DNA from: a virus
DNA: 64,000 nucleotides
Strand: one strand, 5' to 3'
IMG/VR virus record: IMGVR_UViG_3300036985_006490
Coordinates: 1-64,000 of that record
In this document: piece by piece, positions 1 to 64,000 of the stretch
Position numbering within the stretch: position 1 is the stretch's first letter
How the letters are laid out: each line of letters starts with the position of its first letter
Position numbers and translations under genes: made by a program
Notes under the pieces: generated by a model
Seen by the model: only the letters and a program-made list of their open reading frames with translations
Told to the model about the DNA's origin: nothing
Database searches by the model: none

Positions 1-588
1 CAGTTGTAGTAATTTTTGGGAAAATGTTTTAGCATATCTGTTAACCAAATCCATATCATCTACGTCCTTTTGGTTTGATTCCATATACTTAATTACACCC
101 TCTATAATTTTATTTTTGGATTCCTCAACATTATCCAAAACTTCTTGGAAGTTTTCATCATCTTCCATATTTTCTCCATAGTATCTTTCAATATGTGATT
201 TACCCGCATATAATAATGGAGCTGCTCCAAACATATTAACAATTCCCGAGTCTCTAATTGTTGTTAGATATTTTCTAAACCATCTCCAATCAAAGTTATT
301 TAATAAGTCAGAGTTTTGAGTTAAAAATTCCCAACTTGGATTACGTTGTTCATCTATTTTTTCTGAAGGAACCTTTTTCCAAGCGTCGGTAGAACTAATC
401 AAACTTAGTTTATTACCATTATCCCAATCAACATTAATAATTTGTTCATCTGAATCAAACTCGAATGGGTCTCTTGCAACACCAGTAACTTGACCTGATG
501 TACCAGGAGGAACTCCAAGTTCTCCCTCCATGTGATAACATATAATTTTATCTCCGACTTTTAACGGTGGATTTAACGTCCCTTTCAT
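1..588 (-). CDS. Hypothetical phage protein, 3' end outside the window
   Basis: Open frame from ATG at 588 (MKGTLNPPLKVGDKIICYHMEGE...) to the window edge; TATTTAT motif just upstream; absent from the ORF track because it is truncated. Confidence 0.75.
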   Translation of the reverse strand, partial: MKGTLNPPLKVGDKIICYHMEGELGVPPGTSGQVTGVARDPFEFDSDEQIINVDWDNGNKLSLISSTDAWKKVPSEKIDEQRNPSWEFLTQNSDLLNNFDWRWFRKYLTTIRDSGIVNMFGAAPLLYAGKSHIERYYGENMEDDENFQEVLDNVEESKNKIIEGVIKYMESNQKDVDDMDLVNRYAKTFSQKLLQL

Positions 589-621
589 AACAATAAATAT
601 AAGTAATATATTTATAATCAT

Positions 622-1242
622 ATGGAATTTTTAATTACAGAATCTCAATTAAGGGCACTTCTTACAGAAGAAGAGAAATCGATGCTTGGAACCTATATGA
701 AACGATTAAATACATTTACAAAACAAATTGTAAATCGGGCGTTCAAATCATACGGGATTAATTTAAGGATGCTTCTAACTTGGGGTACTGCAGTAGGTGG
801 ATTGGTACTTCCATTAGACCAATTTCTAAGAGACCAAAATTTCAATTTAACCGAAGACCAAAGAATGTTGGTTTTAGCTGGTTTAGCATTTTCATTATTT
901 TTTGAGACAAGAAGACCAACAATGAAATTATTTTCAGTGATTAAAGAAGAAGGACTGGAAGAAATTTTCAAAGTTGGGTTAAGAAAAGGAACACAATTAA
1001 AAAATGCCTTCTTAAACTTTATGTCCTCTGTGGGAGCGGGTTCTGTCGCTTTTATTGACACGATAGCATACAGTTTCATGATACCTATCATTACAGATAT
1101 TCAATCTGTCCTTATGGAAACACAAGATATTGATGAGGCGGCAATTTTGATTGCGGAAAGATTGATTGCGTCAGGTGTTGTATTGATGAGTTCTCAGGCT
1201 TTAATCGAAACAGTTAAGAAAGTTTTAGAAAAATTAAAGTAA
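622..1242 (+). CDS. ITESQL-leader protein with hydrophobic segments (putative virion internal or membrane protein)
   Basis: N-terminus MEFLITESQLRALLTEE; TATTTAT at 609-615. Confidence 0.7.
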   Translation: MEFLITESQLRALLTEEEKSMLGTYMKRLNTFTKQIVNRAFKSYGINLRMLLTWGTAVGGLVLPLDQFLRDQNFNLTEDQRMLVLAGLAFSLFFETRRPTMKLFSVIKEEGLEEIFKVGLRKGTQLKNAFLNFMSSVGAGSVAFIDTIAYSFMIPIITDIQSVLMETQDIDEAAILIAERLIASGVVLMSSQALIETVKKVLEKLK

Positions 1243-1243
1243 G

Positions 1244-1630
1244 TTAATCTTTAACGTCAACCAAATTAACAATTTTTTTACAAGTTACAGAATAGTCAAG
1301 TCCAAAAACATTCAGAAAATTTGACAATAACTCTTGTATTTTATACCTAACTTCAAGATGTGGATCGGATGTTGATGTAATTGGAGTTTCTTCTCCAAAA
1401 TATTTTTTGAGTGTTCCCCAAAATCTATCTGATTGTTCATTAGATGGTAAGACATACAAAGTATATTCAATATACTCTTTCTTTTCTCCAAAAGTGATAT
1501 AGTAGTCTATTCCTGTAAGTTTTACTTTGAAATCAGTTTCAAAATTGAAATTGTCCTCGGCAAATAGTTGAAAGGTATGATTCTCCAAAAATTTATTTAT
1601 TCTATCCCACAACTTATCTGACTCTTCCAT
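1244..1630 (-). CDS. Hypothetical protein
   Basis: 128-aa ORF abutting the convergent gene. Confidence 0.7.
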   Translation of the reverse strand: MEESDKLWDRINKFLENHTFQLFAEDNFNFETDFKVKLTGIDYYITFGEKKEYIEYTLYVLPSNEQSDRFWGTLKKYFGEETPITSTSDPHLEVRYKIQELLSNFLNVFGLDYSVTCKKIVNLVDVKD

Positions 1631-1803
1631 ACTATTCTAATTATTTAATTTTGACCACCAATTGGGAACTGTATTGCTATATTAATTTTATTATAAATAC
1701 CACATAACTTTATCTTTGATATATTTATTTATACCAAGATACTATCTGGATGATTTTCCAACGTCTTAGATTTAATAAATGGGATTAATCAAAAAAAATA
1801 AAA

Positions 1804-2106
1804 ATGGCGACAAGAAAAACCGTATTAGACTCTGCTGTTTCAACAGTAAAACCACCAATTACATTTAAGGAATTCTCGAAAGACCCTGTTAAAGGTCTCC
1901 TATTCATTGTGTTAATCGCAATTGGATACCTCTATGTAGATATCAAACTATCAAACAAAGAAATCGTTAGTAAACAAGATACTAAAATCGAATCTTTGGA
2001 AGGTAAGGTAACAGTACTTGTGGACCAAATTCGTAAATCTGATAGTACTTCCGCCTCATTGGCATCAAAAATTTCAGTTCTACAAGAACTAGGTAAAATA
2101 AAATAA
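1804..2106 (+). CDS. Single-TM coiled-coil protein of the lysis module (holin or spanin candidate)
   Basis: TM segment GLLFIVLIAIGYLYV followed by a coiled coil; upstream of the endolysin. Confidence 0.55.
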   Translation: MATRKTVLDSAVSTVKPPITFKEFSKDPVKGLLFIVLIAIGYLYVDIKLSNKEIVSKQDTKIESLEGKVTVLVDQIRKSDSTSASLASKISVLQELGKIK

Positions 2107-2107
2107 G

Positions 2108-2440
2108 ATGAAATACTCGATACTACTTCTATTAATAGTGTTGGGATGTACATCACCAACGGAAACTAAAATCGAAAATAATGAAACATATTCATCAATT
2201 GATTCAATCATTAATCAAAGTAAAAAAACCCTTGTTGGACTTGATTCAACAATTAAAAGAACTGATTCTACCATCACAGGAAAAGTAGAAAAAACGGTTA
2301 AACAAATCTCGTCTTTAAAAGAAGAGAACACAAAATTAAAAAAAGAAAATGAAAATCTTAAAAATAAGCTTGACGATGCTACTGATGTTGGTCAGCCTTT
2401 CAAGCTACTCCCAGTATCCAACGGTAAAGACAATAGGTAA
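2108..2440 (+). CDS. Coiled-coil lipoprotein (spanin candidate)
   Basis: Lipobox-like LLLIVLG-C; heptad-rich C-terminal half; overlaps the next gene. Confidence 0.55.
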   Translation: MKYSILLLLIVLGCTSPTETKIENNETYSSIDSIINQSKKTLVGLDSTIKRTDSTITGKVEKTVKQISSLKEENTKLKKENENLKNKLDDATDVGQPFKLLPVSNGKDNR

Positions 2441-2774
2441 AGATACTGTTGTTATTATGACTGTAAAACAAGGCGAAGACATTAACCAAAGATTTATTTT
2501 ACTGAATGATAGTATCAAAAAAGTTAATGTAAGCTTCGATAAATACAGGTTAGAAAACGGGCGGCGTTTACAAAAAGTTTATTCCGATTATAACCTCGAA
2601 TTAAACAATCACAAACAAATAAGAGCGGAGGCGGACAGTATCAAAAATCTCTATCTTCTTAACAAACAACTTTATACGAACGCTGAAGAAGATCATAAAA
2701 GGGAAGTTAGACATTTATTTGGTCTTGCAGTAATATCTTTTTTTGTTACAGTATTCGTTTCTCTCGGTATATAA
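2349..2774 (+). CDS. Exported coiled-coil protein with C-terminal TM (spanin candidate)
   Basis: Signal peptide (..SLSSYS-Q), coiled coil, C-terminal hydrophobic helix. Confidence 0.5.
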   Translation: MKILKISLTMLLMLVSLSSYSQYPTVKTIGKDTVVIMTVKQGEDINQRFILLNDSIKKVNVSFDKYRLENGRRLQKVYSDYNLELNNHKQIRAEADSIKNLYLLNKQLYTNAEEDHKREVRHLFGLAVISFFVTVFVSLGI

Positions 2775-2826
2775 ATGATGTATGTCCAATTTTCAAAATA
2801 AAAATATTTCTTTAAAAAATTAATTT

Positions 2827-3654
2827 ATGTTACTTAAAAAAGGTTCCAAAGGTGAAGAAGTAAAACAACTTCAATCAAAATTAGGTTTGGGAGCCGATGG
2901 TGTATTCGGTTCTGGTACAGAAACTGCGGTTAAAAAATGGCAAGCCGCTAATGGATTAACCGCTGACGGTGTTGTTGGTGAGGGTACTTGGACAAAGATG
3001 TTCGGATCGAAACAACTAATTACAGAACCATCGACTCCAATCGTTAATGCAGGTCCTTTGAAGTTAGAAAACCTTAAGGGTCACATTCCTGATGCGGTAA
3101 TCGCACAGATTCCTGACGCAGCAAAAAAATTCAACATTTCAAATCCACTAAGATTGGCACACTTTTTGGCACAAGCGAGTCATGAAAGTGCCGGATTCAA
3201 AGCAGTTCAAGAAAATCTTAACTATTCTGCCGATGGTTTGAAAAAAATATTTCCTAAATATTTTCCTGGAAACTTGGCAGAAGGCTACGCTAAAAATCCA
3301 GAAAAAATTGCTTCAAAAGTTTATGGAAGTAGAATGGGTAATGGTGATGAAACAACCAAAGAAGGTTTCAAGTTTAGAGGTCGTGGTTTCATACAATTGA
3401 CAGGTAAAGACAACTATACAAAATTCGCTAAATTTATTGGTGAAGATACAGTTGGAAATCCTGATTTAGTTGCAACAAAATATCCTTTGGCGTCTGCAGC
3501 GTTTTTCTTTGACTCAAATAAATTGTGGGACATTTGTGACAAAGGAGCGGATGACGCAACTGTAACGGCTGTAACAAAAAGAGTTAATGGTGGTACAATT
3601 GGACTTGCAGATAGAATCAAACACTTCAAAGAATATTTTGGATTGTTGAAATAA
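2827..3654 (+). CDS. Endolysin: peptidoglycan-binding domain plus GH19 chitinase/lysozyme-like domain
   Basis: ADGVFGSGT/ADGVVGEGT PG-binding motifs; AHFLAQASHES, ENLNYS, RGRGFIQLTGKDNY, TKRVNGG GH19 motifs. Confidence 0.93.
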   Translation: MLLKKGSKGEEVKQLQSKLGLGADGVFGSGTETAVKKWQAANGLTADGVVGEGTWTKMFGSKQLITEPSTPIVNAGPLKLENLKGHIPDAVIAQIPDAAKKFNISNPLRLAHFLAQASHESAGFKAVQENLNYSADGLKKIFPKYFPGNLAEGYAKNPEKIASKVYGSRMGNGDETTKEGFKFRGRGFIQLTGKDNYTKFAKFIGEDTVGNPDLVATKYPLASAAFFFDSNKLWDICDKGADDATVTAVTKRVNGGTIGLADRIKHFKEYFGLLK

Positions 3655-3749
3655 GGAAGTCAAAAATAAACCACAACAATTTTAATTATTTATTCTTGTG
3701 GGTTTCGCAGAGTAAATTTTTATTGTATCTTTGTTGTAAATAAATAACC

Positions 3750-3989
3750 ATGATGACAATGAATATGACTTCCGCAATCAAAGATTTCAAGTGGGTAATC
3801 AAACTACTCAAATCTTCAAAAAGTAAAGAACATTTGGATACAACACTTCGGTGTTTTAATCTTTGGGAAAACAAGCACACCAAAGAAATACTCACTGATG
3901 CGGATGCTGACGCAGTAAAGTATATGAGATATCAATTTTGGTGTTTTTTCAAAAATAAAAATTCAAGATTTGAAATCTTAGTAAAGTAG
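3750..3989 (+). CDS. Hypothetical protein (host-type promoter)
   Basis: 79-aa ORF; TATCTTTG (TAnnTTTG) at 3726-3733. Confidence 0.65.
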   Translation: MMTMNMTSAIKDFKWVIKLLKSSKSKEHLDTTLRCFNLWENKHTKEILTDADADAVKYMRYQFWCFFKNKNSRFEILVK

Positions 3990-4092
3990 AAAAAATTACT
4001 CTGTGGATACTGTGAACCGAATTTTTTTGAAAATTCATATATTTATTAACACAATCGCTCACAAAGTGAGTGTTCTCATATATCCCTTTATT

Positions 4093-4128
4093 TAAGACCC
4101 ACATTTTTTGGTGGGTCTTATTTTTTTT
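4093..4128 (+). terminator. Intrinsic terminator
   Basis: Stem TAAGACCCAC/GTGGGTCTTA followed by T8. Confidence 0.8.
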
Positions 4129-4157
4129 ACTATATTTGTATATTAAATCTAAAGACT

Positions 4158-4658
4158 ATGAACTGGCAAAGCCTCACTTATCCAATCCGAAGAAAATACC
4201 AACAAATCAAACGAGTAATCGACTTTTTACCGATTATTTGGAATGGATTTGATTTTGACTACATCTATTCCATTCAACTTTTCAAGAAACAATTGGAAAG
4301 ACAAGCAAAATTCTTTGAATCAGGTAAATCATATTCAGATAGGTCAAAACAAGATGCGTCAAGAATCAGAACCGCAATCCGTTTGATGGATAAAGTTTAT
4401 GATGAAGAATATTCCACAGAATGGCCTGATATACTCAGAGAGAAATACGGGGATGATGTATTAAATTGGGATTGGGAAGAAACAAGTCAAGGAAGTGGGT
4501 TATCTTATCACAGATGGAAGTATGAAAGTTGGGATAACGCCGAAGAAATCAGACAAGTGAAACTCGACCTGATTAGTAAAGGGGAAGCAAAACAAAAGAA
4601 AGCCGAAGAATTAGTTTGGAAATTTATAGGGCACAATATTCGTTACTGGTGGGATTGA
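4158..4658 (+). CDS. Hypothetical phage protein
   Basis: 166-aa ORF ending YWWD; TATATTTG at 4131-4138. Confidence 0.75.
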   Translation: MNWQSLTYPIRRKYQQIKRVIDFLPIIWNGFDFDYIYSIQLFKKQLERQAKFFESGKSYSDRSKQDASRIRTAIRLMDKVYDEEYSTEWPDILREKYGDDVLNWDWEETSQGSGLSYHRWKYESWDNAEEIRQVKLDLISKGEAKQKKAEELVWKFIGHNIRYWWD

Positions 4659-4659
4659 T

Positions 4660-4791
4660 ATGAAAATATACGAAATTTACGGACAAATCTATATTTTTCC
4701 ATTTGTAAAAATAACCCATACCAAAAAACTCAATGGTGATTTAGAACTAATTATTGGTTGGTTAAAATGGGAATTAACAATAAGATTATGA
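4660..4791 (+). CDS. Small hypothetical protein (43 aa)
   Basis: MKIYEIYGQIYIFPFVKITH...; fills the gap and overlaps the next gene at ATGA. Confidence 0.55.
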   Translation: MKIYEIYGQIYIFPFVKITHTKKLNGDLELIIGWLKWELTIRL

Positions 4792-5468
4792 AAAAGAAAA
4801 TAACATTCATCTCTGACACTCACAACAAACACAAACACCTTACAAGTAAGGGGATGGGAAACATATTGGGTAATGGTGATATTCTTGTCCATGCCGGTGA
4901 CTGCACAAGTATGGGATACAAACATGAAATCAATGGGTTTTTAGATTGGTTTTCAGATACTGATTTCAAACATAAAATCTTTATTGCCGGAAATCACGAT
5001 TTTGGTTTTGAACAACAAACCGATATCGAACAAGAATACAAAGATAAGGGGGTAACTTATCTTTTTGATAATGATGTTACTATTGATGGAATCAAATTTT
5101 ATGGTAGTCCTTGGCAACCTGAATTTCATAATTGGGCGTTCAATCTTCCAAGAGGAGAAGAATTGGCAGCAAAATGGGAAAAAATTCCCGATGATGTCGA
5201 CATCCTAATCACTCACGGGCCAGCATACGGTATTTTGGATTACGCTCCGATCGGAGGTCGTGTCGGTTGTGAAGAATTATATCGTAAAATCGTGGAGGTT
5301 AAACCAAAAATTCACGTTTGTGGTCACATCCATGATGGTTACGGTCAAAAGACAATGGGTGGAATTGAATTTCTAAATGCATCTGTTCTTAACGATAGAT
5401 ACGAATATGCTCACAAACCTATTGTTGTGGAGTATGATACAGAAACAAAAGAAATTACTTATATTTGA
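4788..5468 (+). CDS. Calcineurin-like metallophosphoesterase (MPPED/239FB-like)
   Basis: SDTH, HAGD, AGNHD, LITHGP and CGHIH motifs; start moved to ATG at 4788. Confidence 0.92.
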   Translation: MKKKITFISDTHNKHKHLTSKGMGNILGNGDILVHAGDCTSMGYKHEINGFLDWFSDTDFKHKIFIAGNHDFGFEQQTDIEQEYKDKGVTYLFDNDVTIDGIKFYGSPWQPEFHNWAFNLPRGEELAAKWEKIPDDVDILITHGPAYGILDYAPIGGRVGCEELYRKIVEVKPKIHVCGHIHDGYGQKTMGGIEFLNASVLNDRYEYAHKPIVVEYDTETKEITYI

Positions 5469-5471
5469 ACT

Positions 5472-5897
5472 ATGGGAAAAAATTTAATCTCTTATCGTAT
5501 CTATCTCGATGACATTCGTACGCCAATAGAAAATGATTGGGAAATTGCAAGAAATTATGACCAATTCGTAGAAATAATCCGAAGGTTGGGATTAGATAAT
5601 ATCGAAGTAATTTCTTTGGATCATGATTTGGACGATTCAGCCATCGCAGAATATTACGCAAACGCCAAACCAAACAATATGTTAAATTATGACAACATAT
5701 TGGAAAAAACTGGAATGGACTGTTGTAAGTTCTTGGTTGAGGAAAGTATGAACACAAACATTTCTTTACCTCAGGTTTACATTCATTCATCTAATCCTCC
5801 AGGTAGAGAAAATATGATGAGTTTGATTAACAATTATTTAAAAAGTTGTGGATTACCCGAAACCTGTGAAAGAAGAATTACAAAATTCACTGTATAA
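5472..5897 (+). CDS. Cyclic-phosphate-processing receiver-domain protein
   Basis: YLDDIR.P, ISLDHDL, TGMDC..FL and IHSSNPPG motifs. Confidence 0.8.
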   Translation: MGKNLISYRIYLDDIRTPIENDWEIARNYDQFVEIIRRLGLDNIEVISLDHDLDDSAIAEYYANAKPNNMLNYDNILEKTGMDCCKFLVEESMNTNISLPQVYIHSSNPPGRENMMSLINNYLKSCGLPETCERRITKFTV

Positions 5898-5922
5898 AAA
5901 AAAGATGGAGAAATCCATCTTT

Positions 5923-6135
5923 TTATTTTTTAACTCGAGTCTGTTTTCTTGATTCTTTTGCCAAGTCACCCAAAGTTTTCTTTTTCTGTTCTGTCGGGTG
6001 TTTGAATCCTGGTTTGTATCTAAATTCTACCGATATTGGTCCATTTTTGTAAATATCGGAATTGTACTTGAATACCGACACTGATTCCTCATCCTCATAA
6101 GTAATTTCCCACTTTGTAGTTCCTGATGTTTTCAT
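5923..6135 (-). CDS. Hypothetical protein
   Basis: ATG at 6135 preceded by TATATTTG. Confidence 0.65.
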   Translation of the reverse strand: MKTSGTTKWEITYEDEESVSVFKYNSDIYKNGPISVEFRYKPGFKHPTEQKKKTLGDLAKESRKQTRVKK

Positions 6136-6201
6136 ATGACAAATATACTTAATTTTTTCTAAATAAAAAATCCCCACTTTTTCGGGTGGGGATTAGTTAA
6201 T

Positions 6202-6453
6202 TTACTCTTCGATTTGGTCTGACTTTCCTTTGTTAATCCATTTGTCGACTGACCCGATTCCGAAGGAACCAAGAACTAACCATAAGAAGGCATTAAAGAT
6301 GAATTCGTTTATCACTAGGTCTTTGCCTAAAGTTCCGGTTACAATATCCGCAATAGCGAATCCTGTCATCATTACAAACGCCATAAATCCTACGACGCTT
6401 TTTTCATTGATTGTGTTGTTGTCATCAAACAACTGAGATAAGAATTTTTTCAT
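6202..6453 (-). CDS. Two-TM membrane protein (holin-like)
   Basis: Two hydrophobic helices; TATTTAT upstream; terminator at about 6165-6195. Confidence 0.6.
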   Translation of the reverse strand: MKKFLSQLFDDNNTINEKSVVGFMAFVMMTGFAIADIVTGTLGKDLVINEFIFNAFLWLVLGSFGIGSVDKWINKGKSDQIEE

Positions 6454-6495
6454 AGTATATTGGTAATTTACTTACCAATAAATATCTAAAAATTT

Positions 6496-8301
6496 TTAAT
6501 TGACCAACAAACTTACATAAACTGGGAATCCAATTGTATAGTTAGTTGTTGCAGATTGTATCAACACTGCAGTTCCTGAAGGAATATTTGTAGGTGGAGC
6601 TCCTATACCAGTTCCGAAGACAAATCCATTATCTGTTGGAGACGATTCCCAATATTTGAACGAATTTGTATCACCTGAATATATTGCAGTATTACCTGTT
6701 TGTGAGAATGTTATTGTAACACTTTGACCCGTAAATCCTGAGAAATAATTTCTTGTATCAGCGCTACTTGAATCAAACGAGTTAAAGTAAAAACCTCTGC
6801 CCGTTGATGATAGAAGATTGATTTCAGTGCTTCCTGAACCACTACCACCTGGATCGTTCATAATAGAATTTCCTAATTCTGGGAAGCCATATGGTAGGGC
6901 AATCAAATTATATCCATATCCTGTTACTGGTACTGGACTTGTCGATGGTGTTGGTGTTAATGTTGGTGTAACTGATGGAGTTGGTGTTGGAGATGACGTT
7001 TCTGTCGGTGTTCCTGTTGGTGTATTGGTTGGTGTTGCGGTATTTGTTGGAGTTACAGTTGGTGTTGATGTTGGAGTTGGGGTTGGGTCTATTATAAATG
7101 GTTTCACACTTGTTTGTGTTACACCATTATTATTTGTCACAGTTTGAGTTCCTGAACTATCCGTTGTTACTACCGCACCTAACATCAAATATTTGGTGTT
7201 TGCCAACGATGTTAATGGACCTCTTGGTGTTGCTTGAGTTGTTAAAGTTGAATTATACACTGCAGTTCCAATAGTCATTCTCATATTAGTCCAATAACCT
7301 GGCCAATATCCACCGTAGAATCTACCAATAGTGTCAGTTGCAGTGGTATAATTAAGTGTGTCAAGAGAAGTTGCTGTACATCTTACTCCATCAATATAAA
7401 CCGCAGTGGTTCCGTCAGCGTTTCTATTATAAATAAAATAATGCCATTGATTCAAACTAATTGGTGTCGCCATTGTATAGCTAAATGAACCTCCTCCACC
7501 ATTTCTGTCAGAAGTAATTGTTGTATTATTTGCAAAATATAAATTCATACATCCTATAGGGCTACTGACAGGAGAACCTATTATACCTCTGTTTGTAAAA
7601 TCTGAAGTGTTATAGAACCATCCTTCCAATGTGAATGTTCCCGCCCCAAAAGTTACACCAGGGCTTAATCCTAATGTTTGATTACTACCGTTGAATAGTA
7701 AACTACCTGCTAGTGTTGTATATGGAGTAGGACTTGGAGTTTGTGTTAGAGTTGCTGTTGGAGTTGGTGTTGATGAAGTTCTTGTTGGCGTAGGTGTCGT
7801 TGTTGTTGTCGGACTTACGGATGGAGTAACTGATGGTGTTTGAGTATTAGTTGGTGTTATTGTTGGAGTTGGTGTTTGAGTGTTAGTTGGTGTTTGAGTG
7901 TTAGTTGGTGTTTGAGTGTTAGTTGGTGTTGGTGTTGGAGTTTCAGGTATTGGTATAAATGAATTCCAATAACCATTTGCGGTTAAACCTAAAGATGCTT
8001 CTGAAGCTGTTGTATAATTTGAATTACTAACTGTATTTGCCAACTGAACGAATTCATTATCATCAAATGTGTTGGTTCTATAAAATCCTACAGAAGCAAA
8101 AACACCTGGTATCTCGGTCGGTTGTGTATTTCCTGATACTGATTGAGTAATAACATATCCTAACTCTTCATCAGGTCCGTTCCAATATTGAGGATTATTT
8201 GTAAATCCTGATGTAGGGGCACCAATTGATAAACTACCAACTTGTTCTGTTCCCGGTATTGGAGTTCCTGGATTGTATGAGAAAGGTCTTGCGAATGCCA
8301 T
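6496..8301 (-). CDS. Virion surface protein with Thr/Pro-rich linkers and a LamG/ConA-like domain
   Basis: Two TPTPTNT repeat tracts; FTLEGWF...LNQWHYF..R...VYIDG...RMTIGTAVY LamG pattern. Confidence 0.8.
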   Translation of the reverse strand: MAFARPFSYNPGTPIPGTEQVGSLSIGAPTSGFTNNPQYWNGPDEELGYVITQSVSGNTQPTEIPGVFASVGFYRTNTFDDNEFVQLANTVSNSNYTTASEASLGLTANGYWNSFIPIPETPTPTPTNTQTPTNTQTPTNTQTPTPTITPTNTQTPSVTPSVSPTTTTTPTPTRTSSTPTPTATLTQTPSPTPYTTLAGSLLFNGSNQTLGLSPGVTFGAGTFTLEGWFYNTSDFTNRGIIGSPVSSPIGCMNLYFANNTTITSDRNGGGGSFSYTMATPISLNQWHYFIYNRNADGTTAVYIDGVRCTATSLDTLNYTTATDTIGRFYGGYWPGYWTNMRMTIGTAVYNSTLTTQATPRGPLTSLANTKYLMLGAVVTTDSSGTQTVTNNNGVTQTSVKPFIIDPTPTPTSTPTVTPTNTATPTNTPTGTPTETSSPTPTPSVTPTLTPTPSTSPVPVTGYGYNLIALPYGFPELGNSIMNDPGGSGSGSTEINLLSSTGRGFYFNSFDSSSADTRNYFSGFTGQSVTITFSQTGNTAIYSGDTNSFKYWESSPTDNGFVFGTGIGAPPTNIPSGTAVLIQSATTNYTIGFPVYVSLLVN

Positions 8302-8344
8302 GTTATCTAAATGTCTTATAAACTAATAATTGTTTTTAATTACA

Positions 8345-9571
8345 CTAAGTTGTTGAAATTGGACAATTCAATAAAGTCCCTAATGGAATACCATTTAAGA
8401 AAACAATGTCACCGACTTGATACCCATTGTACTCCAAGAATTGTCCCGCAACAAGATAAGTCCCATTATTTAACACATACCCAAGGTTAAATGTTCCTTC
8501 GAGATAAGTTAAACCTGTACCATAATCAAATGAATTATCTTTTGTACCATCATAATTTAACCTTATTAATCCATTTGCAGAAATGCCATTATAAGAATTA
8601 AAATCACCAGCTATAAAATATTTGTCGTTATATTTTACTACGGTATCTGCGGATGATAATCCTGAAATCCTACTGAATCCTGAACCAAAATTGAATGTAT
8701 TATCAAAAGACCCATCTGAATTTACTCTTACAATTTGATTAGATGATTGTCCGTCAAAACTAGTAAACAATCCAACAACCAAAATTTTTCCATCATTCTC
8801 AAATACTGCGGAGTAAGTTTGATTATTAAATCCATTTCCAATATTAAAAGTATTGTCTATTGTACCATCACTATTTAGTTTAATAAAATTATTAGATGTA
8901 ACACCACTATACACCGTGAATGATCCTAATACAAATATTTTATTATCATTAGTTTCATAAATGTTATAAACAATATTATTCATTCCCGTGTTGGTATTGA
9001 ATGTATTATCAAGTGTTCCATCCGTATTCAATCTAACTATTTTACGTAGGTTTTGTCCATTATAGGTTGCGAATCCTCCACCAACAAGTATTTTGTCGTC
9101 AGATTGTATCGTAATTGCAAAAACAGAAAAACTAAATCCAGTACCAGTATCAAACGTATTGTCAACAGACCCATTACTATTCAATCTTATAATTTTTCCT
9201 GCAGGAGTACCATTATATGTGTCAAAAAATCCTCCAACCAAAATTTTTCCATCTGATTGAATGGCTACTGCATAAACATCATTATCGAATCCTGTCCCTA
9301 CATTGAATGTATTATCAATGGTTGCGTCACTATTAAGTCTAACTATTCTATTATAAGATTGACCGCTATAGGTGGTAAAAATTCCTCCGATTATAAGTTT
9401 CCCATCTTCGGATTCAATTACCTGTTGGGGTTGGTTATTAAATGATCCATTTAAACTATAACAATAATTCCAAGGAGTTACTGTAGGTGATACTACTGAT
9501 AAACTACCAACTTGTTCTGTTCCCGGTATTGAAGTTCCTGGATTATATGAGAAAGGTCTTGCGAATGCCAT
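8345..9571 (-). CDS. Delta-60 repeat (DUF5122-like) beta-propeller protein
   Basis: Repeated IQSDGKILVGGxF..YNG....IVRLNxDGxxDNTF. Confidence 0.88.
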   Translation of the reverse strand: MAFARPFSYNPGTSIPGTEQVGSLSVVSPTVTPWNYCYSLNGSFNNQPQQVIESEDGKLIIGGIFTTYSGQSYNRIVRLNSDATIDNTFNVGTGFDNDVYAVAIQSDGKILVGGFFDTYNGTPAGKIIRLNSNGSVDNTFDTGTGFSFSVFAITIQSDDKILVGGGFATYNGQNLRKIVRLNTDGTLDNTFNTNTGMNNIVYNIYETNDNKIFVLGSFTVYSGVTSNNFIKLNSDGTIDNTFNIGNGFNNQTYSAVFENDGKILVVGLFTSFDGQSSNQIVRVNSDGSFDNTFNFGSGFSRISGLSSADTVVKYNDKYFIAGDFNSYNGISANGLIRLNYDGTKDNSFDYGTGLTYLEGTFNLGYVLNNGTYLVAGQFLEYNGYQVGDIVFLNGIPLGTLLNCPISTT

Positions 9572-9601
9572 TTATATTTTTATATATAAATATACGGGCA
9601 T

Positions 9602-9900
9602 AAAAAAAAGGAGATACCGTCGTACCTCCCAATTTTCTCCGTCGAGAAAATATAACGTGTCTTTTTGGATTGGGCTGATCACATAACCCCAAGGATGGAT
9701 GCTCCTTTGTTTTATTTATCGTCTCAAAACATCCAATAGTGACGTGTTTAATTCTATCTTTTTTCAAGGTCAAAGATACCGGAAACAACAACTTCTAACC
9801 TCCCATACCTGATTCTACGTTTTTCTAATTTATAAAGCGGAGAAGAAATTGTTAAGGTGAGTATGGGAAAACACCATGATAAAATATTCCGCTATCCATT
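9602..9900 (-). ncRNA. Candidate structured RNA downstream of the tRNA, ending in a terminator
   Basis: Several complementary stems including a crossing pair; two GACG-loop hairpins followed by a T-run on the minus strand. Confidence 0.4.
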
Positions 9901-9993
9901 TGGTGGCCGGGAGTGGGTTCGAACCACTGGCTCATCGGAGTTCACCCGACTGCTCTACCATGAATTCCGAAGAACTCCTGAGCTACCACAACC
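9901..9993 (-). tRNA. Atypical tRNA-Phe(GAA)-like gene with an extra D-loop hairpin; CCA encoded
   Basis: GGTTGTGG-TA-GCTC...GAGC-A-GTCGG-GTGAACT-CCGAT-GAGCC-AGTGG-TTCGAAC-CCACT-CCCGGCC-A-CCA. Confidence 0.75.
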
Positions 9994-10045
9994 ATATTGT
10001 TTCTCGGGGTTTGGAACCGAATATCTATTAGTCCCAAACCCTTTA

Positions 10046-10077
10046 CAAATATAGAAAATTCTTTTTGAACTGTCAAA
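10046..10077 (-). promoter_or_regulatory. Bacteroidota housekeeping-sigma promoter (-33 TTTG / -7 TAnnTTTG) upstream of the tRNA
   Basis: TTTG-N20-TATATTTG on the minus strand. Confidence 0.8.
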
Positions 10078-10142
10078 CTATTTATGAAAAAAAGCCTCCC
10101 CGTAATGGGGCGTTTAGGACCGTTCCAGTTATGGGACAATTT

Positions 10143-10176
10143 AAGAGAACGATTCGCTACCGTTCTCTTTTTTTTT
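10143..10176. terminator. Intrinsic terminator
   Basis: Stem AAGAGAACG/CGTTCTCTT with a T-run. Confidence 0.7.
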
Positions 10177-10262
10177 ATGAATTAATTTTTTAACTGAAAT
10201 ATTTTTTCTATATTTGGATAAATAATTCATAAAAACAATCGTAAACTATTTATCACAAAAAA

Positions 10263-10397
10263 ATGGCAAAAGGCACAAAAGGAGGATCATCTCCATCTCG
10301 TAAAATCTCTTTCGGAAAGAAAAAATCAGGAGTTGCTAAGAAAGGTTTTTCCAAATACGATCAGAAACCTAAAAAATACCAAGGTCAGGGAAGGTAA
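10263..10397 (+). CDS. Small Lys/Gly-rich basic protein (44 aa) ending YQGQGR
   Basis: MAKGTKGGSSPSRKISFGKKKSGVAKKGFSKYDQKPKKYQGQGR; TATTTAT upstream; below the ORF-track size cutoff. Confidence 0.75.
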   Translation: MAKGTKGGSSPSRKISFGKKKSGVAKKGFSKYDQKPKKYQGQGR

Positions 10398-10434
10398 CTC
10401 AAGACTTTTTTTATTTTTTTAATATATTCTTATC

Positions 10435-10725
10435 ATGTCCGATAAGAAACAGAGGTTCTATCGCCTTTTGGAAACCTATATGAATGATTCTCGTAAGGAG
10501 GATTTGGAACTCATGTATGGCAACGGGTCAAAAATCAAAGTTCATAATTGGACACATAATGAAAAGGGAGACACCTTCATATTTGAATTGATTGTCGTTT
10601 TGGGAGATACAATTAACGAATCTGTAATCGATACAAACTTAGCAGAAGTACTATTGGAAGATGCCTTAATATACTTCTATCCTGAAGTTAAAAAAATAAG
10701 TTGTATGGTTAGGTTTGATGTTTAA
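10435..10725 (+). CDS. Hypothetical protein
   Basis: 96-aa ORF. Confidence 0.7.
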   Translation: MSDKKQRFYRLLETYMNDSRKEDLELMYGNGSKIKVHNWTHNEKGDTFIFELIVVLGDTINESVIDTNLAEVLLEDALIYFYPEVKKISCMVRFDV

Positions 10726-10727
10726 TA

Positions 10728-11012
10728 TTAAAGACCTGTTAGATTTTTATTTTGTAAAAATTCAACTTTAACTGAAAGAGCCGCAACTTGTTCAGTAAGT
10801 TTTAATATAGTCAATCTCATTTCATCTTTTTCTCTAGACGAATTTTCAAGTAGGGCTTCCAATTTGGAGATTCTATCTTTACAGTCGTGACGGATAAAGT
10901 CTTCATCTTTTTCTCTTTTTAGAGCTCTTTTTTCGTAAAATCTCCAAGCAGATGTTCCACCTAAAACTGTAACTAATGTTATTACTGCCGTCCAAATACT
11001 TTGTTCCTCCAT
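10728..11012 (-). CDS. TM plus coiled-coil protein
   Basis: N-terminal hydrophobic helix, C-terminal heptads. Confidence 0.7.
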   Translation of the reverse strand: MEEQSIWTAVITLVTVLGGTSAWRFYEKRALKREKDEDFIRHDCKDRISKLEALLENSSREKDEMRLTILKLTEQVAALSVKVEFLQNKNLTGL

Positions 11013-11080
11013 TTTGCGGTTTTTTCATAATAAATATGTAAAAAAAAATCTTTTACTCAAAATGGTAATAATAATTATTA

Positions 11081-11464
11081 TTATTCTGTTTTAGACCATG
11101 TCATATCACTGTTCAATACTGTAGAATAAAGAAATTTTTGGTTCCAAGAGGAAGGTTCAATTAAGGAAAGGAACTTATTACCATTCTTATCCTCGTAGAG
11201 GTGGTAAATATGACCTATAATCGGTTCAAATCTATAAGATGAGTCGTAGACCTCTTGAGTAATAACAAACGATTCTTGGAGGGTTTTAACCTCTTTTATA
11301 AGTTCTTCATACCTTCGATTGAATATCTTGTTGGCTTTGTCGGTCCCGTTTTGTTTGAATGGTGTCAAATCGGTAGGCACAATCTTCGGTGCCCCAACAT
11401 GATGAGGGTATTCCATCAAATTTGGGGTCAAATTAACTTTATCGATGTGGGATTGTGTTGACAT
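11081..11464 (-). CDS. DUF2452-family protein
   Basis: YPHHVGAPKIVP, FEPIIGHIYHLY, LSLIEP..W. Confidence 0.75.
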   Translation of the reverse strand: MSTQSHIDKVNLTPNLMEYPHHVGAPKIVPTDLTPFKQNGTDKANKIFNRRYEELIKEVKTLQESFVITQEVYDSSYRFEPIIGHIYHLYEDKNGNKFLSLIEPSSWNQKFLYSTVLNSDMTWSKTE

Positions 11465-11520
11465 AAAAAAACCTCGGATATACCGAGGTTAAATATAATT
11501 AAATTTTTGTTGGATTCAAA

Positions 11521-11694
11521 TTATTCTCCTTTTTTCAGGAAAATCCATAATACAAGATATGCCGGTAAAAACCCACCAAAAAATACAAGGATTCTCCATA
11601 GTATTGGGTCTATTCCTGTGTGTTCACCTAATCCATGACACACACCACCGATGTATCCTTTCTTTGGGAATCTAAATAATTTTTCAGTTTTCAT
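11521..11694 (-). CDS. pspC: PspC-domain small membrane protein (57 aa)
   Basis: KLFR...GYIGGVCHGLGEHTGIDPILWRI...AYLVLWIFL; below the ORF-track size cutoff. Confidence 0.85.
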   Translation of the reverse strand: MKTEKLFRFPKKGYIGGVCHGLGEHTGIDPILWRILVFFGGFLPAYLVLWIFLKKGE

Positions 11695-11695
11695 A

Positions 11696-12193
11696 TTATT
11701 CTCCTTTAATCATTGCCAATCCATGCTTCAAAAATTCTTTTGCTCTCTGTGAAACATTTGATAATGCATAAACTTTCTCAATGTCTTTTACAAGTTCTTC
11801 TCCGTGTTCGTTTTCCTTGTATAACTCGATAATTTTATCCATCGCCTTATTACATTCTTTTTTTGTCTCATCGAAATAGTTGTAAGGTTTGAACTCTTTC
11901 AAGTGATTCATAATATTATATGCAATGTGTTCTCCACCATCAGAAACATTCGGGTGAATTCTTAAGGTCTTTAATAACTCAAGTCTATCTGTAAGACCTC
12001 CAACACCGTTCTTTCTAAGTTGAACTCCCTCGATGTAATCTTCAAGTTCGTCTGAACCAACAATATCTTCAAGAGTCTTCACATTTCCACCGTGGCAGAA
12101 TTTTCTATCCTCTTTTTCTTCTGATTGTTCAATCATGTATAATTTCTTGATTGAATCTTTTTCGTCTTCCGTAAGTACAAATCTTTTGCTCAT
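11696..12193 (-). CDS. LTE-leader hypothetical protein
   Basis: MSKRFVLTEDEKDSIKKLYMIEQ; TATTTAT just upstream of ATG at 12193. Confidence 0.7.
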   Translation of the reverse strand: MSKRFVLTEDEKDSIKKLYMIEQSEEKEDRKFCHGGNVKTLEDIVGSDELEDYIEGVQLRKNGVGGLTDRLELLKTLRIHPNVSDGGEHIAYNIMNHLKEFKPYNYFDETKKECNKAMDKIIELYKENEHGEELVKDIEKVYALSNVSQRAKEFLKHGLAMIKGE

Positions 12194-12249
12194 ACCAATA
12201 AATATATCAATCATTACAAATTGACAATCTATTTATTCTTAAAATATAT

Positions 12250-12897
12250 ATGAAAAGATTTTTATATTCAGTCGCAATTGTTTTACTATCCCTTTTATTT
12301 GTAAGTTCATCTCAAAATAAAAATGAAGTTGTCCTAAAACACACAAATTACACATCAACATTCAGTATTTCCAAAAAATATCCTGTGATGGTTGAATGGT
12401 GGGTAACCAAAGCGATGGTAAGTTGTCCAACACCTCTCAAACGAAAAGATAATTTCAAACCAGATCCATTATTACCACAACACACAGACATCGCAAAGGA
12501 TTATGTCGGAAGTGGATATGATAGAGGACATATGATGCCCGCAGCAGACAATCTATGTCAGACACAACAAATTCAAGATGAAAGTTTTTATTTTTCTAAT
12601 ATGGCTGCTCAGACACATAGGCTAAATGCCGGAGATTGGAAATCATTGGAGACATTCACAAGAGATGAATCCAAATTAAAAGATTCAATTCACGTTTGGG
12701 CAGGAAATGTTGGTGAAATTAAGAAAATAGGTGGTGTGTCCGTCCCAAAATATTGTTGGAAGGTAATCCATATCAAAAAGGAAAATAAGTGGGTAGCGTA
12801 CTTGTTTGAAAACAATACGTCAAACCCTGACGGATTCAAAAACAACGAAGTTACCCTCAAGGACATCACATCCTTAACTGGTTTTACATTTCGCTAA
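12250..12897 (+). CDS. Secreted DNA/RNA non-specific endonuclease (NucA/Endonuclease_NS)
   Basis: Signal peptide; GYDRGHMMP, NMAAQ...LN.G.W..LE, VPKYCWKV. Confidence 0.92.
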   Translation: MKRFLYSVAIVLLSLLFVSSSQNKNEVVLKHTNYTSTFSISKKYPVMVEWWVTKAMVSCPTPLKRKDNFKPDPLLPQHTDIAKDYVGSGYDRGHMMPAADNLCQTQQIQDESFYFSNMAAQTHRLNAGDWKSLETFTRDESKLKDSIHVWAGNVGEIKKIGGVSVPKYCWKVIHIKKENKWVAYLFENNTSNPDGFKNNEVTLKDITSLTGFTFR

Positions 12898-13150
12898 ACA
12901 AATACTTGTTGATATTGTCCAAGGTATAAGTAGATTCTCTTTTATCGTAGACATGTTCCCATAAGGTTTTATTTTTAAGATATGGGTGAGGTTGAGACTT
13001 CGCCCATCTTTTTCCCATCTTATAATCTTTAACATTATAAGTTAATTTTTTTGTTGGTTGTTTAGCCAACCAACCTCTCACGGTCATTTTTAATTTGTGT
13101 AACATAAGGAATAAATATGGATTATTGGGTTTATATGACTTTGAAAACAT
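12884..13150 (-). CDS. Hypothetical basic protein
   Basis: 88-aa ORF. Confidence 0.55.
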   Translation of the reverse strand: MFSKSYKPNNPYLFLMLHKLKMTVRGWLAKQPTKKLTYNVKDYKMGKRWAKSQPHPYLKNKTLWEHVYDKRESTYTLDNINKYLFSEM

Positions 13151-13215
13151 TACTAAATTTAAAATATTTGATTATACATCTAATAACAATCACATATACA
13201 TACAAACAATAAAAA

Positions 13216-14682
13216 ATGGATAATATAAAATCAATTAAAATAAATGTAGCTTATAATAAAATATTAGTTTATGATGAAAATGGCGTACCATTATATGCTA
13301 CATCAAATGTAGCTAATTATGATATACATCCTTGGCATACAATAACATCTATACCTTTAGAAGAAACAGAAAAAAAATTAGGCATAAAGTTTCCATATAG
13401 AATTAAATCAAATGATACTCACCATCTAAGACATGAGCTGTTTCAATTTGCAAGTCAAAATATTGAAAATATATTGGATAATACTTACGATACATTTAGA
13501 AAAGGAACAATAGAGGAATTTTATTCTAAAAAAGAATCCTTTATATACCCAATTGTGATGTACAACAATGGTTTATTTCATAAATATACGACACTACAAT
13601 TGGATAAATTACTGGTTGAGGCAATACACAATGGGTATGGTAAATTGGTATTTATTCAACCTACGGAGGGATTTTTTGGCCAGCAAAACGATAATTTTAT
13701 ATGGATAGATAGTTTGTGTAAAAAATACAATCTAACAAAAGAATCAGTAGTAATAATAACTTCAAATATGATAGCCAAAGAAAAATATAATGGGCTAGTT
13801 AAAGATGGTACTATTACAGATTCTTTTGCAATATATCCATATTCATATTTTGGAAATAGTATTTGGTTTCATAATGGTCATAAATTAAATGTACATACTA
13901 AACAAACAATGAGAGATGTGTTTGAAAATTGTTTAAATTCAAATAGAAATACCAATAAAGTTCGTCATTTTTTAAATTTCAATAGAGAACCAAAATTGCA
14001 TAGAATTGCTTTATTTGGGGAATTTAAATCAAATGATAAATTAAAAAATACATCAATTACTACATTAGGAAGAGTTAATAATAATAATCCGCTTGAATAC
14101 CATATGTTAATGCGTTCATTTATAGATAACGATTATATGCATTCTAAAGATAGAGTGGTATTGTTTTTTGAAAACTACGATTCAACAAAACATACAATTT
14201 ATGATGAGCCTGATTTGGAAAATAATAAAGCAGGTACATTTAATAAAAAAGCACATACCGAATCATTTGTCAATATAGTATCCGAATCGTTAATCGATAC
14301 CGATTCTATCTTTTTTTCTGAAAAAATTTATAAACCAATATTTGGAGCTCAACCATTTATTTTATTTGGTAATCCCAATTCTATTAAAATGTTACAATCT
14401 ATGGGATTCAGAACATTTGATAAATGGTGGGATGAAAGTTATGATGAGGAAACCCAATTCTCTAAACGATTAGAAAAAATAGTTACCATATTAGAAGAAA
14501 TATCTAGTTGGAGTTTGGATGAGTGTTTTAGAATAACACAGGAAATGGAAGAAGTATTAGTACATAATTTTAATCATATGCTATCGGATGATGATATTTT
14601 TAATTTATTTAAATTACTTGCATCCAATACTAACGCAGATATTAATAGTCAAATAATTATAACTAATAAAAAATTAATATGA
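13216..14682 (+). CDS. Glycosyltransferase-like protein (family shared with 45609 and 46734)
   Basis: FLNFNR.PK.HR, FVNIVSES, FFSEKIYKPI..QPFI, GFRTFDKWWDESYD. Confidence 0.6.
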   Translation: MDNIKSIKINVAYNKILVYDENGVPLYATSNVANYDIHPWHTITSIPLEETEKKLGIKFPYRIKSNDTHHLRHELFQFASQNIENILDNTYDTFRKGTIEEFYSKKESFIYPIVMYNNGLFHKYTTLQLDKLLVEAIHNGYGKLVFIQPTEGFFGQQNDNFIWIDSLCKKYNLTKESVVIITSNMIAKEKYNGLVKDGTITDSFAIYPYSYFGNSIWFHNGHKLNVHTKQTMRDVFENCLNSNRNTNKVRHFLNFNREPKLHRIALFGEFKSNDKLKNTSITTLGRVNNNNPLEYHMLMRSFIDNDYMHSKDRVVLFFENYDSTKHTIYDEPDLENNKAGTFNKKAHTESFVNIVSESLIDTDSIFFSEKIYKPIFGAQPFILFGNPNSIKMLQSMGFRTFDKWWDESYDEETQFSKRLEKIVTILEEISSWSLDECFRITQEMEEVLVHNFNHMLSDDDIFNLFKLLASNTNADINSQIIITNKKLI

Positions 14683-14948
14683 AAATAGGTTTTATAGGAG
14701 TAGGTAAATTAGGTAAAGATGCTGCCGAAGTAATGGCTGAATATCACTATGTTGAAGGGTACGATATAAATAATGTTACACCAACTAATTTTAAAATGGT
14801 TGAAACATTAAAAGATGTATGTTTAGATAAACAAATAATTTTTGTAGCAGTTCCAACACCGCATCATACGGATTATGATGGTAGATATCCAACATCGCAT
14901 TTAGAGCCAAAAGATTTTAACTATTCCATAAAAAAACCCCTAATGTAA
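14679..14948 (+). pseudogene. Truncated nucleotide-sugar (UDP-glucose-type) dehydrogenase N-terminus
   Basis: MKIGFIGVGKLG and IFVAVPTP motifs; ends after 89 aa inside a terminator hairpin. Confidence 0.75.
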
Positions 14949-14960
14949 GGGGTCTAAAAT

Positions 14961-15155
14961 TTATTTATATAATCTTTGTGTATCCAAATAAAGTCGTCTC
15001 ATGTTTTCTTCCAAAAGATTAATTTGTTTTTGGTCTTCTAATGATACTTCAAAATTTTTGGCTTTAATTTGTCTTATTTGTTCGGACATTCTTTCGTATC
15101 TGAACAACATGTCGTTGTAAAGTTTTCCTTTTTCATCGTTTGTTAAGTAACCCAT
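14961..15155 (-). CDS. Hypothetical coiled-coil protein
   Basis: 64-aa ORF with TATTTAT upstream. Confidence 0.65.
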   Translation of the reverse strand: MGYLTNDEKGKLYNDMLFRYERMSEQIRQIKAKNFEVSLEDQKQINLLEENMRRLYLDTQRLYK

Positions 15156-15197
15156 AGTCTTTTTTTATAAATATATTGCGGGATTGATAATTGTAAA

Positions 15198-15482
15198 TTA
15201 TTTTTCGTATTTGATTTCGGAGTGAGCTTTCTTAATACCGTCCAATCCTTTATAGATTAAATCCTTAACTTCAGGACGAGTTTTCTTTCCTCCCTTGAAC
15301 ATGGATATTAACTCTTCCAAACTATCAATTACTTCTTCACTCGCATCTATTACATCCAAATTACCATTGTCAGTATCTGTTCGCATAGGTTGTGTATAGA
15401 TATCCAAATCCATAGCAACAGTATTGGAACCTGATTCAACTAATTTTTTATACTGATTTTCGGTAATAATGACTTTTAACAT
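15198..15482 (-). CDS. ITE-leader protein
   Basis: MLKVIITENQYKKLVES. Confidence 0.7.
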   Translation of the reverse strand: MLKVIITENQYKKLVESGSNTVAMDLDIYTQPMRTDTDNGNLDVIDASEEVIDSLEELISMFKGGKKTRPEVKDLIYKGLDGIKKAHSEIKYEK

Positions 15483-15493
15483 AATCTTAATTA

Positions 15494-15505
15494 TATTTAT
15501 AAATA
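15494..15505. promoter_or_regulatory. Palindromic TATTTATAAATA: putative bidirectional phage (late) promoter
   Basis: Provides TATTTAT on both strands, 9-16 nt from two divergent start codons. Confidence 0.6.
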
Positions 15506-15514
15506 CATAAAAGT

Positions 15515-16090
15515 ATGGATATGAGACAAATTATAAAATTATTCTTCGTTTTGTCATTAGTTATTATGACATCTTGTTTAACTCAACAACGAGTAGTTTA
15601 TAGAGACTGCGATTGTGACACCACAACATTTGGTTTTGGATGGAATAATAACCCTTATTGGGGGTTAAACGACACTTATTGGGGTTGGAATCGTTGGAAT
15701 TCATGGAATTACTCTCCATATCAGCATATTCCAAGACATTACATCTACCCTAATAGAATTCCACCATCACAACCTTCAAGATACGAAAGAAGACAATCTA
15801 TTGGTGCCAGACCAAGTAGATTACAACAAAATGAGCCTATAATATACGAGAAAAGACCTTCCATACCACAAATTCAGAGAAATCCTCAACCAAGTCGTGT
15901 AGATAATGTATATCCACAAAGGTCTCAACCAAGTCGTGTAGATAATGTATATCCACAAAGGTCTCAACCAAGTAGGGTTCAAAATAACACTCCAAGTCGG
16001 TCAGAAACACCTTCAAGGGTTCAACAACGTCAAAATACACCTGTTACAACTCAACCAACAAGAAGTAGGGTTCAAAACAGAGAAAATTAA
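15515..16090 (+). CDS. Lipoprotein with a low-complexity Q/P/S/R tail
   Basis: Lipobox IMTS-C; Trp/Asn-rich segment; QPSR repeats. Confidence 0.75.
   Translation: MDMRQIIKLFFVLSLVIMTSCLTQQRVVYRDCDCDTTTFGFGWNNNPYWGLNDTYWGWNRWNSWNYSPYQHIPRHYIYPNRIPPSQPSRYERRQSIGARPSRLQQNEPIIYEKRPSIPQIQRNPQPSRVDNVYPQRSQPSRVDNVYPQRSQPSRVQNNTPSRSETPSRVQQRQNTPVTTQPTRSRVQNREN
15885..15973 (+). repeat. 39-bp in-frame tandem repeat (2 copies plus a partial)
   Basis: ctcaaccaagtcgtgtagataatgtatatccacaaaggt twice. Confidence 0.9.
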
Positions 16091-16296
16091 GGTTTTTTTG
16101 GTTTTTTGGACGATTTTTCCTTCCATTCTAACCAAAAACCTGTCGCAACAATGACATTCATACCAAAAGACATCAAAATTTCATGTAAATCTTGGTAAAT
16201 GTTCGTTGTTAGGTGTACATGACCAACAATCCAGAATGGAATTGATAAATTTGATGCAATCCACTTGATTAGAAACTTAATAAACTTCAATTTCAT
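16087..16296 (-). CDS. Small membrane protein
   Basis: Two hydrophobic segments. Confidence 0.65.
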   Translation of the reverse strand: MKLKFIKFLIKWIASNLSIPFWIVGHVHLTTNIYQDLHEILMSFGMNVIVATGFWLEWKEKSSKKPKKP

Positions 16297-16747
16297 GTAA
16301 AAAATGTTCTAATTTGATGTTTTCGTCTGAAAAATGTCTTTTTAGGTCTAAAAATTGCTTTACAACACCATATGAGAACCCATATCTCTCACTAAGTTCC
16401 CATTTTTTCACATTTCCTCTCGTAATTCCGTCAATATAGTAGGAAACGTCTATACTTCTACGTGATATTTGGTTAATTGAGTATCCAAAACTGCTTTCAA
16501 ACCACTTTTTTAGTAAAATCTGATATTGTTTTTGTTCCAAAGAGAAAATATAGAAAAAATCATCAAAAATCTTCGGATTATAGTGTAATTTACCCTCACT
16601 ATTGTATTGAAAATACCAATTTCGTTCATCCAAATCAAGAATCCATAACTCTTTACCATACGGATAGTAAATTTTATCCGATAATAGTTCAAAAAGTCGT
16701 TTAGAAATGAATTTCTTTAGTTTTACGTTGTCAATTATATCCACCAA
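16277..16747 (-). CDS. Paralog of the 20968 N-terminal domain (WF-domain family, no leader)
   Basis: LWILD....WYFQY..EGKL.Y...FDDFF.IFSLE......L..WFE. Confidence 0.7.
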   Translation of the reverse strand: MVDIIDNVKLKKFISKRLFELLSDKIYYPYGKELWILDLDERNWYFQYNSEGKLHYNPKIFDDFFYIFSLEQKQYQILLKKWFESSFGYSINQISRRSIDVSYYIDGITRGNVKKWELSERYGFSYGVVKQFLDLKRHFSDENIKLEHFLHEIEVY

Positions 16748-16771
16748 TCAAAAAATAGATAATAAATTACA

Positions 16772-16951
16772 TTATGAGTGTTTTACTTCAGGTTTTCTTT
16801 TTGTTAAAAAATACCGTATTTTTTTAATGTCAAAGAATTCACAACCAACTTCGTAAACAGGGTTTTTTAAGGGTTCAAACGTCAAAACTTCATTGGGGTA
16901 TTTTAAGAGAATCTTGTTACCATCGATTTTAATTAAATTTATATTTTTCAT
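16772..16951 (-). CDS. Small hypothetical protein
   Basis: ATG at 16951. Confidence 0.45.
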   Translation of the reverse strand: MKNINLIKIDGNKILLKYPNEVLTFEPLKNPVYEVGCEFFDIKKIRYFLTKRKPEVKHS

Positions 16952-17022
16952 ATTCAAAATATAATAAATTTTTTCAATAAAAAAACCCCACTCTAAATGA
17001 ATGGGGTTATATGATTCAAATA

Positions 17023-17736
17023 TTAATCTTTTTTAAAGACGAGTTTATCACTTGCCTCACTGTAGTCATTCTTTACTGTTGAAAGTCGGTAACCCTGTTG
17101 TGATAAATAAGATTGAAGTTTCTGACTATCTTGTTGAGATAAATCAGGTCCTTTATAAACCGCTCTTTTACCGTTTAATCTACCTACGATTAAACCACCC
17201 TTAACTAATCTATTATAAAGGTCTGAAGGCGACTCTGCGGTTGCAGGTGTAGTTCCTGCTGCTGGTGTAGTTCCTGCTGCTGGTGTAGTTCCTGCGGCTG
17301 GTGTTGTTGCCACGGGTGCCGCAGCAGATGCCGCAGATGGAGCTGTTGTTATCGTTGCTGCCGATGGTGTTCCACCATATTGTCCTCCTGGAGTAGGTGC
17401 TGCTGCAGTTGCCGCTGATGAAATCTCTGTAGAAGGCATTACATTTTTCGCATCAGATGTCGCTTGTTGACTCTGTTCTTTTCTTGCATTCTTCGTGGCA
17501 ACAACCTTTTCTAACGCATCTTGAGTTAATTTACCCCAATCTCCGTCAACACCATCTCCTGTGGAACCTGTTTTTCCTAAATCAACCTTGTATTTATCTA
17601 CCAATATTCTTTGAATTTGTTTAATAACATCCTCAACTGTTGCTGCAGGGGCATCTTGTTCTGAAATAACCATACCTCTTTGATATCCCAAAAGGTATTT
17701 CATTTTATTTAATTCTTCGTTTACTAAATGTTTCAT
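17023..17736 (-). CDS. EELNKMK-leader protein with a PG-binding-like motif and an Ala/Thr/Pro linker
   Basis: MKHLVNEELNKMK...ISEQ; VDGDWGKLTQDAL; AGTTPA x3. Confidence 0.75.
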   Translation of the reverse strand: MKHLVNEELNKMKYLLGYQRGMVISEQDAPAATVEDVIKQIQRILVDKYKVDLGKTGSTGDGVDGDWGKLTQDALEKVVATKNARKEQSQQATSDAKNVMPSTEISSAATAAAPTPGGQYGGTPSAATITTAPSAASAAAPVATTPAAGTTPAAGTTPAAGTTPATAESPSDLYNRLVKGGLIVGRLNGKRAVYKGPDLSQQDSQKLQSYLSQQGYRLSTVKNDYSEASDKLVFKKD

Positions 17737-17747
17737 GATATATTTTA

Positions 17748-18383
17748 TTATGCTTTGAGTTGATTTAATAATGTTGTTAGTTGTGTTAAATCAGGTGTTT
17801 GTTGTGTTGTAGTACTGGTAGATTGTGTTACAGTTGATTGTGAACCGTCATCTTGCAACTTAGCTAATATTGATTGTAAAGTTTGTAAATCCATTTTATC
17901 AGATTTAACACCTAAGTCAGTTGCAGATTTTGCAAATCTAGTATTCACAACATTAGTACCACCTTTTTGAGTATTATCTGTCTTTTTTATTTCAAGTGCC
18001 TTTGATAAATCGTCTCCAAACTTATATCCAGCAGGTGATGCAACATCTGGAACAACGACATTTGGACAAGTTGTCTTCGCTGCGGCAATTTCTTCGGGAG
18101 TAATTGTATAGGAACTTACGTATTCATCGAAAGTTTTTCCATTGAATGCTAATTTTGCATTTTCTATTTTACCATTCTTTACACTACAATAATTAAAATT
18201 GATATTTTTTTGTCTCGGAGTAGCGGCCCCCACTGTATTCATGTAAGCCGCAAGGCCGTCTTGTTTGGTTTGAGGCTGACCTGCCGAATTCAACAATTGT
18301 TCCGATATCACGGTTCCCGCCTTGGCATGAATAAGACCTTTCATCTTATTTAGTTCTTCAAATATATTAGATTTATTATTCAT
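17748..18383 (-). CDS. EELNKMK-leader protein
   Basis: IFEELNKMK...GTVISEQ, the same leader as 17023. Confidence 0.75.
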   Translation of the reverse strand: MNNKSNIFEELNKMKGLIHAKAGTVISEQLLNSAGQPQTKQDGLAAYMNTVGAATPRQKNINFNYCSVKNGKIENAKLAFNGKTFDEYVSSYTITPEEIAAAKTTCPNVVVPDVASPAGYKFGDDLSKALEIKKTDNTQKGGTNVVNTRFAKSATDLGVKSDKMDLQTLQSILAKLQDDGSQSTVTQSTSTTTQQTPDLTQLTTLLNQLKA

Positions 18384-18425
18384 TATATTTTTTATTTAAT
18401 ATAAATACTTTGATACAACATAAAT

Positions 18426-20870
18426 TTACTTTTTCAAATGGTTAAATCTGAATGTTATTAACTCTTCATCCTGATTTCCCAACTTAGGACCGAGATATTG
18501 TCTGAAGTTTTGTCGTAGTTTTGTTTCGATTTCCTTTTCAACCTTCTCAGGTGTTACATTTGGTATTTCTCCTTTGAGGTAATTTTCGGGTGTATCAATT
18601 TGTACTCCCGCTCGTGTTTTCAAAACATCATAGATATCCACATTGACAATATTAACATCATCAGTTTCCTCTACGGAAGAAATTTTGAACTTGATGCTTG
18701 TGTTAGGAACTTCACCATATAAAGATTTTGTGGTTGAAATTTTTGGGGAGGGGTTAACGTCTCGGAATGATTCTTTCTTTTTCTTCATGACATACTCATG
18801 AGAAAATCCACTTTCCAACAACTCCATTTCCCTTTTTGACATCAGGTAAACTTTGGTGTCTATCTCATTATTGTATGTGTACGGTGAGGATCTGAGCATT
18901 TGTTTGCTTGTGCTATTGCTATATCTATCAAAATTTTCATACCACTTACCCTCTTTGTAAATGTAAACAGGGTACCATCCATAAGATTTCACAACATAAT
19001 ATTTAACACCGTTTCTATCTTTTGTCCAATATCCTTGCAAGTTTGACCCTTCGAACGGAAGTTGAGCTTTTGTAAAATCACCAGATTGGTAGTTGGGAGT
19101 TTTTTGACCACGTTTGTTTCTTGGGTCAATAAAAGTTTCTTTCGTTAATCCAGAATAATCACCATCCTCTCTGTAGTTAAGGAGGTAAAGTTCCAACATA
19201 TAAGTTGCATATTCCTTACGAATTCCAAACAAAGGGAGATATTCCTTTATGATATTCAGTAATTCTTTTTTGGTTTTGGCGGTTTTCTTGTATTCATTAA
19301 ATAATTTGAACAATCTTACGATGACTTTGTCTGATGCAATCTCGAAGTCCTCGTTCATCATATCAAAATCTTCATCATCAAATTCATCTTGACATGTTGT
19401 TTGGTGATGTCCCAATAATCCGTCTTCGAACCAATCTTTACACACCATGGTCATCAAACCAATTTGTTCATGAAAGTTCCAATCACCTGAATACACATAC
19501 GGCTCCAATTCTTCTTGAAAGATAAAATCATCTATTGCTTTATTTATAACAGCGTCCGCATATTCAAACTCATTATCAAATTGATCACACAACTTTGGAA
19601 ACTCTGTTTCGGCATGATATATAAAATCCTGCATGGTCTTCTTATTAAACCTTCTTCTCAACTTTATCATAAAGTCGGATGTTTGTTCAACAATCCTTTT
19701 GAGTTGAGATTCTGTTAAAATATAATCTTTTTTGATTTTTGATTCTGAAGATTGTGTTGGTATTGTGCGTTTTGGATCGTTCCAACCCAGTAAAGGATAC
19801 TTTGAACTTAAATAAATATCTTTCATCGGTTCCATAGAAAGAGCATTTACGAGTTCAGATTCTATAGTTCCAAAATCTCTAAAACCAATTCTTATCAGTT
19901 TAATTCCGTTATCCAAACAAAATTTGTTTTTTGCCAAATCGTTTTCTACTCTTTCATTGAATGCCACTAAACCTTTGAATCGTCCTTCTTTGGGGAAGAA
20001 ATGTGGTTCCCCGTCAAATTCCGCAATCACTTTCGTTCCATCTTCCTTAACAAATAAAGCATCCGCTTTTAACCTGTTTCTTAGTCCTATCCCTTTTATA
20101 CTGTAAGCCCCGATTCTTTTATTTTTTTCAATCTTATATCCCAAAGATTTTAATGAATCTAACATTTTAGATTCTCCCTTCCAATCAACTCCTTTATTTT
20201 TATTGCAGATAGGACAAGCAAATTCGAAGTTAATCTCGTTTGCTCGGGCCCAATCGGGGAAAAGTGTTACTGGGTTTTCATGATTATCACTAACACACTT
20301 GATATTTTTTACGACCAATCTAGTTTGATTAGATCCGTCACCTCGTGGAATTAAGTCAAATTCGGCATCTGTAAAATCAAGGGGCAAGTCTTTAGGAACC
20401 CTAGTCATAAACACACCAATCTTACCCTCCTTACTTTGTGGAAATCTTATGTTACGATGCTCTAAATAACATTTTTTACAGGAATATTGTGTTAAAATAT
20501 CTAATCTAGTCTCATCTATCTCTCCATGAACTACTCCTTCTGAGTCTGTTTTTTCACATATTATTCCCTTGATGGTTTTGTTACTGTTTTCATTTCTACC
20601 ATAGGCAACATTTTCAAAATTATATTGAGGGAATTTTTGTTTTAGTTCTTCAGTGATTTGTTTATTTTCTTTTTCTTTCAAATCAGACAATAGATTTTGC
20701 ATAGAAAGATTTTGGTCACCAGTTTTAGTTTTTGTGTTTCCAATCCATCGTGATATACTAATGTATTCTGGATCTTTACGAAATTCGTCCACAGTATTGA
20801 ATCTCTCAATATACTTCTTAACTGAATCCATGTCCCATTTCAACGGTCGTACTTCCAAAATTACTTTCAT
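18426..20870 (-). CDS. Multidomain protein: Zn-ribbon plus Vsr/DUF559-like PD-(D/E)xK endonuclease, fused to an internal LTESQL leader and two further domains
   Basis: CKKC, CPIC, KGE, ADALF...IAEFDGEPHF, ND..KN.FC..NGIKLIRI; internal YILTESQLKRIVEQ. Confidence 0.75.
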   Translation of the reverse strand: MKVILEVRPLKWDMDSVKKYIERFNTVDEFRKDPEYISISRWIGNTKTKTGDQNLSMQNLLSDLKEKENKQITEELKQKFPQYNFENVAYGRNENSNKTIKGIICEKTDSEGVVHGEIDETRLDILTQYSCKKCYLEHRNIRFPQSKEGKIGVFMTRVPKDLPLDFTDAEFDLIPRGDGSNQTRLVVKNIKCVSDNHENPVTLFPDWARANEINFEFACPICNKNKGVDWKGESKMLDSLKSLGYKIEKNKRIGAYSIKGIGLRNRLKADALFVKEDGTKVIAEFDGEPHFFPKEGRFKGLVAFNERVENDLAKNKFCLDNGIKLIRIGFRDFGTIESELVNALSMEPMKDIYLSSKYPLLGWNDPKRTIPTQSSESKIKKDYILTESQLKRIVEQTSDFMIKLRRRFNKKTMQDFIYHAETEFPKLCDQFDNEFEYADAVINKAIDDFIFQEELEPYVYSGDWNFHEQIGLMTMVCKDWFEDGLLGHHQTTCQDEFDDEDFDMMNEDFEIASDKVIVRLFKLFNEYKKTAKTKKELLNIIKEYLPLFGIRKEYATYMLELYLLNYREDGDYSGLTKETFIDPRNKRGQKTPNYQSGDFTKAQLPFEGSNLQGYWTKDRNGVKYYVVKSYGWYPVYIYKEGKWYENFDRYSNSTSKQMLRSSPYTYNNEIDTKVYLMSKREMELLESGFSHEYVMKKKKESFRDVNPSPKISTTKSLYGEVPNTSIKFKISSVEETDDVNIVNVDIYDVLKTRAGVQIDTPENYLKGEIPNVTPEKVEKEIETKLRQNFRQYLGPKLGNQDEELITFRFNHLKK

Positions 20871-20967
20871 ATCTATAAATACCCAATAAAAACAAAATCC
20901 ACTCTATTATAAAATAGGATTGTTATATTGAAAAAAAAACAATATATTTGGTGTTATAATCGATGCT

Positions 20968-21894
20968 ATGAATCCACGTCTCAAAAAAATCATGTTCAGT
21001 AAGTTAAATGATGATTTATCCAAGGTTGAAATAATTGTTTCCGAAAATAAATCCATTTGGTTCATCGACCGTGCAAATAAGTATTGGTATTTTGAATTGG
21101 AAAAATCAGGTAAATTATGGTGGAGGTATGAATTTTTCACCGATTTTTTTATTCTTTTTTCTCTCGAAATTAATGATTTTCAACCTATACTCTCTGAATG
21201 GGTGGAGGGAATACTCAATCGTGGGGTATCTGCAACGACTTCCTTATCATATAGACCATATATCGTGGTGGAGGGAATACTCAATCGTGGGGTATCTGCA
21301 ACCGGAGACCTTGGCATGGAAAGAATTGCCACGGTGGAAAAGATTTTTGATAGTAATGTAAACATGACTACGAGATCCGGGCACAGGCTTCATAGCACTG
21401 TGGAAGGTATCCTCAATCATGGATACAGAAAAGGATCTCGTAAAGTAGATGAGGTGCTCAATCATAAGGTGGCTATAACAGAATACTGTGGCATTATCCC
21501 AAGTTGTGATTTAGAAGAGGTACTCAATCACAAGGTGGTTTCAACCTTACAAAGTCCCGATATCGACCCATCATTTGTGGAAGCAGTCCTTAATCGTGAG
21601 ATTAACGAAATAGATGGAGGAGAGTTGTTAGATAATATTACGCTGGAAAAAGTTCTCAATCATAAGGTAGTTTCAATTTCACATGCAAATGAACAAAATG
21701 AATTAATACAACAAATTCTTGTTCATGAATTAATATATGAAGTTGAATCTGCAACTCCTTTGGACACCCCAGCACACGATTCGGTGGATGAAGTATTATC
21801 ATACAAAGTAACCAGAACCATACCAGACCTGAACGAATCACTTACAGAAATCGATATTTTATTGAACTCAATAGTACCACTTGAAATTCCTTGA
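20968..21894 (+). CDS. WF-domain protein with a C-terminal array of 22-aa repeat/variable-spacer units
   Basis: VExxLNxxVxxT plus about 10 variable aa, roughly 11 units; TATATTTG at 20943-20950. Confidence 0.85.
   Translation: MNPRLKKIMFSKLNDDLSKVEIIVSENKSIWFIDRANKYWYFELEKSGKLWWRYEFFTDFFILFSLEINDFQPILSEWVEGILNRGVSATTSLSYRPYIVVEGILNRGVSATGDLGMERIATVEKIFDSNVNMTTRSGHRLHSTVEGILNHGYRKGSRKVDEVLNHKVAITEYCGIIPSCDLEEVLNHKVVSTLQSPDIDPSFVEAVLNREINEIDGGELLDNITLEKVLNHKVVSISHANEQNELIQQILVHELIYEVESATPLDTPAHDSVDEVLSYKVTRTIPDLNESLTEIDILLNSIVPLEIP
21201..21876 (+). repeat. In-frame array with a 66-bp period: 36-bp repeats and 30-bp unique spacers
   Basis: GGTGGAGGGAATACTCAATCGTGGGGTATCTGCAAC identical at 21201-21236 and 21267-21302; degenerate copies near 21333, 21399, 21444, 21510, 21576, 21642, 21783 and 21849. 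Confidence 0.85.
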
Positions 21895-22398
21895 CGACCT
21901 GAAACATGCCGAATAAAGTTTTGGAAATAATTTCTTTATAATAAAAAATAGTAATAATCCTCCCAAAGCAAATGTTGCCACCGCAGCCACAGCGGGTGGC
22001 ATCGCAACCCCCATAAACACCGCAGTCGACATGACTTGTTCGTTCTGTTGTCTTTCTTGTTTTCTGAAATCCTTGAATTGTCTTTTCAACTTTATTAATT
22101 CTGATAATGAGGCAGATTTCATCTTTTCCTGTAATTCGTTAATCTTCTGTTTCGCCTCACCTTGTTCTTCCTTTGGGACACTACTAAGGTTAACATCAAC
22201 AGGGGCATTAGGGTTTGTACAACCAAGGATATTTTGGAAATCTTCCGATGATATATTCTCTCCAACCTTCTGATTAAATATTGACGCAACCTTATCCATC
22301 TCCTCACTTTTAGGTTGATTAACAGAAGAGGCTTCCATCATCACTTTTTTAACCAATCTTGTTAAATCTGACTCTGTTAATCTTATAACTTTTTTCAT
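21868..22398 (-). CDS. RLTESDL-leader protein with a C-terminal TM
   Basis: MKKVIRLTESDLTRLVKKVMME. Confidence 0.75.
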   Translation of the reverse strand: MKKVIRLTESDLTRLVKKVMMEASSVNQPKSEEMDKVASIFNQKVGENISSEDFQNILGCTNPNAPVDVNLSSVPKEEQGEAKQKINELQEKMKSASLSELIKLKRQFKDFRKQERQQNEQVMSTAVFMGVAMPPAVAAVATFALGGLLLFFIIKKLFPKLYSACFRSSRNFKWYY

Positions 22399-22484
22399 CT
22401 CAAGGTTCTTTATTATTATAAATATAAGAACTCATTATTATAGTTTATTGTGGAGGTTTTATATTTTTTTATTATATTTTTAGT

Positions 22485-22868
22485 ATGGAAAACCCTAAAG
22501 TTCATAATGTAACGGAATGCCCCTCATGTAAAATTCCAAAAGGATGGGGTGAAGAAATCATTATCACAAATAATGAATTGTATTGTGGTAAATTATTGTG
22601 TTTCAAGGAAGGTGCGAAATTCTCAATGCACTACCACATGATTAAAGATGAAACTTGGTATGTTGATGAAGGTCAATTCATTTATAGATGGATTGATACA
22701 GAAACAGCGCAAGTCAATGAACAAATCCTTAATGTCGGAGATGTCGTAAGACAACGACCAGGACAACCACATCAACTCGAGGCTCTAACCAAAGGTGTGG
22801 TCTTTGAAGTGTCAACAGAACACTTCGATTCGGATTCATATAGAGTATGGAAGGGGGATACACTATGA
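22485..22868 (+). CDS. Cupin (sugar isomerase-like)
   Basis: KGWGEE, SMHYHMIKDETWYV, PGQPHQL, EVSTEHFDSDSYR. Confidence 0.85.
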   Translation: MENPKVHNVTECPSCKIPKGWGEEIIITNNELYCGKLLCFKEGAKFSMHYHMIKDETWYVDEGQFIYRWIDTETAQVNEQILNVGDVVRQRPGQPHQLEALTKGVVFEVSTEHFDSDSYRVWKGDTL

Positions 22869-23266
22869 AGATTTGGTTAAATGGTTGTTTTGATGTCCTA
22901 CATCACGGGCACTTCAAATTAATACAACACGCAGCATCATTCGGTGGTGAATTAATAATCGGAATCGATTCTGATGAACGAGTTAAAAAACTAAAAGGAG
23001 AAGGAAGACCATTCCATTCTGAAAGTGAAAGAGCATTCAACCTTAAACAAATCAAAGGAGTTGATATCGTAATGGTGTTTGATTCTGATGAAAAGTTAAG
23101 AGAACTTCTTGAACGTTATAAACCTGATAAATTTTTCATCGGATCAGATTATATTGGAAAAGAAATAATCGGACAAGAGTTTGTAAAGCAAGTTGTAATC
23201 TTCAACAGATTAGATAAATTTTCAACCACAGATATTTTAAGTTATGAAAATAACAATAATAGGTGA
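22865..23266 (+). CDS. RfaE domain II / HldC-like nucleotidyltransferase
   Basis: NGCFDVLHHGH, IDSDERVKKLKGEGRP, GSDY, STT. Confidence 0.9.
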   Translation: MKIWLNGCFDVLHHGHFKLIQHAASFGGELIIGIDSDERVKKLKGEGRPFHSESERAFNLKQIKGVDIVMVFDSDEKLRELLERYKPDKFFIGSDYIGKEIIGQEFVKQVVIFNRLDKFSTTDILSYENNNNR

Positions 23267-23987
23267 ATTATGTCATGATGTTTTCATCTATGGAAATGTC
23301 ACAAGATTATGCCCCGAAGCACCAGTTCCAGTCTTGACCGATGTTTATACTGAAACGAATTTTGGAATGGCAGGCAACGTCAAAGAAAATCTATTGGCAC
23401 ATAATCCCTCATTAAAAATCTCATTAATCAATCAAAACAACCCAATCAAGAAAACAAGATACCACGATGACAAGACAAACCATATGTTTCTTAGAGTCGA
23501 TGAAGGTGAAGATAATATTGATTCATTAATACTTACACCAGAAAAAATTGAAGATATATCAGAATCCAATTTGGTGATTGTTAGTGATTACAACAAAGGA
23601 TTTTTGAGTGAAGAAACCTTGATTCAAATTGGAAAGTTGTCAAAACTATCCGTTATTGATACCAAAAAAACTATTTCTAATAATTTAATTGATTCATTTA
23701 CATTTATTAAGTTAAATGAACACGAATATCAAAGAAATAAAAACATTTCTGATAAAAACAAAGATAAGTTTATAATTACATTAGGAATGAACGGAGCAAA
23801 ACATAATGATACAATTTTTTCATCTCCATCACCAAAACAAACCATAGACGTAAGTGGCGCTGGAGATACATTCACAGCGTTTTTTAGTTTGAAATATTAT
23901 GAAACAAAAAATATTTCAGAATCAATAACATTTGCAAACCAAATGGCATCAATTGTAGTATCCAAAAGAGGCGTAGCAACTCCCTAA
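23244..23987 (+). CDS. RfaE domain I / HldA-like PfkB sugar kinase
   Basis: RLCPEAPVPV, GMAGNV, SDYNKG, DVSGAGDTF. Confidence 0.9.
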   Translation: MKITIIGELCHDVFIYGNVTRLCPEAPVPVLTDVYTETNFGMAGNVKENLLAHNPSLKISLINQNNPIKKTRYHDDKTNHMFLRVDEGEDNIDSLILTPEKIEDISESNLVIVSDYNKGFLSEETLIQIGKLSKLSVIDTKKTISNNLIDSFTFIKLNEHEYQRNKNISDKNKDKFIITLGMNGAKHNDTIFSSPSPKQTIDVSGAGDTFTAFFSLKYYETKNISESITFANQMASIVVSKRGVATP

Positions 23988-23993
23988 ATCTGT

Positions 23994-24323
23994 TTATAGA
24001 CTAAAACTTTCTCCACAACCGCAGGTTCTTGTGGCGTTTGGATTAATCCATTCAAACCCTTTTCCATTCAATCCATCTCGGTAATCTAACTCAGTTCCAG
24101 CCAAGTACAAGAGAGATAATTTATTAATACAAACCTTAATAGATTCTAAATCAACAACAGTATCGTTCGGATCAATCTTATCATCAAATTTCATTTGATA
24201 TGACAACCCACTACAACCTCCACCAATAACTCCTACTCTTAAGTTATGAGTCTTAGGAGTGAACCCTTCATTTGCCATCAAATCAACAAGTTGATTTATT
24301 GCCCGTTCTGTAACATTTACCAT
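23994..24323 (-). CDS. iscA: Fe-S cluster A-type carrier (IscA/HesB)
   Basis: LRVGVIGGGCSGLSY, NPNATRTCGCGESF. Confidence 0.95.
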   Translation of the reverse strand: MVNVTERAINQLVDLMANEGFTPKTHNLRVGVIGGGCSGLSYQMKFDDKIDPNDTVVDLESIKVCINKLSLLYLAGTELDYRDGLNGKGFEWINPNATRTCGCGESFSL

Positions 24324-24347
24324 AATAAAATTTTATATTTAACTATA

Positions 24348-24653
24348 TTAAAAAACACTTAATTCGGAAACTTCTACACCAGTTAAATCATATACAAGTT
24401 TTCTTATTATTTGCTGGACTTCTTTGTCACTGAGTAAAAATAAGTCCATAATTGAACCGAAAATATTTTCATCAATACTGAAGTAATACGCGTTTAGTTC
24501 AGGTGAATAGGATAACAGTGCAGTTTCATACCCATTTTTGAAAAAAATTTCCAAATTGGGGATAATCTCATCACGTTTCAACTCACCTAATTTGTCGAGT
24601 AGGTATTGTGTCGCAATTGTCTGTAATCTTGATTGGTTAATTTGATATTTCAT
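24348..24653 (-). CDS. Leader plus WF-domain family protein
   Basis: MKYQINQSRLQTIATQYL. Confidence 0.7.
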   Translation of the reverse strand: MKYQINQSRLQTIATQYLLDKLGELKRDEIIPNLEIFFKNGYETALLSYSPELNAYYFSIDENIFGSIMDLFLLSDKEVQQIIRKLVYDLTGVEVSELSVF

Positions 24654-24981
24654 CTAAATCGATATGATTAAAGGTTCCAAAATAAATCTTTGTTGGTGGT
24701 TCGATGCCAAGGTAATCGGAGAACCATTTTCTGATTGACTCTTTTTTTTGTTCATAGTCAAGTGAAAACATATCTACTAATGGATCCGAAATTTTTGCTC
24801 TGTCAAAGACTATTTTATCTTCAGGTTTTGACCACATGAAAACAATTTCCCCATCTTTTAATGCGAAATCCCATTCTTTATATAATTTTCCACCTGAAAA
24901 CGAATTCAAATTATTATAGGTATCATTCAAAAAATATGCCCCCAAGTCAATCAGTCTCGATTCTGTAATTATTACCTTCAT
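24637..24981 (-). CDS. Leader plus WF-domain family protein
   Basis: MKVIITESRL...MFSL....IRKWF. Confidence 0.75.
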   Translation of the reverse strand: MKVIITESRLIDLGAYFLNDTYNNLNSFSGGKLYKEWDFALKDGEIVFMWSKPEDKIVFDRAKISDPLVDMFSLDYEQKKESIRKWFSDYLGIEPPTKIYFGTFNHIDLDEISN

Positions 24982-24993
24982 AAGTAATAAATA

Positions 24994-25818
24994 TCAAAGA
25001 TAAGGGTTCGTAAGAGTATTTTTTTCAATAAAACGTATTTTCTCGATAATGCTGTCAGCAATTATTCTGTGAAATTTTTTTGAAGGGTGATAATCAATAG
25101 GTGGGTTTTTACCAAAGAATTCATAATCCTTATGGATTGTTAAATTTTTATCAATATCCATAACATTGCACAAAGAGTTAAATTCTTTATTATTATATTT
25201 TATATAAATTTTTCTTTGATTCATATAATCATCATTTTCTATTAATTCGTTATAATGATTAGACCAATTAAAAATTAAAGGTATTATACCTTTATTTTCA
25301 TAATAAATAAAAGTTTCTTTTATTTTGTTAAAAAGTTGTTCAGACAATTTTTGGTTATAATCATCATAATTAATAAAATTATACTTTTCTAAAATTTTAT
25401 AAGATTTGTTTTCATCATAATCACTTAATCTGAATTTACTACCGTCGGGAGTAATATAATGACATCTTTCGGGCATTGATGTTTGAAAAACAATATATTT
25501 TACTTCATCATATTTGTAATTATGTTTTGACCATCGTGGATTTAAGTGATAAAGACCAAAAATTTGGTTTATAAATTCAATACTCTCCTCATCACATCCC
25601 GAATAATCCTCTCTTGTTATTTCAAACATTTCCAGTTCCTGAGATACTAATCTTGGAAATCTTAAAATATCTTTATATTTTAAATGATGTATTGGCCTAT
25701 CTCTAACTATTAAATCGAACGATGAATCACCTTCATATTGACGATATAAATCTTTATTATAAAACCATAGACCATGTCCATGTGTAAATGAACATCCGGC
25801 AAAAATTATTCCACTCAT
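24994..25818 (-). CDS. SGNH/GDSL hydrolase-like protein
   Basis: FAGCSFTHG ... DYHPSKKFH. Confidence 0.7.
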   Translation of the reverse strand: MSGIIFAGCSFTHGHGLWFYNKDLYRQYEGDSSFDLIVRDRPIHHLKYKDILRFPRLVSQELEMFEITREDYSGCDEESIEFINQIFGLYHLNPRWSKHNYKYDEVKYIVFQTSMPERCHYITPDGSKFRLSDYDENKSYKILEKYNFINYDDYNQKLSEQLFNKIKETFIYYENKGIIPLIFNWSNHYNELIENDDYMNQRKIYIKYNNKEFNSLCNVMDIDKNLTIHKDYEFFGKNPPIDYHPSKKFHRIIADSIIEKIRFIEKNTLTNPYL

Positions 25819-25856
25819 TGATTTAATTTAATATACCACATATTTCTTTATAATTA

Positions 25857-26069
25857 TCAATTAACACAAAACATCTCAAGAAGTTCATTTTCAACGTCAT
25901 CAATATTTCCTGGCCTATCATCATCCCAAGAAATCTCAATCCATTTTTGTTCTCCGGCAGTCTCATTGACTTCCACAGAAAAAGGGTACATAAACCCATG
26001 ATTATCAGTATAATAACCATAGGATGTCTTAACAACCATATAGTTTTCTTTATCAATTGTAATTCCCAT
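25857..26069 (-). CDS. Hypothetical acidic protein
   Basis: 70-aa ATG ORF. Confidence 0.6.
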   Translation of the reverse strand: MGITIDKENYMVVKTSYGYYTDNHGFMYPFSVEVNETAGEQKWIEISWDDDRPGNIDDVENELLEMFCVN

Positions 26070-26180
26070 ATCTTTTTTTTACAAAAATAATAAATTACCT
26101 TTTAAATTCAAAACTAATTATAAACAAAAAAAACCTCCATTTAAAAATATAAATGGAGGTTCAAGTTTTCATTATGTAAA

Positions 26181-26552
26181 TTACATACTCCAACTAGGAT
26201 TTGCAATCATTAACATACCATCTTCAACTCTTGGTAAGTTTCCAGTGTCTTGATAATCGGCATATTGAATTTGTTCTGGAAAAAATTTTTGTCCCTGAAA
26301 AACCAAATAGTTTTCGTCAGGTCTTTCTTCATCGTCTTTACCGCTATAGCTATATCCTTGTCCTTTTAATTGAGTGTTAGCCGCGTCACCTACGGTTGGA
26401 TTACCAAAGATACTATTCCAAAAGCTCTCCTTCATTTCATCTTTTGGCTTATTCTCAGGTGATTCATTTATTGATTTATTATAACCACGTTTTTCATGCA
26501 TTTTGAGAATTTGTGATTTTTCAGATTCCGTTAAATTGAAATTTTTGTTCAT
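26181..26552 (-). CDS. LTE-leader protein
   Basis: MNKNFNLTESEKSQILKMH. Confidence 0.75.
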   Translation of the reverse strand: MNKNFNLTESEKSQILKMHEKRGYNKSINESPENKPKDEMKESFWNSIFGNPTVGDAANTQLKGQGYSYSGKDDEERPDENYLVFQGQKFFPEQIQYADYQDTGNLPRVEDGMLMIANPSWSM

Positions 26553-26591
26553 ATTAATTAATTTATATATAAATAGTCATGACCTTGGTAA

Positions 26592-27593
26592 TTACGACAA
26601 AAATATCTGAGATTCTTCATTTCTTCTTCTTTGTAACCCGCTGTAAAATTTACCGCTCACAGCTCCAGTCGTTGGTCCTCCCTGAATATAAGATGCCGCT
26701 AGCTCCATGTCATCATTTTCGATTGCATTTTTTATTTTTTTACCATATTCTCGAGCAGAAACAAAATATGGACCAGCGTTATATCCCAAACTAACTAAGG
26801 AAGCCTTTTGTCTGTCATTTAATTTGTTCCAATTACCCATTCCAAGTTGATTTGCAATTGTTGGTCCATAAAAATTTTTCAATTCATGTTCTAAGGTATT
26901 CTCAGCTTCAGCCTGTGTCCAAGTTGTATTTTTAGTAACATCAACCAAACGTCCGTTTTCTAATTTTTTACTAGATCCATAACCACCTCTATATTTATTC
27001 TCATCCCAAGAAGCTTTGTCAGTAAACGATTCCCATTTTTTAATCAAATCTTTAGAAATATTTATCCAATCTCCTGAAAGTGAAACGGTTGACGCTCCAC
27101 TAACAATTCGTTTATCAATAAGTTCTTTTAAATCTTCAGAGGTGATATTTTTTTGTTTCAACAGTTCAACCATCTTGTTCAACATTTCAGGTGTTACCTC
27201 ATCTACTTTAGAACTGTTGAATTTATTTCCAAAGTTTTTTTCCATAAACTTCGTGGCCATTTCTGAAGTTTCAGGACCAAATACGCCATCAATACCGTTT
27301 TTCGGTAATTCGTAACCAAGAAGACTCAATCCAATTTGTAGTGATTCAACTTCTTTTTGAAATGTATTGGAACCTTTGTCTTGTAGTGTTATCCCGCCTT
27401 GATTAGAAGCTGTCTCCAAGGTATTAAACAAATCATCTACATTTGAGGAAACCAAATCACTCTTTTTGGGGTCATCTTTTTTGGGGAAAAACCACTTCAA
27501 TATATTATTTAAAAAATCTTGTTCCTCAATAATCTTTTTTCCATAAGTTATTTCATGGATTCTTTTTAGCTCTTCCGATAAAATTTGTTTCAT
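26592..27593 (-). CDS. Leader plus PG-binding domain plus GH24 phage-lysozyme-like domain (putative virion-associated muramidase)
   Basis: MKQILSEELKRI; IDGVFGPET; WESF...WD....GYG, ASLVSLGYNAG, GLQRRRNEE..IF. Confidence 0.82.
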   Translation of the reverse strand: MKQILSEELKRIHEITYGKKIIEEQDFLNNILKWFFPKKDDPKKSDLVSSNVDDLFNTLETASNQGGITLQDKGSNTFQKEVESLQIGLSLLGYELPKNGIDGVFGPETSEMATKFMEKNFGNKFNSSKVDEVTPEMLNKMVELLKQKNITSEDLKELIDKRIVSGASTVSLSGDWINISKDLIKKWESFTDKASWDENKYRGGYGSSKKLENGRLVDVTKNTTWTQAEAENTLEHELKNFYGPTIANQLGMGNWNKLNDRQKASLVSLGYNAGPYFVSAREYGKKIKNAIENDDMELAASYIQGGPTTGAVSGKFYSGLQRRRNEESQIFLS

Positions 27594-27620
27594 ATTATAT
27601 AAATACCCAAATACTCTTAT

Positions 27621-27938
27621 TTACTTAATCATTCGTTGGTCATCTCCAAACAAAACGGAGTTAATCTCCAAATTATATCTACTTTCAGCGTACCTCTTAA
27701 TTAAATCAAGGGTATTACCACTATCCATGGAAAACATAAGTTTAATCTCCATAAATAATTCACTATCAATGAACAACCCATAGGGGTCCTCAAATCCCAT
27801 CACTCCCAAGGTTTCACCAGGAAAACCGAAAACAATATTTGAATATTTTCCCTTCATGGCTTTAATACCATCTAATTTATCATCCAAATATTGAAATATC
27901 AGATTTTCTAATCTACTTTCAGTTATAATGTACTTCAT
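27621..27938 (-). CDS. Leader plus WF-domain family protein
   Basis: MKYIITESRLENLIFQYL. Confidence 0.75.
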   Translation of the reverse strand: MKYIITESRLENLIFQYLDDKLDGIKAMKGKYSNIVFGFPGETLGVMGFEDPYGLFIDSELFMEIKLMFSMDSGNTLDLIKRYAESRYNLEINSVLFGDDQRMIK

Positions 27939-27984
27939 ATCAATAAATATACGAATAAAACAAGTGTAATAAGATACTTAAACT

Positions 27985-28389
27985 TTAGTCAATAAAGTTG
28001 ACATCATTAACGGTCAAAAAACTCCCTTTTGGGAACCCCAACAACTTTTCAAGTTCACCATAATTATGTGTAATTTCTTCACCATCCCCAATGTCCTTTG
28101 TTGAAATCAAATAAACCTCCCCGTCCCTCATATCAAATTTTGTATTTGGATTAGATGAATGATTACAAAATCTTCCCAATACATCGGTCTCATAGGCGTT
28201 CTTTTTTATTTTTCTTCCAATCATTCCTTGCTCCTTTGATAGTATCATTCCAATCTCTTCCCCTTTGCCAATTTTACCTTTAGTAATAACACCATACCCT
28301 TTGTTTGGTATTTGTTTAATATATATTAAATCGGGGTTAATCGATTCTATTAACATTTTTTTTTGAGACTCCGTAATAATAATTTTCAT
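27985..28389 (-). CDS. Leader plus SET-domain methyltransferase
   Basis: MKIIITESQKKMLIES; KGYGV, RFCNHSSNPN, KDIGDGEEITHNYG. Confidence 0.88.
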   Translation of the reverse strand: MKIIITESQKKMLIESINPDLIYIKQIPNKGYGVITKGKIGKGEEIGMILSKEQGMIGRKIKKNAYETDVLGRFCNHSSNPNTKFDMRDGEVYLISTKDIGDGEEITHNYGELEKLLGFPKGSFLTVNDVNFID

Positions 28390-28433
28390 ATATCAATAAA
28401 TATGCTATCCTGAGAAAAGGGGTTGGGATTATC

Positions 28434-28685
28434 TTACTGAAGAAATCTTCTTCGACCCGTTCTACCTCGACCAATCAATCTCATACGTTCCCAATCATTT
28501 CTATCAAAGACAACAACCACATGTCTACGACGAACAATAACCTTTGTAGCCTTAGGAAACATATCATATTTCTTATTTACCATTTTTTCTGAATCCAGCA
28601 AATGATTCAAATAACTTTTTTCCATTGTTTGAGCATTAACTCCCAAACCCAATAACATCATTACAATAAAAATAATCTTTTTCAT
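28434..28685 (-). CDS. Small secreted protein
   Basis: Signal peptide ending VNA-Q. Confidence 0.65.
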   Translation of the reverse strand: MKKIIFIVMMLLGLGVNAQTMEKSYLNHLLDSEKMVNKKYDMFPKATKVIVRRRHVVVVFDRNDWERMRLIGRGRTGRRRFLQ

Positions 28686-28754
28686 ATTAAAAAATATAAT
28701 AAAAAAACCCCACCTATTAAAGGGTGAGGTTTTAATAATTCATATTATATTATT

Positions 28755-29264
28755 TTACTTGAGTTCATAATTGTAAGCAACTCGTATTTTTGGATTCCTC
28801 AAGATATTTTTTATCTTTTGAATATTTGAGGATAAATCTCCCTCATTCCACATCATGCTTAAAGAATTTCGACCTAGAGGGGCTAATCCATTTTCTATCC
28901 CTATTTGTTTTGTCTCAGGTGTCTCGTACATAAAGATTACGCTTCCATTGTCATTAATCGAAAGATAATATGTAGCTTTAGCACCTTTACCTTGAACCCA
29001 CACCGCATCATTATAGTTTAAACCAGTCTCTGGCACCCCCTCAACTTCGTATTCATCAAATCTAGTGGGTTTTTTGAATGCCATCAATTCTGTTTTAACT
29101 TTTTCGAAAGCTTCTTTATTTGGATTGATAGATTGCCCTTTTTTTGGTTCTGAAGGGACTTTTTTTGTGGGGTCAAGCTCAATATTCAAGTCACCTTGTT
29201 CCTTAATAACTCGTTTTACCAATTTAACCAAATCGGATTCGGTTAATCTTATTGTTTTTTTCAT
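28755..29264 (-). CDS. RLTESDL-leader protein
   Basis: MKKTIRLTESDLVKLVKRVIKEQ. Confidence 0.75.
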   Translation of the reverse strand: MKKTIRLTESDLVKLVKRVIKEQGDLNIELDPTKKVPSEPKKGQSINPNKEAFEKVKTELMAFKKPTRFDEYEVEGVPETGLNYNDAVWVQGKGAKATYYLSINDNGSVIFMYETPETKQIGIENGLAPLGRNSLSMMWNEGDLSSNIQKIKNILRNPKIRVAYNYELK

Positions 29265-29276
29265 TTTATTTTTTTT

Positions 29277-29585
29277 TTATAATTTATGATTTACAGTACA
29301 AAAAACTTTTTTAGTTGCACCTCTCAATAATCCATCAATCTTGAGGAGAGGAGATTTTATCTGATTATGTACTTCTTGATATTCTTCAACTTCGGAATCT
29401 TTTGGAACTAGTTTTCCTAACTTACAAACATCATTGTAATATTTCTCTTTAAGTTTTTTGTCCAATTTTAAGAATCTTACTTTGGAGTCAGTACCAGTTT
29501 CGGTAATTACATTCTCAACTAATCTTTTCTCCAATCTTTGGTTGGCTTCTTGAATATGCCTGATTTTGCTAAAACTTCTATTCAT
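29277..29585 (-). CDS. Leader-type protein (SKIRHIQEAN class)
   Basis: MNRSFSKIRHIQEANQRLEKRLVE; TATTTAT upstream. Confidence 0.7.
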   Translation of the reverse strand: MNRSFSKIRHIQEANQRLEKRLVENVITETGTDSKVRFLKLDKKLKEKYYNDVCKLGKLVPKDSEVEEYQEVHNQIKSPLLKIDGLLRGATKKVFCTVNHKL

Positions 29586-29622
29586 AATTTTGTATTTCTA
29601 ATAAATATCTATACTGTATAAT

Positions 29623-29769
29623 TTAATTATCTCGGTATTCATTAATTTTATCAAGAGCCATTTGTCGTGCCAATTTTTCGAAATAACGATGAATCCAATT
29701 TTCATCTCCAAAATATGTCATTAATCCTTCGTCAGCACCAAATACCGTATTTCCCTCTTCGTATCTCAT
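29623..29769 (-). CDS. Small hypothetical protein (48 aa)
   Basis: MRYEEGNTVFGADEG...; TATTTAT 3 nt upstream. Confidence 0.5.
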   Translation of the reverse strand: MRYEEGNTVFGADEGLMTYFGDENWIHRYFEKLARQMALDKINEYRDN

Positions 29770-29787
29770 ATCAATAAATATACATAA

Positions 29788-30378
29788 TTAAAATCTTAAA
29801 ATTCTTTCTCTGTCTTGAATATCTACGATGTGCAAATATATATCTTCAAGGTCTTCACCTGATTTAATTTTTTCAATAACATCTTCCTTTTTATAAAGAG
29901 TGTTTCTAACAATAAAGTCAATCATTTCTTCATCTGTGATTCCTTCAGGTTTTTTGGGTTCAGGAGTACACTCATAGTCTCTATCCAATGTACCAATGTC
30001 TTCAATAGATAACCCTGACTCTCCAACGATTTGTTCAAACTTAGGAACCATCGTCTCATCATACCATTCAAGAATTACATGTAGAACATATGATTTTCTT
30101 AAACTCAATGCGGTTGTAAGAACATCAACAAAACTTTTGGATATCATCAAATAACCTTGGTCAAATCTGCCATCCTCAAAATAATAAACTGCGGTAATTA
30201 CTTCTTTTCCATCAACACACCAATCCTCACGAAGATTTCCGTAATTACGTGCCTTCGGAGTGACCTTACGTTTGCCACCATCAATATATTGATTTATATA
30301 TTTGACAATAGCGTTGCTAATAGACTGGCTACTCCTGTTAAGTTTTCTATATTGGTCTTCTGTTATAATATATTTCAT
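29788..30378 (-). CDS. ITE-leader protein (WF-domain-like plus extension)
   Basis: MKYIITEDQYRKL. Confidence 0.75.
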   Translation of the reverse strand: MKYIITEDQYRKLNRSSQSISNAIVKYINQYIDGGKRKVTPKARNYGNLREDWCVDGKEVITAVYYFEDGRFDQGYLMISKSFVDVLTTALSLRKSYVLHVILEWYDETMVPKFEQIVGESGLSIEDIGTLDRDYECTPEPKKPEGITDEEMIDFIVRNTLYKKEDVIEKIKSGEDLEDIYLHIVDIQDRERILRF

Positions 30379-30380
30379 AA

Positions 30381-30623
30381 TTAAAAATTATAAATCATTA
30401 TATAATTCCCTTTAGTGCGAGATGGTTTATATATTTCACCGTGATAATCAAACATCGTTTTTACTGAATTAGCCAAAGCTTTAATCTCATCAACTTGAAA
30501 GGGACGTTTCAAATAAATAATTACCTTTCCATCCTCTATTTGGGCATCATCAATAAAGTCTTTCTCTTCCAAAAACCTTAAAACAAGTTTTCCCAAACGG
30601 TCTTCCGTAACAATAATTTTCAT
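30381..30623 (-). CDS. VTE-leader protein
   Basis: MKIIVTEDRLGKLVLRFL. Confidence 0.7.
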   Translation of the reverse strand: MKIIVTEDRLGKLVLRFLEEKDFIDDAQIEDGKVIIYLKRPFQVDEIKALANSVKTMFDYHGEIYKPSRTKGNYIMIYNF

Positions 30624-30643
30624 GTCAATAAATACTCAAACAT

Positions 30644-30696
30644 TCAAAAAAGGGGATGGGGATTAGAACGACCGAAGGGAGAACGCGGTATACGAA
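30644..30696. repeat. Intergenic repeat, copy 1
   Basis: caaaaaagggg..ggggatt...acgaccgaagggagaacg..gtatacgaa. Confidence 0.85.
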
Positions 30697-30761
30697 CAAC
30701 AATAAAAAACCCCCACCTTTATGGGGTGGGGTCATTTAATTAACCTTTATCATATTAATTT

Positions 30762-31298
30762 TTATGGATTATCATTTATTCTCATTTTTAATTTAAAATC
30801 TAAATTTGTTTTAGGGGTAAATCCAACATAATCTGATATTAATTCTTGTCCTATTTTATCCTCAAAAATTTCTTCATAACTTATCTTAAAACCAAATTTT
30901 AAATTTAACATTTTATTTTTTTCCTCATCCAACTGACATTTTGAATTCCAAATGGTTTCATGATTATTTATTAAAAAATCTTCATCAATTTCATAATAAC
31001 CATCAATAATACTATCAGAATAGTGGTGCCATTTTTTTCTTAATATAGCATATAAACCACTTTCGGCTTGCTTTAATGTATTTTTTCTGTATAGTATAAT
31101 AATTTTATTAAAAAATATTATATCTTTCAAATCGAAATCATTATTAGACAATGTCCTTTTTAAAATAAAATTATCCTCAACTTTATAATTTAAAGAGTGG
31201 TCTATTTCGGTTATAAATTTTATGTTTAATTCGTTAGATAACCATTTACAGATACTATATGATCCAGTTCTACCGTTACTTATTAATAAAATTTTCAT
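30762..31298 (-). CDS. P-loop sulfotransferase-like protein
   Basis: Start at ATG 31298, MKILLISNGRTGS; ILYRKN...QAES, ISYEEIF; paralog of 54747. Confidence 0.65.
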   Translation of the reverse strand: MKILLISNGRTGSYSICKWLSNELNIKFITEIDHSLNYKVEDNFILKRTLSNNDFDLKDIIFFNKIIILYRKNTLKQAESGLYAILRKKWHHYSDSIIDGYYEIDEDFLINNHETIWNSKCQLDEEKNKMLNLKFGFKISYEEIFEDKIGQELISDYVGFTPKTNLDFKLKMRINDNP

Positions 31299-31318
31299 TG
31301 ACAATAAATATCCATTAT

Positions 31319-31382
31319 TCCAAAAAAGGGGCTGGGGATTCCCACGACCGAAGGGAGAACGGACGGCCGTATACGAATATCC
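31319..31382. repeat. Intergenic repeat, copy 2
   Basis: Same core, ggggattcccacgaccgaagggagaacg. Confidence 0.85.
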
Positions 31383-31383
31383 A

Positions 31384-31551
31384 TCATTTATCACAGACAA
31401 TATCATTCCCCTTCTTTCCACATACCTCACAAACATTTCCCTGTGAAGCGCAAGTTCCCTTAAACTCCCCACCTTTAAGAAATATCAGTCTCACGGACAT
31501 CAATATAAAAAATAAAGAAATAAATCCAATCGTTATCAGCAGTGTAATCAT
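31384..31551 (-). CDS. Small membrane protein with a Cys motif (Bacteroidota NqrM-like)
   Basis: MITLLITIGFISLFFILMSVRLIFLKGGEFKGTCASQGNVCEVCGK...C; not in the ORF track. Confidence 0.65.
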   Translation of the reverse strand: MITLLITIGFISLFFILMSVRLIFLKGGEFKGTCASQGNVCEVCGKKGNDIVCDK

Positions 31552-31572
31552 ATCAATAAATATCTTAATCCA

Positions 31573-31734
31573 TCAAGACATCTTATTCTTTAATATCTTC
31601 ATCTCCCTCTCCAAACCTTCAATCTTATATCTTATCATCCGTTGTATATCCTCCTCACCATACCTAATAGCAGACACCAACATCTTATTCAATTTCTCAA
31701 TTCGGTCTTCCAAATCATTAAGTTGTTTTTTCAT
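31573..31734 (-). CDS. Small coiled-coil protein (53 aa)
   Basis: MKKQLNDLEDRIEKLNKML...; TATTTAT upstream. Confidence 0.6.
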   Translation of the reverse strand: MKKQLNDLEDRIEKLNKMLVSAIRYGEEDIQRMIRYKIEGLEREMKILKNKMS

Positions 31735-31760
31735 ATCATAAATATAATAAAAAACCCCAA

Positions 31761-31821
31761 TTCAAAAAAGGGGTCGGGGATTCCCACGACCGAAGGGAGA
31801 ACGCGGTATACGAATATCCCC
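31761..31821. repeat. Intergenic repeat, copy 3
   Basis: Same core; flanked by complementary ggggat/atcccc. Confidence 0.85.
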
Positions 31822-31825
31822 AATC

Positions 31826-32077
31826 TTATTCTTTTGAGAAAATATCATTAATTACATCTTCCGTATCAAAAAGAAATCTCGGGTCATCCAATGACATGTA
31901 ATTCTCAATACCAACATACTGCAAATCAATATCCTCATGACCCGAACGTTTCACAATTCCATGCTCAAATTTCCCCCCATCAATTATTGATTGTGCCTCC
32001 TCCAAACTCTCACACTCCAACTCAACGGTAATAAACTCCGTATAAACCCTAACCCCATTAAATTGATATGTATTCAT
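31826..32077 (-). CDS. Hypothetical acidic protein (host-type promoter)
   Basis: TATCTTTG upstream; resembles 48143. Confidence 0.65.
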   Translation of the reverse strand: MNTYQFNGVRVYTEFITVELECESLEEAQSIIDGGKFEHGIVKRSGHEDIDLQYVGIENYMSLDDPRFLFDTEDVINDIFSKE

Positions 32078-32191
32078 AGTTTCCTTTTTTTACAAAGATA
32101 CATATTCCCCAAAATTTTTCCAAAAATTTTTTTTAGGATTTGGGGTCTATTTCAGAAGGGAGGTTATGTTTATAGAAATGACTACCCCATA

Positions 32192-32575
32192 TTATGAATT
32201 GGTCCTTACAAACTTATCCATATATGACTTGTCATTTATTCTTACATCTTTAGGTGTTATCCCAAAATTATCGGTAAACCATTTTTCAAAAAACTTAATG
32301 GTATATTCACTTTCAGTCAAAGCAGGATAATACCTAAACATTTCCCAATACACATGATAGGTAACATATAGTAAATCCTTGTTTGGATAATATTCCATTA
32401 TCACCGATGGGTCCTTGTGTCTATTATTACTATAATCATAATTAGCACTTAACTTATCCCCATGATAAACATACCACTTGGTTTTAGTCTTTTTGTATCT
32501 TGTTCTTGGATATAGAATATCAAACAATTTACCCATCGTTTTAAATAATTGACTTTCCGTTATGACATATTCCAT
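32192..32575 (-). CDS. Leader plus WF-domain family protein
   Basis: MEYVITESQL...FFEKWF. Confidence 0.75.
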   Translation of the reverse strand: MEYVITESQLFKTMGKLFDILYPRTRYKKTKTKWYVYHGDKLSANYDYSNNRHKDPSVIMEYYPNKDLLYVTYHVYWEMFRYYPALTESEYTIKFFEKWFTDNFGITPKDVRINDKSYMDKFVRTNS

Positions 32576-32628
32576 AACATATAAATAGACAGGAGGGGAA
32601 ATAAAAACCCCACTCTTATGAATGGGGG

Positions 32629-32946
32629 TTAAAAATATATTGAATAATAAACATCATAAATGGGTTCATCAGGATATTTTTTCTCAAACCATCGTTGAAT
32701 TAATTTTTCAGTCTCAGAAAAATTCCTCCCGAACAATTCACTTATTGTTACAAACAAATTCTTACTAACTCCCAAGTGTTTACCAAAATACTGAAATACC
32801 ATATTTCCATTTTCATCAACAATGTCGAAGTCCTTTTCATCCCCAAGTTGATGACTTGACTCTCTATGAATAAGTTCCCCCACCACTGAAGTAATATACT
32901 CATCAACCAATCTTAAAAGTCTATCTTCACTTATAATATATTTCAT
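32629..32946 (-). CDS. Leader plus WF-domain family protein
   Basis: MKYIISEDRL...IQRWFEKKY. Confidence 0.75.
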   Translation of the reverse strand: MKYIISEDRLLRLVDEYITSVVGELIHRESSHQLGDEKDFDIVDENGNMVFQYFGKHLGVSKNLFVTISELFGRNFSETEKLIQRWFEKKYPDEPIYDVYYSIYF

Positions 32947-32999
32947 ACTAATAAATACCCATAAAATAAAAAACCCCTCTTAGTGGAGGGGTCATTTAA

Positions 33000-33263
33000 T
33001 TAATCTTTATTTACTTTATTAGTTTCCCAAAATTGTCTTATACGAGATCTAGATGCTTGATCAGTATAATCTTCCCATCTATCGTCCATACCATTTGGAG
33101 TTTCCAATCCAATAACTATATCAGGGTTAAACATACTCAGTCTTTTAACTTCACGAAAATCTGAATCTATTGACAAATGTTTAGATCTAACAACATCATT
33201 GTCCACATCATAAATAAGTTCGATAGTGCTTCCAAATGAATCTACAATTGTTTCTTGTATCAT
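33000..33263 (-). CDS. Hypothetical protein
   Basis: ATG at 33263, downstream of TATTTAT. Confidence 0.65.
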   Translation of the reverse strand: MIQETIVDSFGSTIELIYDVDNDVVRSKHLSIDSDFREVKRLSMFNPDIVIGLETPNGMDDRWEDYTDQASRSRIRQFWETNKVNKD

Positions 33264-33346
33264 AATATTAATGTTTATTATAAATATCATGGAGAATAAA
33301 AAAACCCCTCTATCGGGAGGGGTTCATTAAAAATTACTTATATAAC

Positions 33347-33799
33347 TTAGAATCTATCACTGTCATCATTTGATTTTGACATTCGACTTTGAGTTGCAAA
33401 TGGAATAAGCTTACGGAAAAGTGACCTTGTCTCCCCTTGAATGTCATTTAACTCCAAAGAATTACCTCCCCATAGAATTTCTGATGTTTCTGAATCTACA
33501 ACCAAACTCTTACCGTTTAACCGAGCTATCATGACCCGAGGTTTGATTTCCCTAACATTAGTTACCATCTCATATGAGGGGTCCATCTCCAATGTTCGAT
33601 AAATGGTCTCCAAAGATTTACGGTCTTTAGAATTTTCAATACCCATAGCATCCTTTGCTCCTTTCATTATCTTAGAAAAGAATCCCTCAGGCTTTCTCAT
33701 TGGACCTTCCTTAAAATCCTCATTCATTTCTTGTTCTTTAATAGCCTTCTTTACCAATCTGACAAGATCTGATTCCGTTAATCTTATTACCTTTTTCAT
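33347..33799 (-). CDS. RLTESDL-leader protein
   Basis: MKKVIRLTESDLVRLVKKAIKEQ. Confidence 0.75.
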   Translation of the reverse strand: MKKVIRLTESDLVRLVKKAIKEQEMNEDFKEGPMRKPEGFFSKIMKGAKDAMGIENSKDRKSLETIYRTLEMDPSYEMVTNVREIKPRVMIARLNGKSLVVDSETSEILWGGNSLELNDIQGETRSLFRKLIPFATQSRMSKSNDDSDRF

Positions 33800-33866
33800 A
33801 TAAAAATTGTTTTATTATAAATAGTCAGAAAATAAAAAAACCCCTCGTTGAAGGGAGGGGTTAATA

Positions 33867-34163
33867 TTAGTTCAACTTCTTTATGTATTTACCAACACCC
33901 ATACTCATCATACTCATGAATCCATTTTTTCTCAACTTACCTTTAATCCTAATACCTGTATCCTTATCAAACCCCTCCGATTCAAAATAACCTGGACTTT
34001 CCACATCAACCACAACATAACTCCCCACATATTTTACCGTCACACATCCCGAATCCATATAAGGTTCCAAGTCATCAATAATATCAATACCCCGACCTTC
34101 TTCAATAACCTTTTGTACAATCTTAACCAATTCAGATTCCGTAAGTCTTACTATCTTTTTCAT
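33867..34163 (-). CDS. RLTESEL-leader protein
   Basis: MKKIVRLTESELVKIVQKVIEE from ATG at 34163. Confidence 0.75.
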   Translation of the reverse strand: MKKIVRLTESELVKIVQKVIEEGRGIDIIDDLEPYMDSGCVTVKYVGSYVVVDVESPGYFESEGFDKDTGIRIKGKLRKNGFMSMMSMGVGKYIKKLN

Positions 34164-34257
34164 ATTAATAAATACCCAAAAAAGGTCATTTTTTTTCCCA
34201 AAAATTTTTTTGCGCAATATTGGGGATTATCCCCCCAAAACTGACATTCTGACAGGA

Positions 34258-34299
34258 GGGGAGGGGGGATACGGGGGGTAGGGGCCCCATATGGGGGGG
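34258..34299 (+). other. G-run block with G-quadruplex potential
   Basis: Five runs of 4-7 G with 1-8 nt spacers in a very AT-rich genome. Confidence 0.6.
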
Positions 34300-34359
34300 T
34301 GTACCCCATGCCAGAGGGGAGGTATCAGGTATATTTATTTATCCCCCACCCCCTATGAG

Positions 34360-34422
34360 TTATCCACAAGTTGTTAGTGTGGATAACTTGTGGACATAAA
34401 CAGAATAATATATTGTGGATAA
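34360..34422. promoter_or_regulatory. DnaA-box cluster 1
   Basis: TTATCCACA at 34360-34368 (+), 34378-34386 (-) and 34414-34422 (-). Confidence 0.75.
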
Positions 34423-34644
34423 GTGGTATGACAAGCGGACAGTAATCAAAACCACGTAGGGGTAACCGAAGAATGTTCTGTATGATAGTACAATTATATC
34501 TTGGTTTTGTATGCTCTACTTAACATAATCCAGATTATGTAACATACTTCTATAACTCCCCCAACCTTTTATTGTATTATGTGGGGAATGTTTAGACACA
34601 CCTTAAAAGTTTTGTGGACTCTAATGTCCCCGACCACAGGGAGG

Positions 34645-35082
34645 TTAGAACGTATACTTAGGTTTCCCCTCCTTACGGTTAACATGCCATGTTCCAATAG
34701 CAACAGGACGCTGTCCTTGTATCTTTAACTCAGGGGGGACAGCATCTGAATTGACAACCTCTGACATAACCTTCTCAATACTTTTCTTAATTGATTGGTA
34801 ATCATCATACGTCATATCGGTTGCTGTAATGGGGTATGACAAATCAATATAACTACCCAAGTCCGTTTCCTCCTTTAACCAACCCTTCATTTCATCATCA
34901 TACATCTCTCCCCAAATGGCGGGGTCAAAATCAAAGTTAAGGAATATACTATTGTATTTCCCCAAGTCAGATTGATTAACAAACACATCCTTAATGTAGG
35001 GGAACTCCCTTGTTAATGATCTCTTTATTAATTTGAATGTATAATTGTCATACAATTTCTCCGTACTGTACTGATATCCCAT
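34645..35082 (-). CDS. Hypothetical protein
   Basis: 145-aa ORF with TATTTAT upstream. Confidence 0.7.
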   Translation of the reverse strand: MGYQYSTEKLYDNYTFKLIKRSLTREFPYIKDVFVNQSDLGKYNSIFLNFDFDPAIWGEMYDDEMKGWLKEETDLGSYIDLSYPITATDMTYDDYQSIKKSIEKVMSEVVNSDAVPPELKIQGQRPVAIGTWHVNRKEGKPKYTF

Positions 35083-35150
35083 TGAAATTTAGTTTATTAT
35101 AAATACCAAAATAGTTGGAACTTCCCCAAACTTATATTACATTTGTAATT

Positions 35151-35252
35151 ATGAGAAAAATATTGTTCTACGTGCTTTTGGGATGGTTTGCTTACAACGT
35201 GTTTAAGTGGTATAAAAAATCACAGAAACCACAAGCCCCACAGAATCCCTAA
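35151..35252 (+). CDS. Small single-TM peptide (33 aa)
   Basis: MRKILFYVLLGWFAYNVFKWYKK...; TACATTTG at 35138-35145. Confidence 0.55.
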   Translation: MRKILFYVLLGWFAYNVFKWYKKSQKPQAPQNP

Positions 35253-35509
35253 CCATTCATATATTCACGTATGAGTGATTGACACTTGCCCACAATATCC
35301 TTGGGGGTAATGTCATAGTCAGTCATCTCATACAACCCTTCGACCTTCGCATCGACACAAGCCCATGAGTTCATACTCACAGGCTTTCGATGGAAGGTCT
35401 TTTTTGCTTTCTCGAAATATAAGGAACCTGCCTCAACATCGTTGAGAGAAATAATAAACCTTATTCTTCCCTCCTCCATTAACTCCATCTTATAAACAAA
35501 ATCTTCCAT
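35249..35509 (-). CDS. Hypothetical protein
   Basis: ATG at 35509 (MEDFVYKMEL...), directly after TATTTATCCAC. Confidence 0.65.
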   Translation of the reverse strand: MEDFVYKMELMEEGRIRFIISLNDVEAGSLYFEKAKKTFHRKPVSMNSWACVDAKVEGLYEMTDYDITPKDIVGKCQSLIREYMNG

Positions 35510-35612
35510 GTGGATAAATATACACTCGGAACATATAAAAATAAAGTTATCCACACACTGACATTCTGTCCGTAGGGGGCAACATGTGGAAAACTTTTTC
35601 CTTTGTGGATAA
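35509..35612. promoter_or_regulatory. DnaA-box cluster 2
   Basis: TTATCCACA at 35509-35517 (-), 35547-35555 (+) and 35604-35612 (-); TTTTCCACA at 35585-35593 (-). Confidence 0.75.
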
Positions 35613-36367
35613 ATAAATAGGGGGAAAAACTTGACTTTGACAAAATGTCAGGGGAGCTTTGCATGGGGGATAATCCCTTTGGGGGGTTTTGGTTCCCCCA
35701 CTCTCTACCACTTTCCCCCACCATTAGTAGTGTATTCATGGCTGGTTATAGTGTAATGACCACTTTTTTCCCCCTGACGATAGTGTGAAGACCATATTTT
35801 TACTATCTTTGTTTCCTAGCAAAAAAAGGAATAGTAAGTGAGAGGTCGCGTGTAACGAACGTAGTGAGTGTTATATGAGTATTCACTCATAGTTTTAACC
35901 CCCCTTCAACGAACATTAGGGTATCTTAGATGACCCCTCATATAGACCATTACATTCCCCTTCAACGACATATCGTAGATGGTGGGAGAATGTGGGACTA
36001 ATGAATATAACATCTAATTACTACCGAAGGTCTTATCTTTAATGTTATCTCACCATAGAATTGTAATGTGAAATAATATATGTTAATTCGGATCCCCACC
36101 GAATAGGTGGTGCTTATTTAACATCTCACCTTCACACAATATCACCATGTCATTTGATGTCCTGTAGTTGGCGGGGGACACTATATTAGGTGGGGACAGT
36201 TTGTCCCCATGTATAACTCTCCAAATGTGTGTTAAAAAATGAGTTTTGGAGGATTATACAGTAATAAGAATGTGGAATAAATGAACGAATGAAATGGTCG
36301 GGAACACGACAGTGTTCCTCATCCGACCATGTAGTGAGTGAATTATATTACACATTCTCTATAATAT

Positions 36368-36395
36368 AAAAACCCCCACCTTTTGAGTGAGGGTT
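36368..36395 (-). terminator. Terminator of the ACCCTCAC...GTGGGGGTTTTT family
   Basis: Near-identical copies at 41511, 42251, 42926 and 47767. Confidence 0.85.
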
Positions 36396-36443
36396 GTAAA
36401 ATTTAGAATGCCAAACTAATGACCCACAAGAATCCTCCGAGAG

Positions 36444-37886
36444 TTATTTACATTCATATTTAATTGAGTAGTCGTTAAATCTTGGGTGTTTATTTTTTAT
36501 TCTTCCTATAGTACCCCATCCTGAATTTGTTAACTTAATCACTTCAGTTAAAGTGTGGTTCCCTGATTCTATGAGTTGTCTTATATTTTTATAATCTTCA
36601 TAACTAATTAAACCTAAGAATTTCTTTTTAGATGAGGAGTCGTCTCCGAAATAGTCTACTTGGAACTCTCCCCATGTTTTATATTTAGAGTTACCGTTTT
36701 TTCTGATAGAAAGATAAAAAAACATACAGACATCGTCGTGTGAATGTTTTTTTAATTCCCTTTGATATTGAGGGAATTTACCTAACTTTTTAGTTATATA
36801 TGAAACCGCCCATTTAAAAACATCCTCATTAGAAAAATCATATAGTTTATCATATGGTGCGGAGTCTCCCAATATTTCATGAATAAGGTGATAATTCTCA
36901 CCTGCTTCGTACAAATTACGTTTGAACGATTCTGTTCCACCATGTTTAGGTAAAAAATTTACAACATTTTGAAATCCGTTTTTTCTCATTTCATCCACAG
37001 TTGGGAATCTATTAAGTGTCTTAATCAAATCACTCATGACCCTAACGCAGTAATTAACATCGTTACATTCAAAAGTTTTTTCCTCGTATACCCACGTCTC
37101 ATTAAAATGTTTATTACAGTACTTAACAAAAGTAGAAAACTTACTAAAATAGTGTGTTACCTGATGTCGTAAAGTTGGACTTAATGTATGGTATCTTGGA
37201 TTTTCACTACCAAAATAACTTTTAACATTATTATAGATATCCTCTAATTTTAACACTTTACCTGTAATTAAATCTAATGGAGAAAAATCTTTACCCTCAT
37301 TGAATTTAATATCTACCCCATTTGTTAATAGTAGTTCCTTCAAATGAGTATAAAACCAATCAACCCCTTTTTTTGAACAGTCATCATCATATGTTGATAT
37401 TAAATTATACCCTAACTTTAAATACTGTTCTTTTTTATAATCATTTCTTTTATTCAATCCCCCCCAATGTTCCCAATATATGTTATAGTCAACTAAATAA
37501 CCATCAGCCAAGTAATTTTCGAACACTTTTGGATTTCCGTCAATGTTTACCCCCCAAGCTTTCATAAAACAAAAGGCAACAAATTCATAAAACCCCCTGA
37601 AAACATTACCATCTAAATAATAACCCGATTTTTTTTCAGGATAGTCGTAACCGAGTTCATCCAAAACCTTTTTGTACCATTCAGAACGTGATAATTTTCT
37701 ATTTGCAATTGCACTAGTTATTTTTCCATACTCAGGATGATTTCTGAAGTACACAAATGGAGGAGCGAATCCAAATTTATCCACTGTAATTTGAACCGCA
37801 TCTTTTAATTCGGAATAGATTGAATCTATATTCCAAATTTCATTATGATGAACCCCACTAAGAAATTGACCTTTATCGTTTCGCAT
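36444..37886 (-). CDS. Putative free-standing (homing-type) endonuclease / DNA-binding repeat protein
   Basis: MRNDKGQF start; ADGYL..YNIYWEHWG PD-(D/E)xK-like motif; repeated RFP/KFP helical modules; C-terminal HTH-like segment. Confidence 0.5.
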   Translation of the reverse strand: MRNDKGQFLSGVHHNEIWNIDSIYSELKDAVQITVDKFGFAPPFVYFRNHPEYGKITSAIANRKLSRSEWYKKVLDELGYDYPEKKSGYYLDGNVFRGFYEFVAFCFMKAWGVNIDGNPKVFENYLADGYLVDYNIYWEHWGGLNKRNDYKKEQYLKLGYNLISTYDDDCSKKGVDWFYTHLKELLLTNGVDIKFNEGKDFSPLDLITGKVLKLEDIYNNVKSYFGSENPRYHTLSPTLRHQVTHYFSKFSTFVKYCNKHFNETWVYEEKTFECNDVNYCVRVMSDLIKTLNRFPTVDEMRKNGFQNVVNFLPKHGGTESFKRNLYEAGENYHLIHEILGDSAPYDKLYDFSNEDVFKWAVSYITKKLGKFPQYQRELKKHSHDDVCMFFYLSIRKNGNSKYKTWGEFQVDYFGDDSSSKKKFLGLISYEDYKNIRQLIESGNHTLTEVIKLTNSGWGTIGRIKNKHPRFNDYSIKYECK

Positions 37887-37997
37887 AACACAAAGGAACT
37901 AAAAAAATTCGACTAATCCAAAAATTATGAAAAAATATCGTGGATAATCATCACAATTATTTAATATGGTGTGAGTTTCTTTATTCTATTTATTGTT

Positions 37998-38696
37998 ATG
38001 ATAAAAGACTTACTAACAATCGTTATACCTTGTAAGAATGAATCAGAGTTAATTGATTTGACTCTGAGTTTATTAAACAAACAAAAAGATATATCAGGCA
38101 CAAAAGTTATTATTGCTGATTCATCTGATGATTCTACAAGAGATATTATATTATCAGGAGACCATAGTAATTTAAACATTACTATTATTGATGGTGGGTA
38201 TCCGAGTGTTGCAAGAAACAAGGGTGCCATGATGTCCACAACCCCTTACATTTTATTCTTGGACGCTGATATATACTTAATTGATAATGCCACCATAAAA
38301 GAGTGTATGGATATTATACAGAAAGAATCATTGGAGTTATTAACCTGTAAGTTTAGATGTGAAGGTAGGTATTCATTTGTTTTCCCCATCTTTGAATTCT
38401 TTAGAGATTTATCGATTAGATATTCCCCATGTGCTATTGGAGGTTTTATGTTGTTTGAGTATGATTCCTTTATAAGAGTCGGAGGGTTTGATGATGAAGA
38501 TAAATTTGCTGAGGACTTTCATCTTAGTAGTAAAATCCCCTCTGAATCTTTTAAGGTTATAAATAAAAAGATATATACCACAGATAGAAGATTTCAGAAG
38601 AAGGGATTATTTTATATGGTTCGTGTTGCCATTTTATCCATAATGAATAAAAACAATCCCGCGTTTTTCAAATATGACCACAACTACTGGCTATAA
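37998..38696 (+). CDS. Family 2 glycosyltransferase
   Basis: TIVIPCKNE, IADSSDDST, ARNKGA, FLDAD, GGFD...AED. Confidence 0.92.
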   Translation: MIKDLLTIVIPCKNESELIDLTLSLLNKQKDISGTKVIIADSSDDSTRDIILSGDHSNLNITIIDGGYPSVARNKGAMMSTTPYILFLDADIYLIDNATIKECMDIIQKESLELLTCKFRCEGRYSFVFPIFEFFRDLSIRYSPCAIGGFMLFEYDSFIRVGGFDDEDKFAEDFHLSSKIPSESFKVINKKIYTTDRRFQKKGLFYMVRVAILSIMNKNNPAFFKYDHNYWL

Positions 38697-39399
38697 GGTC
38701 GTGATAATGTCCGACCTCCACTTGGGAATGAAAGACTGTAAACCTAAACGTATTCTTGAATTCCTTGATACCATCGATACAAACCTCCTTATACTTAACG
38801 GAGATATTATTGATATTGATGCTCTTCGTCGTGGTAGTAAGTGGAAAGATAAACATATGAAGGTTCTTATTAAGTTATTGGATATGTCCCGCCATACAGA
38901 GATTATCTATATCAGAGGGAACCACGATAATGATGTGAAGGATCTATATAACAGCATCCTCGGGAATATTAAATTCATGGATGAATATATGTTTTTTGCT
39001 GGTGGCAAGAAGTATCTCATATTCCATGGTGATAAGATTGATATCACAACCAAATATAAATTGCTTACTCAGATTGGTTCCATTGGTTATGACCTCGCCC
39101 TTCGTCTTAATACATGGTACAACAGGTATAGAGAATTCACAGGCAAACCATATTATAGCATTTCTAAAGTTATTAAGGAGAACTTTAAGAATGCCGTATC
39201 ATTCATTAACGACTTCGAGGTGAATGCCTGTGATTATGCTAAGACCCTTGGTTGTGATGGTGTTATCTGCGGACATATTCATATCCCCTCCGCTAAGGTT
39301 ATTAACAACATAGAATACTACAACTCAGGTGATTGGGTGGAGAACTTCTCCGCTCTTGTTCTTACTCAGGATAATGAATGGAAATTGATTGATTCTTAA
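38674..39399 (+). CDS. LpxH-like UDP-2,3-diacylglucosamine diphosphatase-family metallophosphoesterase
   Basis: SDLHLG, NGDIID, GNHD, HGD, CGHIH, NSGDWVE. Confidence 0.88.
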   Translation: MTTTTGYKVVIMSDLHLGMKDCKPKRILEFLDTIDTNLLILNGDIIDIDALRRGSKWKDKHMKVLIKLLDMSRHTEIIYIRGNHDNDVKDLYNSILGNIKFMDEYMFFAGGKKYLIFHGDKIDITTKYKLLTQIGSIGYDLALRLNTWYNRYREFTGKPYYSISKVIKENFKNAVSFINDFEVNACDYAKTLGCDGVICGHIHIPSAKVINNIEYYNSGDWVENFSALVLTQDNEWKLIDS

Positions 39400-39442
39400 A
39401 TCAATCTTGTTAATCTCATTCTTATTCCGTACCTTTGTAACT

Positions 39443-39823
39443 ATGAAGAATACCCTGAAGATGAAGAGACTTATGATATCGTATTTGGATTCGATGTATC
39501 CTGGAATTTACCTGTTGAAATTGGATTTCTTGGGTGATGTGGTAGAGACCTTTGATAAGGATCCACAAGGCAATTGGTTTGACGATAGAAGAGTCGGTAG
39601 ATCTAAAAATAGTTGGTTTGACATGAGAAAGGAAATCATCTCGAGATTGGAGTTGATGTTCTCTGTGAATTATATCACCGCTGATAGTGTATTGAATGAT
39701 TGGGTAAACTGTCGACCTAAGTATAAATATGTGAGAAAGTCTATGGACGAGCAAGTTCTTGTGCAAGTGAAAGAGGAATGGGTTCTTGCCCCAGTGATTG
39801 AGAAATGTCATACAATGATGTAA
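39443..39823 (+). CDS. WF-domain-like protein without leader (host-type promoter)
   Basis: TACCTTTG at 39430-39437; SYLDSMYP...LELMFSV......LNDWV. Confidence 0.65.
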   Translation: MKNTLKMKRLMISYLDSMYPGIYLLKLDFLGDVVETFDKDPQGNWFDDRRVGRSKNSWFDMRKEIISRLELMFSVNYITADSVLNDWVNCRPKYKYVRKSMDEQVLVQVKEEWVLAPVIEKCHTMM

Positions 39824-39886
39824 CTGTCATATGCCGGGTTCGATTATCCCCCAACCCCCTTTTTTATTTTAATGATATTTATAACT

Positions 39887-40198
39887 ATGAAGTATATCAT
39901 ATCTGAACAAAGATTAGGACGAATAGTGAACAAGTACTTAGATGACTTGGGATTTACAGAAGGAAACGATGATGCTGATGGGTTTGATATAATGCGTGGC
40001 AATAGTCAAGTACTGGCTTACCGCAATGAAGAAGAGAGATTATATATTAGTACTGATTTAATTAGAGATGTAAGAGACCTTTTTGGATTACCCCAAAAAG
40101 AAAGTATGAACTATATCAGGAATTGGTTTCAGGATGAATATAATACACCAGCAAGGACAGTATGGTTGTTATTTCCTGATGAACCATTCACCTATTAA
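39887..40198 (+). CDS. Leader plus WF-domain family protein
   Basis: MKYIISEQRL...LFGL...ES..YIRNWF. Confidence 0.78.
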   Translation: MKYIISEQRLGRIVNKYLDDLGFTEGNDDADGFDIMRGNSQVLAYRNEEERLYISTDLIRDVRDLFGLPQKESMNYIRNWFQDEYNTPARTVWLLFPDEPFTY

Positions 40199-40217
40199 TT
40201 TCCTTATATTTATCTAT

Positions 40218-40502
40218 ATGAAATACATTATCTCCGAGAGTCGACTTGATGGTATTATGACAGAATATTTGAATTCATCCCTATTGAATAAGAATATTAT
40301 TGATAACCAAGCGGGTATCGCCGTGTATGACGATGAGGAGGATTATTTACAATATTTTCCGAGAAAAAGAGAACTGTTCATATTGGGTGAATTCTTGGAT
40401 GAGTTCGAAACTATGTTCGGTCTTAGTCGAAAGGAATCAGTTAGATTCATTACGAATTGGTTCGAAAATGAATTTTATGTGAAAGTTCACATGGCTGGGT
40501 AA
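40218..40502 (+). CDS. Leader plus WF-domain family protein
   Basis: MKYIISESRL...MFGL...ES..FITNWF. Confidence 0.78.
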   Translation: MKYIISESRLDGIMTEYLNSSLLNKNIIDNQAGIAVYDDEEDYLQYFPRKRELFILGEFLDEFETMFGLSRKESVRFITNWFENEFYVKVHMAG

Positions 40503-40509
40503 TTGGTTT

Positions 40510-40851
40510 CTACCCAACATATTTTCTAGCACCACGTGTATATAAATCCACAAACTTCTCAAACAACTTCTTATCATTTTTGATTAAATTACGAAGTCCG
40601 TCTTCTAATTCTTTCATTTGTGGAACATGGGTATCAGCATAGTCCATAGGTATTACACTTACAACCCCCGAGTATATTGCTCTATCTAAGTATGTATCGA
40701 AGTCGGGCACGGAATATGGTATGTACCAATCTGCGGCTTGAATAACTGCATTGATGAGTTCGGGCAATCTTCTTTTAAGGTATGGATTTACGTTACCTTC
40801 ATTAATCCCCATCACTTCTTTAATTCTATCTATGTCTTCTTGTAAATTCAT
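40510..40851 (-). CDS. MNLxEDI-leader plus KRR-domain protein
   Basis: MNLQEDIDRIKEVMGINE. Confidence 0.75.
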   Translation of the reverse strand: MNLQEDIDRIKEVMGINEGNVNPYLKRRLPELINAVIQAADWYIPYSVPDFDTYLDRAIYSGVVSVIPMDYADTHVPQMKELEDGLRNLIKNDKKLFEKFVDLYTRGARKYVG

Positions 40852-40855
40852 TTGG

Positions 40856-41488
40856 TTATATGTTGGAGATATAGTGGTCATAAATCTCATCGTGTATCGA
40901 ATGTTTCTTGATTAAATCCAATATCATTGGCTCTAACTCCTCACGAATGTTTAACTGATCCTCGTATTCCCCTCCTATTTCATCGTGAACGAAATCTCTT
41001 GTTGCCATGAATACAACCCTTTTTAGAAAATGGTCAAAGTCTCTGAATCTACGTGGAGATAACCAATCATATGAATGTTCAATATAATCAATTAAAGCAT
41101 CCATTCTTCTTTTAACAAGAAGTAGTTCTTTAGATTCATTAATCCCCTCGCTTGTATCAGACTTTTGCGAATAGTAGTTTTCTTTGATTTTTCTAAATAA
41201 TCTTTTATCATTACGTAATAATTGAAGAGCAAGTGGGAGTAACTCATCTATTTCTTCAGAAGTCACGAGAGTATTATTATATTCAAAGAAACCATCTATT
41301 GAATGCCTTAAAATTAACTTAAGATATTCTTCAAAACTATCCATTTCTTCTATAAATTCATCCATCCATTCGAAAGAATTAAGGAGAACATCAAGAAATT
41401 CATTTTGTCTTCTCTTGAAGAAAGTATCACGACTTTCGTTAATCCCCATGACTTCCTTAATCCTGTTTATGTCTTCACTCAAATTCAT
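40856..41488 (-). CDS. MNLxEDI-leader plus two tandem KRR domains
   Basis: MNLSEDINRIKEVMGINES; an internal GINES precedes the second copy. Confidence 0.78.
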   Translation of the reverse strand: MNLSEDINRIKEVMGINESRDTFFKRRQNEFLDVLLNSFEWMDEFIEEMDSFEEYLKLILRHSIDGFFEYNNTLVTSEEIDELLPLALQLLRNDKRLFRKIKENYYSQKSDTSEGINESKELLLVKRRMDALIDYIEHSYDWLSPRRFRDFDHFLKRVVFMATRDFVHDEIGGEYEDQLNIREELEPMILDLIKKHSIHDEIYDHYISNI

Positions 41489-41510
41489 ATTGATAAATAT
41501 AAAGGAAATG

Positions 41511-41538
41511 AAAAACCCCTACTTTTTGGGTGAGGGTT
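41511..41538 (-). terminator. Family terminator
   Basis: Hairpin with G-U pairs and a T-run on the minus strand. Confidence 0.85.
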
Positions 41539-41544
41539 AATTTG

Positions 41545-42228
41545 TTATTCATAATTTCTCATATTTTCAAACAGACCTGGCGGTTTTTCAATTATATTCA
41601 TTCTGTAACTTGGTATTCTATAAACAATTACCATGAATGCTTTTGCTTGGTCTTCAGTTATTTCACCTTTTTCTAATAACTCCAATATTGCCATGACTCT
41701 GTGCCATCCTTCTTGAAGGTATAGTTTGTTGTTCACAGATTCAAAAACCAATGGTTCATTTTCAGGTGTAACAACTGTAGTGTCATAACCATTCTCCCTT
41801 ATTTTATTCAATTGAAATTCTAATCTTTTTTGGAATGTTGGAGTATTCTTTTTCATTTGAAACCAACTTTGAGTTCTATCCGCAAACTGACTCGGATTAA
41901 TTGTTTTTACACCAATAGTGATATTCCTCGTATCTCTATTTTCAACTTTCGCCATCTGCTCAAGTGTAAAAGTATATGGTTGACCAAAATTTAATCTCAT
42001 TGGATCTTGTGGAATGAACGAACCATTTGGCATTAACGGAAACAACCATTCTCTAACCGCGCTTACAGGAAATTTTTTCGGTTCCCCTGTAAAACATGAA
42101 AACATAGATGCCAATTCATCTCTCCCAAATTTATCACCATTGCGATATGTTTTTGGTAAACAATTTTTTGAAGATTCATTAATCCCCATTACTTGTTTAA
42201 TCCTTTCTATGTCTTCACGTAAATTCAT
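41545..42228 (-). CDS. MNLxEDI-leader plus ParB/Srx-like domain
   Basis: MNLREDIERIKQVMGINES; EPLVF....LYLQEGWHRVMA. Confidence 0.7.
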   Translation of the reverse strand: MNLREDIERIKQVMGINESSKNCLPKTYRNGDKFGRDELASMFSCFTGEPKKFPVSAVREWLFPLMPNGSFIPQDPMRLNFGQPYTFTLEQMAKVENRDTRNITIGVKTINPSQFADRTQSWFQMKKNTPTFQKRLEFQLNKIRENGYDTTVVTPENEPLVFESVNNKLYLQEGWHRVMAILELLEKGEITEDQAKAFMVIVYRIPSYRMNIIEKPPGLFENMRNYE

Positions 42229-42250
42229 AATGATAAATATATTGGAAATG

Positions 42251-42279
42251 AAAAACCCCCACCTTTTGAGTGAGGGTTT
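42251..42279 (-). terminator. Family terminator
   Basis: Core identical to the 36368 copy. Confidence 0.85.
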
Positions 42280-42284
42280 GTCTA

Positions 42285-42893
42285 TTAGTTATTTTTCTTA
42301 ATATCATTGATTAAATTTACAGGAATGATTGTTCCTACTGAGTATGTTGACCCTACAGGTGCTTGTGTTACAGATGTTTCACCTGGACGAGCTCTAAGTG
42401 CTTTTCTCATTGGAAATGCTAACTCATTAAGTGGGCCATAACATTCTGCGATTGTTACACCATTAACTTTATTTGGTAATATATTACATGGCATACACCA
42501 CATATTACTCATTCCACCCTCAGGACCTTTTGCTACAATAAATGTTCTGCTCACCGTTGGTAAGTTCTTCCAAGTTGGTGCTTGAGGAACACTATCATAA
42601 TACCAAAAATAAGACCATACAGTCTTATCTGTACCGTCAGGTGTAACTGAAGGATTAGGAACCAAGATTGTATTTGCAACTGAAGGACCATCCATTACAG
42701 GACAAACGGAAACACCTTCGAAGAACTTTCTGCCTTCTATGGTTATTACCTTTCCCGTTGGTTTTGCTGATGATGCTCCACAGAATGCAAACTTTCCTAC
42801 AACAATTGTTAATGCTTTGTCTTTGTGTTGTCTTTGGGCAAATACTGTTGTTGCTAACCCCAATACCGCCAATAGTAATAATAATTTTTTCAT
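42285..42893 (-). CDS. Secreted Cys-containing protein
   Basis: Signal peptide ending VFA-Q; 5 Cys. Confidence 0.75.
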   Translation of the reverse strand: MKKLLLLLAVLGLATTVFAQRQHKDKALTIVVGKFAFCGASSAKPTGKVITIEGRKFFEGVSVCPVMDGPSVANTILVPNPSVTPDGTDKTVWSYFWYYDSVPQAPTWKNLPTVSRTFIVAKGPEGGMSNMWCMPCNILPNKVNGVTIAECYGPLNELAFPMRKALRARPGETSVTQAPVGSTYSVGTIIPVNLINDIKKNN

Positions 42894-42925
42894 AGTTTTG
42901 TTTTATTATAAATAGTTTTGAAATG

Positions 42926-42954
42926 AAAAACCCCCACCGTTTGGGTGAGGGTTT
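42926..42954 (-). terminator. Family terminator
   Basis: Hairpin plus T-run. Confidence 0.85.
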
Positions 42955-42959
42955 CATTA

Positions 42960-43826
42960 TTATAATTGACTTTCTGCCGTGACTTTGACGTTTAATAACT
43001 TCCATCCCGCATCACATAGTTGGTCACTGTAACAATTTCCCGTGAACCACGGAGTTGATGACGGTCCTTTAGGTGAATATCCTTCCCAATATGATGGTGT
43101 TATCCACCATCCTTTTTCCATACTTGATTTTAGTGTGGACATATCTACTGTTGTACCATCCGCTCCACCATCTGCTAATACATCATATATTACAGCACTC
43201 ATTCCGTTTTGTGAAACAGATACTGTCATATTAGTATAATCAGAGTTGAACTCTATTATCATATCAAATGGTTTATCAATATCTAATACATCAACCAAAT
43301 TATGTGTACCTTTAGATGAATCGTTTGACAAATTTGCCTGAGTATAACAATTATCATCTAATATCCCATCAGTATATGAATATTCATATCTTTGGGTATT
43401 GTTCAAATGAATAGTTTGTTGAAAGATTCTATTACCATTTGTTTCCAAGAAATCAATTTCATTACAATAAGGTGATCCAGCGTTTCCCGCGTCACAATAG
43501 TTAGTTCCTTTAGGTTGAACTGAATTGTTAACCATGTAGAAAGAAGCATTTAACCAATTGTTTTTTTGTACACTGTTTGGTTCTAAACCTGATAAATCAA
43601 TTGTCGCAGTGATTTTGGATATGTTCTTATATCCATGAGTTGAGACAACCCGACCTGGATTAAATGTAACACTTGAATCTGTAATAACAGGATCGAGTGT
43701 TGGATTACACCAATCACTAACCCAATCTTCTTCAAATGTAACATCATACGTTGTATTCGTGACGGTTTTTGGTTGACATCCGAATACCAATAATGTCATT
43801 AAACCAAGGATAAATAATTTTTTCAT
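42960..43826 (-). CDS. Lipoprotein glycoside hydrolase, clan GH-B (GH7/GH16-like)
   Basis: Lipobox LVFG-C; NASFYMV, YCDAG....CNEIDFLETN (ExDxxE), IDKPF. Confidence 0.75.
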   Translation of the reverse strand: MKKLFILGLMTLLVFGCQPKTVTNTTYDVTFEEDWVSDWCNPTLDPVITDSSVTFNPGRVVSTHGYKNISKITATIDLSGLEPNSVQKNNWLNASFYMVNNSVQPKGTNYCDAGNAGSPYCNEIDFLETNGNRIFQQTIHLNNTQRYEYSYTDGILDDNCYTQANLSNDSSKGTHNLVDVLDIDKPFDMIIEFNSDYTNMTVSVSQNGMSAVIYDVLADGGADGTTVDMSTLKSSMEKGWWITPSYWEGYSPKGPSSTPWFTGNCYSDQLCDAGWKLLNVKVTAESQL

Positions 43827-43915
43827 AGTTTTGTTTTATAATAAATAGTTTTGAATTAGGACGGTGAACTAAAACTACAACCAAAAATATATAAATTATT
43901 TTTTATCGTAGAAAG

Positions 43916-44833
43916 TCAAATTAATTTCTTAATTTTATAATCATTACTGATTGAGTTAATTACATTTTTCGCAATTACTTCATGACAATATTTTGACGGA
44001 TGAATATCGCTCAAAGCATTTTCAGGTATCTTCCCCCCAAATCCCTCTTTATCATTTGCAATAACAAATCTTTCTTCGCAACTATTTTGTAAATCCCATA
44101 TCGTTTTATAGGTTTTACCCTCGTGTTCTAATAATATATGTCTGTCTTTATAGAAATCATCATCAAACACTACTGAGGATTCATTCATCCAAAACAATAC
44201 TTTAGTTTTTATACCGTTGGCCTCTAAGTATTTAAGATAATTTTTAATTTCATTATTAAAATGATTCATATGTAAATCAAGGTAGTCTTGAATAGTGTAA
44301 TTATTCTCATCTAACCATTTAAGAAAAATATCATCAATACCATTTTCAACATTTTCCTCCAAACCGTCCTCTAACATCTCACGAATAATAGACACATTAT
44401 TAAATTTAGGAGTGGGATACACAATATAATTTTTTCCCTTATATATAAACTTGAATCCAGATCTATATGGTTGTGTCATTTGAAAAATAACATATTCAAT
44501 ATCATCAAAATAATAATTTTCTTCACTTAACCAAGGACAACTTCTAATTAAAGGATTTGCGGTTTGCTGATATTTATCGAATATTTTTTTTAAAAACATT
44601 AAACTTGTTACATCACTGCCACCATTTGTTGCTTTACACACGTCGAAAGTATTAAAATGATTTGCAACTAGTCTTGGAAACCTAATTGTGTCCTTAAATT
44701 TAATTAACGCATCCGTCATTAAACTGTAGTCATACACCCAATCATCAAATTTAGGAGTGTGATTAAGGTCGGAGTAAAAATATAACCCTTGACCCCAAGT
44801 AAAGGAACAACCCGCAAAAACTAATCCTTTCAT
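43916..44833 (-). CDS. SGNH hydrolase-like protein (paralog of 24994)
   Basis: FAGCSFTWGQG...RFPRLV...DIHPSKYCH. Confidence 0.7.
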   Translation of the reverse strand: MKGLVFAGCSFTWGQGLYFYSDLNHTPKFDDWVYDYSLMTDALIKFKDTIRFPRLVANHFNTFDVCKATNGGSDVTSLMFLKKIFDKYQQTANPLIRSCPWLSEENYYFDDIEYVIFQMTQPYRSGFKFIYKGKNYIVYPTPKFNNVSIIREMLEDGLEENVENGIDDIFLKWLDENNYTIQDYLDLHMNHFNNEIKNYLKYLEANGIKTKVLFWMNESSVVFDDDFYKDRHILLEHEGKTYKTIWDLQNSCEERFVIANDKEGFGGKIPENALSDIHPSKYCHEVIAKNVINSISNDYKIKKLI

Positions 44834-45600
44834 TATATAAATTTATTTTTTTTACTAAAATCGACAAAATGTCTGTTATTTGTTTTTTTTAAATCAATTA
44901 TTTTTTTTGGAATACTATTTTCCCAATTTTCACAGATTAAATCCATTTCTTTTACGTAATATTTTTTCATGTTTTGTTTAACCCATTCTAAATATGTTGA
45001 AGTTGGTGGGTGACCGTCAATTTTGTTTGGTAAATCATCAAAATAATAATGTTGATTTTTTTTAGTATGAAATTCAACGAAACTTTCCCCTATAATCATT
45101 TTATTTATTATGTCCAAACAAATATCCACTTTTGAATTTGGGTTATTTGGTTTTTCATATTCTCTTGCACCATCAATTTGATTGAAATTAAAAGATTTCA
45201 TTAATTGATACTCACAACCTATTGAATCTAAGAGTTGTTTTGCCGATGTTATCGAAAACCAACTATTATATAAACCAAATTCTTCACTCCATTTATTAAA
45301 AACAAAATCTCCATATAAACTATGACTCTCACCATATATACTACCATTAGTTTCAAAATCAGAATTTTGATTTATATAATCAAATCTATCTATGGATGAA
45401 AACATAATCAAAACCACATCGTCTTTAGTAATCTTATTCATAGAGTGACACTCATATAGGCCACTTGATATGAAAAAATTACCAGCACCTGGCTTACCCC
45501 AATTTTGAAATTCTTCAAATTGGGTTCCAATAATATCAGCCCACGTTTGCCATTTATAATTTGTAAAACTACAACCAAAAGTAAAAAGTCTGCCCTTCAT
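44833..45600 (-). CDS. SGNH hydrolase-like protein
   Basis: FGCSFT, NWGKPGAGN, DGHP. Confidence 0.7.
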   Translation of the reverse strand: MKGRLFTFGCSFTNYKWQTWADIIGTQFEEFQNWGKPGAGNFFISSGLYECHSMNKITKDDVVLIMFSSIDRFDYINQNSDFETNGSIYGESHSLYGDFVFNKWSEEFGLYNSWFSITSAKQLLDSIGCEYQLMKSFNFNQIDGAREYEKPNNPNSKVDICLDIINKMIIGESFVEFHTKKNQHYYFDDLPNKIDGHPPTSTYLEWVKQNMKKYYVKEMDLICENWENSIPKKIIDLKKTNNRHFVDFSKKNKFI

Positions 45601-45608
45601 ATTTAAAA

Positions 45609-46724
45609 TTAAACTCTATTTGAATATTTTTTATAAAACTCTACATATGGGTTGAATTCATCATTTTCACAATTTTCCCATATCTTGAGCGCAAGATTCT
45701 TATTGTATTCTAACTTAAGTTCGATTTTTTTGTATAAATCGTAATAATTTTTTTCTTTCAAATTATTTAAGTTTTCAATTATTCCTGATATTCTATCGTT
45801 GATATTATCTTTTGAATCAAATTCATAATCAAATATTTCATCATATAATTCAAATCCATATTTGGTAATTTCCTTATTTTGATTTTTTGCCCCAAAACAA
45901 AGAAATGGATGTTTTAACAGAATTGGACGATAAGTTTTTTCGGTTACAAACGGTATATACATAGAAGTTTCACCAACTAAAGACATAAAACAGTCTGGAT
46001 TTGTAATTATGTCAGTATATTCATCTGTGAATCCAAATTCTTTTATCCCATACCCATCTACATTCATGTGTTTTTCTTCCCAATATTTTAATTTATAAAC
46101 AAAATCATCATTTACTAATAAATCCGTTATTCCAGATTCAGCTATTGTTTGATTCCAAGAATTAATCCCGAATTCAAATAAATTATTATAATATAATTGG
46201 TCAATCATTAAACATCTATGATATCTCGACTTGTTGTTAAGGTTTAAATACAATTTACTAAAACTATTTTTTACTGATAAATCTTTGATATTTAATAGTC
46301 CTTTTAATCCTCTCGGGCCAAGGCAAAAATCTTCTAAACCGTTATATGTATGCGATATTAAATAAGTTGGCCAATATAAAATTTTGAAATTCTTTATTGA
46401 ATTTTCAAACGGTTTATATAATTCAGGGTAATGGCCACCAAGTACTAAATAAAAATTACAATTATTTTGTAGTAATATATTTTCTAATTCAAAAAATTCA
46501 GGATGAATGGCGAAACCTGTATTCAAAGTGTAACATCGAGTCAACCACTCCACCTGCATCTCTGTTGGATAATTATAAATTATACATTCTGGTTTCTTTT
46601 CAAGAACTAAATCAATTATTGGCCTTAATGTTAAATCAGAATGATTTATTGATCTATCAATAAACAAACATTTATCATTGTTGTGATGATGGTAAAAATA
46701 CCCTAAATAATCTTTTGCTAGCAT
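45609..46724 (-). CDS. Glycosyltransferase-like protein
   Basis: LNLNNKSRYHR, LVGET, TEKTYRPI..HPF, GFELYDEIFDYEFD. Confidence 0.6.
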   Translation of the reverse strand: MLAKDYLGYFYHHHNNDKCLFIDRSINHSDLTLRPIIDLVLEKKPECIIYNYPTEMQVEWLTRCYTLNTGFAIHPEFFELENILLQNNCNFYLVLGGHYPELYKPFENSIKNFKILYWPTYLISHTYNGLEDFCLGPRGLKGLLNIKDLSVKNSFSKLYLNLNNKSRYHRCLMIDQLYYNNLFEFGINSWNQTIAESGITDLLVNDDFVYKLKYWEEKHMNVDGYGIKEFGFTDEYTDIITNPDCFMSLVGETSMYIPFVTEKTYRPILLKHPFLCFGAKNQNKEITKYGFELYDEIFDYEFDSKDNINDRISGIIENLNNLKEKNYYDLYKKIELKLEYNKNLALKIWENCENDEFNPYVEFYKKYSNRV

Positions 46725-46733
46725 CCCTTTTTG

Positions 46734-47720
46734 TTATTTTATTAATAAATCAATCAAAATATCCATCATCATATCTCTATTTTTATTTTTGAATTCGAAA
46801 AAATGTTCTTTATGTTTATGAAAAAGTTCACGAATCTCTGTAGAAATATAATAATCATTTTTCAATATAGAAATCGCATTATCTTTATTATATTTTATTT
46901 TTTCTTTAACTAAATCATACAGTTCTTCAGGTTTCCGAGTTTTTAACTTATTAAGATTTTTAATTATACCGTCAATTCTATTTTCTATTAATAGATCAGA
47001 ATCAAACTCATAATCGAATATTTCATCATATAGTTCAAAACCATATTTTTTTAAATAAAGATTTTGATTTGGAAATCCATAACATAAAAATGCCTGTTCA
47101 CCTAAAATTGGTTTAAATGTTTTCTCACTAAAAAATAATCTTTCTGAATTAGATTCGGAAACCAAGTTTAAAAAACATTTAGAGTCAAAATAAAAGTCTT
47201 CATCATATCCATTTATTTCCATTCTGGTTTCTTTCCAATGCTCGAAAATATGATTATTTAAAATTGTATCAACTTGTCTCCAAGATATTTTTCCATAGGG
47301 AAATAAATCATTTTTAAAAAGTGAGTCGATTAATTTCGATCTATGTGTGTGTGATCTTCTGTTTAAACATATAAATAAGTTCTCGAATTCATCATTAGAG
47401 TTTATATTTTTTATGCATCTGTCAGTATAATGTAACAATGATGTTGGCCATCCTAAAATTTTGATATTATTACTTCGGTCGTTATCATAAAAATTTTGCT
47501 CAAATGGTGAACCAAATAACGCAAAAAAAGTTACGTTTTTTTCATTTATTAACGTTATCAGTTTATTGAAACTCTCACCACTATCATTGAAACGTCCGTC
47601 GCCAGGAAAATAATGTTCCATTGGTGACCAAAAAAGAAATTCATCAATTAAATCTCTTTCAATGTCACTAATTATTTCATTCAATACTATTTTACTCGGC
47701 GCATAAATTTTAAAACTCAT
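46734..47720 (-). CDS. Glycosyltransferase-like protein
   Basis: CLNRRSHTHR, LVSES, SEKTFKPI, GFELYDEIFDYEFD. Confidence 0.6.
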   Translation of the reverse strand: MSFKIYAPSKIVLNEIISDIERDLIDEFLFWSPMEHYFPGDGRFNDSGESFNKLITLINEKNVTFFALFGSPFEQNFYDNDRSNNIKILGWPTSLLHYTDRCIKNINSNDEFENLFICLNRRSHTHRSKLIDSLFKNDLFPYGKISWRQVDTILNNHIFEHWKETRMEINGYDEDFYFDSKCFLNLVSESNSERLFFSEKTFKPILGEQAFLCYGFPNQNLYLKKYGFELYDEIFDYEFDSDLLIENRIDGIIKNLNKLKTRKPEELYDLVKEKIKYNKDNAISILKNDYYISTEIRELFHKHKEHFFEFKNKNRDMMMDILIDLLIK

Positions 47721-47766
47721 TATTTATATCTTCTTGTAGATTTATTTTAATAAATATCTGCATAAT

Positions 47767-47794
47767 AAAACCCCCCACCTTTTGGGTGAGGGTC
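47767..47794 (-). terminator. Family terminator
   Basis: Hairpin plus T-run. Confidence 0.8.
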
Positions 47795-47798
47795 TTAA

Positions 47799-48137
47799 TT
47801 AAAATACTCTTAGAAAATGTCCCAAGAGACCCGTTACTCCAATCATAATTGGAATGTAGGTTTTTGCTCCACCCATTAATGACAAGTGCATTACGACCGC
47901 AGCACTCATGAATGATGCGATTAGAATTGCTCCGAATAATGATGTGGTTGGAATCAATAGTAATACAACTCCTAATAATTCACCTAATCCTGTGACAACT
48001 CTATACTTCTCTATCTTCATAAATGCGAAGTTTCCCACCATTTCTTGTGTTCCGATAAGTTTATCGATTGCACCTTTTCCTAAAAATAGTGCTGTGATTA
48101 CGGATAGTGTCCATCCGATAATTTGTAGTAGTTCCAT
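47799..48137 (-). CDS. DoxX-family membrane protein
   Basis: Four TMs; KL, GLGELLG.VLLLIP.T..FGA, A...H. Confidence 0.8.
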   Translation of the reverse strand: MELLQIIGWTLSVITALFLGKGAIDKLIGTQEMVGNFAFMKIEKYRVVTGLGELLGVVLLLIPTTSLFGAILIASFMSAAVVMHLSLMGGAKTYIPIMIGVTGLLGHFLRVF

Positions 48138-48142
48138 AATTT

Positions 48143-48397
48143 TTATTTTTTATATTTTTCTTCTAATTTTTTTAATTCTTCTTCATTCAAATCTTGTTCA
48201 TCATCTAATGAATATTCAATGTCATATGAATCAGTATAAACATTTTCATCATCGTGGTGATAGATATCATCACATTCTCCATCAGGACAATTTTCAACTA
48301 ATTCTAATGCATCATCGTAATTTTCAGCCAAAACACTATATGTCCACGCGTGAACAAATGTTCTTTCCGCAATAATTGTAAACTTTTTCTTTCCCAT
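48143..48397 (-). CDS. Hypothetical acidic protein
   Basis: 84-aa ORF; TATATTTG upstream. Confidence 0.65.
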   Translation of the reverse strand: MGKKKFTIIAERTFVHAWTYSVLAENYDDALELVENCPDGECDDIYHHDDENVYTDSYDIEYSLDDEQDLNEEELKKLEEKYKK

Positions 48398-48482
48398 ATT
48401 ATTATTTTTATTTTAGATGTAATCCAAATATAAGAAAAAATATTAAATAAAAAAACCCCACCGTTATAATAAGGTTAATTAT

Positions 48483-49361
48483 TTACCAAGCTTTGCATGA
48501 CCAATATCTCGGACGGTCTTTAGGACCTGGATTTTCACAATGGTGTCTAGCCCTAAATGATTTACGACGTGACGGAATATTTTTTTTAATTCTCATATTT
48601 GGGTCACCAAAATTAACTTTTACAATGTTTCCTTTATCGTTTTTAACATATACTGAACGTTTTTTAGGGCCTTTTGGGGTTAAAAATGGTTTATTAAGAG
48701 TAACTTTTCTTCCTTGATATTCCGCTTCAGTTAATAAGTCTCCAACAACAAAGTTTGTCTCTTCGACTGACCCATATTCATCTTCATACAAAGTTTCATT
48801 TTTGGGTTCGATACCATTTTTCTTCATGTTGATAGTAATGGCATCCTGTTGTGCCGGATTTATCGCTTCATCTGTCTCTCCCACCGATTCTTTTTTAACA
48901 CAGTTTGGATATCTTTTTCCAAACATAGTTTTCATACCTTTTTGTGTGTAACCCTTCCAACATCTTTCTGTGATTTCACCCTCTTTCATCTCCTCAGTTT
49001 TCTTTTTTGATTTTTCTTTTTGAGTTTCGATATACTCAAAAGCCGTTTTCAATCTTTCTTTAACTTCAGGGTCTTTTGCTCTTTCTAAAGCTACCCTCAA
49101 TCTTTGATGAATTAAGTTAATAATTTGTGATTGTCTTTGATGTGATTTTGATTTAAAACTATCCTTATTTAACGTATCGATAATATCTTGTTTAGTCCTG
49201 AACTTTACAGATACAGTATCTTTAGGATTTTCATCAGTATATAATCTCCTTTCTGAATCTTTTGGTTTTTTTCCAGTACCAACTTTTGGGTCAGACTCAT
49301 TAATCACTTTTTTAACTATTGTTAAAAGTTCTAATTCAGTTAATTTAATTATTTTTTTCAT
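48483..49361 (-). CDS. Leader plus concatenated small basic modules (C-terminal DUF6321-like)
   Basis: MKKIIKLTELEL..VKKVINE; CWKGY...PNCVK; AEYQGRKV.LNKP...FGDP...SFRARH.C...RYWSC. Confidence 0.78.
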   Translation of the reverse strand: MKKIIKLTELELLTIVKKVINESDPKVGTGKKPKDSERRLYTDENPKDTVSVKFRTKQDIIDTLNKDSFKSKSHQRQSQIINLIHQRLRVALERAKDPEVKERLKTAFEYIETQKEKSKKKTEEMKEGEITERCWKGYTQKGMKTMFGKRYPNCVKKESVGETDEAINPAQQDAITINMKKNGIEPKNETLYEDEYGSVEETNFVVGDLLTEAEYQGRKVTLNKPFLTPKGPKKRSVYVKNDKGNIVKVNFGDPNMRIKKNIPSRRKSFRARHHCENPGPKDRPRYWSCKAW

Positions 49362-49365
49362 AATA

Positions 49366-49824
49366 TTATCTGTTATATGGCCTAAATCTCATGGGAGTGG
49401 ACTTTATTGCAGATTTAGGGAATCTTAATCCAACACCCTGTTGTCTTGCGTTTTTTAATGTTCTTGAGTATTCTGATAATTCTTCATCAGAGGAATCTAC
49501 GTTTTTACAACCTCTAACGTACTTTCTTTTCAGATTTGGCTGTATATCAAAATGACTATCCAACAACATATAAATGTCATTCATAATATCCTCTTGCACT
49601 GAAGAACCTCCAAAAGCATTCGCCATTACTTGAAACGGATCGATATCGAAAGTCACAGTAACTAAATAACTTTTGTATTCACCAGCCTCTATTACATCGA
49701 TATCAACATCACAGATTTCTTTTTCGTACTGACGAACAATAATTCCGTTAATCAGTTTTCTAATCAATGGAGTTAAATCTTTTCGAGTTTCTTCGTGTAA
49801 TATTTTTCTAATAAGGTCTCTCAT
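49366..49824 (-). CDS. IRKILxEE-leader protein
   Basis: MRDLIRKILHEE from ATG at 49824. Confidence 0.7.
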   Translation of the reverse strand: MRDLIRKILHEETRKDLTPLIRKLINGIIVRQYEKEICDVDIDVIEAGEYKSYLVTVTFDIDPFQVMANAFGGSSVQEDIMNDIYMLLDSHFDIQPNLKRKYVRGCKNVDSSDEELSEYSRTLKNARQQGVGLRFPKSAIKSTPMRFRPYNR

Positions 49825-49861
49825 TGTATATAAATACCACAAGAATGAATTACTTCCGATA

Positions 49862-50671
49862 TTAGAACAATTTTGAGTAAACTTCAAGTTTTTTTGGATA
49901 AGGTGTATTTGTTAAGTACGAATAAAAAATTTCCGCCTGTACTTTGTGACCTGTTCCTCCTAAGTGCATATTATCATCAGCCGTACCATCGGAATCATCC
50001 ACAACAGTTTTTGCTCCATATTCTTTGAATATATTAAATGGAATACAACAAAAATTATAATTATACTTCGTTGAATCATATTTTTCAATCAAGTCGTGTA
50101 TTATATACTTTTCTTGATTTAAGTTGAATTCTAATTTAGAAAAGTTTTTAAATAAAAAATCATCGGTGAACCAATAATATACTTTAAACCCGACTGAACT
50201 TGCTAAAGAATCAATGAGTTGTTGGTATCTTAATACCTCATATGTCCATGAAAAATGTGTTCTATTAACAGCAATTATATCATATGCACTTTTATATATC
50301 TTATGAGGGTCATAGTGTTCTCCATGATAAGGGCTAGTACTTGTTAGATGGTTTTGGTTATCATCCTCAACATCAGACATTACCCAAAGACACCTTTGTA
50401 TGTAAGTCCAATTTATTATAACAATATCATCCTTTTTTAATTTTGAAGACTGCTCACAAAACCTTAAAAGAGTTTCATGATTTGACGAGCCACCTTTAGC
50501 ATAGTTAAAAGATTCTACCCCTAATTTTTCACCAAGTATTTCTGACCATATGGGTGGCATATCCATAGGGTCATCAACTCCCAATGATTTTCTGTATGCT
50601 ACATATGGAGGAAATAATATATCCTTTTTGTATCCTTCCGTATAACTATCTCCGAAACAATATAGTGCCAT
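49862..50671 (-). CDS. SGNH hydrolase-like protein
   Basis: FGDSYTEG, NYAKGGSSN, NMHLGGTGH. Confidence 0.75.
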   Translation of the reverse strand: MALYCFGDSYTEGYKKDILFPPYVAYRKSLGVDDPMDMPPIWSEILGEKLGVESFNYAKGGSSNHETLLRFCEQSSKLKKDDIVIINWTYIQRCLWVMSDVEDDNQNHLTSTSPYHGEHYDPHKIYKSAYDIIAVNRTHFSWTYEVLRYQQLIDSLASSVGFKVYYWFTDDFLFKNFSKLEFNLNQEKYIIHDLIEKYDSTKYNYNFCCIPFNIFKEYGAKTVVDDSDGTADDNMHLGGTGHKVQAEIFYSYLTNTPYPKKLEVYSKLF

Positions 50672-50698
50672 AAAATATTTTCTTAATAACTTAACTTA

Positions 50699-51043
50699 TC
50701 AAAATAACTTTGACAAAAATTTGAGTTTGATGTTGTCCATCTTTGTAGCACCATCACGGGTCCATAACGCTTTATCAATTAAACTTTCGTATTTCTTGTA
50801 AAGGTAATTTCTTAAAAATAAAAAATCCCAATGGTCAACAACAAACCTCTTTACATTAGTCTTATTTGGTAACCTGAAAGAAAAAGATAATAATGACCTC
50901 TTTTTAAGTTTATTGAGGATTGTGAAAACTCTGAAGTTAAATGACGAAGAGTCTCCATAATACCCAACAGTAAATAAATTAACTTTAAACCTAACTCTAT
51001 GTAGTTTCCACGAAACTTTCTCTAAAAACGCATTTATATTCAT
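50699..51043 (-). CDS. Hypothetical protein
   Basis: 114-aa ORF. Confidence 0.6.
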   Translation of the reverse strand: MNINAFLEKVSWKLHRVRFKVNLFTVGYYGDSSSFNFRVFTILNKLKKRSLLSFSFRLPNKTNVKRFVVDHWDFLFLRNYLYKKYESLIDKALWTRDGATKMDNIKLKFLSKLF

Positions 51044-51124
51044 AATAAAAAAATAAGAAAAATTATCTCATTATAAAGAAATTGAAATCATTTTTTCAAT
51101 CTTTTTTTTGTTATATTTTTTAAT

Positions 51125-51388
51125 ATGACAACCATCGAAAAACATATTGTGAAATACATTGATGATAAATTCGGTTTCCCTTACCTTCATTATAGCCGAG
51201 AAGAACAGACATGGGTAAATGAGTTTTTCTTATTTGATATCAAAACAAAGACAATGTATATTTCAGATTTGGTTAAGTTTGATTTGAATAAAAAATTTGG
51301 TAAAGGATATATTGATAATATACTTTTGACCGTAATTAATTATTGGTTTAAAAAAACATATAAACTTGAAGTAAACGAAGTTGAATAG
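51125..51388 (+). CDS. WF-domain family protein without leader
   Basis: IVKYID...MYIS......KFG....INYWFKKTY. Confidence 0.7.
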   Translation: MTTIEKHIVKYIDDKFGFPYLHYSREEQTWVNEFFLFDIKTKTMYISDLVKFDLNKKFGKGYIDNILLTVINYWFKKTYKLEVNEVE

Positions 51389-51434
51389 ATTTTACAAACT
51401 AACTAATTTTTCGTATTTTTGAAAAAAACAATTT

Positions 51435-52148
51435 ATGTCATATTTGAACACACCCTTACCAATAGTCGAAGCATACATCCGAGGAAATTTTTTGAGAAAT
51501 CAAGAAGATTCCTTCGATAAAAAATTTCCCTGTTATATTTTTGGAATGTCATCAATACCTGCACAAGCTCCACTTTTTCATTTTATGATGGAAGATGGTG
51601 GAATATGGTGGAGAATGCCAATACACGCATTTTGTTGGAAAGAGGATGCTCCTCAACAAGAATTAGATGAACTTGTCTTATGGGACTCTTTTACTTATCA
51701 CGTAGGTGTCACAGCATTTCCAATCCTTAAAAACAAAACCTGTAAATTTACCTCAAGAAGAAGGGTTCAATATTCAGGTCGTTATTTATTTACATTAGAT
51801 TGGGGGAGTTCAACTGATATGTCAGATACTGATTTTGGATTGAGTGAATTCCCATCCCAACACAAATGTGGGCATTTTATACAAATGGATAATGGTAACT
51901 TCGCAATACAACCTAATAATCGTTTGATAATGCATGACCCATCTTTCACAGTGAAACAAGATATTGTTATACACAGAAAATATAACACAACTCTTTGGAC
52001 TGCAGAAAGAAATGGAAGGTGGGTAACCCCTGATACAGATGTATTCAATTACGACCATACAGACTTAGAATCGGGTGAGTCCAACAAAGATAGGTCTGAA
52101 GAATACGACAGGTTAGACTTAAAATATACCAATGAAAATAATCTTTGA
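51435..52148 (+). CDS. Conserved hypothetical phage protein
   Basis: YLNTPLP, RMPIHAF, LWDSF, YLFTLDW, HKCGH, GNFAIQPNNR. Confidence 0.8.
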   Translation: MSYLNTPLPIVEAYIRGNFLRNQEDSFDKKFPCYIFGMSSIPAQAPLFHFMMEDGGIWWRMPIHAFCWKEDAPQQELDELVLWDSFTYHVGVTAFPILKNKTCKFTSRRRVQYSGRYLFTLDWGSSTDMSDTDFGLSEFPSQHKCGHFIQMDNGNFAIQPNNRLIMHDPSFTVKQDIVIHRKYNTTLWTAERNGRWVTPDTDVFNYDHTDLESGESNKDRSEEYDRLDLKYTNENNL

Positions 52149-52752
52149 TCATTTACACGGACATGTAAAAAATGATAGAGTTTTTTGTGAAGCGTTTGCA
52201 TTACCTGAAGGAGAAACAGAGGATGAACTTTTGGAATTAGGGTTTCTTCCGAACATTCAACCTCCAGTTTATTGGTACCAAGCAAAGAGTTGTAGAATCA
52301 ATAATGATAAAATCAAATTATCCTACAAACGAAGAAAATTATTATCGGAACTCGAAGTTAGAGTATTCCCTTATGAAAAAAATAGTGAGGAGGTAAACTT
52401 ATTTTTTCAGAGGTATTTCCAAAGAAAAAAATTCAATTTATTAGATTATTATGATAATAATTCAAATTTTGGGGATTTGAAAATTATTGAACTTAGACAC
52501 AACGGTGAAATAGTTGCCTTAACACGTTTCAGGGAGTTCAAAAAAGTTCTTTTAGGATTAGAAACTGCTTTCCTCGAAAATATACCTAAATTTTCTTTGG
52601 GTAAAGATGCTATCTTAGTATTAAGTAATTACGGAAAAATCCAAAGTAAAAATTTATTATACATTTATGAATCTTATGAAAATTATTTCCCATATAAATT
52701 AGAAATCACAGGTTGCGAATATTGGGAAGGTGAAAAATGGATTACACCATAG
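52132..52752 (+). CDS. Aminoacyl-tRNA--protein transferase-like (ATE/Bpt-like GNAT) protein
   Basis: LLELGFLP, WYQAKSCRI, SLGK, LYIYESY...YK pattern. Confidence 0.5.
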   Translation: MKIIFDHLHGHVKNDRVFCEAFALPEGETEDELLELGFLPNIQPPVYWYQAKSCRINNDKIKLSYKRRKLLSELEVRVFPYEKNSEEVNLFFQRYFQRKKFNLLDYYDNNSNFGDLKIIELRHNGEIVALTRFREFKKVLLGLETAFLENIPKFSLGKDAILVLSNYGKIQSKNLLYIYESYENYFPYKLEITGCEYWEGEKWITP

Positions 52753-52764
52753 TATTTATCGTAT

Positions 52765-53472
52765 ATGGAAGGAAATCACAAAAAATTAGTAGATACAATT
52801 TTATCCCTAAAAAAATTCAATAAAGTATTATTTTTGACTTGCTCCAATAGATACAAAAATATTCTAAAAACCCAATCTCCTAAGTCTACCATTTTAGCAG
52901 AAGTAATGTTAAAAAAATTGGATAATGTGACAATTATTAACGTTCCTGATTTAGTAATTCATCCCTGTGAAGGAAACGTATCAAGAGAAGATGGAAATAA
53001 ATGTGGAATAAAACAAGCATTACTTAAAGACAAAGAAAAAAATCCTTCAGGTTATCACAGATGTTGGGCTTCTCTACATAACCCTGACGATGAATTATGG
53101 AAAATTTCTAAAGAATTATTCGAGTCAGATTGTGTTATATTTTTTTCCTCCGTAAGATGGGGATCGGCCAATATGTTTTATCAAAAATTAATTGAACGGT
53201 TGAATTGGATTAACAATAGATACATTCCTTATGGAGAGTCTAACATTATAAAAGACGTTACTTCAGGTTTCATCTGTGTTGGTCAACATAAGTATGCCGA
53301 GGAAATTTGTGAACGTCAATACGATAATCACGAGTATTATGGATTTAAACCTGATAAAAATCTATATTGGTATTGGAATGCTGAGGATATTGATTATGAT
53401 GATGAAACACTTGAAGGATATTTAGAAAGTTATCCTGAGTTTTACGAAGAATTTAAAATAGTAAAAAGTTAA
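52765..53472 (+). CDS. Flavodoxin-like / NADPH-dependent FMN reductase family protein
   Basis: LTCSNR..KS, IHPCEGNVS...C...RC..S, SDCVIFFSSVRWG. Confidence 0.8.
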   Translation: MEGNHKKLVDTILSLKKFNKVLFLTCSNRYKNILKTQSPKSTILAEVMLKKLDNVTIINVPDLVIHPCEGNVSREDGNKCGIKQALLKDKEKNPSGYHRCWASLHNPDDELWKISKELFESDCVIFFSSVRWGSANMFYQKLIERLNWINNRYIPYGESNIIKDVTSGFICVGQHKYAEEICERQYDNHEYYGFKPDKNLYWYWNAEDIDYDDETLEGYLESYPEFYEEFKIVKS

Positions 53473-54266
53473 ATTTCACCAATCAAAACTATTGGAGTAA
53501 TCCCTAAAGCCGCTGCGGTTGAAAGTCTTGTGTTTCCGGCAACTAAATGATATCTGTCACCAAACTTCAATATTAGTGGTCTGTCATATTCACCACTAAT
53601 AAGTTTCTTAGCCAATTTGATTGGATTAGATTTACGATATCTTTTTGCCAACTCCTTAACCTTATCCATTTCACCTTTTTTTATTTGATTGGATTCGGTA
53701 TTTTCCAATTTACCCCAAACTTCGGCAGGAAGTAAGGTCTCTTCAGCATTTCTAAATGCTCTGATTACGTCTATTACGGAAATATCAATACCCTCATCTC
53801 TTGATAAGTCTTGAACAACTCTTTGGAACTCGTCCATTTCCTTGTCAAGTTGGATTTCTTCTTTCTTACCTTCGTAAAGTCTATCTTTGAAATCAGGATT
53901 TTGTTTGTCAAACTTCTTAATAAAAATACCTGAGAGGACATTACTCATGTTCTCCTCAGGTCCCCCAATGTCTTGTATTTTTTCTTTTTCGTCAACACCC
54001 ATTTCCTGAGTCTGATACTCATGAACCCATTCATGCGATAAGGTTCTTAAGATATCAACTAACATTCTACCTTTAGCTAAAATGCTAATCTTACTATCTG
54101 GCATTCTCACACCTGTTGTACCAGTTTGGTTTTGGTCATCCACAAATTTTATTTCTACATCTGAAGACAACGGAAGTTGGCTTTGTAAAAATTTGATAAA
54201 TGAAGAGATAACCTCCACTTGTTCCTTGCTAACTCCTGATTTTGATATTTTGATACAAACTTTCAT
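53469..54266 (-). CDS. HExxH metallopeptidase-like domain plus ParB/Srx-like domain
   Basis: DILRTLSHEWVHEYQ...E; internal LYE; RPLIL...YHLVAGNTRL. Confidence 0.7.
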   Translation of the reverse strand: MKVCIKISKSGVSKEQVEVISSFIKFLQSQLPLSSDVEIKFVDDQNQTGTTGVRMPDSKISILAKGRMLVDILRTLSHEWVHEYQTQEMGVDEKEKIQDIGGPEENMSNVLSGIFIKKFDKQNPDFKDRLYEGKKEEIQLDKEMDEFQRVVQDLSRDEGIDISVIDVIRAFRNAEETLLPAEVWGKLENTESNQIKKGEMDKVKELAKRYRKSNPIKLAKKLISGEYDRPLILKFGDRYHLVAGNTRLSTAAALGITPIVLIGEI

Positions 54267-54483
54267 CAGGTATAAATATTATGAAATATTGTAATTTTAT
54301 TGAGAAGTGTCTTTTCGTCTTTTACTTTCAATTTTTTTACACTTATTTGTAACAACTTTAATAAATTCTCCCAGTGGATTGTTAGCCAAAAAAAACCTCA
54401 TTCTTGTGTCCGATTCTAATCTTCTTACGTTCATATTTTGTTATTGTTTACTACTTAAATAAATAGTTGTATTTAACCAAATA

Positions 54484-54735
54484 TTATTTGGTGTGATGTG
54501 ATTTGTCAATTGCTTTAATACACTTTTTCATGGCTTCGAACTGACCCCAAGTCAACATAAATCGAAGTGGACCGTTTACGTCCTCGATATGTATATCATA
54601 CCCATCACCATTTGACCATTCAGTGACTTCCAAAAAATCACCTTTACCTTTTCTATCACCTAATGAATGATGACAAAAATCTTCCAAATCAACAAACGTT
54701 GATTTTCTGTTTTCAACTTTTATTTCTTTTTTCAT
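54484..54735 (-). CDS. Hypothetical phage protein
   Basis: DFLEVTEWSNGDGYDI. Confidence 0.7.
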   Translation of the reverse strand: MKKEIKVENRKSTFVDLEDFCHHSLGDRKGKGDFLEVTEWSNGDGYDIHIEDVNGPLRFMLTWGQFEAMKKCIKAIDKSHHTK

Positions 54736-54746
54736 TTATAGTTTAA

Positions 54747-55370
54747 TTATATTAATGTCTTCCTCACTTTTAATTTACTTGATAAAATATATTTTTTATA
54801 CAACTCATCATCTAAAGTAATACCTATGTATTCAAACATTTCGATTATTTTATTTTTGTTTTTTTGGAGGTAAATGTCTTCATAAAAGAATAAGGGATAT
54901 CCAATTTGTGAATACTCAAATAATTTTTGAGATTCGACTGATAGTTTATTTACTAAATCCTCTATTTCAAGTTTCGTGATATTCGAAAGATTGTAATATT
55001 CTTTTTTGTGCCAACTTTTTAAATTAGATTGTTTATTATGATACAAAAAACTCTCACTTTGTGAAACTTTATCAATTCTATCTAAGAGTATAATTTTGTC
55101 AAAATACCCAAAAAACCAATCCCAATAAGATTTCAAATCACTCTGAAATATTGAAGGAATGTGTACTTCATCAATAAATGTTTTTATAAAAACATTTTTA
55201 TGGTTTGAAAAAAAAATTGTATCTAGTTGTTCAAGTCCCACGTCATGTCTCCAATGATAATTAAATGGTTCCGATTCCATTATGTAATTATCAAAACTAA
55301 GATGGTTGGCAATAAAATCATAAAGAGATTGTGATCCAGTACGCGGACTTCCTAACAATGCTATTCTCAT
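54747..55370 (-). CDS. P-loop sulfotransferase-like protein
   Basis: GSPRTGSQSL, SEPFN, LLDR....QSES, FYEDIY. Confidence 0.7.
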   Translation of the reverse strand: MRIALLGSPRTGSQSLYDFIANHLSFDNYIMESEPFNYHWRHDVGLEQLDTIFFSNHKNVFIKTFIDEVHIPSIFQSDLKSYWDWFFGYFDKIILLDRIDKVSQSESFLYHNKQSNLKSWHKKEYYNLSNITKLEIEDLVNKLSVESQKLFEYSQIGYPLFFYEDIYLQKNKNKIIEMFEYIGITLDDELYKKYILSSKLKVRKTLI

Positions 55371-55386
55371 ACTATTCTGTTTTCAT

Positions 55387-55755
55387 CTACATTTGATTTG
55401 TACCATATGATTTAGGTGAAGGTAATCCACTATACTCACAAAACAATTCTTCTCTTTCTTTCTCCAACTTTTCCTTTACTTCATCAGAAAAATACATACC
55501 ATCCGATTCCATATCAGCAATAGTTCTATCAAGAGTTTTGATTAGTTTAGCCTTATCTTCTTTTGTTTGTTTAGTATCATCAAACATTCGTTCCATCATA
55601 TCATATATCGCGTCTCTACCAAACTTTTTACTATTAGTTGACGACTTATATTCCTCTTTTCCCATCTTAGAGAATTCTCTAAAGCAACCTACAATAAAGA
55701 TTAAAAATCCAATTGCAACAAATGCAGATAAGATTATTACATCAAGATTTTCCAT
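55387..55755 (-). CDS. N-terminal TM hypothetical protein
   Basis: TM segment; C-terminal CEYSGLPSP..Y. Confidence 0.7.
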   Translation of the reverse strand: MENLDVIILSAFVAIGFLIFIVGCFREFSKMGKEEYKSSTNSKKFGRDAIYDMMERMFDDTKQTKEDKAKLIKTLDRTIADMESDGMYFSDEVKEKLEKEREELFCEYSGLPSPKSYGTNQM

Positions 55756-55927
55756 TTCTACCCTTAAGATTAAAGATTATCACAAAAAGCAAGATTGTAG
55801 GACACCACAATCCAATAAAGATTGCCTTAAAAGGGTCGTCCAAAACTACGAAATAATATTCCGATACAGCAATCAGACTCAATACAATTACAAGGAGAGC
55901 TAACTCCGATTTTTTAAATTTATTCAT
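55742..55927 (-). CDS. Small two-TM protein
   Basis: AIFIGLWCPT; TACCTTTG upstream. Confidence 0.7.
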   Translation of the reverse strand: MNKFKKSELALLVIVLSLIAVSEYYFVVLDDPFKAIFIGLWCPTILLFVIIFNLKGRNGKS

Positions 55928-55995
55928 ATTCCTTTTTTTTAGTTGATTACAAAGGTAAATGAAATAAATAAGTTAAAAAAGTTTTGATATAAATT

Positions 55996-64000: not shown

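What the first reader, a model, noticed from the sequence alone, without database searches (positions are those of the whole stretch)
9901..9993. tRNA-Phe-like gene with a cUUCGg hairpin inserted in the D-loop and a non-canonical anticodon loop
Seen: intact D-stem, T-arm and CCA, but the D-loop contains GAGTTC-TTCG-GAATTC (6-bp stem, UUCG tetraloop). The acceptor stem has two U-G pairs and a bulged U. The anticodon loop is GTGAACT (G32, C37), whereas tRNAs normally have pyrimidine 32 and purine 37. It keeps a full host-type promoter and a leader hairpin, which argues against simple decay. Inference: a nuclease-resistant tRNA, a decoy for anticodon nucleases or synthetases, or a processing handle for the downstream RNA.
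Basis: partly seen in the sequence, partly recalled or inferred. Interest (0 to 1): 0.72.

Follow-up and report, generated by a model that had tools for sequence, protein, structure and literature searches.

The report
Five-armed tRNA-Phe look-alike of phages
A giant freshwater phage encodes a phenylalanine-tRNA-shaped RNA with an extra, evolutionarily maintained hairpin in its D-loop; it belongs to an apparently undescribed family found in dozens of uncultured phages, always in or near clusters of other structured RNA genes, so it is a selected tRNA variant or mimic and not a broken gene.

Summary
On the minus strand, 9993..9901 encodes a 93-nt tRNA-Phe-like RNA. It has an intact tRNA core, a 6-bp cUUCGg hairpin inserted after G15, a bulged acceptor stem, the loop GUGAACU (G32, C37), A73 and an encoded CCA.

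It is not a pseudogene. I found 34 distinct relatives in 62 uncultured viral contigs. All have a D-loop hairpin at the same site (26 different stems, with compensatory changes), GAA in the anticodon loop and A73. A search that ignored the D-arm found no relative with a normal D-loop. Several phages also carry a canonical tRNA-Phe.

In sister phages the "leader hairpin", the tRNA-like gene and a ~290-nt downstream RNA are three separate genes with their own promoters and terminators. In the window's group they are fused into one unit, so tRNA processing must release the neighbours. RNA-library contigs from three studies match the downstream RNA. A distant subgroup sits between Y-RNA-like modules, next to GOLLD RNA.

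Most likely function: a tRNA-Phe mimic that is processed like a tRNA, is probably recognised by PheRS and decodes poorly, used in a host-phage conflict over tRNA. The function is inferred, not shown. I found no published description. This scan noted a similar RNA before in another phage (e1-3899572).

The parts
10046..10077 (-). Promoter of the fused RNA unit
   Evidence: It matches TTGACA-17-TATATT at 11 of 12 positions and TTTG-N20-TATATTTG. It is conserved in group A.
10007..10041 (-). Leader hairpin (GGGUUUGG ... CCAAACCC). It is homologous to a separate small hairpin-RNA gene in sister phages, and in this window its conserved loop carries a 10-nt deletion.
   Evidence: Alignment A2. Sister groups show the same hairpin with its own promoter and compensatory stem changes.
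9901..9993 (-). Five-armed tRNA-Phe-like RNA, 93 nt, with encoded CCA at 9903..9901
   Evidence: Sequence reading. Rfam tRNA 21.1 bits. Family model R1 106.1 bits.
9962..9977 (-). Extra hairpin inserted in the D-loop after G15: GAGUUC-UUCG-GAAUUC
   Evidence: All six pairs show changes on both sides across relatives, and 88.7% of cells are paired. There are 26 distinct stems among 34 sequences. Shuffle control.
9939..9945 (-). Anticodon loop GUGAACU (G32, U33, G34 A35 A36, C37, U38)
   Evidence: GAA is present in 34 of 34 relatives. Positions 32, 37 and 38 vary even within the 92%-identical group A.
9605..9899 (-). Co-transcribed ~290-nt structured RNA. It starts AUGGAUAGCGG three bases after the CCA and has two consecutive hairpins with CGACGG loops, the second being the terminator (9630..9609).
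   Evidence: Consensus fold with 41 pairs, 13 of them compensatory. It has its own promoter in sister groups. RNA-library contigs cover 9641/9657/9659 to 9890/9892 in three studies. Terminator scan.

Best explanation
This is a functional, selected gene for a tRNA-Phe-derived RNA with a fifth arm.

Proposed mechanism in this phage:
1. One promoter drives a single transcript: leader hairpin, tRNA-like body, ~290-nt RNA, terminator.
2. Host tRNA-processing enzymes recognise the intact acceptor/T-arm/elbow. RNase P cuts at G1, and a cut or trimming at the encoded CCA follows. This releases the tRNA-like RNA and also defines the ends of its two neighbours.
3. The mature RNA keeps the elements that PheRS uses (G34 A35 A36 and A73), so it is probably bound, and perhaps charged, by the host PheRS.
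4. Its loop (G32, C37; 6-9-nt or mismatched loops in relatives) and the extra D-loop helix at the elbow make it a poor or non-standard ribosomal decoder.

I therefore read it as a tRNA-Phe mimic used in a host-phage conflict over tRNA. It would act either as a decoy for, or a cleavage-resistant stand-in against, a tRNA-Phe-directed host nuclease.

Shown: the structure, the family, selection, the gene organisation, and presence of the downstream RNA in RNA libraries.
Inferred: processing by RNase P, recognition by PheRS, and the decoy or resistance role.
For: - Family: 34 distinct sequences in 62 viral contigs. All have a hairpin at the same D-loop site (26 different stems), GAA in the anticodon loop and A73.
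- Covariation: all six hairpin pairs change on both sides. Shuffle control 5.39 bp against 3.83 bp.
- Purifying selection: flanking genes are 76-86% identical among group A. Of the tRNA-like gene's 14 differences from L016, 7 are in the hairpin, 3 at loop positions 32/37/38, 1 at T-loop position 59, and 3 are G-U to A-U stem changes.
- It is an extra copy. A canonical tRNA-Phe(GAA) co-exists in L014, L020, L038, L048 and the complete genome G005. In the two complete jumbo genomes the gene lies 25-41 kb from the ordinary tRNA array.
- It has its own promoter and terminator in sister groups.
- The same D-arm sequence occurs in canonical tRNA-Gly and tRNA-Lys, yet only GAA-type genes carry the insert.
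- Canonical tRNA-Phe genes are the best-scoring ordinary tRNAs against the family model.
- The idea that phage tRNAs carry anticodon-loop changes to escape host anticodon nucleases is published (PMC10264068; see also PMC11464382 and PMC11555353).
Against: - No nuclease, synthetase or other partner was identified. No protein neighbour is shared across subgroups.
- Expression of the tRNA-like part rests on one RNA-library contig, which could be DNA carry-over.
- For the window copy, the nearest-neighbour energy model prefers an alternative fold by 5.2 kcal/mol. That pairing is possible in only 3 of 34 relatives.
- Some relatives (group E, L016) keep a canonical CUGAAAA or UUGAAAC loop and could be ordinary decoders.
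- A73 is common among bacterial tRNAs, so its invariance is weak evidence for PheRS recognition.
- The D-arm itself was fixed by my first search pattern, so its invariance in that set is by construction.
Confidence: 0.42

Rival explanations
1. It is a genuine translational tRNA-Phe. The extra arm is tolerated on the ribosome and serves only to make the phage's own tRNA-Phe insensitive to a host nuclease, or to a phage enzyme that destroys host tRNA.
For: - The tRNA core, GAA, A73 and CCA are all complete.
- Members in groups E and I lie inside ordinary tRNA arrays, and some have canonical loops such as CUGAAAA or UUGAAAC.
- The closest complete genome, G001, has 12 tRNAs but no other tRNA-Phe.
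Against: - The window has G32 and C37. Most relatives have 6-, 8- or 9-nt loops, a 31-39 mismatch or a 4-bp stem.
- Positions 32, 37 and 38 vary freely among near-identical phages.
- Five lineages keep a canonical tRNA-Phe as well.
- From established tRNA-ribosome structures, a helix at the elbow would be expected to clash with ribosomal elbow contacts. This is inference, not a test.
Confidence: 0.2
2. Its main job is architectural. It is a tRNA-shaped module in a multi-RNA locus. It would act either as punctuation that lets RNase P and 3' processing enzymes cut neighbouring RNAs free, or as a partner or cargo of the neighbouring large RNAs (the ~290-nt RNA here; GOLLD and Y-RNA-like modules in group D).
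For: - It is fused to both neighbours in group A, with 3 nt between the CCA and the next RNA.
- In group D it directly abuts YrlA-like modules and lies about 1 kb from GOLLD RNA at 285-299 bits.
- The trio is conserved in 27-28 of 34 lineage contigs.
- RNA-library contigs of the downstream RNA begin just after the CCA.
- The literature notes tRNAs beside or inside GOLLD (bioRxiv 10.1101/2024.12.08.627333).
Against: - In 23 of 28 scored lineage contigs each RNA has its own promoter and terminator, so processing is not needed there.
- Any tRNA could serve as punctuation. This idea does not explain the invariant GAA or the maintained extra arm.
- Groups E and I lack these neighbours.
Confidence: 0.2
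3. The hairpin is a mini-intron that is removed to give a normal tRNA-Phe.
For: - Removing the 16 nt would leave an ordinary 8-nt D-loop, AGAUGGUA.
- Archaeal tRNAs with D-loop introns were recovered by the same pattern in cellular genomes.
Against: - There is no bulge-helix-bulge motif. It is a plain 4-7-bp hairpin with variable loops.
- No bacterial or phage enzyme is known to excise such an insert (established knowledge).
- Removal would not repair G32/C37 or the odd loops of relatives.
- No joint was seen in RNA contigs, though cover there was thin.
Confidence: 0.05
4. It is a decaying pseudogene, or a neutral insertion of a small hairpin element.
For: Standard tRNA finders reject it, and its anticodon loop is non-canonical.
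Against: - There is compensatory evolution in 26 distinct stems, and the scaffold is conserved above the level of flanking genes.
- Promoters and terminators are maintained.
- No lineage member lacks the insert.
Confidence: 0.02

Closest known systems
Canonical bacterial/phage tRNA-Phe(GAA) (Rfam RF00005)
   Same: It shares the acceptor/T-arm, D-stem, G18G19, T-loop UUCGAAC, a GUGCC/GAGCC-type variable loop, the GAA anticodon, A73 and CCA. Canonical tRNA-Phe genes are the best ordinary hits to the family model at 65-70 bits.
   Different: The D-loop is 24 nt and contains a 6-bp helix. The acceptor has a bulge. The loop has G32 and C37. The window copy scores below the Rfam threshold (21.1 against 29 bits). 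In several phages it co-exists with a normal tRNA-Phe.
Phage tRNAs with anticodon-loop changes proposed or shown to escape tRNA-targeting defences (van den Berg 2023, PMC10264068; T5 tRNA-Lys against PARIS, PMC11464382; tRNA-Tyr against retron effectors, PMC11555353)
   Same: It is a phage-encoded tRNA variant that keeps the anticodon but varies in the flanking loop positions.
   Different: Those are otherwise normal cloverleaf tRNAs that still decode. None has an added arm. No cognate defence nuclease is known here.
YrlA / bacterial Y-RNA-like tRNA mimics (Rfam RF02553)
   Same: They are non-decoding RNAs built from tRNA D- and T-arms and are found in phages. Sub-threshold YrlA-like modules directly flank group D members of this family.
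   Different: YrlA is circularly permuted, with its ends in the anticodon stem and a capped acceptor, and it lacks an anticodon loop. This RNA has normal tRNA topology with a 3' CCA.
Archaeal tRNAs with non-canonical introns in the D-loop
   Same: They carry extra sequence at a similar place in the D-loop and were recovered by the same DNA pattern.
   Different: Those inserts carry bulge-helix-bulge splice motifs, occur in many isoacceptors and are removed by the archaeal splicing endonuclease. Here there is a plain hairpin, only in GAA-type genes, in phages with bacterial-type promoters.
tRNAs beside or inside GOLLD/ROOL RNA loci of phages
   Same: The family lives in phage islands of structured RNAs. 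Group D members lie about 1 kb from GOLLD.
   Different: The literature describes ordinary or pseudo tRNAs there. I found no mention of a D-loop hairpin. The window's lineage has a different, unnamed ~290-nt RNA in place of GOLLD.

Membership tests
tRNA (RF00005), isotype Phe | Score at or above the curated gathering threshold, or detection by a tRNA finder | tested here: not met
   The window copy scores 21.1 bits against 29, and ARAGORN at default settings makes no call. Group D and I relatives do pass at 36-45 bits.
tRNA (RF00005), isotype Phe | Acceptor (7 bp) plus T-arm (5 bp, loop UUCRANY), D-stem, G18G19 and the tertiary-contact nucleotides | tested here: met
   Read from the sequence. 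The acceptor has one bulged base, which is conserved as U or A in the lineage.
tRNA (RF00005), isotype Phe | D-loop of about 4-11 unpaired nucleotides (range from PMC7609411) | tested here: not met
   The D-loop is 24 nt and includes a 6-bp helix with a UUCG loop.
tRNA (RF00005), isotype Phe | 7-nt anticodon loop with pyrimidine 32, U33 and purine 37 | tested here: not met
   The loop is GUGAACU: U33 and GAA are present, but positions 32 and 37 are G and C. Relatives have 6-9-nt loops.
tRNA (RF00005), isotype Phe | PheRS identity elements G34, A35, A36 and A73 | tested here: met
   Present in the window and in 34 of 34 relatives. Actual charging cannot be tested here.
tRNA (RF00005), isotype Phe | Aminoacylation and decoding on the ribosome | not testable with these tools
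   This needs biochemistry.
Intron-containing tRNA (archaeal BHB type) | Bulge-helix-bulge motif at the exon-intron junctions | tested here: not met
   The inserts are plain hairpins of 4-7 bp without flanking 3-nt bulges.
Intron-containing tRNA (archaeal BHB type) | A spliced form present in RNA | tested here: inconclusive
   No joints were seen, but only one RNA contig reaches the tRNA-like body and it stops at the edge of the hairpin.
YrlA / Y-RNA-like (RF02553) | Permuted tRNA-like module with its ends in a long Ro-binding stem | tested here: not met
   There is no Rfam hit in the window, and the topology is that of a normal tRNA. TROVE/Ro60 is absent from 12 carrier contigs.
Anti-defence phage tRNA (decoy or cleavage-resistant substitute) | Protects the phage against a defined tRNA-targeting nuclease | not testable with these tools
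   Only indirect evidence exists: invariant GAA with variable 32/37/38.

The most novel reading that the evidence does not exclude
The fifth arm defines a new class of tRNA-derived RNA. The RNA would be processed, and perhaps charged with phenylalanine, like a tRNA, but be kept off the ribosome. It would work together with the structured RNAs it is always clustered with (the ~290-nt RNA with twin CGACGG hairpins here; GOLLD and Y-RNA-like modules elsewhere), for example as cargo, adaptor or building block of a phage RNA-based assembly. The frequent UUC/UUU at the start of the hairpin loop is complementary to the RNA's own GAA and would allow head-to-tail contacts.
Probability: 0.12. Interest if true: 0.9.

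Novelty: new variant of a known kind. Interest (0 to 1): 0.72.

Why it matters
- tRNA architecture is among the most conserved in biology. A maintained extra helix in the D-loop, restricted to a Phe-type tRNA and spread over several lineages of large uncultured phages, is not in the reviews of non-canonical tRNAs that I could search.
- It offers a tractable handle on two open questions: what phage-encoded tRNA variants do beyond codon supply, and why GOLLD-type and other large phage RNAs are always found next to tRNA-like genes.
- On the practical side, tRNA finders either miss these genes or mislabel them as tRNA-Pro, -Thr, -Gln or -SeC of about 92 nt. This pollutes phage tRNA and genetic-code inferences.

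Tried and rejected
- GenBank phages: blastn with the window, group D and group E members found no match, so no cultured carrier is known.
- Rfam: no family matches the tRNA-like gene, the leader hairpin or the ~290-nt RNA. The two Phe_leader hits are only terminators.
- Cellular genomes: the same D-arm pattern gave archaeal intron-bearing tRNAs, Patescibacteria tRNA duplications and coding chance hits, and no family member.
- Enzyme partners in this record (49% complete): L/F-transferase, PheRS alpha, CCA-adding enzyme and RtcB were absent.
- Enzyme partners in 12 large carrier contigs: TROVE, RtcB and L/F-transferase were absent. A CCA-adding enzyme was present in 5 of 12, but not in the two complete genomes of the window's lineage.
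- No protein neighbour is shared by all subgroups.
- A very permissive ARAGORN run gave 284 mostly spurious calls and was discarded.
- Thermodynamic folding alone is uninformative, with z-scores from -0.3 to -1.8.
- RNA-library cover of the promoter/leader region and of the 5' third of the tRNA-like gene was nil in the four runs laid. This proves nothing.
- PHROGs and Pfam gave almost no annotation for the neighbouring ORFs, so the host is inferred only from promoter style, habitat and a Bacteroidales-type SRP RNA in one distant carrier.
- Literature searches for a D-loop hairpin or insertion in tRNAs found nothing relevant.

Full report
**Observation.** The element lies on the minus strand at 9993..9901.
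- a 7-bp acceptor stem with two U-G pairs and a bulged U;
- the D-stem GCUC/GAGC;
- a D-loop that reads A14 G15, then GAGUUC-UUCG-GAAUUC (9977..9962), then AUGGUA;
- the anticodon stem GUCGG/CCGAU with loop GUGAACU (G32, U33, GAA, C37);
- the variable loop GAGCC, a canonical T-arm, A73 and an encoded CCA.

All nucleotides used for the classical tertiary contacts of the L-shape are present. ARAGORN does not call it. Rfam's tRNA model aligns it at 21.1 bits, below the threshold of 29, with 22 nt in place of a 5-nt D-loop segment. The window belongs to an IMG/VR virus record of 162.8 kb rated 49% complete. Its close relatives are ~320-kb jumbo phages.

**A family, not a one-off.**
- Scanning IMG/VR for GTAGCTCAG, 10-34 nt, TGGTAGAGCA gave 58 loci. 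About 45 of them are complete tRNA-like bodies whose inserts form hairpins of different sequence.
- That scan fixes the D-arm, so I repeated it with only the T-arm and 3' acceptor of the window's lineage. This gave 40 loci. Every lineage member again has a D-loop hairpin, including new 7-bp stems, and a GAA loop. None has a normal D-loop.
- Together there are 34 distinct sequences from 62 contigs and 26 distinct stems. A73 and GAA are each present in 34 of 34.
- On a model-based alignment all six hairpin pairs change on both sides, for example AU x10, CG x9 and GC x4 at the closing pair.
- In an alignment-free control, the mean longest stem is 5.39 bp against 3.83 +/- 0.16 in shuffled inserts, with 0 of 2000 shuffles as high.
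- The same D-arm sequence is used by canonical tRNA-Gly and tRNA-Lys in these phages, yet only GAA-type genes carry the insert.
- Canonical tRNA-Phe genes are the best ordinary hits to the family model. The family therefore descends from tRNA-Phe.

**Selection.**
- Among group A phages (the window, L002/L003, L016, L032) the flanking protein genes are 76-86% identical at the DNA level.
- The tRNA-like gene differs from L016 at 14 positions: 7 in the hairpin, 3 at loop positions 32/37/38, 1 at T-loop position 59, and 3 stem changes that turn G-U into A-U.
- This pattern indicates purifying selection on structure with free or diversifying change next to an invariant anticodon. It is not decay.

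**Gene organisation.**
- In sister groups B, C, F and G there are three separate units, each with a TTTG...TAnnTTTG promoter:
  1. a small hairpin RNA with a conserved loop (ACUUACAGGYGAUGAAAGAUACUCGG) and compensatory stem changes;
  2. the tRNA-like gene, with a terminator directly after its 3' end;
  3. a ~300-nt RNA beginning AUGGAYAGCGG and ending in two hairpins with CGACGG loops.
- In group A the internal promoters and terminators are gone. One promoter (10077..10046) and one terminator (9630..9609) frame all three, and only 3 nt separate the CCA from the next RNA.
- The window's leader hairpin is the homologue of unit 1, but it has lost 10 nt of the conserved loop.
- The trio is found in 27-28 of 34 lineage contigs with enough flank. 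It is fused only in the 5 group A contigs.
- Group A is also the only group in this lineage with an encoded CCA. The phage's own tRNA-Met lacks one.

**Expression.**
- The stretch occurs in freshwater, lake and sediment metagenomes of 15 studies, and partly in six metatranscriptomes.
- I laid four RNA libraries on it. Contigs of 230-251 nt from three studies cover 9641/9657/9659 to 9890/9892. That is the downstream RNA from just after the CCA to just before the terminator.
- One 264-nt contig (depth 46) bridges the downstream RNA and the tRNA-like body up to the 3' edge of the hairpin. It carries L016/L032-type substitutions.
- These are contigs from relatives, so they show presence in RNA libraries and not transcript ends. 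DNA carry-over cannot be excluded. No joints were seen.

**Wider context.**
- In L014, L020, L038 and L048 the gene sits in or beside arrays of about 12-24 tRNAs that also contain a normal tRNA-Phe(GAA).
- In two complete jumbo genomes there is one copy each, 25-41 kb from the ordinary tRNA array. G005 also has a canonical tRNA-Phe, while G001, the closest to the window, does not.
- In group D the gene is flanked on both sides by circularly permuted tRNA modules that hit Rfam YrlA below threshold (31-40 bits). It lies about 1 kb from GOLLD RNA (285-299 bits against a threshold of 150). One locus also has a tmRNA, and L048 has a near-threshold Bacteroidales-type SRP RNA.
- GOLLD and ROOL are known to lie near phage tRNA islands and sometimes to contain tRNAs (bioRxiv 10.1101/2024.12.08.627333; PMC6582537). 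I found no mention of a D-loop hairpin.

**What it is not.**
- It is not a pseudogene, for the reasons above.
- It is not an archaeal-type intron. It is a plain hairpin without bulge-helix-bulge, occurs only in GAA-type genes, and removal would not repair the loop.
- It is not a Y-RNA-like module, because its topology is that of a normal tRNA.
- It is not a standard tRNA by Rfam or ARAGORN criteria.

**Mechanism.**
- What is invariant is the tRNA scaffold needed for RNase P and 3' processing, together with G34 A35 A36 and A73, the main PheRS identity set (established knowledge of tRNA-Phe identity).
- What is free is the geometry of the anticodon loop.
- What is added is a helix at D-loop positions 16/17, at the outer corner of the L.
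- I infer an RNA that is processed like a tRNA, is probably recognised by PheRS and decodes poorly. Its most likely role is as a decoy, or a cleavage-resistant stand-in, in a conflict over tRNA-Phe, in line with published ideas on phage tRNAs (PMC10264068, PMC11464382, PMC11555353).
- In group A it additionally acts as punctuation for its two neighbours.
- No partner enzyme was found.

**Caveats.**
- For the window copy the energy model prefers an alternative fold by 5.2 kcal/mol, in which GGAGUUC of the insert pairs with GAACUCC of the anticodon arm. This pairing is possible in only 3 of 34 relatives.
- The host is unknown. Promoter style, habitat and the SRP hit point to Bacteroidota.
- No cultured phage carries the gene.
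I treated it as a lead and tested the family independently.

Noticed in passing
window 9605-9899 (-): A ~290-nt structured RNA follows the tRNA-like gene. It has conserved motifs, 13 compensatory pairs and two consecutive hairpins with invariant CGACGG loops (UCUCGACGGAGA and the terminator). It has its own promoter in sister phages and matches no Rfam family. RNA-library contigs from three studies match it end to end.
   Followed up: partly
window 10007-10041 (-); L008 3137-3200 (-), L013 1787-1850 (-): The leader hairpin is homologous to an independent small RNA gene in sister phages. That RNA has a conserved loop, ACUUACAGGYGAUGAAAGAUACUCGG, which contains a box-C-like GUGAUGA and may be a k-turn. 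The window copy has a 10-nt deletion in this loop.
   Followed up: partly
L005 1477-1884 (-), L024 3644-4051 (+), L041 3574-3981 (+); L005 2951-3052 (-), L041 2758-2857 (+), L010 4495-4593 (+): GOLLD RNA (285-299 bits) lies about 1 kb from group D hairpin-tRNAs. Sub-threshold YrlA-like permuted tRNA modules abut those genes on both sides. Together they form a dense island of tRNA-derived and ornate RNAs.
   Followed up: partly
L010 2100-2193 and 3696-3783 (+); L020 6985-7075 (+): A further kind of odd ~90-nt tRNA-like gene has the acceptor AGUCAGG/CCUGACU. The L010 2100-2193 member carries two T-arm-like elements. ARAGORN calls them tRNA-Pro or gives an undetermined type.
   Followed up: no
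L048 4091-4196 (-); L041 4972-5367 (-); L045 9465-9859 (-): These large phages encode a near-threshold Bacteroidales-type small SRP RNA (52.1 bits against 55.2) and tmRNA genes.
   Followed up: no
family-wide; window 9968-9971: 21 of the 34 distinct hairpin loops begin with UUC or UUU (UUCG, UUUA, UUCA). These are the two Phe codons and are complementary to the RNA's own GAA. In the window this complementarity extends to 7 bp and gives the alternative MFE fold. It is not conserved in L016 or L032 (loops CUUA and CUCG).
   Followed up: partly
window 58808-58880 (-), promoter-like site 58967-58998 (-): The only standard tRNA in the 162.8-kb record is a tRNA-Met with a C1-A72 mismatch, which is initiator-like, and no encoded CCA. 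A TTTG-N20-TAnnTTTG motif lies about 90 nt upstream.
   Followed up: no
window 10263-10397 (+): A 44-aa, very basic ORF (MAKGTKGGSSPSRK...) is transcribed divergently from the RNA unit. It is conserved at 80-83% DNA identity in the relatives compared (L003, L016, L032) and has no family match.
   Followed up: no
L002, L005, L006, L015 and others: ARAGORN at default settings mislabels many family members as ~92-nt tRNA-Pro(tgg), tRNA-Thr(ggt), tRNA-Gln(ctg) or tRNA-SeC(tca). Such calls in phage annotations may hide more members.
   Followed up: partly

What the first reader, a model, noticed from the sequence alone, without database searches (positions are those of the whole stretch)
21201..21876. 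Translated repeat-spacer array with CRISPR-like geometry (36 bp + 30 bp) inside a protein-coding gene
Seen: two identical 36-bp repeats (GGTGGAGGGAATACTCAATCGTGGGGTATCTGCAAC, 21201 and 21267) flank a unique 30-bp spacer. The 66-bp period continues for about 11 units (two irregular) with unrelated spacers and repeats that decay towards the 3' end. The whole array is in frame and encodes VExxLNxxVxxT plus 10 hypervariable residues. Plain tandem duplication would copy the spacer too, so an identical repeat with an unrelated spacer points to spacer insertion or targeted hypermutation at one end. The repeat can fold (ATACTC/GGGTAT upper stem, GGTG/CAAC base). Established: Bacteroidota type VI-B (Cas13b) repeats are 36 nt, GTTG...CAAC, with 30-nt spacers. 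Inference: either a peptide-diversifying cassette array, or a CRISPR-derived or CRISPR-mimicking array adopted as coding sequence. Caveats: no cas or RT gene is in the window, distal copies conserve amino acids better than nucleotides, and paralog 16277 shows one similar 12+10 unit.
Basis: partly seen in the sequence, partly recalled or inferred. Interest (0 to 1): 0.88.

Follow-up and report, generated by a model that had tools for sequence, protein, structure and literature searches.

The report
Phage protein tail built like CRISPR array
The tail of an early gene of a giant freshwater phage is laid out base for base like a CRISPR array (36-base repeats, unrelated 30-base inserts, new units at one end) yet is kept readable as protein, which suggests that DNA capture is writing new 10-residue peptides into a protein.

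Summary
ORF 20968-21894 (+) encodes a well-folded 78-residue N-terminal domain followed by about 11 units of 66 nt, two of them irregular. The first two repeats (21201, 21267) are identical over 36 nt and their 30-nt spacers are unrelated.

What comparison with relatives showed:
- **Unit boundaries are set at the DNA level.** They lie one base out of register with the codons, and this holds across the whole protein family.
- **Spacer turnover is polarised.** Among 110 orthologues the units on the trailer side are shared, while strain-specific units sit next to the N-terminal domain.
- **Spacers look foreign.** The 34 spacer families are mutually unrelated. They are about 50% GC at all three codon positions, in a genome of 32% GC.
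- **Selection keeps the array coding.** No spacer has an in-frame stop, and old spacers evolve under purifying selection as peptides.

What argues against a working CRISPR array:
- The repeats share their length and termini with Bacteroidota type VI-B repeats but lack their hairpin.
- No cas1, cas2 or reverse transcriptase gene is in the record.
- I found no source for any spacer. My near-matches to bacterial genes were at the level of a control.

Best reading (about 0.55): a CRISPR-type array grows by spacer integration, probably through the host's Cas1-Cas2, and is translated. The scan has noted the same kind of array before in other lake phages. I found no paper describing it.

The parts
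20920..20950 (+). Putative host-type (Bacteroidota) promoter: TTG at 20920-20922 and a TAnnTTTG element at 20943-20950, 17 nt before the start codon
   Evidence: Read directly. The consensus is from my own knowledge of Bacteroidota promoters. The simple sigma-70 scan lists 20920-20948 as a 9/12 match. Not tested experimentally.
20968..21894 (+). Whole gene, 308 aa: N-terminal domain plus translated array
   Evidence: ORF. There are 323 homologues at E <= 0.01. No Pfam family matches, and the PHROG hits are only weak.
20968..21200 (+). N-terminal domain (residues 1-78), which also occupies the place of a CRISPR leader
   Evidence: AlphaFold2 with 104 sequences gives pLDDT 95.2 and the layout helix, four strands, two helices. 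No clear structural relative: best Z 4.3, no Foldseek match at E <= 0.001. The family has 223 representative clusters. A paralogue without an array lies at 16277-16747 (-).
21201..21236 (+). Repeat 1 (36 nt), next to the leader
   Evidence: Exact copy of repeat 2. Its first base is the last base of the Trp codon.
21237..21266 (+). Spacer 1 (30 nt), found only in this phage among those sampled; 33% GC
   Evidence: It forms its own family among 110 orthologues. No second copy in the 162.8-kb record. No exact 26-nt match in viral contigs.
21267..21302 (+). Repeat 2 (36 nt)
   Evidence: These are the only two copies with at least 24/36 identity in the record.
21303..21332 (+). Spacer 2, an old spacer shared by most orthologues (family 0); 53% GC
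   Evidence: Its DNA variants differ by 3 synonymous and 1 non-synonymous codon.
21333..21398 (+). Unit 3: degenerate repeat (17/35 identical to repeat 2) plus an old shared spacer (family 2); 57% GC
   Evidence: Variant codons: 7 synonymous, 2 non-synonymous.
21399..21443 (+). Unit 4, truncated to 45 nt; an anchor unit found in register in 110 of the 121 orthologues parsed
21444..21884 (+). Units 5-11: decayed, AT-richer repeat-spacer units that keep the amino-acid motif better than the nucleotides. Repeat starts at 21444, 21510, 21576, 21642, 21708, 21783 and 21849.
   Evidence: Repeat copies are 61-64% identical. GC and GC3 fall along the array. These units are present or absent in different combinations among orthologues.

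Best explanation
The 3' two-thirds of the gene is a CRISPR-type repeat-spacer array that the ribosome reads in frame. One unit of 36 + 30 nt equals 22 codons.

Shown:
- The units are defined at the DNA level.
- New, mutually unrelated 30-nt inserts accumulate beside the N-terminal domain, which sits where a CRISPR leader would.
- Repeat copies are identical at that end and decay towards the 3' end.
- Units are also lost and reshuffled by recombination between repeats.
- Only stop-free inserts persist, and retained inserts then evolve as selected peptide sequence.

Inferred:
- Each insertion duplicates the leader-proximal repeat and is made by a CRISPR spacer integrase. The most likely candidate is the Cas1-Cas2 of a Bacteroidota host acting in trans, as it does on cas1-less type VI-B arrays.
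- The inserts are foreign DNA, probably from the host.

The result is an early phage protein with a folded head and a probably flexible tail. The tail consists of constant 12-residue motifs alternating with arbitrary 10-residue peptides. What the protein does is unknown. A variable bait or binding tail is my guess.
For: - **DNA-level boundaries.** The repeat starts at the wobble base of the preceding codon and ends after two bases of the Thr codon. In 132 units from 54 representative proteins, the last spacer residue can be encoded by an NNG codon in 95% of cases, against 61-69% at the other nine positions. Trp plus Met make up 21% there, against about 3% elsewhere.
- **Period.** It is 22 aa in 132 of 170 neighbouring pairs and 44 aa in 11.
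- **Adjacent repeats.** They are identical over 35-36 nt while their spacers match at chance level, in at least 8 lineages.
- **Gradient.** Repeat identity falls from the leader end: window 35, 17, 14 of 35; L025 34, 35, 30, 19 of 35; L031 36, 36, 35, 35, 32 of 36.
- **Polarity.** There are 22 spacer families in 110 orthologues. Sixteen different families occupy the first position and six the position next to the anchor. The trailer-side order is shared.
- **Turnover.** L026 has an N-terminal domain 222/225 nt identical to the window's but three different leading spacers.
- **Unrelated spacers.** 3 of 561 pairs exceed the 99.5th percentile of shuffles; 2.8 are expected.
- **Composition.** Leading spacers are 50.5% GC, with 0.53/0.50/0.49 at codon positions 1-3. 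The genome is 32% GC and GC3 of the N-terminal domain is 0.33. Amino-acid content follows codon degeneracy.
- **Reading frame.** There are 0 stops in 640 in-frame codons of 64 spacers. In each of the other five frames 14-28 spacers carry a stop.
- **Old spacers.** 19 synonymous against 11 non-synonymous variant codons.
- **Real arrays.** Arrays with the same geometry and termini are mostly from Bacteroidota. The 3' half of the phage repeats resembles them: up to 13/16 identical; shuffle P from below 0.0005 to 0.055.
- **Precedent.** The F. columnare VI-B array has 36-bp repeats, is filled in trans by II-C Cas1, takes many host spacers and is transcribed from the leader end (PMC8092290).
Against: - No protospacer was found for any spacer of the window or its clade.
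- In the sister array L034, the matches of 25-26 of 30 spacer bases to bacterial genes, including rpsJ, are no more frequent than hits obtained with non-array phage DNA of the same length (7 of 191 genomes). They therefore carry no weight.
- No cas1, cas2 or reverse transcriptase gene is in the 162.8-kb record, which is about 49% complete. The host is unknown.
- The repeats lack the type VI-B hairpin and match no Rfam CRISPR repeat family.
- Whole-repeat identity to real repeats does not exceed that of chance hits with the same termini.
- The repeat is plainly under amino-acid selection: Leu and Val codons vary synonymously between lineages. An ordinary CRISPR array would not show this.
- One spacer family changes its place in the order, and domain and trailer similarities disagree, so recombination is frequent.
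Confidence: 0.55

Rival explanations
1. An ordinary tandem-repeat protein. The 36-nt segments are kept alike by gene conversion or unequal crossing-over between co-infecting phages. The 30-nt segments are old alleles that diverged to saturation under diversifying or relaxed selection and are shuffled as cassettes. No insertion machinery is involved.
For: The repeat encodes a conserved peptide motif with synonymous variation between lineages. Cassettes are present or absent in different combinations, and one changes its place in the order. Domain and trailer similarities are discordant, so recombination is active. A few spacer pairs look distantly related. No cas genes and no protospacers were found.
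Against: It does not explain GC3 of 0.49 in the spacers of a 32% GC genome, where GC3 of the rest of the gene is 0.27-0.33. It does not explain the family-wide conservation of a wobble G before each repeat while other synonymous sites inside the repeat vary. It does not predict the one-sided gradient of repeat identity or the strain-specific units confined to the leader end. Spacer families show no excess similarity over shuffles.
Confidence: 0.2
2. A diversification mechanism of the phage's own, not Cas-based, duplicates the first repeat and fills in or replaces a 30-nt cassette. Candidates are an unknown recombinase, or a polymerase that makes near-random sequence.
For: Base composition of leading spacers is almost uniform (A 0.27, C 0.24, G 0.26, T 0.23) and their peptides follow codon degeneracy. 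No source was found for any spacer. No cas genes are in the record.
Against: No candidate enzyme is linked to the gene: its neighbours differ between related phages. No reverse transcriptase is present. The 36/30 geometry and the termini coincide with Bacteroidota arrays, which this idea leaves as coincidence.
Confidence: 0.12
3. The array works mainly as RNA. It is either a phage-borne cas-less CRISPR array whose crRNAs use the host's Cas13b or Cas9, or a repeat decoy that blocks them. Translation would be secondary.
For: Same repeat length, spacer length and termini as type VI-B arrays, with transcription from the leader side. Phage-borne cas-less arrays and repeat mimics are known (PMC7162821, PMC6858448; RNA anti-CRISPRs from my own knowledge).
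Against: The phage repeats do not form the VI-B hairpin. Their energies are -1.1 to -7.5 kcal/mol with z from -1.1 to +1.35, against -9.4 to -11.2 kcal/mol and z from -1.5 to -3.1 for real repeats. The frame is kept open through every spacer. Old spacers are under purifying selection as peptides. Distal repeats keep amino acids rather than bases.
Confidence: 0.06
4. A target of a diversity-generating retroelement, or a multi-core precursor of a ribosomal peptide natural product whose cores are hypervariable.
For: Hypervariable short segments lie between constant ones. A long conserved N-terminal part could act as a leader.
Against: No reverse transcriptase and no template copy of any spacer is in the record. 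Variation is not limited to particular bases. No modifying enzyme or protease is conserved next to the gene. The N-terminal part is a compact folded domain.
Confidence: 0.03

Closest known systems
Type VI-B (Cas13b) CRISPR arrays of Bacteroidota, filled in trans by type II-C Cas1-Cas2 (Flavobacterium columnare; PMC8092290)
   Same: 36-nt repeats and 30-nt spacers. Repeat termini of the same kind. No cas1 or cas2 beside the array. New units at the leader end. Transcription from the leader end. Degenerate distal repeats.
   Different: The array lies in a phage and is fused in frame to a protein domain. It is kept free of stops, and its repeat is under amino-acid selection. It lacks the repeat hairpin and has no cas13b nearby. 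No protospacers were found.
Cas-less CRISPR arrays and mini-arrays carried by huge phages and archaeal viruses (PMC7162821, PMC6858448)
   Same: Virus-borne repeat-spacer arrays without adaptation genes, presumed to rely on host machinery.
   Different: Those are non-coding and their spacers match competing viruses or host genes. Here the array is coding sequence and no targets are known.
Hypervariable segments between conserved glycine-rich motifs in T-even tail-fibre adhesins (gp38); from my own knowledge, not checked here
   Same: A T4-like phage protein in which short conserved motifs flank hypervariable stretches and act as recombination points.
   Different: No fixed nucleotide geometry, no polarity and no foreign base composition. 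That protein is part of the virion, whereas this one looks like an early gene.
Cyanobactin-type multi-core precursor genes, with hypervariable core cassettes between recognition sequences identical at the nucleotide level; from my own knowledge
   Same: Constant flanks identical at the DNA level alternate with unrelated short coding cassettes behind a conserved N-terminal part.
   Different: No processing or modifying enzymes are linked, there is no constant cleavage motif, and the unit boundaries are out of register with the codons.
Diversity-generating retroelements
   Same: Targeted variation of a short coding stretch in a phage protein.
   Different: No reverse transcriptase, no template repeat, no adenine-specific pattern; whole cassettes differ.

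Membership tests
CRISPR array (generic) | Near-identical direct repeats of constant length | tested here: met
   Two exact 36-nt repeats in the window. Five copies at 35-36/36 in L031 and in L034.
CRISPR array (generic) | Unique, mutually unrelated spacers of constant length | tested here: met
   30-nt inserts. The 34 families show no excess similarity over shuffles. The period is 22 aa in 132 of 170 pairs.
CRISPR array (generic) | Polarised turnover: strain-specific spacers at the leader end, shared spacers and decayed repeats at the trailer end | tested here: met
   Spacer-order table of 110 orthologues. Repeat identity gradients.
CRISPR array (generic) | Spacers match foreign or host DNA (protospacers) | tested here: inconclusive
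   No match in the phage's own record, in GenBank phages or in viral contigs. In about 1,700 sampled Bacteroidota genomes only 25-27 of 30 spacer bases matched, at the rate of a control. No exhaustive exact-match search could be run.
CRISPR array (generic) | Adaptation genes (cas1, cas2) in the same genome | tested here: not met
   None in the 162.8-kb record. The record is about 49% complete and the host genome is unknown.
CRISPR array (generic) | Non-coding transcript processed into crRNAs | tested here: not met
   The array is an open reading frame under selection. RNA processing itself cannot be tested with these tools.
Type VI-B direct repeat | 36-nt repeat with 30-nt spacers and GTTG...CAAC-type termini | tested here: met
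   The geometry is exact. The termini are GGTGGA...CAAC in the window and GTTGGA...CAAC in L034. The same pattern retrieves arrays of Bergeyella, Capnocytophaga, Porphyromonas and Chitinophagaceae.
Type VI-B direct repeat | Conserved repeat hairpin (outer 4-bp stem plus inner stem) | tested here: not met
   Phage repeats fold no better than shuffles; real repeats do.
Type VI-B direct repeat | Internal sequence similarity to known repeats, or an Rfam CRISPR-DR match | tested here: inconclusive
   No Rfam hit. Best whole-repeat identity is 25/36, similar to chance hits with the same termini. The 3' half is up to 13/16 identical, with shuffle P from below 0.0005 to 0.055.
Diversity-generating retroelement target | Reverse transcriptase and a template repeat near the variable region | tested here: not met
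   No RVT_1 match. No second copy of any spacer in the record.
Solenoid or other structural repeat protein | Repeat units predicted to pack into a regular fold | tested here: inconclusive
   AlphaFold2 gives pLDDT below 50 over residues 79-296, with short helices at the constant motifs. The ESM Atlas model is also poor. The alignment was shallow and unit indels blur it.
Multi-core RiPP precursor | Conserved neighbouring modification or protease genes | tested here: not met
   The neighbours differ among related phages and include no such enzyme.

The most novel reading that the evidence does not exclude
A CRISPR spacer integrase, most likely the host's Cas1-Cas2 acting in trans, inserts 30-nt pieces of foreign DNA into a phage protein-coding gene. 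Each surviving insertion adds a new 22-residue unit to the protein. This would be natural protein diversification by spacer capture. The phage keeps and later domesticates the inserts as peptides.
Probability: 0.45. Interest if true: 0.95.

Novelty: categorically new. Interest (0 to 1): 0.85.

Why it matters
If spacer integration really extends this gene, CRISPR adaptation has a second natural output. Besides writing immune memory for the cell, it would write coding sequence for a virus. That would be a new way of making protein diversity, alongside retroelement mutagenesis and cassette recombination. It would show a phage exploiting, or soaking up, the host's adaptation machinery.

The family is large: 223 representative clusters and hundreds of orthologues in lake metagenomes. 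It offers a clear test substrate, namely a short junction between a domain and a repeat. Even if no integrase is involved, one fact needs an explanation. The unit boundaries are fixed at the DNA level, out of register with the codons, across a whole protein family.

Tried and rejected
- **Family libraries.** Pfam, PHROGs and the ESM Atlas gave no family for the whole protein.
- **Whole-protein model.** AlphaFold2 was uninformative for the tail.
- **N-terminal domain fold.** Foldseek and VIA-align found no convincing relative.
- **Retroelement.** Rejected: no reverse transcriptase and no template copy.
- **Peptide-precursor idea.** Set aside because no enzymes are linked.
- **Rfam.** No hit.
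- **Host-derived spacers.** I pursued this in a sister array (L034). Hits to rpsJ and another gene looked promising. A control query of non-array phage DNA then gave as many hits, so I discard them.
- **One hit in the window clade.** A 27/30 hit of an L024 spacer to a palindromic element of one Chitinophagales genome was not backed by other arrays.
- **Exact matches reported earlier.** Earlier notes of this scan claim exact spacer matches to Flavobacteriales chromosomes in other phages. I could not reproduce this for this clade.
- **Literature check of the repeat.** A full-text search for the B. zoohelcum repeat sequence found nothing. The repeat was later read directly from that genome.
- I resent it in gap notation.

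Full report
**What is there.** The finding lies inside ORF 20968-21894 on the + strand, 308 aa. The window is the first 64 kb of a 162.8-kb IMG/VR virus record, estimated 49% complete and 32% GC. This is a jumbo phage, and earlier notes of this scan call it T4-like and freshwater. The two 36-nt copies at 21201 and 21267 are exact. The sequences that follow share 7 of 31 positions. Degenerate copies continue every 66 nt to 21884, with two irregular units. A TAnnTTTG element at 20943-20950 precedes the start codon. From my own knowledge, this is the Bacteroidota promoter consensus. It suggests early expression by the RNA polymerase of a Bacteroidota host.

**The protein.** Residues 1-78 form a compact domain. 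With an alignment of 104 family members, AlphaFold2 gives pLDDT 95.2, with one helix, four strands and two helices. Neither Foldseek nor VIA-align finds a convincing relative; the best Z is 4.3. The domain occurs in 223 representative clusters. One of its relatives is a paralogue in this window, 16277-16747 (-), which has no array. The tail is predicted with pLDDT below 50 and has short helices at the constant motifs. Most family members carry the same kind of tail. It consists of a constant 12-residue motif, homogenised within each lineage but different between lineages, alternating with 10 arbitrary residues.

**The unit is defined at the DNA level.**
- In the window and in every lineage with DNA in hand, the conserved block starts with the third base (G) of the codon before the first Val. 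It ends after the first two bases of the last Thr codon. That makes 36 nt of repeat and 30 nt of insert, one base out of register with the codons.
- I tested this on proteins alone. In 132 units from 54 representative proteins, the last residue of the variable 10-mer is one that an NNG codon can encode in 95% of cases. At the other nine positions the figure is 61-69%. Trp plus Met reach 21% there against about 3% elsewhere.
- Those residues have nothing in common chemically, so the constraint is on the base.
- Other synonymous sites inside the repeat do vary between lineages.
- The period is 22 aa in 132 of 170 neighbouring pairs and 44 aa in 11.

**The array evolves like a CRISPR array.**
- The 323 homologues differ in length by multiples of 22 aa.
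- In 110 orthologues that can be read in register there are 22 spacer families. The trailer-side spacers (families 0 and 2, then an anchor unit) are shared. The units next to the domain differ from strain to strain: 16 families occur in the first position and 6 next to the anchor.
- L026 has an N-terminal domain 222/225 nt identical to the window's, yet three different leading spacers.
- Repeat identity is highest at the leader end and falls along the array: window 35, 17, 14 of 35; L025 34, 35, 30, 19 of 35; L031 36, 36, 35, 35, 32 of 36.
- Units are also lost internally. One family changes its place in the order, and similarity of the domain and of the trailer disagree. Recombination between repeats therefore reshuffles units as well.

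**The inserts look foreign, and selection filters them.**
- The 34 spacer families are no more alike than shuffled sequences: 3 of 561 pairs exceed the 99.5th percentile, with 2.8 expected.
- The 48 leading spacers of the clade have nearly uniform base composition. They are 50.5% GC, with 0.53, 0.50 and 0.49 at codon positions 1 to 3. GC3 is 0.33 in the N-terminal domain, 0.27 in the distal array and 0.16-0.31 in other genes of the window.
- Their amino-acid content follows codon degeneracy. In other lineages the spacers are also GC-richer than their flanks, 38-46% against 29-35%.
- None of 64 unique spacers has a stop in the reading frame (0 of 640 codons). In each of the other five frames 14 to 28 of them do.
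- Spacers retained across many orthologues show 19 synonymous against 11 non-synonymous variant codons. Once fixed, they are selected as peptide.
- The repeat itself is also under amino-acid selection: its Leu and Val codons vary synonymously between lineages.

**Relation to real CRISPR arrays.**
- I scanned one genome per prokaryote species for two 36-nt units with the same termini and a 30-nt gap. The scan returned 63 stretches. The multi-copy ones were mostly Bacteroidota arrays, including Bergeyella zoohelcum, Capnocytophaga, Porphyromonas gulae, Ginsengibacter, Chitinophagaceae, Crocinitomicaceae and Draconibacterium.
- Whole-repeat identity to the phage repeats reaches 25/36, no better than single chance hits with the same termini. 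The 3' halves are more alike than shuffles: up to 13/16, with P from below 0.0005 to 0.055. I treat that as suggestive only.
- Real repeats fold into the expected hairpin (-9.4 to -11.2 kcal/mol, z -1.5 to -3.1). The phage repeats do not (-1.1 to -7.5 kcal/mol, z -1.1 to +1.35). No Rfam family matches.
- So what is kept is what an integrase with a ruler mechanism would need, namely length and ends. What a Cas13b effector would need, the hairpin, is not kept.
- In F. columnare the VI-B array has 36-bp repeats and lacks cas1 and cas2. It is filled in trans by the II-C Cas1, takes up many host-derived spacers and is transcribed from the leader end (PMC8092290). This is the closest working precedent.

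**What I could not show.**
- No cas1, cas2 or reverse transcriptase gene is in the record. No spacer has a second copy there.
- The arrays have no match in GenBank phages. The window's unique first spacer has no exact match in viral contigs.
- Earlier notes of this scan report the same kind of translated array in other lake jumbo phages. They state that sister-array spacers are exact copies of Flavobacteriales chromosomal genes.
- The L034 array against 401 genomes of the Crocinitomicaceae family gave matches of 25-26 of 30 spacer bases, to rpsJ and to one other gene. A further order-level sample gave the same.
- A control query of the same length from non-array DNA of the same phage gave hits of equal strength in 7 of 191 genomes. 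My hits are therefore at chance level.
- For the window's clade, one 27/30 hit in a Chitinophagales genome was not supported by other arrays. A class-wide sample gave nothing.
- The source of the spacers in this clade is thus unproven.

**Weighing.**
- An ordinary repeat protein homogenised by gene conversion explains the identical repeats and the shuffling. It does not explain the foreign base composition at synonymous sites, the conserved wobble G, the one-sided gradient or the leader-end novelty. I give it 0.2.
- An unknown phage-borne cassette generator is possible (0.12).
- A mainly RNA-level role is unlikely, given the missing hairpin and the strict reading-frame selection (0.06).
- A retroelement target or a peptide precursor is very unlikely (0.03).
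- Integrase-type insertion into a translated array fits the most observations (0.55), but its key step is an inference.

**Novelty.** Two full-text searches turned up virus-borne cas-less arrays but nothing describing a repeat-spacer array kept as coding sequence. The scan itself has seen this before on other DNA. The present window adds four things: an aged, partly decayed member with a well-sampled population; the family-wide codon-offset test; the spacer-order table; and a control showing that near-matches to bacterial genes need care.

Noticed in passing
window 22485-23987: A three-gene cassette just downstream: cupin, cytidylyltransferase-like and PfkB-like kinase, with PHROG names pointing to heptose-nucleotide synthesis. 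It is present in some related phages and absent in others, where the Fe-S_biosyn gene follows directly.
   Followed up: partly
window 18426-20870 (-): An 814-aa ORF upstream has an HNH or homing-endonuclease-like stretch at residues 65-337. Related phages carry quite different genes in this position, so the array gene sits in a plastic region.
   Followed up: partly
window 15885-15973: A perfect 39-bp tandem repeat, 2.3 copies, 100% matches, inside ORF 15515-16090 (+).
   Followed up: no
window 17242-17308: An 18-bp tandem repeat, 3.7 copies, 93% matches, inside ORF 17023-17736 (-).
   Followed up: no
window 16277-16747 (-): A paralogue of the N-terminal domain (E 3e-12) with a different C-terminal part and no array. 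Similar array-less members exist elsewhere (P0232, P0242, P0270).
   Followed up: partly
proteins P0124, P0164, P0226, P0261, P0269: Some family members carry an extra conserved N-terminal peptide before the domain. One of them (P0124) has two domain-plus-short-array modules in tandem.
   Followed up: no
window 21868-22398 (-): A 176-aa ORF on the opposite strand overlaps the last 27 nt of the array gene. It is present in several related loci and missing in others.
   Followed up: no
L116 (genome G574, contig C244, 1806-1840): A palindromic element with a short internal direct repeat in a Chitinophagales genome matches one spacer of L024 at 27 of 30 positions. Its nature is unknown and the match may be chance.
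   Followed up: partly
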